DNA from: Protoeuglena noctilucae
Lineage: Eukaryota
Direction of reading: 5' to 3'
NCBI GenBank assembly: GCA_958009085.1
Contig: OY253669.1
Location: 1 to 64,000, forward strand
Length of the DNA stretch: 64,000 nt
Positions 1 to 64,000 of this stretch are shown piece by piece; position 1 is the first letter of the stretch; each line of letters starts with the position of its first letter. The position numbers were made by a program, and so were the translations under genes. The notes beneath the pieces were generated by a model. That model was not told the DNA's origin, searched no databases, and saw only the letters and a list, made by a program, of their open reading frames with translations.

Positions 1-275
1 CTAACCCTAACCCTAACCCTAACCCTAACCCTAACCCTAACCCTAACCCTAACCCTAACCCTAACCCTAACCCTAACCCTAACCCTAACCCTAACCCTAA
101 CCCTAACCCTAACCCTAACCCTAACCCTAACCCTAACCCTAACCCTAACCCTAACCCTAACCCTAACCCTACCCTAACCCTAAACCTAACCCTAACCCTA
201 ATCCTAACCTAACCCTGACCTAACCCTAAACCTTTCCCGAAACTACCCAACCTAACCTACCCCTAACCCAAACCC
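1..275. repeat. Telomeric repeat array (CCCTAA)n = (TTAGGG)n, degenerating proximally
   Basis: Perfect CCCTAA units from position 1 to ~170, then variant units (CCTAA, CCCTAAA, CCCTGA, CCCAA) to ~275. Confidence 0.98.
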
Positions 276-361
276 TCAGTCGGTCAAGGAAAGACAGTTG
301 AAGGAAAGTCAGTCAGACGACTTCCTGTCAAAAACGCGGCAAAACGCCTAAGTTTGGAAAA

Positions 362-430
362 GGGGTGCAGGCATGACTCGAACCTCAGACCTTAAGGTGG
401 TAAGCCAAGAGGGGGCATTTGGTGAGCAAA
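362..430 (-). pseudogene. Degenerate tRNA-like sequence (3' half with T-arm/B-box)
   Basis: Minus strand reads ...AAGGTCTGAGGTTCGAGTCATGCCTGCACCCC followed by TTTT (Pol III terminator-like). It has a GGTTCGA T-loop, but the T-stem and acceptor stem do not pair well. Confidence 0.4.
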
Positions 431-433
431 GGC

Positions 434-504
434 TGCAGAAGCCGGGAATCGAACCCGGGTCGACACGGCCACAACGTGACGTTCTACCCCTGAACTACTT
501 CTGC
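434..504 (-). tRNA. tRNA-His (GTG)
   Basis: Cloverleaf: acceptor GCAGAAG/CTTCTGC, D-arm GTTC/GAAC, anticodon arm TCACG-TT GTG GC-CGTGT (one T:T mismatch), T-arm CCGGG-TTCGATT-CCCGG, discriminator A. A TATA-like TATATA lies ~25-30 nt upstream. Confidence 0.92.
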
Positions 505-1543
505 ACTGCGATTTTTAGGTAGCAAAGGTATATACATACCGCAAACAGCACAAAAATTCTGAACAAAAAATTTAAGGACTTAGCCATTAAGTACTTCATA
601 ATTCGTCTTCATCTCCCAAGAAATGATCGGCAACGTTCCGGTGCAGCAGGTGAGGGCTCGCCAGTGTATCCCATGGCGCCCTCTGCATGCATCGCTCTGT
701 CATGGCGCAGCTGTGCTGCTTCTGCTGGCGGGGGGCGTAGTAGGCTGCCATGGCAAGGTGCGCCCCACCGGGTCTGCTAGATGGCACTCCTGTGATGGTG
801 TGGGTAGCCTGCCCGCGCATGCGCGGGACGTGGTGAGTACTTCACATTGCGGTATCGCCTGGACGTGCAGGACTTCAAGGTCGCCGGCCCTCCAGGGTTC
901 TAAAGCCCGGGTTCGGCCCCGCGGGACAGCCGGCTGCCCGTCGGCGCTCGTCTCGGGGTGCCCGCAAGGAAACCTCGGGCGGGCGCCGGCGGGCGGGGGC
1001 CTTGCAGAGTCGGGGGCGGTGGCCAAGGGTTTCACGTCATGTTCGGAGTGTTGGTACGGCTTTGGCGCCCCCTTGTGGGACAGAGCGGGGGACCCAGGTC
1101 CCCGAGATCCGGTCCCCCCAGTCCCTTAGGGTTGCCGCTGCCTTCACCGCACGCGTTCAGGTGGCCTAACGACGCTCCCTCCCCCGGGACGCTCTGCAAA
1201 GCCCCCACTCACTCTGGGAGTGTGGTTCCCAAGGGGCCAGTGGGGGGGTTCGCCCCACTGTGCCCGGCGCTCTTGGCTGGTTATGATGACCCCGAAGCCG
1301 TGCTCAGTGTTCACGAAGGGTGTGCGCACCCTCGTGCCGCGGTTGACCCACGCTCTGACCCTGCCGGTGTCAGATGTGTTCGGGCTGAACCATTACGCCT
1401 CGAGTCTTTGGGGGGGCAGCCGAAATTTTTTATGGTGCAGCCACATGTGGTGTGGCACCACATGATCTTCGCCCCAGCTCCCTCCCGAGCCCCCGAGGCC
1501 CGACCCCAGCCCGCGCTCCAGCGTTCACAACAATATCCGAGCC

Positions 1544-1816
1544 TCCCACACGCAGCCTGGCTCCCCTGGCTCCCGCAGCTGATCCCTGCCGGGGGCCCAA
1601 ACGCCCGCCCAGCCACCGACAGCCGCCCCACGCTCAGGTTTGCCTGCACCACCGAGTCACCCACGTTTGTCCGGCTCCGCAGCACTGACCCACCGCCCAC
1701 CCGTCCCACACGCAGCCTGGCTCCCCTGGCTCCCGCAGCTGATCCCTGCCGGGGGCCCAAACGCCCGCCCAGCCACCGACAGCCGCCCCGCGCTCGGCTT
1801 TGCCTGCACCACCGAG
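1544..1816. repeat. Subtelomeric direct repeat, 2 x 113 bp at 160 bp spacing
   Basis: 1544-1656 and 1704-1816 differ at 3 positions. Confidence 0.95.
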
Positions 1817-1876
1817 GCAGCCGTGTCCATTTTCATCTGGCTCTGCCACGTGCTTATGGCATTATATCCAATGGCA

Positions 1877-4818
1877 TTATACCCTCGCCAAAAGGGATCC
1901 CTTGATGTCTGGCCCCTCCATCGCATCTCTCGCCCTCTTCCTTGCCGCCCTCGCTGCCTCCTCCTCCGCCACGTCCGCCCCCTCTTCCTCCTCCTGCGCC
2001 CTCTCCTGGGCGGCCCCGTCTTGGTCGCTGTCGACCCCGTCATGCCCATCGTCCGTGTAGCCCTTGTTGAGCAAGGCCTTGATGGATCCGAGGAGCTGTA
2101 CCATGGAAGACATGCTGCGGCCGACAAACAGGCCCTCGCTCTCGTAAAGTTTCTGCATCGCAGGAACACACAGAGGCATTGGGCCGGGGTGCTGGGGTTG
2201 CAAAGCACGAGGACGCCCCATTGCCGTCGACAGCGTCAGCTCTTACCAACACGTCCCTCGGGAACACGGTGCTGAGCGGGAATCGCAGAACGGTGTCGAC
2301 GGCTGCGTCCCTCTCGGCATCCGAGAAAGGCGCATTGCGGGAAGGAGAGTGAAAGCGCTTGTGAGCCAACACACGCATCTGCGCGAAGGCCGCCCACTGC
2401 GCCACGGGGCGTGTCTGGACATCCGGGTCCGAGTCGCACTTGCTCTGCGAAGTGCGCAAGGGACACCGGCCGTAGGCGTCGGGCAGTCTGCTTGGCAGCA
2501 GCCATCTCCGCATGCAAGAACGGCTCTCGCCTTCACAATCTCCCAGAACTTGTCGCCCAAGGGCGGAACACCGTCCTCCTTGATCGACGCGAACGATGCG
2601 TTGAGCTCGGGGCCGTACTTGACGTCGGCGATGATCTGCTCCGCTTTGCTCTCCTCCTTGACGGACACCTCCGGGAGCTCGTGCCTCCTCGCGGCGTCCA
2701 GGAAGCGCTTATCCTTGAGGCGGGCCTTTGCGGCTGCGTAGCTTACGCCGCTACCGTCCTTGCCGAAGAGCGACATCCCCAGGTCCGTGCCCTGCGCGCC
2801 GTGTATGGCGTGCGGGGATTTGCATTACGTGATGCAAACTTTCGAGGGACGCGGACATCAGGAAATAAGATACTACATGGAGATGACCACAGAAAATGCT
2901 GCTTCTCACCATCATGTCACCGAAGGTGATGGCGTGTTTGTTCTGGCTGTCGGAAGGCAGCGCCTTCCTGTACCCGGCCGCCTGCTGCAGGAGAATGAGC
3001 TGCTCGTGGCGGGTCATCCAGTCGCCGGACGCAATGTTCATCTCGGCCTCCCAGTTCCCGCCTGCAAAGTGACATGAAGTGGCACCAGGTGGCTCGCGTG
3101 CTGTCCACTCTCTGGCGCGCGAACGAGGCGCGATTATCTAGCGAGAGCTTGCAACTTACGTCCAGTATACGTGTGCTTCCTCCAGCTCGTTGTTGCCAGG
3201 TTGAGGTCATGCGCTCTTTTGTGCTCGCAGCACATGAGCTTGCCGCCCCGGACCACCCAGGAGGTGCGTAACCCCAACAGGACGCGGTCGCAGTCGGGGT
3301 GCTCGCAGTCAATGACCCTTGCAGGCGGGAAGGCGAGCTCCACGCCGGGCTGGAATCCCGTCATCTCCCGCAGCCACCGCACGCTCTCCATGTCCTCCCG
3401 GGCGAGAAGCGCCTGCGATCCATCAACGCCAGCTATATGATGAGGTTGAGAAGGCAATGTCACATCACCTCCGCATGCTGGTGCCTAGCATATGTTGCTG
3501 CGGACTCGCATCAAATTGCCGCGACGCTTGCATGGGATGCTGAAACAGCGAGCGTGCCTCCACACCGCTGGGTCGCCACGTACCTGGACGACCTCAGTCC
3601 TCCTCTGCGACTGCCGGTCCTTGGCCACGTACTTGTCGCCGAAGATCAAGCTCATGACTTCCCTCGTCGCCGACGCGCCGGACGCCCACGCCAATTCAAG
3701 CACCTGTCTGGCGCTGAAGCTCTCCATGGCTGTCTCGATCTCCGACGCGGCGTCGATGATGATGTCCGTGACGAAGAGGCCGCCCTGAATAAGGGGAGAC
3801 GGGGGCCAGGGAAGGTCGATGAGCGTGCGCAGCAGCCCCTTACTATCGTTGCCTACGGAGCCCACCATGGCATCCCGGTGCGTCTCACCCTCTTTCTCGG
3901 CACGATGTAGTACTCGGAGCGCCCGCCGACGGGCATGTAGGAACGCAGGTCGACGTCGACCATGGAGGGGACGTTCATGATGCAGTGTACGACTTGTTCC
4001 GTCGCGAAGGAGTGGACGCGGTCGTTCCAAGACCCTCTATGAAAGGAAAGGAATGTCAAGCTATGGCAGGCATCGACATGCAGCGGTCCAAATTGCCGAG
4101 AGAACCGCATCTTGGCAGCGCCGCCCCGAACGGTCGCATGCGTCAGCACGGACGCAGGGCGGTGGCGCAGCGCCGCGCGATGGCATCTAACAATGGCTTG
4201 CTCAGTCTCTGCGCCACTCACGCGAGCTCCAATTTCGGGATTGGCTCCCACGGGAAATCCTGCCCCTCCAGCCGCTGCGCCAAGTGCTCGCCGTATGCCG
4301 CGTCGCCGATCACCGCCCCGCCCTCGACGTCAAAGAGCTTGGCGAACGGCATCATCCTCTGGTGGATGCCCGGCAACGTCCGCGACCCCGGCACCACCTG
4401 CCCCTCTCCAACCCCAACCTTCACCACCAGCTGCTCGCCCAGCCGAAAGTTGGGCATCGCAATGCCCTGCGACCCCCTCTGCAGGTCGTCGGGCGAGCCC
4501 CAGACGACATAGATCGAGCTGGGGAGCAATGCTTTGTCGCTAAATGACACGTCCTCGAAGGTGCCTCCGAAAAAATTGTGCAAACTGTAGGTCCACGTGG
4601 ACCGGTTGACTCCGCCACCACCGGCGTGGAGGGGGTGCAGGTGCGCAGCGGCAGTCGCCTGGCTGCCCGTAAGGCCGCACGAGTCGGCGTGGGGCTCCCA
4701 CCAGGGGACGATACCGACAGGGTGTGTCACCATGATTGCCACATGGGCGCATGGAAGCACGCTGACCACCTGTGGGGCCAGAGAAATGCTCAGGCTCCGC
4801 CGCCGGCGAGTCAGACAT
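1877..4818 (-). CDS. Subtelomeric multi-exon protein, copy B: T5orf172/GIY-YIG-like domain + CxHxxC..CCxHK zinc finger + helical/acidic C-terminus
   Basis: Exons splice in frame: SIYVVWG..VVKVGVG; ATEQVVH..GGRSEYYIV; CEHPDC..WVVRGG..CCEHK; acidic tail ending at the stop at 1877. Exon-by-exon homologous to copy A. The start codon is uncertain. Confidence 0.65.
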
Positions 4819-4824
4819 CTGACG

Positions 4825-7317
4825 TCAGGCCCTGACGCCAGGAGAGTTGGTTATTCCCTTCTGTATTAATCGCGGTAACATGAGCTCGTTAATCGCGTGT
4901 TGCTGCAGCCTACATGTGGCGTCGCGCGCCTGGCTCTGCGAGCCACGCCCCGCTGCCACATGATGGTAGCCCTCAGCGCGGCTGGCAGCGCGGGCAGCCC
5001 AGTCGCCGCAGTCCATCGGCATCGGTGGCATCGGTCGCCGCAGTCCATCCCTCCCCGATGCTCACCTTGATCACCCGGGGTTGGCACTGGCAGCCGGGCT
5101 TGCTGACGAGGTAGAAGAGAAGCCAGTCTGTCTCCAGAGAACTGTAGAATCTGCAGGGTGCGGGCTGGAGACGCTCTTGCACGTTCTTCTCCACCTCGAC
5201 GCACGCGAGCACTTGGCCGGGCGTCCTCTCCAGCAGCACTCCCCGTTCCCTCATGGCCGCCTGCACAGGTACAAGGGTCGCACAATTGCTGGCAGTCGGA
5301 TGCCGAGGGAAGCTACGCTCTGGTTTGGTTGCTGCATGGCGAGGCAGAAGCTCACCTTGACCAGCGGCACGAGCCTCTCGTCCCCGAGCACGACATCATG
5401 GGCCCTGAGCACGTCCCCGACCAGCACCCGGGCCAACTTGACCTCCTTGCGCGTGAATGGGTTGCCGAACTCCTCATAGAACTCGTGGAAGGCCGGGAGG
5501 GAGAGCTGAGACAGAGCTGCACCCATAGTCACGTCCTCCGCCCCCCAGGATGCGGTCTCCCAACGTCGTTTCCTGAGAGAACAGCGGCGATATGGCAGAT
5601 TCTCGCCGCTCACACCACGGGTGAATTCGCGTGCTGCCCCGGAAGCACCGCGCGCACGCGTTGCGCAACGCACCAGCTGGTCGACGCGCGTCACGTCGGG
5701 GATGTGCGCCGTCGCCTCCTTGATCTCCACGAGGGTGGGCCACTCGCGCTCCCTCCAAAAGCGGGCTGCAGGCGCACCGTGGCGGGACTCAGCTGCTGTC
5801 GCTGCCAGGAGCGCTGTCGAATCTGCGCCGCAGCCATGACTAAACATGCGCAACTCACGTGAAACGGGGGTCCTCCGCGTCCTGGCGCAGGCGGCGACCT
5901 TGAGCTCCTCGGCCGACTTGTGGTCGCAGCACTCGAGCCTGGTGACGACCTCACCGTCCTCGTCCACTCCCCCCTCCACAACCACCCATTCCACCTTGCT
6001 GCCCAACACCTGCTGCGCACACCCAGAGTGGCTGCACTTGTAGACGATGCGCTTGGCCACGAACCGTTTCTCGAGCTCAGCGACGTGGATGAGACACAGG
6101 AAGGCCTCCACCTCGGGCACTGCCCTGACGTGACCCTGCAACGGGTTGAGGACGATGGCGGTGGTCCCTGGAACCCAAGGTCAGCGCGCGAGAGCGGCTG
6201 GAGCGGAGCGGTGCTGCGCTGCCTGTCGCGGTCTCACCATCAGGAACGCCTCCGAATCCCGATGGACGAAGGGCTCGAACGTGTCGAACTTGCGGGGCAC
6301 CCCGGCGGCGATCGCCACCTCCACCCGCATGCTCACGTTCTTGGCGTTAAGGTACGTCAGGAAGGCTTCCATGGCGCGGACGAGGGCCCGGAACTGCAGG
6401 TAGACAGGCGGGGCGGTCGCGGTGGGAAGCGCACCCCGCCAGGCCATTGGGCGGCGCACAGCGCTACAGGAGCCCACCTGCTCTGGCGTCAGGATCCGGA
6501 ACTCGGTCCGGCCGTTGAACGGCAGGTACTGCTCGAGCTCGGGCCACCGGAATTGCGCCGCGTCCAGGAGCCGGTGGAATACCGCCTCCACCACCCACAC
6601 GAGGGCACGAGGGCGGTGGATCCTGCGACAGGTGTGGGGTCAGCACGCTCAGGACTGCATGGCCAGGCGGCAGGAGCGCAGCGAGAGCGCAGGGAGCCCA
6701 GGGAGCGGCAAGCGCAGCAGCTAGGGGTTGCTGGTCACGTCGCGAGCGCCGAAGGGACGAAAAGCGCTGAGATTGGCCGTGTTGCCTAGCTGATGATGAG
6801 AACAACGAGCAGGAGTGACTCACATCTTCGCATCGATGCCCGCCTGGATGGGGCCGAGGCCACCAGTGCTGAGGCTGGCGACGAACTCGGCCCGGTAGCC
6901 GGGAAGGTCGACCACCGCCATGTCGTGGATAGAGAACCACAAACCACACTGATAGCACCGGGTGGACCATCCGCGGTATCGTGACGAGACGTAGGGGACG
7001 AAGGAGGAGCCGATGCCGATCTTTGCGACGCGCAGCGACCCGTCCTCGTGACCATCGGGGAGTTTAATCCCCGTGGCGAAGTCCGGCGCGCATAGCACGC
7101 AATAGACGAAGGCGCTGGTGTCCCCCCAGTCCGAGAGGAAGACCTCGCGGCCCTCCGGGCAGAAGAGGTTCAGCAGGCTGTCCCTGAAGAAGTAGGACTT
7201 GATTTCCCCGCGCCCCAGATGGTTAGCCTGCCGCGTCCAATGCCACGAAGTGCGAGAGGCGAAGGACACAGGCGTGGACTGGATCTCAGGCAGCCAATGG
7301 CTGTTTACGGTCGGCAT
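4825..7317 (-). CDS. Subtelomeric multi-exon protein, copy A: T5orf172/GIY-YIG-like domain + zinc finger (apparent 1-nt frameshift at 5541-5546)
   Basis: AFVYCVL..VAKIGIG; VVEAVFHRLL..NGRTEFRIL; CSHSGC..WVVVEGG..CCDHK. GT-AG introns. First and last exons are uncertain, and A could be fused with copy B. Confidence 0.62.
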
Positions 7318-7881
7318 GGTGCCGTGCTTCGCGCCCGTGGATGGTAGTCCCGCTGCCGTGGCCGCAGTGTTGGACTACTTCGGCGCGAGACACCGGAACC
7401 ATGACTCAGCAGCGCCCCACCGGGCGTAGGGCAGGATTTGGCGTTCCGAGCCCGGTGCGCAAGTTCACCGGGTGAGAAGACTGTAGCGGACACGGTGGAA
7501 CGGTCGAAGGATGACTCTAGCGACGGCGACGTGTGCACATGTCGCTGCATTCGTGTGCGCGCCCAACCGCGACGCGCTGATCAAGTTGGGACAGCTCGGG
7601 GTTATCTTAACAGTTTGAGTGTCTTAAAAGCAGTCCCCGCGTTCATTGTGAACTAGTTCCAGGTCGGTGCCGCCTTCTTCCATCGCTCGCGGCTGCGGTG
7701 CTACGCTGCGGGGCGCGCAGGGACCACTTAGGTCGGCCTATGACCGCGATGGTAGTTTAAAAAACGTTTAAATGTTGCTACCCACCAACGACTTGGAAAG
7801 GATTGGCCGAGTGGCGCCATCTGACGTGAGTGGCTGCTGCGACGTCTACCGCGTGTGTGAGATACACACGCATCCATATAA

Positions 7882-9685
7882 CTAGATGTCCTTGCATCGG
7901 AACCGCGGCCTGTCGCACCCCCCTCCCCCCTCCTCCCTGGCCTTGAACACCCACGCGTGGATGGCGTCCACCGTCATGTGCGCCGCGCGCATGGCGCGGG
8001 CGTGGGCCTCGCACGCCGGGCCGTCGAAGGGCCGGGCCTTCTGCATCGTGACCAGTCGCCGGTTGTACCGCGCCTGCAGCACCTGCTCCGACACGGCGCG
8101 CAGGGCCAGGCACGGGTGGCGGGCCAGCAGCGCCAGCTCCTCCCCCTCGCCCTGCTCGAACCACGGCATGAAGAAGACCAGGCGGCCGCCCACGCGCAGG
8201 AGCGCCGACGCCTTCAGCAGCAGGTCCGCCAGGCACTCGCTCAGGCGGTAGCGGGCGGTGCTGGGGATGTGCGCGCCCCTCCGCTCGTCGGGGATCACGA
8301 CGGCCTTGGCGTGGCTCTTGCGGCCGCCCTCGCGCACTCCGTAGGGGGGGTCGCACACCACGGCGTCCAGCAACTCGACCGCGTCCCCGCGCAGGCTCCA
8401 CCTGCTGAAGTCGTCTGCGGGGGGTGGGCGGTCGGGGCCGTCAGCGGCTGTCTGGGCCCCCCCAGCGCGCTGGTTGACCCCCCCTTCTCACCGCAGAAGA
8501 GTCCCACGGGCGCAGCGAGGCCGTACTGCTGGAAGTTGGACCAGATGTCCCGGTGCTGCCCACCCCGATCGGCGCCGTCGCGTATGACGCGCACGTCCAT
8601 GTCCATGCCGATCACGTGGGCGCCAAAGTACACCAGGGACACGAGGATGCTGCCCGTGCCGGCGAAGGGGTCCATCACCAGCTGCGACGCCCGCACCTGG
8701 CCCATGTTGGCCATCACGAACGCCATCTGCGGGAGCCACCAGGCAAGCGGCCGTCGCGGTGTGGGCCCCATCGCTGAGCCCTCCACGCCGCGCTGTGTCC
8801 CGCTCGCCGCACCTCGGGGTCCATGGACGTGGTGCCGATGTAGCCGCGCTGGGGCAGCGCGAAGCCCTGCCAGAAGCACTTGTCGGCGATGGCGACCTGC
8901 CGGCCGAAGAACCACCGCGTGGGGATGGTCTCCGGGAGGCCCATGTTGTCCCCCCGCTCGCACTTGGTGATCCACATGACGTGCTGGGCGTCCCGCAGGT
9001 CCACGCGCCCCCGCCACTGCTCCCCCAGCCACCGCAGCGACAACATGAGCGGCGGGTGCTCGGTCGCGGGAAGGGGCGCCCCGAAGTGCTCCACGCGGAA
9101 CTGCAACGGGCGGGGGTAGGTTATGGCACCAGTCGACACATGCGTGGTACTCACTGCCCCGTGCACTCCCCCCCTACGCCCACTCCCCTCGCCTTGAATG
9201 TCTCGTCTTTGCCCATCAGCCCCGTCGTCCACGCCGGTCCCGCGTCCCTCCGCAGCGACTCCACGACGTCCTCCCACGTCGGCCCTTCCGCCCACAGCTC
9301 CAGCACGGCGCGCACCAGCACCGACCGCGCGCACACGCCCCGCATCACCGCCTCGTCTGGGGAGTGCAGCAGCCAGAATGGAGAGAAGGGCTCACCCCCC
9401 GCGGGGCCCTCCAGGATTACCACCCGGGAAGGGTCAGCCCCGTCGGGCACCTCCCGCAGCACGTCCACCTCCGGCACTGCCCTGGGGAAAGCACGATGCG
9501 GGAAGGGCGACGTCGGCGGAGGCGCGGCGAGGCGACCGCTGCGTGGGGCACCCGGGCGCGGCCACTCACCGCACGTCCACCCCCGAGGGGCGCACGAAGG
9601 TGTACCCCTGCATCTCCACCAGGGCCTGCAGCTCCGCCACGCGGAACTCCACCATGCGGTAGCGGAAGACCACGAGGCACCGCAT
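7882..9685 (-). CDS. TRM11: tRNA (guanine(10)-N2)-methyltransferase
   Basis: Motifs YIGTTSMDPE, MAFVMANMGQV..LVMDPFAGTGSIL, NFQQYGL, DAVVCDPPYGVREG; multi-exon. Confidence 0.93.
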
Positions 9686-10390
9686 CGCGTCCCACAGACG
9701 ACAGGCCCCCTGTCGGGCGGGCGCAGCGGCGCGGTCCCGTCAAAGGCGACGGCGGCAGCGAACGGCCTGGTCCAACCCAACCTAGTGCCGCCGCAGGGGC
9801 AACGGCGCCGTGTTCACGGATCGTCGCATAAGCGATGGCGGCAAAGGGCGGGTAGAAACAGGACAGCCTCGCCCTGCCGGCGGGCAGCTTCGCGCGGCGC
9901 AGACAAACAGGCCGCTCTGCGGAGCTAGCTGCGACAGGTGTGCGGGGCTGCGCGGCCGGTGACTCGAATATACCTACACAGCATGTTGCAACCGCAGGGC
10001 AGGGCCACCGTGCTCAACGCGACTTCAGAATTGTTCTGCCCTACGCCAGTTGCGCTGGCGAGAGCCAATGGGTGGCACGAATGCACCTCCGCATGGCATT
10101 CCTGCGACTCGAGAGCGTGAAACAGCAGCTGCGATATCCTGGAGTCCCAGAACCTCGAGCCATCGAGTGGGAAACGGTGATTACGTCACGGTTGGGAAAA
10201 AAAAGCACCGCGCCGTGTCGTTTGTCCCGTGGTCTCGTGCCGCGCTCTGCATCGGCCTGTACGTCGTTTGTCGAATGCGTTTGATGTATGGCGTTTGGAA
10301 CGACGGGCCTTCTCGGGGCGCTCGCAGCAGAGGCTCTTTGCTAAGGGCCTTACGAAGGGTCTCTTGCCTCGCAGGAGACCACAGGAGACC

Positions 10391-11736
10391 ATGCAAGTCC
10401 GTCCCGTGACGAAGGTGGTGAAGGGGATGAAGGTGTCCGAGGGGGCGGGCGTGACGGTGTGCCGGACGCTGGGCACGCCGATGCTCCGCAACCTCGACCC
10501 CTTCCTCATGCTGGACGAGCTGCGGTGCCCGTCGGACCAGGCCGCCGCGGGGTTCCCAGGTACCACTCGCAGACGCAAGCAGATCTCGCGGTCAGGGGAC
10601 CGCGGCGCTTGGGCTTCGGAGCTGGCTCCTTCCGTCGCCTCCCCGCAGACCACCCCCACCGTGGCTTCGAGACGTGCAGCATCATGATCCGCGGCGCCAT
10701 CGAGCATCGCGACTCGTGCGGCAACCACGGCGTCATCCGCGACGGGGGCGTGCAGTGGATGACGGCCGGGCGTGGCATCGTGCACTCGGGTGAGGTGGAC
10801 GAGGGAGCGGGCCACGTTGCTGGGGTGGGCTGCGTGGTTACAGCGTAGCCGCATTATCATTACTCTTGATTGTTCCCCCTACCCCTTCCTTGTCTCAGAG
10901 ATGCCCAAGGTCACCAAGGGCGACCTGTGGGGCTTCCAGCTGTGGATCAACCTGCCCAAGAAGGACAAGATGTGCAAGCCCAGGTACCAGGACTACCAGG
11001 AGTCGGACATCCCGGTGCATGAGGACGCGGAGATGCGCGTTCGCGTCATGGCGGGGGAGGCGTTTGGCAAGGTGAGCGATGGACATGGCGGATGTGCACC
11101 TGGGGTGGATGGCACTCGGCACTCTGCGCATGCATGGCACTCCACGCATGCGATGCATGTGTACCCACGCACACTCAGCACCCTGCAAGCATGCAGAAGG
11201 GCCCCATCGCCATGCGCAACCCCGGCATGCTGCTGGACGCGACGGTCAAGGCGGGCGGCACCCTGTCGCTGGACATCCCCGAGGAATTCAACGCCTTCTG
11301 CTACGTCAGCGACGGTTCAGGCACCATCAACAAGAAGGGGGGTGAGCGGGGGCAGGGGGGGGGGCACCGGGGGAAGCACGCTTGACACGGCCGCAAGCAC
11401 AAGCGCGCGTGGCTGCCCTGGCCGCAGTGGACAAGGAGCACACGGTGGTGCTGGGGATGGAGGGGACGCGGCTGGAGGCCAAGGCCAGGGTGAGTGGGCG
11501 GGGACAGCAGCGGCGGTGACACCCGGGCACGCGCTGCTTCATGCCTGCCCCATCGCTGTGCCCCGCAGTCGGACGGCAGCCTGCGCTTCCTGCTGGCGGC
11601 CGGCAAGCCCATCGGCGAGCCCATCGTGCAGTACGGCCCCTTCGTGATGAACACCCAGGAGGAGATCCAGCAGGCCTTCCGGGACTACCAGACGGGGCGG
11701 CTGCAGAACCCCGACGACAACCCATGGGAGGCGTGA
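10391..11736 (+). CDS. Pirin-family cupin protein
   Basis: [75 protein letters not shown]. Confidence 0.95.
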
Positions 11737-11866
11737 GGGCGGTGGTGGTGGTCGGGCGAGCACGGTCGGTGGTGGTGGTCGAGAAGGGGGGGTCGCGGAG
11801 GCCTTGAGGGCGCTTGCCTACCCCATGACTGTCACGTCACGTCACATCACGTCACGTTCTGTCACG

Positions 11867-14800
11867 TTACGTCCGTGTGGTGAAGGACTTGGGCTCGGAC
11901 CACAGGAACCACCCGTCGTCGTACTCCGCCTTGATGCAGAAGATGTACTCGCTGTTGCCGCGCAGCCCCCCGACCTTGTACGACGTGGCCCGGCCGCGGT
12001 AGACCTCCTTGACCACCCCGGTGGGGGTGGCCAGCTTGAGCTTGTAGCAAGAGATGCGGTCGGCGTTCTTGCTGGGGGCGCGCCACGACAGGAGCACTGG
12101 GGGTAGAGGAGGGGATAAGGGGCTGTCTCGCTTGCTTGGGCGCTCGTGGCTGTCATGGCACGCTCGCTGCCGCAGCTGCGCCTGCTGAGCGCTGCGCTGT
12201 TGAAGGAACTGCACATGCCACTGCCACTGCCACCGCCACTGCCACCTCTGCCACTGCCACTGCCCCAGCCACTGCCACTGCCGCTGCCCTCGCCTGCGTT
12301 GGAGGTGACCTCCGCGTCGTCGAGGATCTCCAAATGTGCCACGATGTCCGTCTCTTGGCGAGCACGCTGCTTGAGGCCCTCGATGTCCTCGGGGCGGGCC
12401 AGCTCCAGGATCTCCAACTCTGGGGAAAGAAGGGGAGACTTATGATGTGTGGAAGGCATCGAGGGGGAGCCATTGGCTTTGTGGTGGCGCCGACCCCCCT
12501 TGCTCGTCATGCCAATGGTTAATCGCGCTCACCGCATAGGCTGTTGGGCTTCTCCGTGCTGGGCTTGAGGGTGTAGATGCGCTTCTCGTACACGGCCGCG
12601 TAGGCCGCGTGGTTGAGCATCTTGCCCATGGCGGCCCACTCGTGCAGCTGCTCCCACGCCTGCGTCTCCAGGTCCATCACCCACGTGTCCGTGCAGCGGC
12701 GGGGGGTGGGGTCGACGGACGCGGGGGACGGCTGGTGCGTGCCGCCTGTGTGTAGCGCGGATGGGTAGCGGGCGTGGAGGGGGGCAGGAACAGACACGCA
12801 GAGCAAGAAGGGGCGCCAAAGGAGCAGGCGCAGGTATGTAAGAATCGGCGACAGTTCTCCCTCACCGGATATGATCATGTAGTTGCCGACCATGGAGGCC
12901 GTGTGGCAGTGGCGCGCGCGGGGGGGCGTGCCCACCCCGGGGCCGATGTTCTGCCAGAGGGAGCGGTCCAGGTTGAGGCAGTGGACGTCGCCCAGGGACT
13001 GGGTGTCGTCGTGGCCGCCCATGATGTACAGACGCCGCCCGTCATTGCTCACTGCGAGCGGCCGGCGCGGGTGCAGTGTGGTGCAGTGCCGAGCGTGCAC
13101 GTGATGGTTCTGTCACGTCTCCAAGCCTTGCGCCCCTCACCGCATATGGTGGCCCCCCACCGCGGCGAGGGCGGCGCCCCGCTGGCCGTGATCTGCTGCC
13201 AGGACCACGTCTCGGTGGCCCCCGCGTAGGTGAGGCACCAGAGGTCGTTCTTGAGCTCGCTCTCCCCCTTGGCCGTCTCGGCGCGTCCCCCGAAGATGTA
13301 CAGGTGCGAGTCGCGGTCCACGCACGCGCAGTGGCTCACCCGGGGGGCGGGGGGCGTGCCCCGCGTCCCCGGCTCCTCCCACCGCAGGTTCTCGTAGTCC
13401 AGCACCGAGATGCCCGGCACGAAGTGGCCGTCCACGTCGCCGCCGGAGTCGGGCTCCTTGCCCCCGAACACCAGCATTTGGGACGGCCGGATGGCGATTG
13501 AGCTGCGGGGGTCACGGGTGCGGCTGTCGAGCGGGGCGTCTCAGCAGCGCAAAGGATGTCCTACGAAGAGCAGTGGGGCATTCGCCGCCGCTGCCTCACC
13601 AGTGCCCGGCGCGTGGCAGCGCGAGGGCGTCCTTGCGCCCGTCCCCTGTGAGCCCCGCGATGGCCGCGGACGAGGGACCACTCGTGGGGTCCTCCCAGAC
13701 CTTGGTGTCCAGGTTGAGGATGGACATGTCGCGGCCCTCCTCCCACGGCGTGCCGCCGTACAGAATGAGGTTCTGGCCTCCGAAGCACACCTGCGGAGCA
13801 CCGTGGGAGCGGGCGGTGTCACGATCAGCCGCGCCACGACCGCCGCGCTGACCAGCGCCCGGCGGCTGCGGCTCGTCCACTCGCCAGCGTGTTGAACTCC
13901 CGATCGTGCGGCAAGGCTCCCTTGAGGCGGAAGTTGTTGACGGCGACCTGCCACGCCTCCCCAAAAATGATCTTCAGCTCCGTGCGTGACGACGACTGGA
14001 TCTCGAGCTCCTGGATGTAGGCGTTCGCGGCGCTCAGCTGCCGCTCCAGCTCCTCGATCTCTGCAATCGAAGTAACCGAGCGCGAGGTGAGAGGCAGCGC
14101 ATGCGTGGGCTACGCCGTCTATCGCATATGCACATGCAACACACGCACCGGCGTCGAGTTTCTCGATGAAGTCGCGGTGCTTGTGCGTGCGGTTCTCCAC
14201 GTCCCGCTGCCTGTCCTCGAGAATCTTCTTCTCCTCCTTCACCTTGCGTGCCTGAGGGGAAGGGGCTACTGGGTGGGTGTGACTGTGCTGGCGTGTGAGC
14301 ACCATAGCCACCCATTCCCAGGCATGCACTACGCATGCGTCTTTACTGGCGCATCCCTGTGACCCTGCAGCCCCTCACCTCCTCCAGCTTGGCCTTGTTC
14401 TTGGCGCACTGCTCCTGCAACGCCTCAATGATGAGCTGCTTGTTCCTGCGACCACCTCACGACGGGCACGAGAGCGTCAGCCCCTGCCTCGCAGCAGCGA
14501 CCCAGGCCGTCCCACATAACATGCGTGCATCCTCGCCTGAGGTCCCTCTCCAGCTTGGCGCACTCGGACTCCAGGCGCGTGATCTGGTCCTCCTTCTTCT
14601 CAATGTCCGTCTGACGGAAGTCCAGCACCTTGGTCGCGTCCCCCGTCGCGTGGTCCAGGCGCTGCGGGTGACAACGGCACCGTCAGTCACACGCTGGCAT
14701 ACGCTGTCCCAATGCCACTGGCAAGCAGCCCAGTCCCTCGCCTTGACCAGCTCCTCGCATTCGAGCTTCAGTCGCGCGTTCTCCTCCTTGAGCTTGCGCA

Positions 14801-15027
14801 CGCGGTCCTTTCGGAAAGCGATCTCCGCCATCCGCGCGTCCCTCTGCGCCTCAAGCACCTGCACAGGCGGACACGCACCAAAGGGCGTATGGCACGACGA
14901 GGCTAGGGGAGGCCACGCGTTCCTGCGCCTCTCTCGCGCGACGCCGCGCTCTCGCCTGCTTCTCCGTCGGGTCGGCATCCTCCCCGTCCGGCCCCTTCTC
15001 CTCCTTCTTGGGCGCCTTGGGCGGCAT
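11867..15027 (-). CDS. Coiled-coil + Kelch-repeat + C-terminal FN3 protein (probably flagellar-associated)
   Basis: MPPKAPKK N-terminus and coiled-coil exons; Kelch repeats (LVFGG, LYIFGG, LYIMGG; PxPRxxH); FN3 end YKVGGLRGNSEYIFCIKAEY..WSEP. Confidence 0.8.
12217..12288. repeat. (CCACTG)n intronic microsatellite
   Basis: Imperfect hexamer run inside the GC-AG intron whose donor is at 12293 (minus strand). Confidence 0.8.
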
Positions 15028-16145
15028 GGCGCGCTCCCCCGAGGCACCCGCCCACGGGCAAGCGCCTATCCACCCGCAATCCGACCTGCGGAGAGAATCA
15101 GTACAGTCGCGTCTCCTCGCATCGACAGAGGCGGCTAGAGCGTAAGCAAACAAGGAGTTTCCCCAGCAAAGCAAACGCGGGAGGCGTGGGAATGAGTCGT
15201 GAGGCCTTGGCTTCATCCGACGAACAAAGGACTCGTTTGTTCCATGGATGTCGCGGCGTGGCACTGCACCAGGAGCGCGCAGCTGGCCGGGAGCGACGCA
15301 CCCACTCGTCCCAGATGCCACGACGTGCCCTGCCCAGCGGGGACTCCCCGATGTCCGTCCCTGCGTCCACACGCAACCTACGTCTGCCCTAGCACAAGGC
15401 TACTTGCTCGGGTCCGCCAGTAGAGTCCTCCCCGCGGTGCCACGGCTCCGTTCGATTCCAGGACTGTCGCGGACTGTTACTCCGCAAAATGTCGCTGCCA
15501 GGCCCGCGCCCCTCTCCGCCCGCTCGCTCAGATGCTTTCTGGTGCACGCGGGAGGTGCAGGGAGGTTGAACGGCCCTTTCCAGGTTTAACCTCTGCCAGA
15601 ACTGAGCTTTCGCGACAACAGACCGCGCTGGCCGCTGCTTGGCTGCATCTCGCTCGTCTATATGCTCCCTGATAGTCAACCTGCGCCTGTTACATCCTTT
15701 TCTCGAACCTCCGGACTTCTTGGCCCCGCGCGTCTTCTCGGCCATTTCAAGGGCTTAGACATCTTCAGCAGCAGCGTTTTGATATCTATATCACTGCCAA
15801 GGGATAGCGAGGCCGCCGCGGCATTGCCCGCAGTCTCACGGGGCTGCCCCTCTCGATTGGCTGGTGAGCGCCGGGACGGCTCCTGCCCTGGATGCGTGGG
15901 CTTGTGCAATTCATCGAGACTTGACTGCCGGTAGCGCTGCCGGCGGTCGGGAGCCACCTCCGCCCGCTGCCTCGCTGGCTGGACCCTTGTCGCCCTTCCA
16001 GAGGTCCCGCGTGCGCTCGAGCAGGGCAATCGCCTTGCCGATCCCATTTCTCGAAGCTTCGCATCGGCGTCGATGTTTGCAATGCTTCTCAGCCTGCTCC
16101 CGGCAACCGCTCGGGACGTTTGACCCCTTCCGCAGGGTCAGCATT

Positions 16146-17387
16146 ATGGCGTGCCCGTACCGGAGCCAGGTGGCCGCGTGCCCCTTCGCTCGGGCGCTCA
16201 TCGCGCAGCATGGGGAGGACTACGCCATGGAGGTCTTCCACAGCATGAAGGGCGAGGTGGCGGAGCTGCATCGGGGGGTGCAGGCCGAGCCCCAGGCCCT
16301 CGGCAGCCTGCTGCACGGCCCGGACGGGCCGCTGGCGCTGGAGCGCGCAGACGGCGAGAAGAACGGCGAGGCCGCGATGGACGAGGCGCCGAGGCCGGCG
16401 CGGTCGCTGCCGCTGGCCATCATCAGCCTGGGCGGGGCGTTTGGCCCTTTCTTCCGCTTCGACCCCTTCCGGAGGCGCCCGGCGAGGAGGCGCGAGGAGG
16501 GGCGCGAGATGGATCGCGGGGAGCCGGCGTCCCACGAGGCCGCGGGGGCGGGCGAGGCGTCGAGCGGACGATGCCCCTTGCGGGGCGTGTACGAGCCGGT
16601 GGTGGCGGCGCTGGGCGCCATGGGGATGCAGCTGCGGAACCTCAAGTGCCCAGCGCCGATCGTGGCGATGCGCGCGGCGGTGGCCAAGACGCCCGTGGCG
16701 CGTGGGCTGCGGCAGCAGGTGCTCCCGACCAAGCTGCTGGCGGTGGCCGCTATGGCAGCAGGTGAGAGAAGCAGGTTGGGCGGCGGCGTGGCACAAGAAC
16801 GCTGACGATGTGTCACCGAACCATTGATCATCATATGTCGATGCATCCTCGCAGTGGTCAACATCCCCTTCGGCATGGCACGCGAGCACACCCAGAAGTT
16901 CAGCTGGCAGTGGTTCGTGGCCGTGCACGCCTCGATCCCATTCGTGGGCATCTGGCGCAAGGCCACCGCCATCCCCAAGTTCGGCATCGCCTTCACCATC
17001 GGCGCGGCCATCCTGGGGCAGGTGGGGCGACGCGCGGGGATGGATGTGGAAATGTTGTGATGACACGCGGCTGGTCGCCCACGCGGTCCCTGGTCTCCGC
17101 CCGCGCAGGCCATCGGGGCGCACATCGAGCGCAGCCGCGTGGAGATGATGCAGATGCTGGAGGAGGCGGAGGGGGGGGGGGGGGTGCCAAGCACGAGCAT
17201 GGGGAAGCAGAGGGGGCGGCGCTGCCGGGACACGCCCTGTCGCCGGCGCTGTCTGTCCGGGCATGATCTCCCGCCGCTGATCGGACGTCCCTTGTTACAC
17301 ACGCGCAGAGTCGTAGCCACGTGCAGACACGGACACTTGCCCGCGCTTCCACTGGGCCGCCTTTCGCTTGGCCAAAACCACTCTTGA
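16146..17387 (+). CDS. Conserved green-lineage protein similar to the Arabidopsis NHR2A/NHR2B family
   Basis: CPF motif; LKCPAPIVAMRAAVAKT; NIPFGMAREHTQKFSWQWFVAVHASIPF; ILGQAIGAHIER. Recognised from memory of the family. Confidence 0.8.
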
Positions 17388-17408
17388 AAAACATGCTATG
17401 CGCCGTCT

Positions 17409-19241
17409 TCACTCGGGCTCCCACACCACCGCGGCCGCGTGTGCCGGCCCGCCTGAGACCTGCACCACGTGACCAATGGGGGCCACACGCACGGGGAGGG
17501 CCACAACGGCCTTGTCCCCCATGTCGACGCCCAGCATGTCACCGCTGTTGAGACCTGCAAGAATGGGAGTGGCACAGGGTTTCACGAGGTGCGGGGTGTG
17601 CTGGGATAGCATCCGCTCTGGGGCGCGTCGGCCGCACGCACCCCATGCGAAGAGTTTGCCGTCGCGGGTGACGGCCATGGTGGTCCGCTGCCCGCACGCC
17701 ACGTCCGTCACGAACTCCCCCTCCAGCGCAGCCACCCTGCGACACCGCAGCAGTGCAGTTGACACAAGCCTGCTGATGCCATCCTCGTCTCATCAGCTGC
17801 ACCCGCGTGTCCGGCCGTCACCTGGCTGGCCGCGAGCAGCTGCGCGGGACGTCTCCCTTGGGGCTGAGCACCCCCAGCTGCCCCTCCACCCCCCGCCCCC
17901 ACGTGAACAGCTGCCCGTCTGCCGTCACGGCGGCCGAGTGCGAGGCACCCGCGCCCACCGCCACCACGCGGCTGTCCCCTAGGTCCCCTTCAGTCACGGG
18001 GTCCATCCAGTGCCGACCGTGCACCCTGCCCCCCCCCAGCTGACCGTCGCGGTTGCGCCCGCACGTGTACACACGGCCCTCGGTGGACAGGCCCACGCTG
18101 TGGTTGTGGCCGGCCGCCAGCGCCGCGAATTTCACCAAAGGACCGTCGCCGCCGTCGGGGGACTTCCAAGGGTCGCGCACGACGATCTGCGAGGGACATC
18201 CAGATACTGTGCTTGCTTGCGGCAGCGGGGGTGCCACGAGCGCTGCTGGCAAGACTGCCGTGCTCGCGCGGACCTGGTGGAGGTGCGGCAGCGAGTGCTG
18301 CCCCGTCCACGCGGCCGCCTCGACCCCCAGCCGCCCGTCCCCCTGGGCTTGACCGCACGCGAAGGCCAGCCCCCCCGATGAGAGGACGAGGGTGTGGGCG
18401 GGGCCGCACACGACTCTCGCCACCGTCTGCGAGACGAGGGTCCAGGGGCCCCGCAGCAGCTTGGGCCGCTTGGACACATGCGACCGCTGCCCGGACAGCG
18501 CACTCACGCCCTGGCCCAAACCCAAGGCACCGAAGCCGTTGAAGCCCCACACGGCCGCGGTGCCGTCCTCGAGCACCGCCGCGCTGTGCAGGCCCCCCGC
18601 GGACACCCCCACCGCCCCCTCCACATCCTCCACGCAAATGGGCTCCGCACGGTCGCCCTCCTCACTGCCGTCCTCGGTGCCCACGCCCAGGCGGCCACCC
18701 GAGCCACGGCCGAACGCCCACAAGGCCCCGTTGATGCAAGCGAGCGTGTGGGAGAAGCCGCAGGAGACGGACAGGCGAGGCGGGCGAGGGGAGGCACGGC
18801 TGGCGGACAACGGTGGGGGGCCAGGCACGGCGGGGAGCCCCGCGACCGGGAGCGGCACCGGCTGGTCGTAGACGGCGCCGGATGCCCAGCCGTGGCCCAG
18901 GCGCCCGCCGTCCTCGCGGCCCCAGGTGTAGATGCGGTAGGTGCCTGTGGTGGGAAGGCGCGGGGACCCGTGGGGACGCGGGAGGAGAGATCGCAGCGCG
19001 AGAGAAGATCATTCGGAGAAGCCTGGTAGCATATATGGTCATTTGCAAACGAGCGGGGCAGCGCGGGCGCACCGCGGATGCTGGAAAAGAAGCGGCAGCG
19101 TGCGCTTGAAGGGCCTGGGCCTGCCGCGCCGCCCCGGTCCGCCCACGCTCCACAACCCGACGATGGCTCCTTGACCTCTTTCGCAATTGCGCGCCCTGAA
19201 AATTGGGCCCATCGGCTGGCACGGCGAGCCGCGGACGCCAT
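17409..19241 (-). CDS. RCC1-repeat protein with putative organellar targeting peptide
   Basis: Repeats VSCGFSHTL, VSAGGLHSAA, AAGHNHSVGL..GRVYTCGRNRDGQLG, GAGASHSAAVTADGQLFTWGRGVEGQLG. Confidence 0.85.
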
Positions 19242-19529
19242 CGCAAAGGAACGGGCCCTGAAACGGGCCTTCTACCACGAACCGGGGCCGATGCCCTCGC
19301 GCAGGCAAGGCAAAATATCGAGTGTATCCCTCTTTGATAGCGCGGCGAGCGAGGACGCGGTCAGGTGCGGCGGGAGAGCAGCATGCGTGCAGTGGAGCAG
19401 CAAGCGCCCGCGTGGCGCAACCGATCTACCAATTTGCGGCGGCGGACGCGCTAAAGATGCGTATACCGAGCTGTGCATGGCACGGTCAGCCGCTAGCCGG
19501 CTCTGTCAGGGCACGCGTTTCGACATCTT

Positions 19530-20516
19530 TCAAACGCTCATCAGCTGCGCCTCTTTCTCCTTCAGTCGTTCCTCCACGCGCCGCAGGTACGTGTCCCGCA
19601 TCTCCTGCACCCGCTTCTCCTGCTCCTTCGTCTGCAAGCGCGGGGCCAAGAAAGGTGCGGAGTTGCGGGTGGCTAGCGCGGGCAACCCATCGCTCATTGC
19701 ATGCCTCGTCCTCAATATGCACGTGCACATGCCTCGTCTGCATCGCTATCCACTCCCCAGTCTCCAGTCTCCAGTCTCCACCCCGTCCATGCCCCCCTAC
19801 CCCCGCACCTCGTCCTGCGTCATCCCCGCCTTCTTGACGGCGTCCCTCAGCCTCTGCCGCTCGTGTCGCAGCACCGTCCGCGTGTGCTCCGCGTGTACCC
19901 TCGCCACCCGCACCATCTCCCCCATGTGCTCTTTCGTCGGCAGGGGCAGTCGCACCAGCACCTCGCCCCCGCTCTCCTCCACCGTCAGGCCCAGGGGGCT
20001 CGCGCGGATGGCAGCCACGATCGCCGACTGCGGCAGTCAGCGAGTCGCGATCCCTCGCGGGCACATCATTGCCAGCACCCCTCGTCATCCACACTGCGCC
20101 CCGCTTCATGCACACACATCGTGCATACCCCTACCCCTCGCCTTGGTGGCCGCGTCGAAGGGCGTGACAGCCAAAGTGGTCTGCGACCGCAGCAGTACGC
20201 TCGCCAGTCCCCTCAGCCCCTGCGTCACGCCGTACGCCTCCACTTGAAGGTGGTCCAGCAGCCCCTCCGACGCCCGCGTGCTCTGCAGCGAGCGGAACTC
20301 CTTCTCCATGTGCGCCACCGCTCGCTCCATGTGGTCCCGCCCCTGCGACCAGTCCACCGCTGCGCCCGGTGCCTCGGTCTCTGCATCTGGGGCGGTCCCT
20401 GGGGCCGTGCGCCGGGACCCGGCGGGGCTGCCACCCTTGCCCGCCTTCTTCGCCATGCCTCGACAACCCTGCTTGTGGGAAAAGCGGGTCGACATCACAT
20501 CGCCTAAGGACGGCAA
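19530..20516 (-). CDS. RRF: Organellar ribosome recycling factor (5' end uncertain)
   Basis: MERAVAHMEKEFRSLQSTRASEGLLDHLQVEAYG, AAIRASPLGL, VRLPLPTKE, KEKEAQLM. Confidence 0.88.
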
Positions 20517-21311
20517 CTGGCTGCACGCTCACGGGGCACGGCGGAGCAGCCCAGCCTTGACCCAGCCCTGCGGGTCACCTGCGGCACGGCATCCCCTCCC
20601 AGCTCGCCGAGCGATCGAAAAGCACCTCCGTGAGGCCTCCAGCCCAGAGCAGACCCATCGCCTGCGTTATCACAGTGACTGAGACTTCGTTCGGCGACGC
20701 AGCGGACCCCGCCGCGTCCCATTTGGGGAGCAATTGCACAACAACTCACCCGCTCGAGCCCACGCGTCACATCGCGACGCAATGGGGCGCAGCTGCGCAC
20801 TGTCAATCGAGGAAACGCCTCGGCACGATGCGGGGAGCCATGCAGGCGCCTCCTGCGTCCGGCACGCCGATGCCATCATCCGATGGATGGAGAGAAGGGA
20901 ACGGGACCTCGACATGGCAGCGGACGACTGCTCGGCGCCCCCAGCGCCTGGAACGCAACACAAGCGGCACTCAGCCTGCCCCTGCAGAGCCGTGCAGAGC
21001 CGACGGCGCCAAACACGACGGCTCTGGGTGCCCAGATGAAGAGCACAGCGAGATAGCGCGTGACAGCTGGCCCGTCGGCCGGGCGAAGTCTGACTTCTTT
21101 CCACGCTTCCAAGCACCGCATTCCAGCATCTCTGGGCAAGCGCGAGGCAAGAAGGGTTTGACGTTCCCCTGTGACAAGAAATGTTCTATCAGCCGTCAGC
21201 ACCTGAGTCGTGCACCGGCAGTCTCCCAGTATCCGGGGGGCTGCCGCAGTTTGAAGGCACGCACCTCTGAGCCGAGCGTGGCGACGCCGCCGTGTTCCAG
21301 CGAGGGCCGCG

Positions 21312-24300
21312 ATGGCGTCCGGACAGGTCGATGAGTTGGCCCGCTGGAAGGAGCTGGGCCAGCGCGCTGCGGACACGGCGTCCCGGGGTGCAGGGGGCCT
21401 TCAGTCGCCGCTGGGACTCCCGCTCCTCCACCGCTCCATCACCCAGGTGGGCCGCTGCACGCTGCGGATGTTAATTAATGCGCCGCTTCCTGGAGAAAGC
21501 GAGCCGCGCAATCTGCGGGTCCATCGCCCCGCCCGACGGTCGCTGCGGGCGGATCTGCCCGCGTGCGCGATCCCGCCCCGCCGCGAGCCCCGCTCGGTCC
21601 CCGCGCTGCAGGTTGCAGAGCAGACTTCCCGTCTTCAGCCGAGCGCGCGTGGGGAGGACGAGGACGCGGTGCTGGTGCGGGGCGCCTGCGGCCGCGCCAC
21701 GCGCCCCTCCGCGCCCGGCCGCGCTCACCGCCGCGCCCCTCCGCCCCCGCAGCGCGCGACTCGGATCCTGGCGGGCCAGGGCCTGGACCTCCCCCGCCTC
21801 CGCGGGCAGCTGTCGGCCGTGCAGGTGGCGCACCAGGCGGGGGCGCCCGGCCCCTCCCGTCCCCTCTCGCGGCTGCTCTCCGCGGCGGCTGGGCCCGACC
21901 CCGATCGCTTCTCCTCGTCCCTCGCCGCCGCGTGCCTCCACGCCGCCGCGCACGAGTCGCTGTCCGCGGCCCAGGCGGCGTTCTGTTCGATGATGGACGG
22001 GGCGGCCGTGGGCGCTGGGGACGCGAGGCGAGGGGCGGCGCTGGCGCTGATGCCGGCGACCGCGGCGGGTCCCGAGGTGGCGGCGGCGCGGCGGGGCCTG
22101 GCGCAGGCGGGGGTGGCGGGGGCGGTGCTGGTGGAGGGGTCGCTGGAGTGGCGGTACCTGGGGGCGGTGCGGGAGCTGAACGAGGGGCGCGCGGGGGGCC
22201 GGTCTGCCGCGGAGGTGCTGGGGGCGGCGGCGGGGAGCGGGGCGGGCGCGGGGGAGGGCGAGGGCGGCGACGGCGGCGTGGCGCGTCTGTGGGCGCTGCT
22301 GGCGGCGATGGTCGCGGCGCTGCGGGAGGCAGGGGGACCGGGGGGGGCGGCGGGCCCGGCGGTGGCGGCGCTGGCACGCGGGGCGCGGCAGGCGCTGGAG
22401 AAGGAGCACATGGCCTTCGTAGACAAGGTAAGTGGCGACGTGGAGGGGCAACCGTGGGTGCCACCGATGGGGCACAAGACAGACAAGCAGCAGTGCACCC
22501 CCGCAGCCACGCCCCTCCCTGTCACACCCAACACCCCTCTTATCTACATATCTATCTCCACCACCTCATCTCCACCATTTCATCTCCACCCCATCTCTCA
22601 TCTCCTCCCCAGGTCGTGCACCGCCACCGCGACGTGGCTCAGATCTCCGGCGCCCTGGGCCCCCGCCCCCGCATCCGCGGCTTCCTCCGCGCGCGCCTGC
22701 GACTGCCCCCCGACGCTTCCCTGGCCAGCGCCGACCTCCTCTGGCAGCAGGCGTACCTGTGCCTGAGGAGCGGGCTCTACCAGGACGCCATTGACATCCT
22801 GAGGGAGAACGAGGTGTGATGATGGAGGATAGGGATGGGTCACATGCAACCATGTTAATCATGCCATGTTAACACGTCTCGTCGCTTTGCGTGTGTGGTC
22901 ATCTCTCTACGCCCTTAGCACCTCTCGTCTCTTCGAATGCCTCGTCACTCTTCCCATCCCTCCTGTCATCTCTCTCCACCCCTATCATCTCCCCACCCAT
23001 CTCACATCTCTCGTCCCCCCAGTCCGTCCTGCGATCCTCCGAGCTGGTCTCGTGGCTTCGCGAGTGGGTGGAGGCGGGGGGGCGCGTGTCCGAGGGCACG
23101 GCCTCACGCCTGGTGGAGCGGTGCCACCGGCTGATGACGGCCAGCGCGCCCATGCAGACGCGCAACGCACACGCCGTGCTCATCCACGTCGCACTCTCGG
23201 GGTCCACAGGCGAGGGGCAGGCGCATGGAGAAGCGCTTAGCACCCTTCTGCTACTCTCCCATCCCTCGCCACTCGTCCACTCCCCACCCACCATCCCTTG
23301 CTGCTCCCCATCTTCCGCTGTTTCCTCCCCACCACTCTCGCCCCACCCACTTCACCCACTTCACCCACTTCACCCATTCCCCACCACTCGCTCTCTCTCT
23401 CATTTCAGAGATGCACGACCGCTTCCTCAGCGAGTACCGCGTCTTCTTCTCCAATATCGAAGACTTCCTGTGGTTCAAGCTGGCACTCGTGAGGTGCTAC
23501 GAGAAGCAGCCGGGGGGGACGGGTGAGGCAGACACGGCCGAGGGAGGAGTGAGGGTGGCGGGACACACAGTTGACAGCTGCACGGCTGCCCGGCTGTCCG
23601 CCACAGCACTCTATCAACCCCCAAGTGCTCAAGTCCACTCCACTGTATCTGAGTGAGTTCAACACTGCCATTTCCACTTATTACATAAAACACTCTCCTT
23701 CCCTCTTGACACCCCCAGACTTCTCGGTGGAGGAGATGCAGGCATACCTGAACGAGTACCAGCCGCGCCACTACTCGCGTGACGGCCGGCAGCCGCTGCT
23801 CTACGCGGCCGTGCTGCTCCTCTCCCTGCAGTTCCACGCGGCGGCCGCTTTCCTGGTCCACGACCCCGGGTCAGTGGGGGCCACGCACGGAGCCGACGCG
23901 GCGCACCTGTGTGCGGCCATGCAGATGGACGGGCTGCTGGATGCGGCGCCACCCCTGCCGCGCGTGGGGCCCCCCGGGTCGCGGCGCGCGGACGCGGCGG
24001 CGGTGGTGCGGGCGTACGCGGGGCAGCAGTTCCTGGCCAGGCAGCAGGGGGCGGGGCACGTGGAGGCGGCGCTCGAGTACTTCGTGGCGGGTGAGGGCAG
24101 TCCTGATTGGGGGATGCATGGATGGGGATGAGTGCTTCGTGGCGGGTGAGGGCACTGTCCAGTGGGGGAGATGGGGATGAGGAAGACGCGGAATGATTGC
24201 TGTAATTGGCGATGCATGACGTTGTTTGGCGAGGAAGATGACGAAGGAGTGTTGCTTATTTGCACAGCGTGACCTAGCACCTCCCTTCCCCCCGCAGCGG

Positions 24301-25469
24301 CGCGCATGTCCCCCGACCCCTCCTCCGCCCGCATCGACTTGCTTCAGGAGTTGGTGGTGGCGACAAGGGCGTACGGGACGCTGCTGGGTGCGGGGGGGCC
24401 GGTGGGGCCGGGGGCCGTCGTGGCGCGGCTGGCGGGGCCTGAAGGAGTGGAGGCGCTCGTGGGGAGGGTCGCGGAGGTGAGGGGTGGGGTGCAGATGCAT
24501 GTGTGGCTGACGATGCATGCTGACGATGCATGTGGCTGCGTGTGACTGCATGCACAGATGCATGGCTCATGATGCATGCTGTTGCGCGGCCTGCACCTGT
24601 GCATGGCTGACGCGACCCTTGTCCCCTCGTCCCCTCTCCCTGCAGCGCTGCCGTGACGCGGCCCAGCACGAGGCTGCCACGGAGCTCTTCCTGGCGGCGG
24701 GGAGGCCGGGGGAGGCCCTGGCGCTGCTCGTGCGCCGCATGTCGGACCTGGTCGCCACGGCGCCGGAGGGGGAGGTGCGGAAGCAGAACACTCGCATGTT
24801 CACGATGCCGGTGCTGGGATGCGACAGCCATAGAACATGCATGTGCAGGTGGGCCACCGTCGACCGCCACCTGACTCCATCACCACATCCCCTCCCCCGC
24901 AGCGCCTGACCCTGACGCAGACGGCGGAGTTCCAGGACCTGGCTCGCCGCGGCCGTGGCGCCTGCGACCGCATGCGTGGCCCCGGGGCAGAGGCCGAGGA
25001 CTTCGATGCTCTGCTGGCCACGGCGTCGCTGCTGGAGGCGGACAGGAGGGGCGACTGGCGCGGGGCACTCGATCTGCTCTCGCGACTGCACCGGTACGTC
25101 CCCGCCAGGGGTCTCCCTGGGGAGGCGGACCGGTGCCGGAGGTCGGCGGCCGCGAGCGCGGTGATGCGGGTGCACCTGGGGGACGCGCTGGGGGCGGCAG
25201 CGAGGGCCATGGCGGCGCAGGCGGAGGCGGCGGCGAGGGCGGGGAGGGCGCACGAGGTGGGGTGGGTTGGGGGTAGCGTGCAAAGGGTGGGCCTGTGTGC
25301 TCGGCGTGCCGATCACTCGTCCTGCTTCTGCCCTCTCCCTGCGCCGCAGCTGGACGAGATTCGCGTGCGGTGCGAGAGCCTCAACGCCGTCGCCGGGGGG
25401 CTCAAGCTGCAGCGGGCGTGCCAGCTCCTGATGCAGCTGCGGGCACGGCTTGACACGGCCGCCGTCTGA
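21312..25469 (+). CDS. NUP93: Nucleoporin Nup93/Nic96
   Basis: LPLLHRSITQV N-terminus, LWQQAYLCLRSG, FSNIEDFLWFKL, PLLYAAVLLLSLQF. Confidence 0.85.
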
Positions 25470-26041
25470 CAAGTCTGGCAGGCCGACGGCGGGGCATTTC
25501 GTGTCAGTGCAATGCGAAAACTTTTGCCTGCCATGTGTAGTCGCTTCGGGCGCCGTCTCGCTCTTTAGCGACGAGACCGGACTCGTCGGACTCGTTCCAC
25601 TGATCACCTGCAATTCGCGCTCGGGGAGCCCGAGATTCTAGCGCGCGACTTCCTCTCCACGCGCTTCGACTTTCAAACGTCCGCAAGCGGCGGTCTGCCC
25701 GGCCATCGCCCGTCGCATCGTCGCGAGGGAGGCGCTGAAAGCCCAGGCACAGTTGCCGGGCCTGCGTGCCGCGAGTCGAGATCTGGTACTCTTCTGACGG
25801 CGCACACTGTTACTACATAGCTCAATAACCACTTGCGCCTTTCGCGGCCTCCCCGCGTCTCTCGCGCACGCCTGGCCATGACGCAGACTTTGGCGGGAGG
25901 CCTCGGCGTCTTCACGCCGACGTGTCCCAGGGAGGGCGCGCCCCAGGTGAGCATGGTCGTCATGTGCCTCGTCTGGCTACTCCGCGGGCTCGGGCGAGTT
26001 CCCCGCGCGGCGCGCTGGGAGAGTGTTCTGCTGAGACTTTC

Positions 26042-27500
26042 ATGCCGCCGCGCCGCCCGCAGCGGTTCCTGGTGTACGGACGGACCGGCTGGATTGGCGG
26101 CAAACTCGGAAGGCTGTTGGAGGAGCGCGGCGCGCACTGGGCCTGGGGCGCGGCGCGCATGGAGGACCGCGCGGCGGTGTTGGCGGACTTGCAGAGGGCG
26201 AGTGTGCCGCGAAAAGCGTCCGCGCGCCCCTGCCCGCCTGGCCGCATGACTCGTGAAGTCGCGTTTGTTGTTCCTCGAGGTGCAGGAGCAGCCCACGCAC
26301 GTGCTGCTGGCGGCGGGGGTGACGGGCCGTCCCAACGTGGACTGGTGCGAGGACCATCAGGCGGAGACGATCCGTGCCAATGTGCTGGGAGTGGTCACCG
26401 TTGTGGGTGAGAGGAGTATAAAATGCCTGGACAAAGACAGGGCTCACTGCTGCACTCGGCACATTGGCGGTGTGTGTGTCGCCTCACATCACGGTCTGTC
26501 CCCCTCTTACTGCTATGCGCAGACGTGTGTGCCCAGGCGGGGGTTCACGTGACGTATTTCGGCACTGGGTGCATCTTCACCTACGACGACAAGCACCCGC
26601 TGGGGTCGGGGGTGGGGTTCAAGGACGACGACCCTCCCAACTTCACGGGGTCCTTCTACTCCAAGGTAAGCATGATGATGTGGGTAATGCTTATGTATGC
26701 CAAGTGTATGAGTGAGTAGGTTAAGGTGACTGAGTGGGGTCCTTCTACTTCCTCTGCTAGGCCAGTGAGATGCGTCCTCACTCACACGCAGATGCACACA
26801 CACACACCCTTCCCCTCAAACCAAAGCCATGTGCGAGGACCTGCTGCTGTCTCACTAAGACACACTCACCCTTTCTCTCCTCAGACCAAGGCCATGTGCG
26901 AGGACCTGCTCCGCTCGTACCCCAACGTGCTGACGCTGAGGGTGCGCATGCCGGTGGACGAGGACCTCACCTGCCCACGCAACTTCGTCACCAAGATCAC
27001 CAAGTACCCCAAGGCGAGCGATGATTGATGAGATGGGTGCACAAGCAAGGCGAGCGGTGGCAGACGAGGACAGACACACGCTCGCATGCCCACCCCCGGC
27101 CGTCACGTCTAGCACTCGACATGTTGTACTCACTAACAACCCTCCTCTCCCCACCCCCACCACGCAGGTGGTCGACATCCCCAATTCCCTCACCGTGCTC
27201 CCCGAGTTGCTCCCCCTGAGCCTGGACCTGGCATCACGCAACGCGGTCGGCAGCCTCAACCTCACCAACCCAGGCACCCTCTCCCACAACCAAGTGCTGG
27301 CGCTCTACCGAGACCACGTGGACCCTCACTTCACCTGGGTAAACTTCACGGAGGAAGAGCAGGCGCAGGTGCTCAAGGCGCCCCGCTCTAACAACCACCT
27401 CGACACGGCGCGGCTGACGGCCCTCTTCCCCCACGTGAGGCACGTGCGCGAGTCGCTGCTGCATTACGTGTTCCGACCAAAGGGCGACAAGCTCAGCTAG
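26042..27500 (+). CDS. UER1: Bifunctional NDP-rhamnose 3,5-epimerase/4-reductase (NRS/ER)
   Basis: FLVYGRTGWIGG, AAGVTGRPNVDWCEDH, GTGCIFTYD, PNFTGSFYSKTKAM, LRVRMP, KAPRSNN. Confidence 0.93.
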
Positions 27501-27640
27501 GGGGTGTAGCTGAATGCTAGGGGTTGAAATGCGACGACCGCACCCGGGGCGACACTCCCTGCACCGGCAACCGTGGCTGATATACACACAGTACGCTAGC
27601 AGTGCCTGCACAGCGCGACACGCGCATGGCAGGAGTTACG

Positions 27641-29060
27641 TCAAAACCCGCATGCAAACAGTTCCACGTCGGTCTGTCGGTAGGCGGGGGGCAGCGTGGA
27701 CGCGGGCACCTCCTCCACCCGTGGGAAGCGAGCTACCAGCTCTGCCCGCAGCTGCCGGCTGACGTCGGCGGACCGCACCTCCTGACACACCAGCACGCGG
27801 GTCGCGGGGCCCGACAGCAGCCGGGCAGTCTGCAGGGGGTGGGAAGGGCACCGGATGTGGCGGTGCCGTGACTGTTCCCATCACACGCTAGTACTGCGCA
27901 CCCACGGTGACACCTTCTGAATGCTCCCCACTCGCACCGCACCACCATACTATGCCCGCTCCCCCCCCTTGCCTGCACGAACAGTGGCACGGATGGCGAC
28001 ACGCCCTCCCCATCGATGTACACGCAGTCAGCCGCGATGACCCAGTCGGCAGGGCCCATACTCTCGGCACGGTGGTCCGCCCCTTCCGCACCCCATGTGA
28101 GCTCTTCGCATCGGCAGGAACCGGGGCCACCTGCGCATCGAGAGAGCATGAGCAGATGAGCAGATGTGCCGCACAGCACGTGTGCAGTCTGCATGTACTG
28201 ACAAGCATCTTCTGCCCCTCACCGCTCGCGTCTGCGCCCGTGCGCTCGTCGAAGCCATTCGCGACCACGTTCTCCCGCAGCAGCCCCATCATCTGCTCAC
28301 GCTCCGTCACAGTCACGCACGCACCCAGCTGCAAGCGGCAAGCGAGCCTGGCGTGAGATGGGGGATATCAGTCGTGCGGGGCATATGGTGAAGTCCCATG
28401 CCATTCCATGCTACATATACCAACGTATCTGGCCATGACGCATCGGCCTGCCCCGCACTCAGACCCGCCGCCTCGCCTTGGCACACACAATGCCAGCCAG
28501 CCCCACCCCCGCCCCCAGCTCCACCACTCGCGCCCCGACCAGCCGGTGGCGTGGCACTGCCGATGCCAGGTACCCCGCGAGGATCAATGCGCCGTCCCAC
28601 AGGCATGCCCTGTATGCATACGTGGGGGAAGGGTGGAGGCAGGGTGAGTGAGGCGATGCTCGCATGCCGGGCCGCGCTTGCAGTGGAATACAACCGCACC
28701 CGACTCCCAGCCGATGGCTGCCGGAGAGATCATGGGGTCGCTGCAGGACGCGGACACTCACGTCCCCCACCACGGCACTGCGGGGGCGGGGCTGGCAAGG
28801 CAGGTGCACTGACGATGCATATAAGGAGCCTGCAAGGTCGCAGGCGACGTTGTCATTGTGTTTCTCACGTCAACCGTTCCGCCGCGTGGACAGCCCATCG
28901 ATCCAAATGGTCCAGCTCCTCTTCCACCAGCTGGCCGTCCTCCCACCGCCGCAATTGCAGCCGCAGCGCTGCGGGGCAGCCGGGGCGAGAGTCGGCACGC
29001 GCGATAGACTGCCTATGCAGATGGTATCCCGCCGGGCCACCTACCGAAGTCCTTGGGCAT
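27641..29060 (-). CDS. METTL21-like (Methyltransf_16) protein-lysine methyltransferase
   Basis: LWDGALILAGYL, RVVELGAGVGLAGI, ELTWG, DWVIAADCVY. Confidence 0.88.
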
Positions 29061-29434
29061 AGAAGTGTCGTGAAGTGCTGGATAGGAGTGGTGTTTACGC
29101 CCCGCACGCCGCTTGGCCCGTAATACTACCTTAGAGGAATTCCATTTTGCTGAAGAAACCACACTGTTAAGTAAAATGAATCGGCGAGTCCGGAAAACGC
29201 GGGAAGGGTTGTCTGGCACCAATGCCGGTCCTGCGGCACCAGAAACCCAGCCATTTTGCATTGGCCAAGCGCTCGGACGTCTCCATTGCCACCGCAACGG
29301 CTGTCCTCCGTCACTGCTAGTCCTCTGGGTCCATCGTCCGCGAGCGACTGCGTTTCGCGTTCATCTTGTAGCTCCGCAAGCCCCGCGACCCTCCTCCGGC
29401 GCCTGTCGGGCACGTGTTCGCATCTTCTGTGCAC

Positions 29435-32400
29435 ATGGTGGCCCGGCGTGGTGCGGGGCCCCCGTCCGTGGGCCTCGTTTTCAACCTGGCCCAGCGTTCC
29501 ACCTCGGCGCACCCGCGCTGCGCGGCGTTGATGCGCGAGGCCATGCAGGGCGACCCGGACGGCCTCCTCGCGTCCTTCGAGCTTTGCTTAATGCACATAC
29601 TGGCCGCGGACAAGGCGAGGACTCCGCTGCGGCGCCTGCGCGCGCGGGCCCCTCCGTTGTTGACTGGGGCCCAATGCCTCCCGCGCATGCCGTTTGAGCG
29701 GCCTCTTGGCTCGCAACTGCGCCCGCCGCTCACGCTATGTTCCGTCGATGTCAATCGCGCATGTTAGCGGGAACCTCGACGTTCTCTGCGCGTTTCCCGC
29801 CCTGCAGAAGGACGCAGCCATGGGCCGCGCCCAGCGCTTCGCCGTCGATTTCGTGGCCGGCCTTTGCCGGGAAAACGCGGAGACGGACGATTCTCCAGCG
29901 GAGGAGGTGCTGGCCGCGACGGTGCGGCTGGCCCTAGGTGCCGTGGAGTCCGCGGACCGGGCGGTGCGGACCCGGGCGTGCGAGATGGCCGTGTCCGTCA
30001 TCCGCCGCTTGCCCGAGGGGAACGCCCTCGATCCCGACCTGTGCGACGAGTACTGCGAAGCCATGACCCAGGCGAGGACCCTCGCTACTCCTCGGGCCCG
30101 CGTCCGCCATACGCCCAGCTCACGCCCAGTCTCTTAAAGCACCCGGCCTGGCCCCACCCCTCCCGCAGCGTCTCCGGGACAAGCTCCCCGCGCTGCGCGC
30201 CGCGGCCGTGACGGCCCTGGGCTGGTTCGTCGACCCGAGTGACCGCGAGGGCAAGGCGACCATGCGCACGATGCTGCAGATGCTGGCGGGGGACGCCTCG
30301 AGGGACGTGCGCAGGGCGGTGGTGGGGGCGCTGCCCGTGTGTGACGAGGTCGTCGCCGCTCTACTGACCCGCACCCGGTGAGCCAACGGCGCAGCACTCT
30401 CGCCCGCCCCCGTCGCCACCATGCCACAGCCACACTCCCATCCTCACCCCCACCCCTCAGTGACGCGAGCGACGCGGTGCGTGAGGCGGTCTTCTGCGCT
30501 CTGCGCGACCGCGTGCCACCCAAGGCGCTCTCCATCGCCCAGCGCGTCGAGGCCCTGGGGCGGGGGCTGGCGGAGAGAGCAGCGAGCGTGAGGGCGGCGG
30601 CGGATGGGATGCTGGCGGCGTGGCTGCAGGGACCCNNNNNNNNNNNNNNNNNNNNNNNNNNNNNNNNNNNNNNNNNNNNNNNNNNNNNNNNNNNNNNNNN
30701 NNNNNNNNNNNNNNNNNNNNNNNNNNNNNNNNNNNNNNNNNNNNNNNNNNNNNNNNNNNNNNNNNNNNNNNNNNNNNNNNNNNNNNNNNNNNNNNNNNNN
30801 NNNNNNNNNNNNNNNNNNNNNNNNNNNNNNNNNNNCCCAGTTGCTGCCGCGCCACCCCTCTGCCCTGCTGTCACCTTTCTCAACAGATGCGGCCCTGCCG
30901 TGTGCCAGCTGCACCACCACCCGCGCCCCCCTCCCCTTGCAGCTCGCCTCGCGCGTGCACGGCACGGGCGCTGCCCTGGCCCAGTGCCTCTGCGACGCGG
31001 CGTCCGCCTGCTCCCGCGCGTGGGCGCCCCCCGCGGTGTCCCCCGCCGAGGCCGCGGCTCAGCTCCTGGCCCTGACGGCGCGGCTGGCGCGTCGGATGAC
31101 CACGGCGCGTGGCGCGGGGGCGTGCGCGGCGGGGGAGGTGACGGTGGAGGTCCTCTACAACCAAGTGGTGGTCGCCAACCTCAACCACGAGTGCCAGATC
31201 GTCCGGCAGCACGCCGTCGAGGCCCTGGGCGCCCTCCTGCTGCTGGACGGCGTGCCGGGGGGCCAGAGGCGAGAGCGCCAGACGCACGCATGCCACTCAG
31301 ACGGACTCGTAAATGCGAGTGACGCCAAGAGTGGTGTTTCTGCAAACGAGACATGCATGCCTGGCCTCCTGTGGTCGCAGGGAGCACACGGCGATGCTGC
31401 GGTTCATGCTGGCGGACGGCAGCAGCGCCCGGGCCGTGCAGGCCGAGGCGGCGAGGGCCCTGGGCGACCTGTGCCTGGTGCGGGCGCCGGGGGAGGTGGA
31501 CGCGGCGGGGGCGGAGATGCTGGGGCTGCTGGTGGAGGAGGGGGGGCGCGCGGGGGCGGGGGTGGTGGAGAAGACGACGGGTGAGGAGAGGGGAGAGAGA
31601 GTTGTTATGAGTACATGGAGTAACATGGATGTATCTGTTTGAGACGATTCAGCATCTCCATTGTTGCACCGCTGGGACCTGCAGCCAGACAGGGAATGCC
31701 GCACCAACGGTCCCTCCCCGCAGTGCGTGCCCTGGCGGATACGATGATGGAGGCCCTGGACGCGGCGGCACCCGCGCCCGCGCGCCCGACACGGCGCGGC
31801 AAGGCGGGCAAAGCGGCGGGGGTCGCCGCGGATGCCTCTGACGCCGCCGAGGGTGGCGCGGGGTCGCTGGCGGTGGCGTGCGCCGAGGCCCTGTGCCGGG
31901 TGTGCGTGCACGACCCGCTGTTCCGCGCGGCGAGGGCGGGGGCCGCCCCGGCCGAGGGCGACGTGCGGGGCGCCGTGGCGCGCCTCTGCGTGGCGGGGGT
32001 GGACCCCGCGGCACCCGAGGCGAGCGCCGTCACCCAGCGTGACCACCACACTGCTGCACAGCCACACAGTCAGGCAATCTGTCATAACCACTCACAGCCA
32101 CACAGCCGGGCAGTCTGTCATGACCTCTCTCTCTTTCTCCTCGCAGCGCCTCCAGCAGATGGTGCCTGGGTTCCTGCGCACCTTCGCGGTGTCTGCCCCG
32201 TCCAGCCACCGCCTGCTGGCGGCTGCTGTCCCCGTGGCCGCGCGCCGGGCCCTGTCGCGCGCCTCCACGGCCTCGCACACCCCCGCCCTGGTCAAGATGC
32301 TGGGGGGGGTGCTGGGGGAGGCAGCCGTGCACCTGGAGGGGGGGGCGGAGGGGCTGGGGCACGAGGGACTGGCGCTGTGGTGAGAGACACAGGGGGGCTG

Positions 32401-33688
32401 GATGTGATAACTAAGCCATATAGGCAGGCACGGGTGGCTGCTTGCTAGGCAGCCCCCCCCCACCGTGTCAGCGCTGCCCCAAGACCGCTGCCGCTCTGTC
32501 CCCAAGCGAACCCACCGCTCTACGGCTGTCCCCAGGATGCTGCACGAGATCGGCGCGTGCCCCCCCGTCACTCCCGCCAAGCCCTACTCGGCGGCGCTGT
32601 GCAAGGCCCTGGGGGCACTGCACGTGAAGGGGGCCGCCCTCACGCCCGCCGCCGCCGCGGCACTGCGCATCGCGGCAGCCAAGGCCGAGCACGCCGTGCA
32701 GGGTGAGAGCCCACGAGAACAGTGCGGGGCACGGCATGCAATGCTGATGTGTGCTGCATCGCAGACGCATGCTGATGGGTGCCGCATTGCAGGGGCGTAC
32801 TGCATCGCAGGCGTGCGGTGCATCGCAAACGCATCCTGATGTGTGTTGATGTGACCTGCCTCGCCCCTTGATTCGTGTGTCACGCAGACAAGGGCTCGGC
32901 CAAGGACCTCTCCGCCTTCTCGGATCGCCTGGCGGGGGAGGCGGGCGCGGCGGGGCTGGCGGGCGCCGAGGTGGCGGATGCCGAGGTGGCGGCCATGGAG
33001 GAGCGGCTGCGGCACATGCCGGGGAGTGCGGGGGAGGACCTCGACCCTCTGCCCTTCGACGACGCAGCGACCGGTGAGGTTCTCAGACCTGGTCTGATAG
33101 GGCGGTGCGCTCTCAGCTTGTGCTGTCTCAACTGAGTCTTTATGGTTGGTCGTTGCAAGCGGATGTGGCTAGGGTACCCTTACTCAGTCACACTGCGCCG
33201 CTGGCTCTGCAGGGAATGCGCGGGGCCGCCGCGCTGCAACTACCCGGGCGGGTCGGTACGCGGAGAGTGAGAGTGAGGACGAGAGCAGCGAGGGGGAGGA
33301 GGAGGGGGAGAGCGAGGAGGAAGGGGGTAGGGCGGGGATGAGGAGGGTGGCATGGAGGGGCAGCGGCAAGGGGCAGAGAGCGGCGGAGGCGGCGCATGAG
33401 AACGAGGGGGAGGGGTCAGAGGGGTTGGGTGCGGGCGAGGAGAGCGGCAATGAGGCGGCGGCGCGCAAGGGGCGCGGGAAAGGGACGGCGAAGGGCCGTG
33501 GCGGTGCGCGGGCGATGCGGCCGGCGGCAGTCCATGCGCAGGCGGCAGGGCATGCGCAGGAAGCGGCTGTGGAAGAGGGGAAGGAGAATGAGGAGGAGGG
33601 CCGCGTGGGGAAGCGGGGGGCTGCCCGGGGCAAGGCTGGGGAGGGCGTGGCGCGGCGCACGCGGGGGGCACTGCGGGAGAACGTGTGA
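29435..33688 (+). CDS. NCAPG: Condensin I subunit CAP-G (interrupted by an assembly gap)
   Basis: VFNLAQRSTSAH, ESADRAVRTRACEM, RLRDKLPALRAAAV, DASDAVREAVF; Cnd3-like IVRQHAVEALG and AARALGDL; acidic/basic tail. Confidence 0.85.
30636..30835. other. Assembly gap (200 N)
   Basis: Run of N. Confidence 1.
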
Positions 33689-34008
33689 GGGCGTGTGGCC
33701 GTGACGAGTGAGTTACGAAAGAGGTAGCAGACGGGTCGAGTGCCCTAGCAGACCGCGATGTGAAGCGAAGAGCGGCGGCGGGAGACGCGGGCGCGGTGTC
33801 TCTGTGTGCATTGGTGTGCGTGGTCGTTGCCATGCGTCGGTCCCTTGCCAGTCCGACTGCCCTTTTTGGATGCATGCTGCGTTCTTCAAGAGACAAACGC
33901 TGCGCTGCGCTGTGCCAGGCTTGCTGCCTGAACCCCGCGGCCGTGTCTATCAGACTGGCAATGGCTCCCAAGCTCTCATCGACATGCCATGCCAGGCGAC
34001 ATGCACCC

Positions 34009-35808
34009 TCACGCAGCCCCGCGGCTGCCACCCCCGCTCTTTGCCGCCCTCCGGCGCCGCAGCTCCTCCATGTGGCACTCCACCAGCCCCGGCTCCCCGC
34101 CTGTGTTGACCAGGTCTGCCCCTAGGTCCGCCAGCCGCAACGCCACCGTACCTGGGTCACCCCACGTCTCTTCCTCCTCATCCTCCTCCTGATTTCGCTT
34201 CATCGACCAGTCGACGGCATTATAGATGGGCGTTCTCTTACTACTGTCGCGCGCCTCGATGTCCGCCCCGGCCTCCACCAGCACATCCACGCACGCCGCG
34301 TGCAATGCAGAGTGCAAGGGGCCCGAAGAGCTAAACCGAGAGGGCCCGTTGGGGTCGGCCCCCGCCGCCAGCAGCAGCCGGGTAATCTCCGCGGCGCTCT
34401 GCTCGTCCCTCGCGCGGCCCGCCGCCTCCAGGAGGTCCCCGTCTGTCGCGTCCGCACCCAGCTCGATCAGGGCACGGATGGCGTCGACGTGGCCGTCCTC
34501 GCAGGCGTGCTCCAGCGGGGTAGACGTCACGAGTCATGACCCGTCGTCGTTGTCGGGAATGCCCTGGCTGTTGACGTCGCCCCCATGCGCGGCCAGCCAC
34601 CGCACCATCTCCCCATCCGCCGCCACATGCATAGCGGACAGCCCCTCCATGTTCACGGCGCTTACGCTCGCGCCCAGCTCCACTAGCGTCTGCGCCATCT
34701 CCAGCTTCCCGCCGCGCGCCGCCATCATGAGCGCCGAGGGGTACTCCCCGCTGCGGATCGTGTCGTCGCTCCTGTAGGTGGCGCGGATGGGCAGCGAGTT
34801 GACGTCCGCGCCCGCCTCCGCCAGCCGCCGCAGGATGCCCGACGTCGGCCGGCCCCCGCACACCGCGGGGAACGTCCAGTATTCGCGATGCCACCCGACC
34901 CTGGCCGGCGCCCCCGCCTCCAGCAGCGCCTCCACCACCGCCTCGTGGCCCGCCCGTGCGGCATAGATCAGCGGCGGCCAGCGCGTGGTGACGTGGAAGA
35001 TCTCGTCCTCCGACCGCTGATACCTCAACTCGTAGGCATCCTCATCATCATCGTCGTCATGCACCCCCGCCCCCGCACGCAGGCAGGCCTTGACCCCTCC
35101 CAAGCAGCCCCGCTTCGCGCACTGCAGCAGCAGCGCCTCCGCGCCCCACCACCCGGGCCAATTGAAACGCTCAGACCACCGTTCCGATGCCTGCTCTACC
35201 ACCTTCACCACCTCCTCGTCCCCCAGCACGTACGCCCACTCCGCCTTGCCGCCCGCCCCGCGCCCCACCACCCGCCGCGCCCGCACCGCCACCTTGAGCA
35301 GATCCAGGTCGCGATCGACGATCCAGATAGATTCGTCAATCTCCAGACCCAGCTCCTCGCAGGCCATCAGCTGCGTCAGCCACCGCTGCCCCAGGCACGC
35401 CAGGTGGTGCGTGTGCGAGCCCTCCACCTCGTACACCGCCAGCGGGCCGAAGCTGAGCGCGGCATCGAACTCCAACCGCATCAAATCGTCGTCGTAAAAC
35501 TGATAATGCTCCGGCGTCTTAGCCTGGATGCCCCACGCCCTCCACACCTCGTCCACCTCGTCGCGCATCTCCCGCGACACCCACCGCGCCGCCGTCGCGT
35601 CGCGCAGGGGTACCAGCCGCAGGACCTCGCAGTGCAGCTCCCCGGGCAGGTCATTCCACCCTGCGTAATGGACCAAATTACGCTGAGTGTTGGAACGAAG
35701 CACACACGCAGCTGATGCAGCCAAAGCCCTCCCTCTGCGGCTCTCACCCACGCGCGGGCCCTTCCGCTTGCCACTTGACGTCCGCTTGGCCTTCTTGCCA
35801 CGCGGCAT
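34009..35808 (-). pseudogene. F-box + ankyrin-repeat gene, paralogue 1, with an in-frame TGA at 34534-34536
   Basis: F-box WNDLPGELHCEVLRLVPLRD; ankyrin repeats PPLIYAARAGH, SALMMAARGG, TPLEHACEDGH. The frame reads DDGS*LVTSTPLEH. Confidence 0.7.
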
Positions 35809-36489
35809 AGCGGTTCCGCCTGCGGACACGCCCCCGTGGCCCATAACTGCCAAAGCACGAGTCCCTATCCAGCGCACGTGCGGTATCCGGAGCCTCGAAA
35901 CCGGCGCTGTCCCGCTAAGCAGCTGCATGACCACTCACGCGTTGTACGGTCAGCCCCGTCGGCCCCGGAACGCCTCGGCGCGGACGCAGACAAGGCCTCA
36001 AGCTTTGCACTGCATGACCAGCCTCAGTTCCAGCTCACTCCGCTCGCGCGCTCGCGACCAATGGCTCAGGCTCGCATCGGATGACTTGCGAGATGTGCCC
36101 TGCACCGGGGTTGGGCCCCGCAATCAGTGCTCGGGCCGCGCGGGGGAGGCCCCGTGTCGGTTGCGCCAGGCGAGTGCCGCCGTCTGCGTCGATGCGCGCG
36201 CCGGCCGGGCCATTCGTGAGCGCATGACTCCAATTGCTTCCCCGCGGCCATTCGTCTTGCCATTTCAAAGCGTCACCCTTCCCGCTGAGAGACGCGAGGA
36301 CAGGCCCATGACGAGCCGCTAGAAGGCCTCAGGGAAGAGGAGAGAGAGCCATAACGAATATGCGAGTTCAGCCTAGGTGGACAAGACGACCGTCACCACC
36401 AGCAGCACCGGATGGCAGGTGCGTACCTCGCTCTCTGCTCTGCGGGCCAAAGGGGCTGCAGAGCGTAAGCTTGTCGACATGTGGCCGCC

Positions 36490-36760
36490 GTCGTGCCCGC
36501 AGAAAGCCCCTTTCAGGTAAACGGCCCCGTCTTCTTGTGATTCTTGCACCATCTCGTCCGCTGCTGGCGCGGAGGGTCGCGGATCGCGGGCGCATGTCGC
36601 GCACGTTGCCCCTTCCTCTCCATCAGGCGTCTGCAGCGGGCGAGATGGTGCGAGGAGCACAAGGAGACGGGGTCCGTCTGCCTCATAAGGACCGTCTGCG
36701 AGCATGATGGGTGCAACAAGCACGCCTTCCACGGGCTCATCAAAGAAGGGGCGCGTCACA
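36490..36760. pseudogene. Two inverted, degenerate EsV-1-7-like zinc-finger repeat fragments
   Basis: Plus strand: ARWCEEHKETGSVCLIRTVCEHDGCNKHAFHG. Minus strand: TRWCKNHKK/DGAVYLKGAFCGHDG (frameshifted). Confidence 0.6.
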
Positions 36761-37148
36761 CCACGAAGAGGCGAGACCTCACAGGCTTGCGAGGGCCGCC
36801 ATGCATCTCGTCTTCCATGCTCACCCTGTCTGTGCATGCCGACGTATCGAGAGGTGTGGGCGATACCGTAAGACGACCAGCCCGTGTGCACCTGTTTACT
36901 CGTCCCATCCGCCCACGCCAGCGGATGCTCCCGCGTACGCATCTCGACTGCCTGAGGGTTGAACGATACGCAGGGGGGCAGCATCGGCATCTGCGCCATC
37001 ACACTGCGGTACAGGCACCCGAGTGGAACGCCAGCGCCACCCACCCCGTCAGCGTCGCGGGTGGGAGACGCCGGGTTGCGACTCAGTCCACGGTGAGACC
37101 CGCATGGCCCCTTACCTGTGTGATCCGGCAACATTGACCCCCGCGGGG

Positions 37149-38630
37149 TCAGCCGAGCTGGCCGCGGCTGCGTCGGTCCCTTAACTTCTCCACCCTGCGC
37201 GTCACGAACCCCGGCTCCCCCCCCGTGTGGACCAGGTCTGCACCGAGGTCGGCCATCCGCAGAATGACTTCGGCCTTATCGTAGCGGGACACGGTGCATA
37301 TCGGCGTGCAGCCCCTCGCGTCCCGCGCCTCCAGGTCTGCCCCCGCACACAGCAGCAGGTCCACGCACGCAGCGTGACTGGCGCGGTGCAGAGGCGTCTC
37401 GCCATCACCGTTTCTGTCATGGACATCCGCCCCCAGCTCGATCAGGGCGCGGACGGCATCCACGCGACCGGCGTTGCAAGCCGAGAGGAGCGGAGAGTCT
37501 GTGTTCGCAACGCCCTGGACACTCGCCCCTCGCGCCGCAAGCCACCGCACCACCTCTGCACTCGCCGCGTGGTGCATCGCGGTCCTCCCCAGCACGTTAG
37601 TGACAACCACGTCTGCCCCCACCTCCAACAGGACCTCCATCAACGCCAAATCGCCACGACTTGCGGCGTTGCTGAGGGCCGTCCCATTTGGGCCGCTTGC
37701 GTTGACGTCCGCCCCCGCCTCCGCCAGCCGCCTCACGATGCCCGGCGTCGGGTGACCCTGGCACACCGCAGCCAGCGTCTCGTCTTCGCCATCTCTCCCG
37801 ACCCTGGCCGATGCCCCCGCCTCCAGCAGCGCCCCCACCACCGCCTCGTGACCACCATAAGCAGCGTGCACCACCGCCGTCCGCCATCCGTCGGGCATGT
37901 CATCGAAGTTTCCCCTCCCAGCCCTGTCCACCTCCGCCCCCGCTGCCAGGCACGCCTTGACTGCCTCTAAACATCCACTCCCCGTGCAGTATGTCAACAG
38001 CGGCCATGCTCTCTGCGGCAGCTGGTTGACGTCCTCCCCCATCGCCACCGCCGCCCGCACCATCCGCGCCACCTCCTTGTCCCCCAGCGCGTACGCCCAA
38101 CGCACCTCCCCATCCGCCCCGTGCCCCGCTGGCCGCCGTGCCCGCACCGCCACCATCACCGGCGACCCGAGCCCCGGATGCGCGGCCAATGACACGCCGC
38201 TGACATTCGGCTCCTCCGCCACCAGCAGGGCCAGCCACCACAGCCCCAGGCTTGCCAGGTGGTGTGCATGGGACCCACCATACGTGTACACCGCCAGCGG
38301 ACCAAAGTCAAGCTCCATTCGCGATCGGCGATCCTCGAGATGCGCGATGACGGCGCTCAGGACGTCATCCGCCGTGGCCCGGATGCCCCACGCCCTCCAC
38401 ACCTCGTCCACCTCGTCGCGCATCTCCCGCGACACCCACCGCGCCGCCGTCGCGTCGCGCAGGGGTACCAGCCGCAGGACCTCGCGGTGAAGCTCTCCGG
38501 GCAGGTCATTCCACCCTGCACGCGCGAGCGGAGACCGCAGAACGCCATTGCGTCACACCCAGGTCATGTTCACATGTTCCGCACTCAGCCCCCCTCTGCG
38601 CGCCTCACCGACGTCCGGGCTCCCTTTCAT
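37149..38630 (-). CDS. F-box + ankyrin-repeat protein, paralogue 2
   Basis: Short exon 1 (MKGSPDVG) spliced to GWNDLPGELHREVLRLVPLRD; ankyrin repeats TALSNAASRG, SPLLSACNAG, GETPLHRA; C-terminus LADLGADLVHTGGEPG-type, shared with paralogue 1. Confidence 0.88.
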
Positions 38631-39327
38631 AGTGACCTGCGGCGCTTATTCGACCATAATTATGCCCGTCGTTGAACGATGACCTGCAGACGCGGCCCCC
38701 GCGCACCGCTTCAGCTGCCCCAGCGCGCGCCCCGCTGCAGCTGCGGCGTCCGACGGCCCCGATTCCTGCATTGTCCTGCCGTGCAAATGCATGGCTACTC
38801 GCCTATCGCAACACACCCCGAATGGCCTCAGAAGGTCGCGCCGTGGCGCGTGGCGGACCCCGGGAGGCGTGACAGCTGCGTGTTTTCAGCTCGCGGCGGA
38901 ACCACGCGGCTCGCCTTCGCGCTCGCTCGTTCGCACAGTCACAATGTGCGCCGCGCCGGCCCCGACCCCCGCGGTTGCACCCCGGCCAAGAGGGGAGACC
39001 CTGCCGCAAGTGCCGTCGTGCGCTGCTGCCCGCGTGGGCCCGCCAACCGCAATGTGCGTTCCCACCACACGCTACAGCGATCCATCGCGCGTTCAAGGAC
39101 ACCGTACACGCACCGCACTCCGACTGCATGCGTGCTGCCCTGCTCTATCCTACGCAACGAGGGTGATGACTGCGCTGTGCTGCGCTGGGAGCTGCACAAG
39201 AGGCGCTGCGGCAGAGGGGCACCACACGGGCGACTCTCAAGGCAGCTACTTGGTAGATTGGGAACGACACGGGTGGGCACCCTGCCAGGGTGCCCTCTGT
39301 GGGATGGGACACGTCACATCGCACACG

Positions 39328-40740
39328 TCACATCATGCCCCCTCCCCCCACGGCCGCCGTGCCCGCGCCGCGCCTGCCCACCCCAATCCCCCTCGCCGCC
39401 ACCTCCTTGCACAGCCGCGCCAGGTCCCCCACATCGTCCGCAGACTCGCTCACCCACGCCCGCAGGTCATCCACTGTGTCTGCAAAGAGAGACCGAGCGG
39501 AGTGGGGCGAGATAAGAGCGGAACGAGGCAAGACAGCGGCACTCGCAACCCCTGCGCGGGCGCGGGCGTGTCCCACGCACCCCGTCCCCATCACCCGCAC
39601 ACCCGCCCTCACCGATGTCTTGCAGCACGGGCATGTCCATGCGGCACGACCACCCCAGCTGCGCCACGGCCCCCATGGTCCCCTCGAGCACCCCCTCCGT
39701 GCTCCACTCCACCCCCGCGAACATCCCCGGGTCGGTGGCGCGGGAGGCGATGAGGTAGAAGCCCCCATCCACGGCCGGGCCCAGCACCACGTCCGCCTCC
39801 TCCAGGCCCTCCACGGCGTGCTGCAGGGAGTGGTGGATGCGATTGGAACGCAATGGATACGCCAGCCATTGGTGGTCTGGCATCATTACAGGCCATAGAG
39901 CGCGCAGTCGTACGGTTGCGGACGGCCCTGCCCCCCGCGCCTAACCCTCGACCACATTTATACCGTCTCACCTCGATGACGTCCGCGGTAAGGCTGGGCA
40001 CGTCCGACCCCACGACGATGGCCGCCTTGGCCCCCTGCCCCAGCATCGTGGCCAGCGCCCCCACCATGCGCTGCCCCAGGTCCCCCGCCTGGTCCTGCTC
40101 CATCAGCACGGGGCGGCAAGCCAGGGGGAGACCCTCCACCCACTCGCGGACCTGGTCGCGCTCGGCGCTGCGGGGCAAGGGACACACCGGGGGGAGGGGT
40201 CAAACCTAGAGGCAGGACCGTGGGCCAGGTCGCATAATTCAGATGCATGGCTGTCGACCTGCGCCCGTGCATGCCGCGCGTCGCTGCCATACCCGCATCA
40301 CCGCGCTGTTCGCGTGCGGCGCTCGCCTGTCGGAGTAAAAGACGAAGAGGCGGGACCCGCAGGCACGCGAAGCTTGCAGGAGCACGGCCTCGGCGCAGGC
40401 GCGGTAGAAGCGGCAGGCCGCGTCGTCACCCACCGACGTCGCCAGGCGGGTCTTCACCTGCGAACGCAGAACGAGGAAGGGACCTCGGGTCGCGCGCAGG
40501 CGGGGAGGCATTTCAAGCTGCGGTCATGTCGGTCACGTCGCAGGACCGCGAGGGGCTCGCTCGCACCCTGCGCACCTTTCCCGGCGTCGGGTGGCGCACA
40601 AAGACGCCGATGCCGATGGCGAGCGGGGGTGCCGCGTCGCTCTCCGCTCGGACGCCCATCGCTGATGCAGGCTGGGGCGCGGGCGTGGGGATCTGGAGGC
40701 GCAGGCGAGACGAGGGGCAGCTGAAGCCTCCGCGACCCAT
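39328..40740 (-). CDS. DUF2064 / TIGR04282-family (CofC-like) glycosyltransferase
   Basis: VFVRHPTPGKVKTRLA, GDLGQRM, IVVGSDVPSL, VVLGPAVDGGFYLI, VEWST, LQDIDTVDDL. The start may be at 40659 or 40740. Confidence 0.9.
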
Positions 40741-41266
40741 CAGATGGCGGGGCGGAAGTGCGTGGAGCGCCTGCCGCACGGGAGGGTGCGAGAGACGCCA
40801 AACGGTCAGCGCGGTCGAACGGTTCGAGCAACCCACGACGAAGCGGACCGAGAGGATCCAGAGGTGGATCACGGATGATGAAAAATAGCGATTAACCGCT
40901 TTGGGTCGCTGGTTCAGCGCTAAACCTGCCCCGGGCGCCCTGACTCGTTTTGGACCGCGGCCTGACGCGCTCGACACAAACCCTGCGCCCTCGCTTCCAA
41001 TCCCCACAAACACAGTTCGATCGTTCTGTTCCAGCGCTAGCAAAGCGCCACACGCCTGCGTCGCCGCGCCTCTCCATGGGCATTTAAAGAATTGCGAGGT
41101 CTCAGCGCGGTCTTCTGCGCGCCTGCTCGCCAGAGATGGGCGCAATAGTCAGGAAATAAGACTACGGTGTGCCGTTGATAGCTGGGTCCTTCTGGAGATC
41201 CTTTCTCGCCCGCGCACGGTCCGCAGCGTGCTTGTCCAGTGATCCCCGTCTTCGGGATCGGGAGCC

Positions 41267-44200
41267 ATGAGGGCGGACCAGGGGGAGCGGGAGCGGGGCT
41301 TCAATGTGTACATCGCCGGCGCGAACGAGGAGCGGGTTAAGGCGAGGAATGCCGGCCAGTGCCACAGCAAGGGGTGCCCCGCTCTCCCGCCCCGCCCGCG
41401 ATGCGCGCACCCGTCATCGCCGCCCGATGAACCCCTGATCTCATGCTTTGCATCCGTGACGCTGCTCTGGTCACCTCGCTCCCAGGAAGAGAAGCTCCGC
41501 CGCGTGGACAGCGCCGCCCGCACCCGCGGCCGACGCAAGTGGTCTGAGGCGAGACGCCGCGCGCAGCGACGCGCATTGCATTCGCGGCACATGAGCGGCG
41601 AACACCAGACGCGTGCTACTGCACCCCCCTGGCACCTTTGCAAACGTGCTTTGTCGCTCGTTACCCGTCACCTGCCCTCACCCGCCCCTCGTCTCCGCAG
41701 TCCCCCGTGGCGCAGAGGGGCGGCGTCCTGATCCGCGGAGAAGATGGCGCACGCTACGGCGCCGCGATCCCCAGCGTCATCCCCACCGCTGCCCCGTCTC
41801 CCCACACACATGGCGCATCCCCAGCCCCGCCCCCCTCCCCCGCCCCGTCCCACTCCCCAGGCACCCCCGCACCCGCGCCCCGCGCGCCCACGCTCGCCGG
41901 CTCCCCTTTCAGCCCCGGCGTGGCGCCGCTGTCGCCGCCCATTGTAGCAGGCCAGGGCAACCCAGCAGCAGCAGGGCGGTCGCCGGGCGTGGCCAATGGC
42001 GCGACAGCGGCCACGCGGGGGTCGGGTCTGGGGGACCTGCCGGGGCGCTACGAGGACCTGATGTCGCGGCTGCGTGGCATGGCACGGGGGGGAGCCGAGG
42101 GGGGAGTGGAAGCGGGGCAGGGCGGGGGTAGCGGTGTGTTGGGCGGTGGTGACGCGGATTTGGGGGAGTATGCGGGGTCTGAGTTTGACAGCTACTCTGG
42201 CGATGAGGACAAGGGTGCGAGGGAGCACGGTGACGCGGCAGAGGCTTCGTCGGGGGATGAAAGGGGGGGTGTCTATTCCGACGACTTCACGGGGCCAGGT
42301 GAGGGGGCACAGGGCATGGGGTGGCATGAGATGAGGCGTGACATGAAAGGTGTGACGTCAGCGATGGGGTGTCCATGGCCACTACGGCAATTGTAATGCC
42401 ATTGCATCGGCCTCCCTCGTTCGCAGGGAGCGACGGCAACGCCTCGGCATCCACGGACACTCCGCCCGGCTCCCCACCCCCGCGGATGGTGGCGGAGGAT
42501 GCGCGCTTTGCCCCGCTGGTCCCCGCGGCCCTGCGTTACACGGGCGCACGCACCAGCGCATCCCTGTCCGTGACCGCCACCGCCACGGCAGCCAACACCG
42601 ACTGGGGGCCCACCCCGAGGGGAGAGGCGGGGCCGGCGGTGCGTGCGCGGGCGTGGAGCGCGCGACCAGGGGCGGCGGGGGTGGCGGCAACGGGGCCGGT
42701 GGGGGAGGAGGTGGTGGCGGCGGTGGTGCGGGCAGTGCGAGAGGAGAACGAACGGTCGATGGCAAGTGCCTCTGCGTTCGGGGTGCGGGAGGGGAAGGAG
42801 CGGTCGACTGAGACCGTGTCCGGGGTGGGGGAGGGGGACGACCGGGCCACGGTCACCGCTGCGGCGCGGGAGAGGGCGATGGACGCGGCGTGGGAGAGCG
42901 GAGACGAGGGAGGTGGGGCAGGAGGGTTGCAGGGGCTTGCGGGGACGGGGAGGGTGCCACCCACAGCAAACTCGCGTGCGGCGGTGGCGGAGGTGGTGGC
43001 GTGGCTGGAGGGGCGGCTGGGGTCTCTGCCAAACCCAGAGAGGGGCATATTGGAGGAGGCATTGTCACGCATCAAGGCCATGGGGGCGTGGCAGGAGGGG
43101 GACGCAGAGGAAGGGTCACCATCAGCACAGCCCATGGCTTTGCGAGCCAAGGCAGGCGCGGCGTCAGCACCACTCCGCCGCAGCAATGCAGCCCCCACAC
43201 CGCGTGGCGAGGGCGCGCTATTGGTGGATGTCAACGCGGCTGGCTCGATAGATGGCCCAGTTCCGCTGCCGACCTCCCCCGTCGACGTTGCAGACCCGGC
43301 ATCGCCATTTGCCAATAACGCACATGACACCCCTCCCTCGGGCAGCTCTCCGCGCGCTGCCGCTCCGTCCCCCGCCCCCGGCACAGCGCCGCCTGCCGAC
43401 GCGTGCCCCGAGGCGCAGACGGTGGTGCTGCAGCTGCTGGGGTCGTGGGGCGGGGGGGCCGAGGTGGGGCTGGCGGGGATGGCGCTGCTGGATGCGGGTG
43501 GCAGTGAGGTGGCGGTGGCGCCGGGGGACGTGGCGGTGCGAGGGGGGGTGGCGGGGCGCATGGGGGGCGCGCGGCTGGTGGGGGGCGGGGGCGGGGGGTG
43601 GGAGGGCCGCGTGGCGCGTGACGCAGCAACCGCCGCCCCTCTAGAGATCGTGCTGCGGGTGCCGGGCGGGCGGCCCCGCGCGCGCCGGCTGCGGGTGCGG
43701 AACCACGCGGGCGGCAAGACGCGCGCGGTGCGGGGTGCAGTTGTGCTGGTGGGGGGTCGCGTGGTGTGGCGGGGAGACCTGCGGTGGGGACCGGGGGAGG
43801 ACGGGGCCACGGACATTGACTTGGGGGGTGCAAGCAGGGTGGACATAGCGGGCAGGCCGCCGCGGGGGTCGAGTCCCGTGGCAGCACTGAGCGACGTCGC
43901 AACACACGCTCCAAACACCGTGTTCACGCGTCCCCGGGAGGCGCAGTCGGCCCACGCAGACGCAGCCGGGCCCGCATTGTGGCTGGGGGGGCACGCGCCA
44001 TCTGCGCCCTCCCCATCCGCTCCCTCTGCCCCGCCGGGCCCAGCGCAGAGTCGCCGCGCCAGCGCCGTTAGCCCCGCCCCCCCCGCCGACGGCACCGCCA
44101 CCCCCCGGCGCGTGTGCATGGGCCGGCGCGCGTCCGAAGCAGACGTGCGACCCGGATTCGACAAGCAGGGACAGGCGCACGCGCCGTCCCCTCCCCTAGC

Positions 44201-47200
44201 ACTAGCTGCCCCATCGCCACCCCCCAGCCCCCCCGCCCCTGCCGGCCGCCCGCGTCTCAGCAAGTACCCCTCCGCTCACATGATGGGCGTGGGGGACGAG
44301 GAGAGGCCCGCGGGCAGGCCCCTGCCGCGCAAGACGCCCTCCGCGCCCCGCATCCCCGTGTATGCGGACGCGACCTCTGTCCCACCCAGCGCAGTGGAGG
44401 CAGCACGGGGGTCGCGGGGCAGTGCGGTGCTCGAGGGCAGCGCGGGGTCTAAGAGGGTGTCCGGGGATGGCTCTGCGGTGGGGGAGGGGGGTGGCGAGGC
44501 GGGGGTGGGGCGGCGCGCGGTGGCGGGGCGGAGGGGCGGCGGTGGGGAGGGGTCTGGGCGAGAGGTCGGGAAGCCTGCGGTTGCGGAGACTTCGGGAGCA
44601 TTGCCATTGCCACCCCCGGCAGATGCGGCGGTGTCAGTGTCAGTGTCAATGTCGGTCAGTCCGACCGGGGAGGGGCGGAGGGGGCGGTGGCGGAGGGGGG
44701 GTGCGGATGGGGGTGGGGGCGGCCACGGGGCGTCGTTGGAGGAGAGTTTGGATTCGCTGGCTCTGTTCCGCAAGAGCCACGCGGGGCGGCTGGGGGTGGG
44801 GCCGGTGCGGGTGCGTGGGGTGGGGTGGCTGGGGCACGAGGGTGCGGGGGATGGGGAGGTGGATGGGGATGGGGAGGAGGGGGAGGAGAGCCCCGGAGCG
44901 AGGATGGGGAATGCGGAGGTGGCGGGGAACGTAAAGATGGAGGTGGGGAGTGAGAAAGGGGGAGCGGGGGAGGAGGTGGCGGTCGGGGGTGTGCGTGCGA
45001 TGATGGAGGCGGCGCTGGGGGTGGGGACCGCGTCTGTTAGTAAGAGCAACAAAGATGCGGGCGCGGAGTCGCTGCTGAATCTGATGGACGTGGCAGGGGG
45101 GGCAGCAAGTGGTGGGGCGGACGCGGATGGCGGGGATGCGGGTGCGACAGAGGGAGATACAGCGGCAGTGACAGAGACAACGGCAGTGGCGTCGAATGCC
45201 GCAGCGGCGGAATCGACTCCTTCGCTGGGATTCCCCCCCTGGGGTTACCGCGACGTGTGGGGGGAGGAGGACGTGGTGGTCCCCGAAGAGCCCCGGTGTC
45301 GCGGCATTGAGATGAGGGTGCACGCCACCTGGGGCGACGCCTTTTACGTGGGGCTGGCGGGGATCGAAGTGTTCGACGCCGAGGGGCACCCGGTGGCCGT
45401 GGCAGGGGTCACGGGTGAGGCGCGGGGAGGGTTGCTAGTCACTAACTAACTAAGCTTTAGCGCGTGTGCCCGGCTCTCAGCGAGTTCCATCCTATTACTG
45501 CAACTACCTATGCAGCGGCACATGTGTATGTAATATGCACATGTAATGACAGCCAGTTGCTTGCCCTCTCACCCCCCCCTTGCTCCCCCGCCCACCCCTC
45601 GCGCACCCCGCTCACCTCCCCTCCCCTCTCCCCGCCCCCAGCCGACCCCCCCAGCGTCCCCGCGGACCCCGGCGCCCCCCCGGACCCCCGCACCCCCTCC
45701 AAAATCATCGACGGCGCCTGCGTCACATGCGACGAGATGCACTCGTGGGTCGCGCCCTTCGACCCCGCGCGCCCCAACCGCGTGCGGCTGGATTTCGAAT
45801 CCGAGGCGGCGCTGGGGATGGCAAGGGTGTGGAACTACAACGCCTCGCGGGTGCACAGCACGCGGGGCGCGAGGCTGGTGGAGCTGGCGGCGGTGGGGGG
45901 GGACCAGGGGGACGAGGAGCGTCGGTTGCTGTTTCGGGGAGTGGTCGGGCAGGCGCCCGGCAACCTGGGGCAGGCGCCCGCGTGTGCGGAGTGCATCGTG
46001 GTGAGCTGCGCATGTATGGTATGAGCGATGTGGGGGTGGCGAGTGGCGCATTTTGCGTCAGTGCATGCAGCGGTGTGCCGGTCGCCGGTCGACGTCCCCC
46101 CTCGGTCGCTTGCATTGCAGCATGAATGGTCGTTGCGAGGGATGCCATAGATACCAATGTGTCTCTCCCTCTCCCTCTCCCTCTCACCCATAACCGCACT
46201 CCCCGTCTGCAGTTCACCCACCGCCCTTCGTTCTTTGATGCCTTGGACGCCCACGACTCTGCCCATCACGCGGAAGCCAGGGGGGCAGAGGGAGAGGGTG
46301 TGATGGAGGGAGAGGGGGTGGGATTGATTGGGGGGAAGTTGGAGTGGGAGAGGTACAGGGAGGGGGAGGATGCGGGGGTGGAGGTGAGGGGCGAAGTGGC
46401 ACATGGGCACATGACACATCGCATGCGTGGGGTCAGGTTCAAGTCAGGTCAGGTCAGGCTAGCGTTAACAGAGATTTAAACGTTTGACTGTGCGGGATGC
46501 CCTGCTTCCGCACCACTGCATCTCTGATGGTATGCCTCGTATGTATGTGACAGCATGCTGCGTCTTTGACCGCACCCACCGTCGGTGCCATGACCGCAGT
46601 TGGTCCCCGACGGAGATGGCGATGGCGATGGCGACAACGATGCAGACTCTGAGGGTCGCGTGGTGCTGGGGGATGCGGGGGATGACGAAGGGGCGGAGGC
46701 AGTCATCGTGTCGCCTCGTGGCGACAGCAGCGGCGGTGTCGATGCGGAGGTGAGGAGGAGTGGCGCGCATGCATTTGCTAGTATTTGCAGCCCATTCTAT
46801 TGCATTCATTGCCGTGTGCGTCATACCCGTGTGCCTTGCCACGCATCCAGCCCCGCCGTCTACCTATGCACCCCTTTCCCCCCACCCGCAGCCCCCCTTC
46901 CCCTCCTCCTCCTCACACCTCCCCCTGCCCCCCTCCCTCCCCCTCCGCACCCTCACTTTGGAAATTCTCTCCACATGGGGTGACCGCCATTACGTGGGAT
47001 TGGCAAGGATCGCACTGCTGGACGCACACGGCCAGGCCATCCCCATCGACCCGGGTTGCATCACAGCTGACCCTCCCGATTTAAATGCCATCCCGGGCCA
47101 TTCGGGGGACCCCAGGGTCGCTGGCAACCTGGCGTATAAGGTAGGGGTGGATGATGACGGTGGCGGTGCACCAACCGACGACGCGCGCATGTGGCTGGCG

Positions 47201-49455
47201 CCGCTGAGGGCCAGCCTCGCGCTGTTGGGCGCGAATGCAAATGCGGGAATGGGCACTGATAAGTCGCAGCCGCGCAGTCCCCTGTGCACTTCGCCAGGTG
47301 TTGACCCGTCCCACAACACGCTGACGGTTACTCTCCCATCCGAGCACCGGGTGCGGTGGCTGCGGGTGTGGAACTACAACAAATCAGCGGCGGATGCGAG
47401 ACGGGGCGCGCAGCGGGTGCGGCTGTGGGCGGATGGGCGTCGGCTGGGGCCGGCGGCGGGGGTGCTGCTGCGAGCGGCGCCGGGGGACACTTTGGTGGAT
47501 TACGCGCAAGACGTGGACTTGGCGTGGGCGGCGGAGGTGGCGGAGGCTGACGCGGTGCCGGAGGCGCTGACGGCGGGGATTGGGGGTGGCATGGGTGCGG
47601 TTGGCATGGGGGCGGGTGGTGTGGGTGCGGGTGCGCGTAGGCTAGTTACTGAGGCGCTGGTGTGGCAGCTGTGGGCGGGGGACGCGGGTGCGTACTGTAA
47701 AGCGAGCGCTGCGGCTGCGGAGAGGGCGCGGAAGGAGGGCGTGGCGGTGCCGGTGCGGCAGGACTTTGAAGTGCCGCTGGTGAGGGGGGGGGGAGTGACT
47801 GATGGAGTGACTGGGTGACTGAGTGACTGACTGTCCCTCCGTATGCTTGCCTTTGCGCTCGTTGCCGCCACTGCCGCTGCCGATACGCGCGTCACCCACA
47901 CCACACACCCACCCACCCCTGTCCTCATCTCCCCCCGCAGCTGCCCTGCGGCTCCCTTCTCCGCATCTACCTGCTGTCCACGTGGGGCGACCCCCATTAC
48001 GTGGGACTGACGGGCGTGGAGGTAGTGGACGCGGTGGCGGGGGCGCTGGACCTTGCGGGGGCAGTCGCGGGCAGGGGGGGTGAGCGATAATCTGTTAGAG
48101 CACCCTGTGCCGTCCAATCCACTCACCGCTCCCATACCATCAGCCCCACTCCACACAACCACCCTCTCACCCCCCACACCAATTCTTCACCCGTCAATGC
48201 CCCCCTTCCCCCCCAGCCCCCCCCGCCTGCCGCGTCTCAGCCCTCCCCCTGGGCGTCTGCGCCCTGCCCCACATGTCCGCCGACGCACGCACCCCCGACA
48301 AGGCATTGGATGCAATCCGGTCCGGCCACCCCTCGCATTCCTGGCTCACCTACCTCCCCACCAACGGACTGGACCCGGTGCTCGCCATCGCGCTCCCGAG
48401 GCCGGCGATGGTGGCGGCGCTGCGGTGAGGGGGGTGGGGGGTGGTGGATATGTGAGTTGTTGTGCTCAGTCGTTGATTACGGTGAGGGATGGGTGGTGGT
48501 GGTGGATGTGTGAGACGTGTCACTTACGCAGTCACTCCGTTGTGGATGGCAGTGCCCTTCTCTGCACCTGTCTATTGATCTACTCCTCCCTCCATCCCGG
48601 TTGTGTCTTCTGCCCACCTACGCCTCCCCCCCACCCACCCATCCACTCAAACACCCCACCCCACCCATCCCCACTCCATTACCATCCCACTACCACCCAT
48701 ATCCCCATCCACCCCATCCCCATTCCCTGTCTTCTCCCCCCCAGTTTCTGGAACTACGCCTCCCCCCCCACCCGCGGCGCCCGGGAGGTGGCCGTGACTC
48801 TGGACGGCGATTTGATCTATCAAGGCATATTGCGGCCATCACCCGACACTCCCGGACAGCCGCCATATGCCCAATCGGTGCTGTTCAGCAATGATCCGGG
48901 GATCGTGGGGACGTATGGCCAAGAGGCGTGCTGCATGCTGGACTCGCCCCTGCTGGCCGTCGACACGGGTGAGGGGGGGGTGGGGTTGGGGGGGATGGGA
49001 GTGTGTATACTTAGTGAATACTATGTGGTAGATGGGAGTGGAGGTGTAGTTTGGGTGGGTCTGCATGGATGGGTGTGCATGGGTGTGCATGCGAGGGATG
49101 GGAGTGTGATTTTGTAATGAGGTTGTGATGGAAACACGTTTAAGAGTAAATGCGGTCACTTCGCACAATTCCTATCCGTTTCCATCCCCCTCCACCCCCA
49201 GGTCTTTACAACGACGGTCAGCGCGTGGGGGGGGCCGGGGGACGCACCGCGATGCGACACGCTGCCCGAGAGACCCACCACGGGGGTGGTGAGGTGAAGA
49301 GGAGGGTCAAGTATGGTGCTCTCTCAGCTTCAGGGTTTGTAGATGCGAAGTGGTTTAGGTCACTTGGGTTTGTTTCTGTCCAGCAAGCGCAAAGCACATC
49401 ACGACGACCGGGGATGGGTGCGCCGACAGCCCATAGCCCATTGCTTGTAAGGTGA
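41267..49455 (+). CDS. KATNIP: Katanin-interacting protein KIAA0556 (DUF4457 repeats)
   Basis: ERGFNVYIAGAN N-terminal motif; repeated TWGDxxYVGLxGIE and RVWNYN modules separated by low-complexity linkers. Confidence 0.88.
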
Positions 49456-49876
49456 CCTCGGTCGCTCTTTCTAACTTCGTCATACCACCGAGTGGCTTAC
49501 GACGATGTCTTGTATGAACAGACTAGGCTCTGAAAGGGATGAAGCGCATGGGATGAGCCTGGCAATCCGCGACATTATGTGGCCTGTAGTGGTGGCGCCA
49601 AACCATGGTTCAACACCAAAAGAGTCACAAGACGCAAACCAGGCTTCCTCGAAAACCCAGCATCGCAGTGGACACAGAGGAGAGTAAAAAGAAAGTCACG
49701 ACAAGGGGCGGCGGCACAACGTCGCAACACACAGAGGTCTCCCCAACTCGTAACAAATACATCAGTTCGTAAATAAGTTAGAGAGACACGAAAAGAGAGA
49801 TCACCGCGAGTCGCGATCTCATCGCTCCCCCTCCGCGCTTCACGCTTGCCCACCCCACCCCCACACCCCCCACACC

Positions 49877-50056
49877 TCACACCACCCCCTCTAGCGCCGC
49901 CTCTAATCTCGCCCGCATGGCCGCCGACAGCCCCGCCCCTGCTTGGTCCACCTGATCTCCCAGATTCCTTTTTAGAGATATCAGAAGGTCTTGGTTGGCT
50001 GCCTTGACGTCCACCTTGGGGTCGCTGAGAAGGGTGAGAGCGGCGGGGACCACGTA
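49877..50056 (-). CDS. Orphan terminal exon encoding a HEAT/TOG-like C-terminus
   Basis: After a pyrimidine-rich CAG acceptor: YVVPAALTLLSDPKVDVKAANQDLLISLKRNLGDQVDQAGAGLSAAMRARLEAALEGVV*. Not PDE-like. Confidence 0.55.
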   Translation of the reverse strand, partial: YVVPAALTLLSDPKVDVKAANQDLLISLKRNLGDQVDQAGAGLSAAMRARLEAALEGVV

Positions 50057-50103
50057 CTGGGGGGGGGGGGGGGTATGGGTGGGGGTGTGAGTGAGTGGGG
50101 TGA

Positions 50104-50303
50104 NNNNNNNNNNNNNNNNNNNNNNNNNNNNNNNNNNNNNNNNNNNNNNNNNNNNNNNNNNNNNNNNNNNNNNNNNNNNNNNNNNNNNNNNNNNNNNNNN
50201 NNNNNNNNNNNNNNNNNNNNNNNNNNNNNNNNNNNNNNNNNNNNNNNNNNNNNNNNNNNNNNNNNNNNNNNNNNNNNNNNNNNNNNNNNNNNNNNNNNNN
50301 NNN
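50104..50303. other. Assembly gap (200 N)
   Basis: Run of N flanked by low-complexity G/C tracts. Confidence 1.
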
Positions 50304-50398
50304 ATCTACACCCACCACTACCACACCCCCCCCCCCCCCCCCCCCCCAACTACCACCACCACCACCACCCACCACTACCACCCATTCCCCCCCCTCAC

Positions 50399-52059
50399 CT
50401 GCGCCATGAGCGTGAACAGGCTGGCCGCGTGCATCATCTCCTGCACGCTCTTGTCATTGTACGTGATCGCCAGCGCATCCGCCGTGCGGCACAGGAACCC
50501 GTTGCTCACGCCCCTATGGTGCACGTCGTGGCCAATGCACGCCACGAGTACGCACAGCACGTCTAAGTCCGACATGTGGGTCTGCACCCAGTCCCAGCAC
50601 AATATGAGGAGCACGAATGCCGAGTGGGTGACGTCCACGGCGTGACGCCAGCAATGGTAGGGGTGGTCGTCGTAGCTGTCGCGCATGGCGTCGATGAAGG
50701 CGAGCAAGGCCGAGCGGGGGACCAGGACGTGCTGTGGGAAGGGAGAGGGAAAGGGGGTGGGTGAGATGTGGGGGAGTGGGTGGGTGAGGGAGAGTGGGAG
50801 TGGGAATGATGGAGTGGATGGGGGAGTGGGTGGGGGAGTGGGAGTGCATGAGAGGCATGGGTTGAGCTAAGCACCCGCATTGCTATGACTGCCCCATTGC
50901 CAAGACAACTTCATCAACACACACCACCGCTGCTGTCCTCGCTACTCATCCCAACCACCCATGCTCAATTATGCGTCACTCATCCCCACCACTCATCCCC
51001 CCCTCACCTCGCCCCCCTCGCGCCCTCCCCCACGGTCCATGATGCCCACCCCTGAGTCCCCTGCGCGCGCAGACGAGAATGGCAGTCATTCAAATCCACA
51101 CCCCGACATTCAAATTCAGTTCAAGTCCCGAACAGTGTTTTTGACACATTCCCCCAAACACATTCCCCCACCCACCCCCCACCCCGCATCCACTCACCCG
51201 ATCGGTCCGGCCGCCCCTCCCCCTCCCCCTTGGATTGGAGATTTGAATTTGAATTCAAACTGCTCCACGCCTCCCCCCGCGGCGACACCCGCGCCCCGGA
51301 GTGCCGCCCGCTGTCGCGCCACCCCACCTTGCTCCCCGCCCGCCCCCCGCTCCCCCGCCCCACCCCCGCCGACCCCGGTTCCTCGCCCACAAACCCCATC
51401 ATTTCGAATATCATCAGCAGCGCGAGCCCCAGCTCTTCCTCTTTCAGTGACAGCACGTCCCACTGCAGCGTCCCCAGCAGATCCGACTGACAGTCCAATC
51501 GCTGTGCCACCGATGTCGTCCGCACCCCCCCCCGCCCCGGCGACCCCCGCGCACCCGCGTCGCCCGCACTGTGCGCGCTGCGCCCCGCCTCGCTGCTGCC
51601 GCTCTGCGAAATGCGCGAGAGCGAAGGGGCGGAGTCCCGGCCCACGCCACCCCACTGCGACCCCCGCCCCACCGGCCCAACACCGCTCGACCCTCCCAAA
51701 GGGGGGCAAGAGGGGCGGCCCGATACCCCCGCATCGCCCACTCCCCCGCGCACGAACACCCCCGAATGGGACGCCTCCACAGGCCGTGCGCTGGCTGTCC
51801 CAGCCCCCCCTGCTGCCGTGCGATCTTTGACGATGCGCCTGAGCTCGCGGATAGCAGCGCGAGATGCTATCCAGTTCTGTGCCTCAGCCGCGGTGGGTCG
51901 CGCGTGCGGGGTGAGGATGTTGAAGTGGAGGTGGAGGTTGGCGGGGGCCATGCGCAGTAAGAGGGGCATGCGGGGCCGTCGGGTGTCGGGGGCAGGGGCG
52001 GCGGGGGCTAGGAGGGCCTTGGCGCCTGGGGGAGGAGAGGGAGAGGGGATGGATAAGTG

Positions 52060-52107
<48 letters not shown>

Positions 52108-55100
52108 GTGAGTGGGATAGGCAATGATGCGATTATGCGATGTATTACTATCGCCAATCGCCACGCACGCCTGCACCACTGTTACTCTGTAACGCATCCA
52201 CTTCCCACTCTCCCTCTCACCGCACTCCATCACTCTCCCACCAAGTGGCCCTGCATGTCATATCTCATCACGCACACCCCTCTCCCTCTCTCACTCACAA
52301 CACCCATCTGCCACTCACCGCACTCCATCAGGTCCAGCAAGTGGCCCTGCTCCTCCTCCGCACCGAACATCTTCATGATGCCCATGTCCTGGAGCACGTT
52401 CTGCAAACACACATACATGAGATGAAATGGTGAGCGTCATATAGCTGAGACACGCACGTGCGCACGCACGCATGCAAGCACGCACACTAATCGCAGACAA
52501 TCGATTAATGGACAGGACTGGCCCCATCACTCATGCAACCAATCACAACCCATCGATCGCCCCACCCCACTCCCACTCCACTCCCACCCACTCCCACCCC
52601 CATCCCTCACCCTATCCGTCCTCGCCTCCCTCATCAGCCGCGCCACCACCCCCCTCCCATTCCTGGTCGCGCGCCCCAGCAGCCGAATCGCCTTGGCCAC
52701 CCTCGCCACCGCCCTCTCCACCGTCAACGACTCGGCCCCTTGGCTACCCCCGGCTTCAGCTAACATGCCGGCATCGTCTAAAGTTCCTCCCGCCACCACG
52801 ATGACTGCCATGAGGTTGAAGAGGGGCATGAGCACGCTGCTGCTGCCCAGCATGTGGATGACCAAGCCGGACTGGGGGGGGGGGGGGGTTGGGGGTTGGG
52901 GTGAGGGGGGGATGAGTGGGGCGGGGTGGTGAGAGTGGGGTGAGAGTGGTAGATAAAGGGACAAGAGAGTGGGGTGGTAAGAGTGGGGTGAGAGTAGTGC
53001 AGACACACACATGCGGCATCCCGGCACCCACAAATCCCAACACACCCCCACATGCACACCCACACACACCCCCACACATTCACTCACCATGAGTATGAAC
53101 CCCGTGAAGGATATCCTGGCCACCTGGTGGCCCACGAAGTCCCCCGGGCAGTTGCCGAACGCGAGAGTCATCGCAATGCCATTTGAGTTGGATGCGAGGA
53201 TGTCGACCGTGTCGTCCTGAGGCTCGTAGCCGGCCATGTAGTGGGCGACCGAGTGGGAGATGCCGAACTGGGGATGAGAGGAATGGTGTTAGTATGGGGT
53301 GGGGTGGTGGGGTGGGTGGGGGTGATGGTGATGGGGGGTGTGGGGTGGCGGAGTGCGGGGGAGGGGCTGGTAAAAGTGTTGATTGGAAGTGAGCCAAGCC
53401 AAACTCATTCCCAGCCATCCTCTCTCTCTACGTCACCACACAAAACATATACGTCCAATATATACAAGCCTCACCTGTGGCTTGAAGATCTGGTATCGGT
53501 CTGCGGTGACCAGCCAGTCGCCCTTCTGGAGACTGCGGGGGGTGGAGAGGGGGAGGGGGGGAGTGGGTGAAAAGAGAGAGGTTGGATATGAACAGTGAGA
53601 GTAGTTGTGTGCGCCACCCAAGCACCACCCACGATCCGCTTGTAGCCAAAAGCGCGGTTTGCATGGCCACCCATGCAAACAGTGATTTTGCCTCGTAACA
53701 CTACAACTACTGCGTTGTCTGCTCAATCCAATTGCGTCCCTCACCGCACGGGCACGAAGCAGTCGGATGGGGTGGCGCCCTCCATGACCTCACGCGCGGC
53801 ACTGGCAAAGTCAGACTCTGTGAGTGGGTGGGGAGAGGGGGGAATGCGAATCGTCACATCGCGACTCGTAACAAGCTACTCTCCCACCTCTCTCTACACA
53901 TCGCCATCCATCATCCCGCACCCGTCGTCACGTGGCTCAAAAGCACCAGGTCTGCCACTCACATCACTACATCGTCCATTATCTCTCGTCTCTTATCCAC
54001 CATCCACCATCCACCATCTCACCCGTCGTCACGTGGCTGAGCACCAGTCAGCAACTCACATCGCATCACTTTATCATTATAATCCATTATCCATCACATA
54101 TCCCTCACCCGTCGTCACGTGGCTCAGCACCAGGTCCGCTGCCTTGGGCCCCCCCACCGCCCCCTGCCACGTCGCATGGATGGACGTCTGGGCCATCACC
54201 TGGGGGGGATGAGGGGATTGGTTATTTGAATAACCATACGTGATTCGGTGAGTTGATATGACAGCACGATTCGACTATGACGATACACACCACCACATGT
54301 GCCGATCACACATATGCGACAACCACACACCGATCCCCTAGTTTGCAACAAACCATCCATTCCTCACCTGCAGCACGGCCACCAGCAGGCTGGTGAACAG
54401 CAGGTTGACGTAGAGCAGCAGCACGTTGATGCCGTGGGTGGTCTTGACCTTGTCCTCCAGGCGACCGTGCACCGACGCCTGGGGGGGGGGGGGGGGGAGG
54501 AGGGGTGGGTGGGTGGGTGAGGTGAGGGGAGCGGTGTGGGTGATGGGGGTTGGTGCGGGTGATGGAGGGTGACGGCGGCGGTGGGGGTTTGAAGTTGATA
54601 GGGGCGGTAGGTGATGGGGTGGGTGCGTGTGACTGGGTTTGACCCGACAGGTCACGAGGCAACGGAGCTTGGCATTCCCTTCTTAACCACGCTCATCAAG
54701 CATGGGCCACGCTCATGCGAAGCCCCGCCCCCTCGCCTGCCAGCACTGCCAGCGGTAGATGTTTACTGGCACGCGGAAGAGGATGAACATGAGGAGGAAG
54801 TGGGTGATGAAGATGTGGCGCACGCGGGCCAAGCCCATCCACGACAGCCACGCCGACAGGGTACCGCTGCAATGGGGAGGGAGAGGCACATATAGGCATG
54901 TATAGACACTGACAGTCACGATGACAGGGTGCTGACAGGTGCCAATGCATGGGGGGAGTGATAAAAGCAGTCACTGGCACAGACACAGACAAGCATGGGC
55001 ACTGGCACTGTTGATCTGTGACAGCCACAGATGACCATGGCCTAGACACTGTGCGATACTAAGCATGAGCATGGGTTGTTGCTTGGCATCCCCCTCACCT

Positions 55101-55886
55101 CCGGAACGAGAGGGGGTCGAACCCGTTGGCCGTGAGCATGGTGGTGCCCACGTAGTACCCCAGCGTGGCCACGCAGTCGGCCAGGAGACCCACGTAGCGC
55201 GTCTGGCTGCGTAAGGGGGGGGGGGTGGGGGGGGGGGGGGGAGAGCGAGAGGGGTTGAATGGGGCAGATGAGTGGCAGGAGGGAGCACGAGGGGTTGGGT
55301 GGGGCAGATGGGAGCACCAGCTAGCGGCCCCTCCCATCTTTCGCTTGTAAACACACACAACTCCGACAGTCAGTCCCCTCTCCCCTCCCATCTCTCGCTT
55401 GCACCACACACAACTCCACCCGCTCCCTCCCCTCCCACCTCTCGCTTGTAACACACACAACTACTCCACCACACAGCTACCTCTCCCCTCCCCATCTCTC
55501 GCTCGTTGACACACACACACACCCCACTCCACTATCTCCCTTTCCCCTCCCCATCTCTGCCCTCGCCTGGAGTAGAAGTTGACCAGCCCCACCTCCTCGC
55601 ACATGGTCTGCGTGAGCGTGTCGATGAGCATCACCAGGATGAATGGGGAAGCGAAGGCAAAGGCGTCCTGGCTCACATTGGAGCTGCGGGGGAGGGGGAG
55701 CGGAGGTGGGCGGGCCGGCGGGCGGGGCAGAAGAGGGGCGGGGGCAATAGGGCGGCTACCCGCTCGCCTGGTGATCTCGACGCCGTCGTTGTTCCACCGC
55801 GAGTACGACGCGATGAGGAAGACGTCCACGACGGACAACATGCCCGCCAGCGCGCACTGCAAAAGCATCCACGCCTGCGAGCCCAT
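50399..55886 (-). CDS. Class I cyclic-nucleotide phosphodiesterase with N-terminal multi-pass membrane region (3' part lost at the gap)
   Basis: PYHCWRHAVDVTH, IGHDVHHRGVSNGFL, LAITYNDKSVQEMMH; several hydrophobic exons upstream. Confidence 0.82.
52062..52103. repeat. Compound (TG)n(AG)n microsatellite in an intron
   Basis: Read directly from the sequence. Confidence 0.95.
55328..55530. repeat. Degenerate intronic minisatellite (~45-60 bp unit, ~4 copies)
   Basis: Recurring CCCCTCCCATCTCTCGCTTG..ACACACAACTCC. Confidence 0.75.
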
Positions 55887-56900
55887 GACCTGGGGCACCT
55901 GCATGCAGGGTGGCCCACGCGCGCGCGTCGGGAGGGTCTCTGGGGAGGAAGGCTTCGCAGGAAGAACGCATGCTAAATGAACTCGTGAAAACAGCCGAAT
56001 CCCAAGGGTCAGGCCGCGCGCTCCTCCCGCGGGGGGCCGGAAGGGCGTCAAACGCCCGGGCAAGCGGGGGAGCTCGGTGGGACACCACGGGCGCTGCCGC
56101 GTCGCGAGCAGGATCTCGGAGAAAGGCCGCGCAATTCCCGAATGCGAGTCGCTTGAGGTGCGCAGCGCTGTCGCCCCGGGGCCACCACATTCCTCCGCAC
56201 AGCCACAATGCCGCAATGCGGGTTGGCGGGGCCCCATCCGCGCACGCTGGCAGGCAGAGGCACCGTCAACGACTACAGAGCCCAGGAAAAGCAGCGACCG
56301 ACCCCATAGGACGCCCTCGCCACGCGCAGCGCGGGGCAATGTTGGTCCTCGGCGCGCGACGAGGCCCGCCCTTGCGCTGTGCGACTAATGTCATCCATGC
56401 GTAAAAATGACACTGCACAAGCGCCCAGGCATTCACCAGAGGATGGACGGTGCCGTCGCCCCGGCGCCCCTCGAGGCCTTCGGGCGCAACTAGGCCCGTC
56501 ATGGTTCTAGAGCTACTTGTTCTGCTGCTGGGAAGGACAGGGGGGCCTGGGGCCCCGCACGGACGACGCAATCATCCGCAAGGCCGGTCCGGCTCGTCGC
56601 GGGGGTAAGTGTCGCCGCCCACTGCTTGCGCAGCATGCAAATCAATCAATTGAACGCGATGTCCAGGTGCAAGGGCGAATGGTTACCCCCAGGCGTCGCA
56701 AGCGCGCTGGCAATGACACGTCAGATTACACGGGACCGAGCACCTGTCGCCCGACTTTGACGCAGCCCTTCGCCGCACATGCACGAGCGTGCCTCCCCGC
56801 ACCGTTCCCAGGCAGAAGCTGACGGCTGATGCCCCATCTCTTGAACTCCCCAAGCGCGCCAGGCAGGCGCATGCGCACGCACGCATCTAAGCACCTGGCC

Positions 56901-59387
56901 TCACAGCCACCTCACGAATCCCGGCGGTGCCACCCAGGACGTCATGCCCGTCGCTTCCATGAAGTAGTACGTCCTCGTGGCGCCCGTCATGGGATCCGCG
57001 TGCTGCGTGCAATGGCAGAGAGAGGATCCAGTCTGCATGCAGCTGGAAGCCAAGGCACTACGTGCAGGCATCCAGTCACAAACACGTCAGCACATACACA
57101 GCGCCTGTTCGATAAACAAACGCGTCTCACCTCCACGATGCCCCAGAACATGCCGTGCGCGTCTTGCCCCCGCCCCACCACCCGAGGGGCCGGGGGCGCC
57201 CACCCTGCGCCCGACCCGCCCTCCTGAGCACCCTCTCCTTTCTCTCCCTTCTCCCCCTCAGTCCCCTTCTCTCCTTCAGCCCCCTTCTCCCCCTCCCCCT
57301 CCCCCGCCTTGTCCTCCCCACTCCCCGCCTCAGGCTCCGGCTGAAACGTCTCCTCTGGCATCCCCAGCCGCACACGCAGCGCCTTGTTCTCAAGCACGAT
57401 ACGCACCACCCGCCCCAGCGACACCGCCCCATCAGGAGCAAGCCGCTCCAACACGCGCAGTGCCCCCACGCACTCCTCCAGCGCACCCGCAGACGGAGGG
57501 GCACTCGACGCAGAGGGACCCGCCACCGCCACGTCCGCCGTGCCACCCTGCGCCGCCTCAGACCCCGCCCCACCCGCAGCGGCCTGCCCCTCGGCTCGGC
57601 TCTCGGTCACCGCACCCTCTGCCCTCCCGTCCGCCATTTCCACGTCGCCCGATGGCCCCGCATGCCCACCCGCGCCCGCACCCGGACCGGCAGCCCCCTC
57701 GACACCCGCTGTTGGATTCGCACCCCCCTCCGCCCCCGCCCCCGCCCCCGCACCCTCCCCCGCACTTGCAGCCCCCTGCTCCCCCTCCGCAGCCGCCAAG
57801 GCCGCCCGCAGCGCCGCTCCCAGATGCACGGCGCTGTCTCGATACGCCGCGACTTCCTCCTTCGCTTGCCTCAGCTGCAAGCGCAACGCACGGGGACAAG
57901 CAAATGGACTCCAGCTTATAAACTCTGGCTCATCAACACCAAGCCATGGCCAGGCGCCGCCTGGTATCCATGGTGACACATAATGACAGGAGCACAGCAA
58001 CAGCGGTCATAACATAACAACGCCGCCCCATTTCACTCCCGCGCACCTGCTCTTTGACGGTCTCCACCTCCCCCCTGAGCTCGGCGACTTCCCTCTCCCT
58101 CTTCCCCCTCTCCTCCGCCATGGCCCTGGCCTCCTCCCCCATCACGTCCAGCCTGCGCCGCTTGTGCGACAGCTCCCCCTCCACGCGCGCCACCTCCGCC
58201 TCGTGGTGCTTCCCCTCCGCCACCAGCTTGGCCACCTGCTTCATCGACTCCTGGAGCATGTGCTCCGCCGTCTGAAGCCTCTCCCGCGCCTCCTTGGCCT
58301 CCTGCTCCGCCTTCGCGGCTTTCCGCTGCTCGTCCTCCGCTCTCTTGGCCGCCTCTTTGACTGCACGCGTCTGCGCCTGTAGCTGCGCCTGGAAGTGCGC
58401 CAGGCGGCCCTCGCGGTCATCGCCATCCTCCGCAGGACTGCGAGAGATGCAACGGAGGTGAAATGGGGGCCGGGCGGGCGCAAGCGCGCGCGCAGGGGCC
58501 CGCCTCGCGTCGCGGGTCTCACCGTATCGACGTGGCCTTGCGGAGGGCCTCCTGCAGCGACTGCTTCTCGTCCAGGAGCTTCTTGTTCAACGCCGAGACG
58601 ACCTGGTGCTCCTTGAATAGCCGATTGTACTGGCTGCGGGAGGGGAGGGGTGACGTCCAATGATGCACGCAGCGGCCAGCCGTGCGCGGAGGGACGCGGC
58701 TGGCGATGGCCGGGGAGGACACGCAGCGCATGGGAAACACTTGATGCATCGCGAGCGGCGCCCGATCGGTCCGCGGGTCGGCGGGATCGAGGGAGGGACC
58801 CAAGGACGAGCACTGGGGACGCGCAGCCGCGTTGCCAAAAGCAGCGGCCCGTCACCTCTCCCACGAAGCGCCACGGTCTTGCTCCTCCCGACCATCCCTG
58901 CGCGCGGGAATGATTGGAAGCGCTCAGTACGAAGCAAAGGACCGCCGGAAGGCCGGAAGGCCCCGGTGCTCCAGCGCAGCGCTGCCGCCGCCAACCGGCG
59001 TGCCGTCAATGCCGGCGCAACCTCTCACTTTGTGCTTCTCGCAGCGGCCGACAGCTCGCGCTCCTTGGCCTCCAAGCGCTCTTCCATCTCCCGTTCCCAC
59101 TCCGCGCGTGCTCGCGCCATCGCGCCGTCCCGCTCCGCGATCTCGCGGTCCCGATCTGCGACCGCTTGCTCCAGTTTTCGCACTTGTGCCTCCAGCTCAC
59201 GCGTCCGCGCCTCCTGGTCCCGCACCCGCGCCTCGTCGGCCGCCCGCTCCTCGTGCATCGCCGCCATCGCCTGCTTCATAAGCTCCATGGCCTCCGCGCT
59301 GCGGGAAACCTCGTCCCGCAAATGCCGACTATCTTTCTTTGCCTTTATGAGCTCAGCCCCGATCTCGTAGAGCTTGTCCGATTCCAT
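56901..59387 (-). CDS. Long coiled-coil protein with C-terminal WW-like domain
   Basis: E/K/R/A-rich heptad exons; the last two exons splice to FWGIVEHADPMTGATRTYYFMEATGMTSWVAPPGF. Confidence 0.72.
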
Positions 59388-59620
59388 GGCTGATCACTAT
59401 CGCAAACGTCGCAGCCTGGATTCGAACCAAGTGGGCAGGTGCCGCTTGTTGGTCGCGGCGGCGTCGCACACAAGCTCTCCCCACCGTCACGCGCCAGTTG
59501 CTCCCCCTAAACTGCCACGAGTGGGATTCAAACGCCTGACGTCAGGCGTCAGGCCCGACCACGGTCGCCATCCCATCCCGTGCGCTGACTCCACCCTCCA
59601 ATGCACTCTCAGCTAGCGCG

Positions 59621-61080
59621 CTAGTACGGCCGCACCCACGTCTTCTCCCCCGTGTTTGCGTTGTAGTAGTAAACGCGCCCGTCCGGCACCCGCACCTCCT
59701 GCCACTCGGGCGCGGGGCGCGACACGGGCGGCGGGAGGCGCGGCTGCGGACCCGCGGTCGGCATCGGGTACCCCTGCGCCATCGACACGGGCGGCTGGTA
59801 CCCCGCCGGCCCATTCACGGCCCCCGGCACCCCCGGCACGGGGAAGGGACCGTACAACCCCGGAGCACCCTGCGGGCAAGGAGCGCGGGGGCGCTCGCGG
59901 ATCGCACGGGGGGACGGCGGTGTGCGCGGGGCGGCGCAGCGGCAGCACGCACCGGCGCCGGGATGGGCGCCATGGTGGCGGCCGGGCGGGGCGTCGGCCC
60001 CGGCATCCACGCCTGCTGCTGCGCCTGCTGCTGCGCCTGCTGTGCCTGCTGCTGTGCTTGTTGCGCCTGTTGATGTGCCTGCTGCTCCGCTTGCTGTGCC
60101 GCCTGCAGGTCCCTGGCCAGCTGCTCGCACTCGGCCGTCTTGGCCGAGATGGCCTGACGCAGCTCGTCCGCCTCCGCCCTGCGAAGCGACGTTTGAATAT
60201 ACGATTCATAAAAGGCTCGCTGCGTGCTTGTTTCGGGCCATGCGTCATCGCCAGGGCAGCGAGAGCATCTCATCCGTCGCCCAACCGTCACCGGACCGCG
60301 TCCCGCTCGCGCGCCACCGCCGCCAGCTCTGCCCGATGAGAGTCCGCAACTGCCCCTGAGATGAGCTTCACCAGCTCCTGCGAGGAGAGCGGAGGGATTG
60401 TCGTGGGATGCAGAAACGGGCACAAGAAGGAGACGGCCGGGCCGCTGCGGCAGCTTGCAGGCGCCGGCGGTCTCACGTTAACGTGACTGGCTATTTGCCT
60501 CCCATACTCGACGGCGTAGTCGACGTTCTCCTGATGCGTGTAGCCATCGACTGCCTGTGCAGGTCCCCCAGGCACTCCAGGCACTCCCGCTTGCATCCCG
60601 GGCCCCGGCATGGCCGGAGACATGCCCTGCAAAAGCCGATAAGTGGAAGCAATTTATCGCGAAGTTCCGAACGAAGGTGGGCGACCCTGCTGCCCACCCC
60701 TGCCCACGTGCCGCGCTTGCCCGTCCTCTGGCCCCTCTCGCCTGCATTGGTGGCCCGCCCATCCCCCCAGGAGGTACTCCGTGCGGCCCGTGCATGGGAT
60801 GCGGCCCCGGGACCCCATCGGGAACCCCGCCCCCATCGCCCTTCCCAAACCGCGGACCCTGGTAGCCTTGCCGATCGTAGTGCCCGGGCCCCGCCTGCGG
60901 TGGATCCCCATCCGCGCGCTGCCGGTACCCGTCGTTGGCTGCCGAATAGCCACCCCCGGGAGCCCCCTGGTTGCGCGAGGAGTCCTGGCCCTGGCCGCGT
61001 GGTGCGGACCCCTCAAACCGCGACCTGTGACCCCCCCGGGACGAGTCCGGCCGCCCGTCGTATTGAGGACGCTTACTCAT
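59621..61080 (-). CDS. G/P/Q-rich coiled-coil protein with C-terminal WW domain
   Basis: RG/GP-rich N-terminus, coiled coil, poly-QA tract, and PEWQEVRVPDGRVYYYNANTGEKTWVRPY*. Confidence 0.82.
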
Positions 61081-61829
61081 GCTAGAAATGGCCGGCCATC
61101 AGTTGTAAAACCGCCCCCCAGCGCCGCAGATCCGTAACGGTCTTTGTCAAGCCAGCGCCGGCGCAGGGTGAGCAATGCGGTGTGATGCACGAATGTTCAG
61201 TGACCCCTAGCCACCATTCTCTATGTCTCAGCCGTCGGACCATCGTGCCAGTGGCACCGCATCGTGGGCAGCTCGAAACCGTGGCCCGGGATCGTCGGGA
61301 GCTTGTCCTCGGTCGAAGCCTAGCTTGGTCAGGGGACCTTTGCTCGATATATACGCGGCTCGCCTCGACAGCGGACATCTGGGACATCTGAGCCCTTGTG
61401 CGTCACCAGGGAGGCGAACGCGCGGTCGGTGACCCAGTGACAAGCTAATTAGGTGAAACAGAGTACGTGGAGCTCGTCGAGCCCGTCCTCGGTGGCCCAG
61501 GCGAGCAAGTTGCCCGTATTTCGTCACAGCCGCGACAATCCGTGGCCAAAGCGTTCATCGAGGGCAGCGCCGATCCACGAGTGAAGCTCTTGGAAAGGGC
61601 GGCCGCATAGGAGCCATTTCCCTTGGCATGCTTCGCACCACACGGGCGCACGCTTGGAGCAGACTTTGCCGCGCGCCGACGCACCCGTTTCCACGCGCCA
61701 CCCTGCCCATGCGCAGGAGGCAGGACTCTGTGCAAGTGGTTCTCGTTTGGAGTCGCGCCTGTGCCGTGTTTGCAGGGCCCAACATTGGCGTGAGCACTGA
61801 GTTAAGTGGGGTGGGGGCTTCCCGGGACG

Positions 61830-64000
61830 ATGGGGTCAGAGGCGGATGTGGAGTTCGGTTTCGTGCCGTCCGGGGTCGTCTCCGACCTCAAGGACATTGG
61901 CAACTGGAAGGCGAGCTTGCGTATGTTTTGGTTCTCGCCCCTCCGCGCCCGCTCTCCGCGCTGTCCTGGGTCAACTAGGCTTTCCCTCGAGTTTAGACGC
62001 AATTTACCTACGACAACCCCGCTGCGCCTGACCCCGGGCCTTTCCGCACGCCCGCAGGTGCGCGCTGACGCCATCGAGCGTCTGCGGCAGGCCGCCGGGA
62101 CGCTGCAGACGGTGCGCGTGGTGCTCCCGTACCTGCCGGAGCTTCTCAACTTCCTCATGGGCCTCGTCATGGACCCCAACTTCAAGGCGAGGGCCGACGA
62201 GACCGCAAAGACATCGAGCGCAGCTCTCTCCCGCACCACCGCGCGCGACCTGTCCCCCGCCGCCCCGTCCGCAGATCAGTTTGACGGCGATGCAGATCCT
62301 GGGCCAGCTCATTGGCAAGCTGGGCCGCGCCGTGCAGCCCCACCTGGCCACGGTCATGCCCGTGCTGGTCGACAAGCTTTCCGACAACAAGATCGTCGTG
62401 CAGCAGGCGGACGTGAAGGCGAGCGATGCGAATTAGATGTCCTCAAGCGACAACCCAGCGCATAACGCCTCTCATGCAGCTGCGTCACGCCCCGCGCAAC
62501 ACGCTACTCGCATCCCCTCATGCCCGCATTTCACGCCCCGCATCTCCCTCGCGCCTCCCCAGGTCCTCCAGCGCATGCTCTCGAGTCTCTCCGCGGAGGT
62601 CGTCCTGCCGCACCTGGCCCAGGCCTTCCACGCCCGCCACGCCCGCGCACGCGAGGAGGCCGCCTGTTTGGTGTCGTACGCCCTCCTGTCCACGCCCCAG
62701 GGCCTCTCCGACGCCACCGATTGGGACGCCCTCGTCTTCGCGCTCTGTCTCCTCGTCGACGATCGCGAGAGCCGCGTCGCGGGGGCTGCGTTGGACGCCA
62801 TGGCGCTCTTGCAAAGGCGACTGGGGACCTCGCGACTGGCTGACGCCATCCACGCCGCCGCGCCCGGGGCCGCCGTGCTGCACCGCGTCACGGCGCGCCT
62901 CGCGGACCCCGCGCTCCCGGCGCTCTCGCCCTCCGGCGCCGTCGAGGGGACGTACGGGCGGGGCAGCTCGCGGGGCACGCCCGACAACGGCACGGCGGGG
63001 CTGGTGCCGGGCATCCTGGCCGCCACCGCCAGCGCCTCGGCCCGGCAGATAGCGGCGGAGCGCGTGGCGGGGGAAGGCGCGGGGTCGACGGCGGCGGCGG
63101 AGGGGGCGGCGTGGGGGGCGCGGACCGGGCGCCGGGGCCCTGCGAGCCCTCCCAATCCCGCACTCGGCCTGGCCACGGCGCCGCCGGGCACTGCGGGCGT
63201 CGGCACCCCCCGCGCCGGGCGCCGCGCAGGGATGGCAACCGCTGGGGCTCTCATGGGTGCGGGTGCGGGTGCGGGTGCGGGCGGCAACCCCCTCCTGTCC
63301 CCCCGCATGTCGCCCCCACGCGAGAACGCCAGGCGAGACGGATTGGGATGCGGATCGAGTTTTTGTGCAATCGCTACGCCAGTATTGCAACAAGCAACCC
63401 TGTGCATGACTTCCCATGCTTTTTTGCCTTTCACTCGCCACCCCAGCTGTACCCCATCTCGCCTGCTGCCCCATCTGGGTGACTTAGTTAGCCCCTCTCT
63501 CTCCTTTCCCTGACTCAGGTACCTGGGCGCGGGCGTCCGTGACTCCCTTAATGAGACGGCCGGCCCCCACGCCCTGCAGCTGCCGGCGCCCCAGTGGCCG
63601 GCCGAGGAGCCCCAGGGGCCCTACAGCCCCACGGGGATGGGCGATAACTATCCGAGCATGAATAACACCTCCTACCAGCACCACGCAGACGCCGTGGGGT
63701 CGCTGCCACGACTGCGGGCCAACGGCGGTGAGCGACAGCGGCCTCCTCTGGCACAGTCATCATCCAATACAGTTAGCCTCTATAATTGTGCTGCAAACAT
63801 AGAGACACTATCATTTTCACTGCTCCTGTGCCGCTATGCAGCACTCCTAGCAGAAAGACACATTTCTGCTACCAAAGCCCACCCAACGCACCCCACCAAC
63901 CACGCCCCCCCCTCGCTCCCTCCCTCGCAGGTACCGCCACCTTCACTGGCACCGCCCCCGACCCCCGCACCCCCCGCTCCCTCGCCGCCACCTCCTCGAC
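61830..64000 (+). CDS. TOGARAM1: TOG-array regulator of axonemal microtubules (crescerin/FAM179-like), 5' part
   Basis: FGFVPSGVVSDLKDIGNWKVRADAIERL, LVMDPNFKISLTAMQIL, DKLSDNKIVVQQ HEAT repeats of TOG1; the gene runs off the window. Confidence 0.8.

Follow-up and report, generated by a model that had tools for sequence, protein, structure and literature searches.

In a GC-rich marine eukaryote, the first protein-coding locus inward from one telomere consists of two paralogous genes in tandem, u1 (7317-4825) and u2 (4733-1877), both on the minus strand and together spanning positions 1877-7317 of the window, i.e., of the whole 64 kb stretch of DNA analyzed. The two genes have the same intron structure, u2 is spliced in RNA, their distribution is narrow, and neither has a significant match to any described family. 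The best explanation, to which we give a probability of roughly 50%, is that they belong to a lineage-restricted Cys/His zinc-finger family and are ancient nuclear tandem duplicates rather than recent viral or mobile DNA. The gene family would then be a nuclear one confined to this lineage, and its proteins would bind nucleic acid or chromatin in the nucleus: we consider nucleic acid binding probable, and infer the nuclear location.

The telomeric repeat (CCCTAA)n was read directly at positions 1-230 of the plus strand, where the inner end of the array is degenerating and its inward limit is approximate. A gene for tRNA-His (431-505) is the only one between the telomere and u1/u2, which makes the pair the first protein-coding locus. 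The earlier note had made this claim, and had described a tandem pair of intron-containing genes adjoining the telomere; both statements are confirmed, the second with the splicing of u2 seen in RNA. The window covers one chromosome end, and no further copies of u1 or u2 were found within its 64 kb.

The structure of u2 is known from RNA. All seven introns separating its eight exons are matched by metatranscriptome contigs at 100% identity, in four of four RNA runs that come from at most two samples of one study, and the spliced contigs, 2056 and 2084 bases long, contain no mismatches. Spliced transcripts of u2 are thus present in natural marine communities. The transcribed span is 1819-4766 (minus strand), given as the ends of RNA contigs and not as mapped transcript ends, with a 3′ UTR that runs to about 1819-1827 in the contigs. 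Exon 1 (4222-4733, start codon 4733-4731) carries the motifs IYVVW (about 4497-4520) and KVGVG (4407-4427), while exon 2 (3889-4036), delimited by the joints 4036/4222 and 3783/3888 and by the reading frame, carries TEQVVH (about 3985-4005) and GRSEYY (about 3898-3921). The contigs further define exon 3 (3584-3784), exon 4 with the Cys/His module (3160-3412), exon 5 (2910-3061), exon 6 (2531-2791), exon 7 (2247-2444) and the coding part of exon 8 (1877-2152, stop 1877-1879), all on the minus strand. The intron after exon 6 (2445-2530, joint 2444/2531) is of the GC-AG type, reading CT..GC at its ends on the plus strand. The protein has 666 residues and, beyond the parts shared with u1, contains a helical region plus, encoded by exon 8, an acidic tail with a basic RKRAR patch. 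Just beyond the stop codon lies a 119-base unit in two direct copies (1544-1822, plus strand; 160 bases apart and 96% alike), and the end of the second copy coincides with the end of the long RNA contigs.

For u1 the gene structure is a prediction: it can be read as an intact eight-exon gene with consensus splice sites and intron phases 2,0,0,1,0,0,0, identical to those of u2 at all seven positions. Four of the seven introns are unchanged from a composition-based model, while the 84-base in-frame intron 2, the donor of intron 6 and the last exon were set from consensus sites with u2 as a guide. Predicted exon 1 (6824-7317, start codon 7317-7315) carries FVYCV (about 7090-7113) and KIGIG (7009-7029), and predicted exon 2 (6478-6622) carries VEAVFH (about 6574-6591) and GRTEF (about 6487-6510). 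The remaining predicted exons, likewise on the minus strand, are exon 3 (6238-6393), exon 4 with the Cys/His module (5859-6135), exon 5 (5674-5765), exon 6 (5356-5505, with a GTGAGC donor picked by consensus), exon 7 (5066-5260) and exon 8 (4825-4935, stop 4825-4827). An alternative acceptor for exon 8 lies at 4902, the frame is kept with either, and the predicted protein has 528-539 residues. Because intron 2 is in frame without a stop codon, it may be retained.

The spliced proteins align with 23% identity over 359 residues (E 1e-10; u2 36-375 against u1 33-361), an identity low enough to make the duplication ancient. With blastp on the open reading frame pieces, the zinc-finger exon reaches E 6e-9, compared with 3e-4 and 2e-3 for exons 1 and 2, respectively. 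In exon-wise Smith-Waterman alignments with 30 shuffles per exon, exons 2 and 4 are clearly above the null (54 vs. 32±3 and 97 vs. 40±4.5 shuffled); the excess is weaker for exon 1 (71 vs. 46±8), since one shuffle scored 77, and exons 3, 5, 6, 7 and 8 do not rise above the null in the same test. The observation made in the earlier note is confirmed, with exons 1, 2 and 4 the only ones more alike than shuffled controls. The paired 'helical' segments LGDERLVPLVK/LGDKFWEIVK and YSSLETD/FSDAERD do lie in equivalent exons, but their resemblance alone is not significant. All motifs that had been quoted are present on the minus strand of both units: FVYCV..KIGIG in u1 corresponds to IYVVW..KVGVG in u2, VEAVFH..GRTEF to TEQVVH..GRSEY, and CSHSGC..WVVVEGG..CCDHK to CEHPDC..WVVRGG..CCEHK. 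TTLGDRILG (about 5547-5573), which had been taken as a matching u1 exon, instead lies within intron 5 of the intact model, in a frame that runs into a stop 28 codons further on. What u1 and u2 have in common is only the N-terminal ~220 residues, of no recognizable family, and one Cys/His module.

This module, C-x-H-x2-C-x19/29-C-C-x-H-K, occurs once per protein. In u2 (3218-3307, minus strand) it consists of C-E-H-P-D-C, 19 residues and C-C-E-H-K, and in u1 (5917-6036, minus strand) of C-S-H-S-G-C, 29 residues and C-C-D-H-K. Residues C36, H38, C41, C61, C62, H64 and K65 of alignment A1 are the same in u1 and u2, whose identity is otherwise 23-33%, and judging from these residues the module would bind zinc. 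It was previously likened to EsV-1-7 fingers, with which it shares the ligand order C-x4-C ... C-x2-H, a spacing usual for the EsV-1-7 motif, which occurs in brown algae and in giant viruses that infect them. However, EsV-1-7 members carry tandem repeats, whereas u1 and u2 have one module each, with a spacer of 19 or 29 residues. THAP and SWIM proteins, which bind DNA, have single zinc fingers of the C2CH or CxH type, and u1 and u2 resemble them in having a lone Cys/His module within a larger protein, with ligands readable as C-x4-C...C-x2-H or as CxH...CxH. No Pfam zinc-finger model matches the exons of u1 or u2. Specifically, PF19114, the EsV-1-7 accession according to an excerpt of one report (10.1101/2024.02.19.579948), has no match on either zinc-finger exon (E≤1; E≤10); with the module single and unrepeated, an EsV-1-7 finger finds no support. 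The EsV-1-7 genes of Ectocarpus have no other Pfam domain annotation in the excerpted part of another (10.64898/2026.04.27.720984).

Searches of Pfam, PHROGs, NCBIfam and PADLOC gave no significant or above-cut-off match (weak sub-threshold matches in the first two, none in the last two), and PDB sequences likewise gave none. A profile of exon 1 run against 1,835,955,588 representative proteins finds three related clusters, one being the open reading frame of the window itself, all unnamed; this supports the claim of an undescribed family and leaves two further 50%-identity clusters worldwide. Among these 1.84 billion proteins the profile found no T5orf172 protein, and neither this search nor that of IMG/VR described below gave a viral or bacterial relative. 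At E≤1e-3 there are five matches, the three family members and two repeat proteins that we judged spurious. P0002, a relative with 61% identity to exon 1 of u1, stops where that exon does, while for P0003 the identity is 48.5%, to exon 1 of u2; start and exon border are kept in both, and all four proteins begin with M-[PV]-T. The proposed viral origin finds no support here: none of the 93 and 39 pattern matches in IMG/VR was confirmed, the best PHROGs match (E 0.016) is not significant, and tblastn of phage genomes found no relatives, with one match at E 0.4. GC3 is 0.85 in both genes, host-like compared with 0.80-0.95 in eight neighboring host open reading frames.

The earlier note had also assigned the N-terminal region to the T5orf172 branch of the GIY-YIG nucleases. 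In Pfam, PF10544, PF13455 and all other GIY-YIG models matched 0 of 12 open reading frame pieces (E≤1) and 0 of 8 u2 exons (E≤10), in runs on single exons, where intron 1 would interrupt the putative domain. The same Pfam model readily detects true members, scoring 49 and 34 bits for those of phage T5 and matching in 33 of 301 bacterial genomes. On the spliced proteins, a narrow HMM of the T5 clade gives no match and hhalign against the narrow set a probability of 0.2%, while home-built T5orf172 profiles give p between 0.005 and 0.15, i.e., chance-level to marginal. A 42-sequence HMM scores u1 at 2.2 bits, a value reached by 12/500 shuffles, and u2 at −0.7 bits, reached by 74/500; for an HMM of the long subtype, shuffles score as high in 36/500 (u1) and 47/500 (u2). 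With a broad profile hhalign reaches a probability of 3.2% (P 0.014), a score matched by 1 of 200 column shuffles, with 17.2 for the reversed-sequence control against 19.75 observed. An AlphaFold2 model of exon 1 (five sequences) has a mean pLDDT of 31.4, too low for a fold search, and a second AlphaFold run, at 39, was likewise unusable. By the refuting condition set in the earlier note, the absence of a significant match in profile searches for a GIY-YIG fold weakens the assignment, which is not supported here.

It is nevertheless possible, though we hold it only tentatively, that a strongly diverged nuclease domain of the T5orf172/MUG113 type, interrupted by an intron and with long loop insertions, makes up the N-terminal region and is aimed at DNA by the Cys/His module; u1 and u2 would then cut DNA, e.g., in defense, repair or chromosome-end processes. 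Twenty-six true T5orf172 sequences have G, Y, K, G, R, E and E invariant, and the residues that correspond to them in u1 and u2 (a hydrophobic-Y-hydrophobic strand, K-[IV]-G, Arg, E-x3-H, and E-[FY] with aromatics) are all conserved and in the right order, with atypical spacings. Specifically, hhalign pairs E-x3-H...GRSEYY with the E-x2-H...EWF of T5orf172, and at a loose setting extends collinearly to IYVVW, KVGVG and R. A gap-free test of six ordered blocks scores 32.2 for u1 and 27.6 for u2, above all 12 control open reading frames from the window (6.6-21.5), with shuffles as high in 2/400 and 22/400; this makes a catalytic GIY-YIG-like domain possible. The strands lie 26-30 residues apart, compared with about 10-20 in the aligned references, but a bacterial subtype (sequences L041-L052) has similarly long spacings, and Cys/His motifs also occur in the second of the T5orf172 proteins that phage T5 encodes. 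The silent Pfam models, the narrow and broad HMM results and the reversed control all count against a nuclease, as does P0003, which lacks an Arg at the usual T5orf172 spacing. Moreover, the tests are not independent, because they reuse the motifs that prompted the idea, and the reference profiles cover one bacterial phylum and the T5 clade, without eukaryotic or giant-virus members. A fuller version, which seems doubtful to us, is that an extremely diverged T5orf172-type nuclease was acquired long ago, came to have introns and the codon bias of the host, and was joined to a single, novel Cys/His finger that binds DNA; at the chromosome end u2 would be retained as the expressed nuclease, with u1 next to it as its diverged partner or regulator, for antiviral defense or chromosome-end processing.

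Alternatively, u2 alone may be functional and u1 a silent or decaying copy, so that the pair is a leftover duplication rather than a working two-gene unit. TTLGDRILG, in a stretch homologous to the beginning of u2 exon 6, lies in the truncated frame described above, and u1 is intact only if another acceptor bypasses this stretch; u1 also lacks the acidic tail of u2, and its C-terminal exons do not exceed shuffles against u2. However, u1 retains an intact eight-exon reading with consensus splice sites, its GC3 is as coding-like as that of u2, and a u1-type exon 1 is open in six distinct natural variants of the 61%-identical relative; we consider decay unlikely. We find it highly improbable that u1 and u2 spread between chromosome ends, whether as a selfish subtelomeric element or as a driver/immunity pair: only the telomere-adjacent position and the tandem arrangement favor this, whereas the copies are about 23% identical and the duplication ancient, the window holds no other copy, the codon bias is host-like, and the only other relatives worldwide are the two further clusters. 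Terminal or inverted repeats were not found around the genes, the sole exception being the 119-base direct repeat, which is outside them.

Other eukaryotes also have lineage-specific subtelomeric gene families, which u1 and u2 resemble in being the first coding locus, fast-evolving, tandemly duplicated and taxonomically restricted. They differ in that there are only two very old copies, and there is no sign of copy exchange between chromosome ends in the single end seen. On present evidence, the pair is a well-supported case of a lineage-restricted, fast-evolving chromosome-end locus in an abundant marine eukaryote, with one member, u2, expressed in the sea, which is useful for annotation and unsurprising. 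The importance would be greater if the N-terminal region turned out to be a phage-type nuclease that has been domesticated: T5orf172 genes of the nucleus, with introns and a dedicated zinc finger, would then be candidates for an algal defense or a telomere-associated activity, and the RNA-confirmed u2 model provides an exact sequence for testing this.

The palindrome TGACGTCA (4820-4827, on either strand) overlaps the stop codon of u1, and the u2 RNA contigs have their 5′ ends ~40-55 bases downstream of it. The 64 kb contain three such sites compared with 0.76 expected, and at least three occur in 4 of 100 shuffles. The palindrome may be a promoter element of u2.

The first protein-coding locus inside the telomere is, as the earlier note had it, the minus-strand tandem pair u1 (7317–4825) and u2 (4733–1877, the telomere-proximal unit), and the kinship of these two diverged units is confirmed. 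Specifically, the spliced proteins align with 23% identity over 359 residues (E = 1e-10; 25.6% identity globally), and among open reading frame pieces the zinc-finger exons match at E = 6e-9, exons 1 at 3e-4 and exons 2 at 2e-3. No third copy was found in the 64 kb window. Telomeric repeats, (CCCTAA)n, open the window and run to about base 230; its G+C content is 60–73%, and it also holds ordinary eukaryotic genes (kelch, RCC1, ankyrin, DUF4457 and cyclic-nucleotide phosphodiesterase).

The initial models of both units came from a composition-based exon-chaining script. Four metatranscriptome runs, from at most two samples of one study, contain between about a quarter and a third of the words sampled from the stretch, and when their contigs were aligned to 1500–8000, spliced u2 contigs of 2056 and 2084 bases matched with zero mismatches and skipped exactly seven segments: 4037–4221, 3785–3888, 3413–3583, 3062–3159, 2792–2909, 2445–2530 and 2153–2246. 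Six of these minus-strand introns are GT-AG, and the one at 2445–2530 is GC-AG, its GC donor being confirmed by the RNA. The RNA-confirmed u2 gene has eight exons and a coding sequence of 2001 bases (666 codons plus stop), from which the composition-based model departed at a single donor, by 9 bases. Seven RNA junctions thus confirm u2 as an intron-containing gene, and u2 is expressed in the sea. Its contigs span 4766 to 1819; the longest has its 5′ end at 4766, while two others begin at 4730–4732. The longest contig includes two out-of-frame ATGs (4739–4749, minus strand), which precede the conserved u2 start by 6 and 14 bases. Shortly after the u2 stop, a 119-base unit is present in two direct copies (1544–1662 and 1704–1822, 160-base spacing, 96% identity), and the long u2 contigs stop at the border of that second copy (1819–1827); a separate RNA contig spans 1600–1789, and one contig goes back 59 at the repeat. 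The X10 contigs, whose loose ends fall at 1972, 3636, 3682 and 4324, look like unrelated partial matches and were set aside.

For u1 there is no RNA contig cover in the four runs aligned, which cannot be taken as silence, and its model therefore stays a prediction: an intact reading of eight exons with consensus splice sites, encoding 539 or 528 residues. The predicted exons, on the minus strand, are 7317–6824, 6622–6478, 6393–6238, 6135–5859, 5765–5674, 5505–5356, 5260–5066 and 4935 (or 4902)–4825. The predicted intron phases (2,0,0,1,0,0,0) are the same as in u2, a match that is only partly independent since intron 2, the intron-6 donor and the last exon were set with u2 as guide; four of the seven introns were taken unchanged from the de novo model. 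Predicted intron 2 (84 bases) is in frame and free of stops, and is possibly retained. Because introns and phases are conserved between copies only 23% identical, the duplication and the introns must be old. A reading of u1 and u2 as a single gene, spliced from a donor at 5065 to an acceptor near 4768, was rejected: u1 ends in an in-frame terminal exon with a stop of its own, and u2 opens with the M-[PV]-T common to all four family members. The palindrome TGACGTCA (4820–4827), which we take to be CRE-like, overlaps the predicted u1 stop codon and precedes the 5′ ends of the u2 contigs by about 40–55 bases; only about 60 bases separate the u1 stop from the start of the u2 contigs.

The two units had been described as aligning exon by exon, and this holds for part of their length. 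Measured against 30 shuffles for each exon, similarity is clearly above the null for exon 2 (54 vs 32 ± 3) and exon 4 (97 vs 40 ± 4.5) and weaker for exon 1 (71 vs 46 ± 8, one shuffle reaching 77). Exons 3, 5, 6, 7 and 8 do not exceed it, so the C-terminal 'helical' matches are not significant by themselves. Two of these matches fall at equivalent exon ends in u1 and u2; the u1 string TTLGDRILG belongs to a frame that stops 28 codons on, and in the intact model the string is part of intron 5.

Invariant between the paralogues (u2 exon numbering) are C36, H38, C41, C61, C62, H64 and K65, giving one C-x-H-x2-C-x19/29-C-C-x-H-K finger per protein, and this ligand pattern suggests that it binds zinc. 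A likeness to EsV-1-7 repeats could not be upheld, as exons and ORF pieces gave no Pfam EsV-1-7 match. EsV-1-7 proteins are described as a large family of a short, tandemly arrayed Cys-rich motif (10.1101/2024.02.19.579948), those of Ectocarpus carrying no other Pfam domain annotation (10.64898/2026.04.27.720984), whereas u1 and u2 have a single module each; we therefore do not file it under that name.

Whether the N-terminal region is a T5orf172-type GIY-YIG nuclease is harder to judge. Pfam searches of 12 ORF pieces (E ≤ 1) and the eight exact u2 exons (E ≤ 10) returned sub-threshold noise only, which for these single exons and pieces included no GIY-YIG, T5orf172, MUG113, EsV-1-7 or zinc-finger model. 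PF10544, PF13455, PF01541 and PF19114 were run on single exons only, a weak test of the nuclease idea because intron 1 splits the putative domain. As references we took two phage T5 T5orf172 genes (PF10544 at 49 and 34 bits), 27 T5-clade proteins and 31 bacterial domain segments from one phylum, a set with no eukaryotic or giant-virus members. In that phylum 33 of 301 genomes gave a PF10544 match; among the 36 matches listed 30 had loci, one with an internal stop was dropped and two more were added to make the 31 segments. Real members show the hallmark pattern given in the earlier note, and in them G, Y, K, G, R, E and E are invariant.

The T5-clade HMM did not match spliced u1 or u2 (hhalign probability 0.2%). 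A 42-sequence profile, made of the 31 segments and 11 of the 26 T5-clade rows, scored u1 at 2.2 bits and u2 at −0.7 bits, with residue shuffles as high in 12/500 and 74/500 cases; for an 11-sequence profile of the long-loop subtype these counts were 36/500 (u1) and 47/500 (u2). Aligned by hhalign to the 42 sequences, the family alignment scored 19.75 (P = 0.014, probability 3.2%), pairing TEQVVH...GRSEYY with E-x2-H...EWF and, at a loose setting, extending collinearly to IYVVW, KVGVG and an Arg; one of 200 column shuffles reached 19.75, but 17.23 was obtained with the alignment reversed. When six blocks were tested in order without regard to loop length, u1 scored 32.2 (2/400 shuffles) and u2 27.6 (22/400), against 6.6–21.5 for twelve other ORFs of the window. 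The resemblance is real for the motifs and their order but statistically marginal. AlphaFold2 models of exon 1 (five sequences, mean pLDDT 31.4) and of the zinc-finger exon (two sequences, 39.0) were too low in confidence for a fold comparison. In the phage T5 reference stretch (L003, 104312–107572), the second T5orf172 protein (ORF 1462–2295, minus strand) has repeated Cys/His motifs upstream of its nuclease domain, a case in which a phage protein combines a zinc module with a T5orf172 domain.

The proposal of an undescribed family has fared well. PHROGs gave nothing significant (best E 0.016), NCBIfam and PADLOC 0/11 each, PDB sequences no match (best E 0.26 and 1.3), and the best ESM Atlas scores (0.87 and 0.82) were below the useful range. 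An exon-1 HMMER profile of both units, run against 1,835,955,588 representatives, returned five proteins at E ≤ 1e-3, one of them the u2 ORF of the window itself. P0002 shares 61% identity with u1 exon 1, and P0003 shares 48.5% with u2 exon 1; P0004 (seven short repeated matches) and P0005 (a lectin-like repeat protein, four repeated matches) were judged repeat-driven and set aside. The family members all lack names, derive from environmental or run assemblies, and share the M-[PV]-T start and an end at the same exon border. Word-index searches with exon 1 of u1 and u2, which covered only the longer proteins, gave no match among 443 and 2157 candidates, a spliced full-length product is absent from the word-indexed protein collection, and JGI metagenome contigs gave 118 pattern matches with no confirmed relative. 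With so few relatives across searches, the family is tiny and lineage-restricted. In a partial library, literature on T5orf172, MUG113, GIY-YIG and subtelomeres showed nothing comparable to the locus; the GIY-YIG genes described there include mitochondrial ones or ones on unplaced contigs. A viral derivation, also proposed, finds no backing: PHROGs, IMG/VR and phage searches gave no viral relatives, GC3 is 0.85 in both units, like the 0.80–0.95 of neighbouring host genes, and the duplication and introns are old.

The observation stands, and its interpretation finds partial support. We consider it most likely, with a probability of about one half, that the pair represents a lineage-restricted family of nuclear zinc-finger proteins whose N-terminal domain is unclassified. 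That this domain has a T5orf172-like nuclease fold is possible though doubtful: motifs and motif order speak for it, but the statistics are marginal and are not independent of how the idea arose. It is unlikely that only u2 is functional, as the predicted reading of u1 is intact. Least probable is a selfish subtelomeric element: the place next to the telomere speaks for it, but there is only a single tandem pair in the window and codon usage is host-like.

Between the telomere and this first protein-coding gene, only about 200 bases inward of the repeats, lies a tRNA-His(GTG) gene (431–505, minus strand; ARAGORN, Rfam tRNA 65 bits). In some eukaryotes tRNA genes serve as chromatin barriers, and so its place there may be no accident. 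The next gene inward from the pair is an ORF at 7839–8487 (minus strand, GC3 0.95) with no Pfam match at E ≤ 1e-3; it contains a DPPYG motif, typical of some methyltransferases, and is overlain by an RNA contig from 7839 onward.
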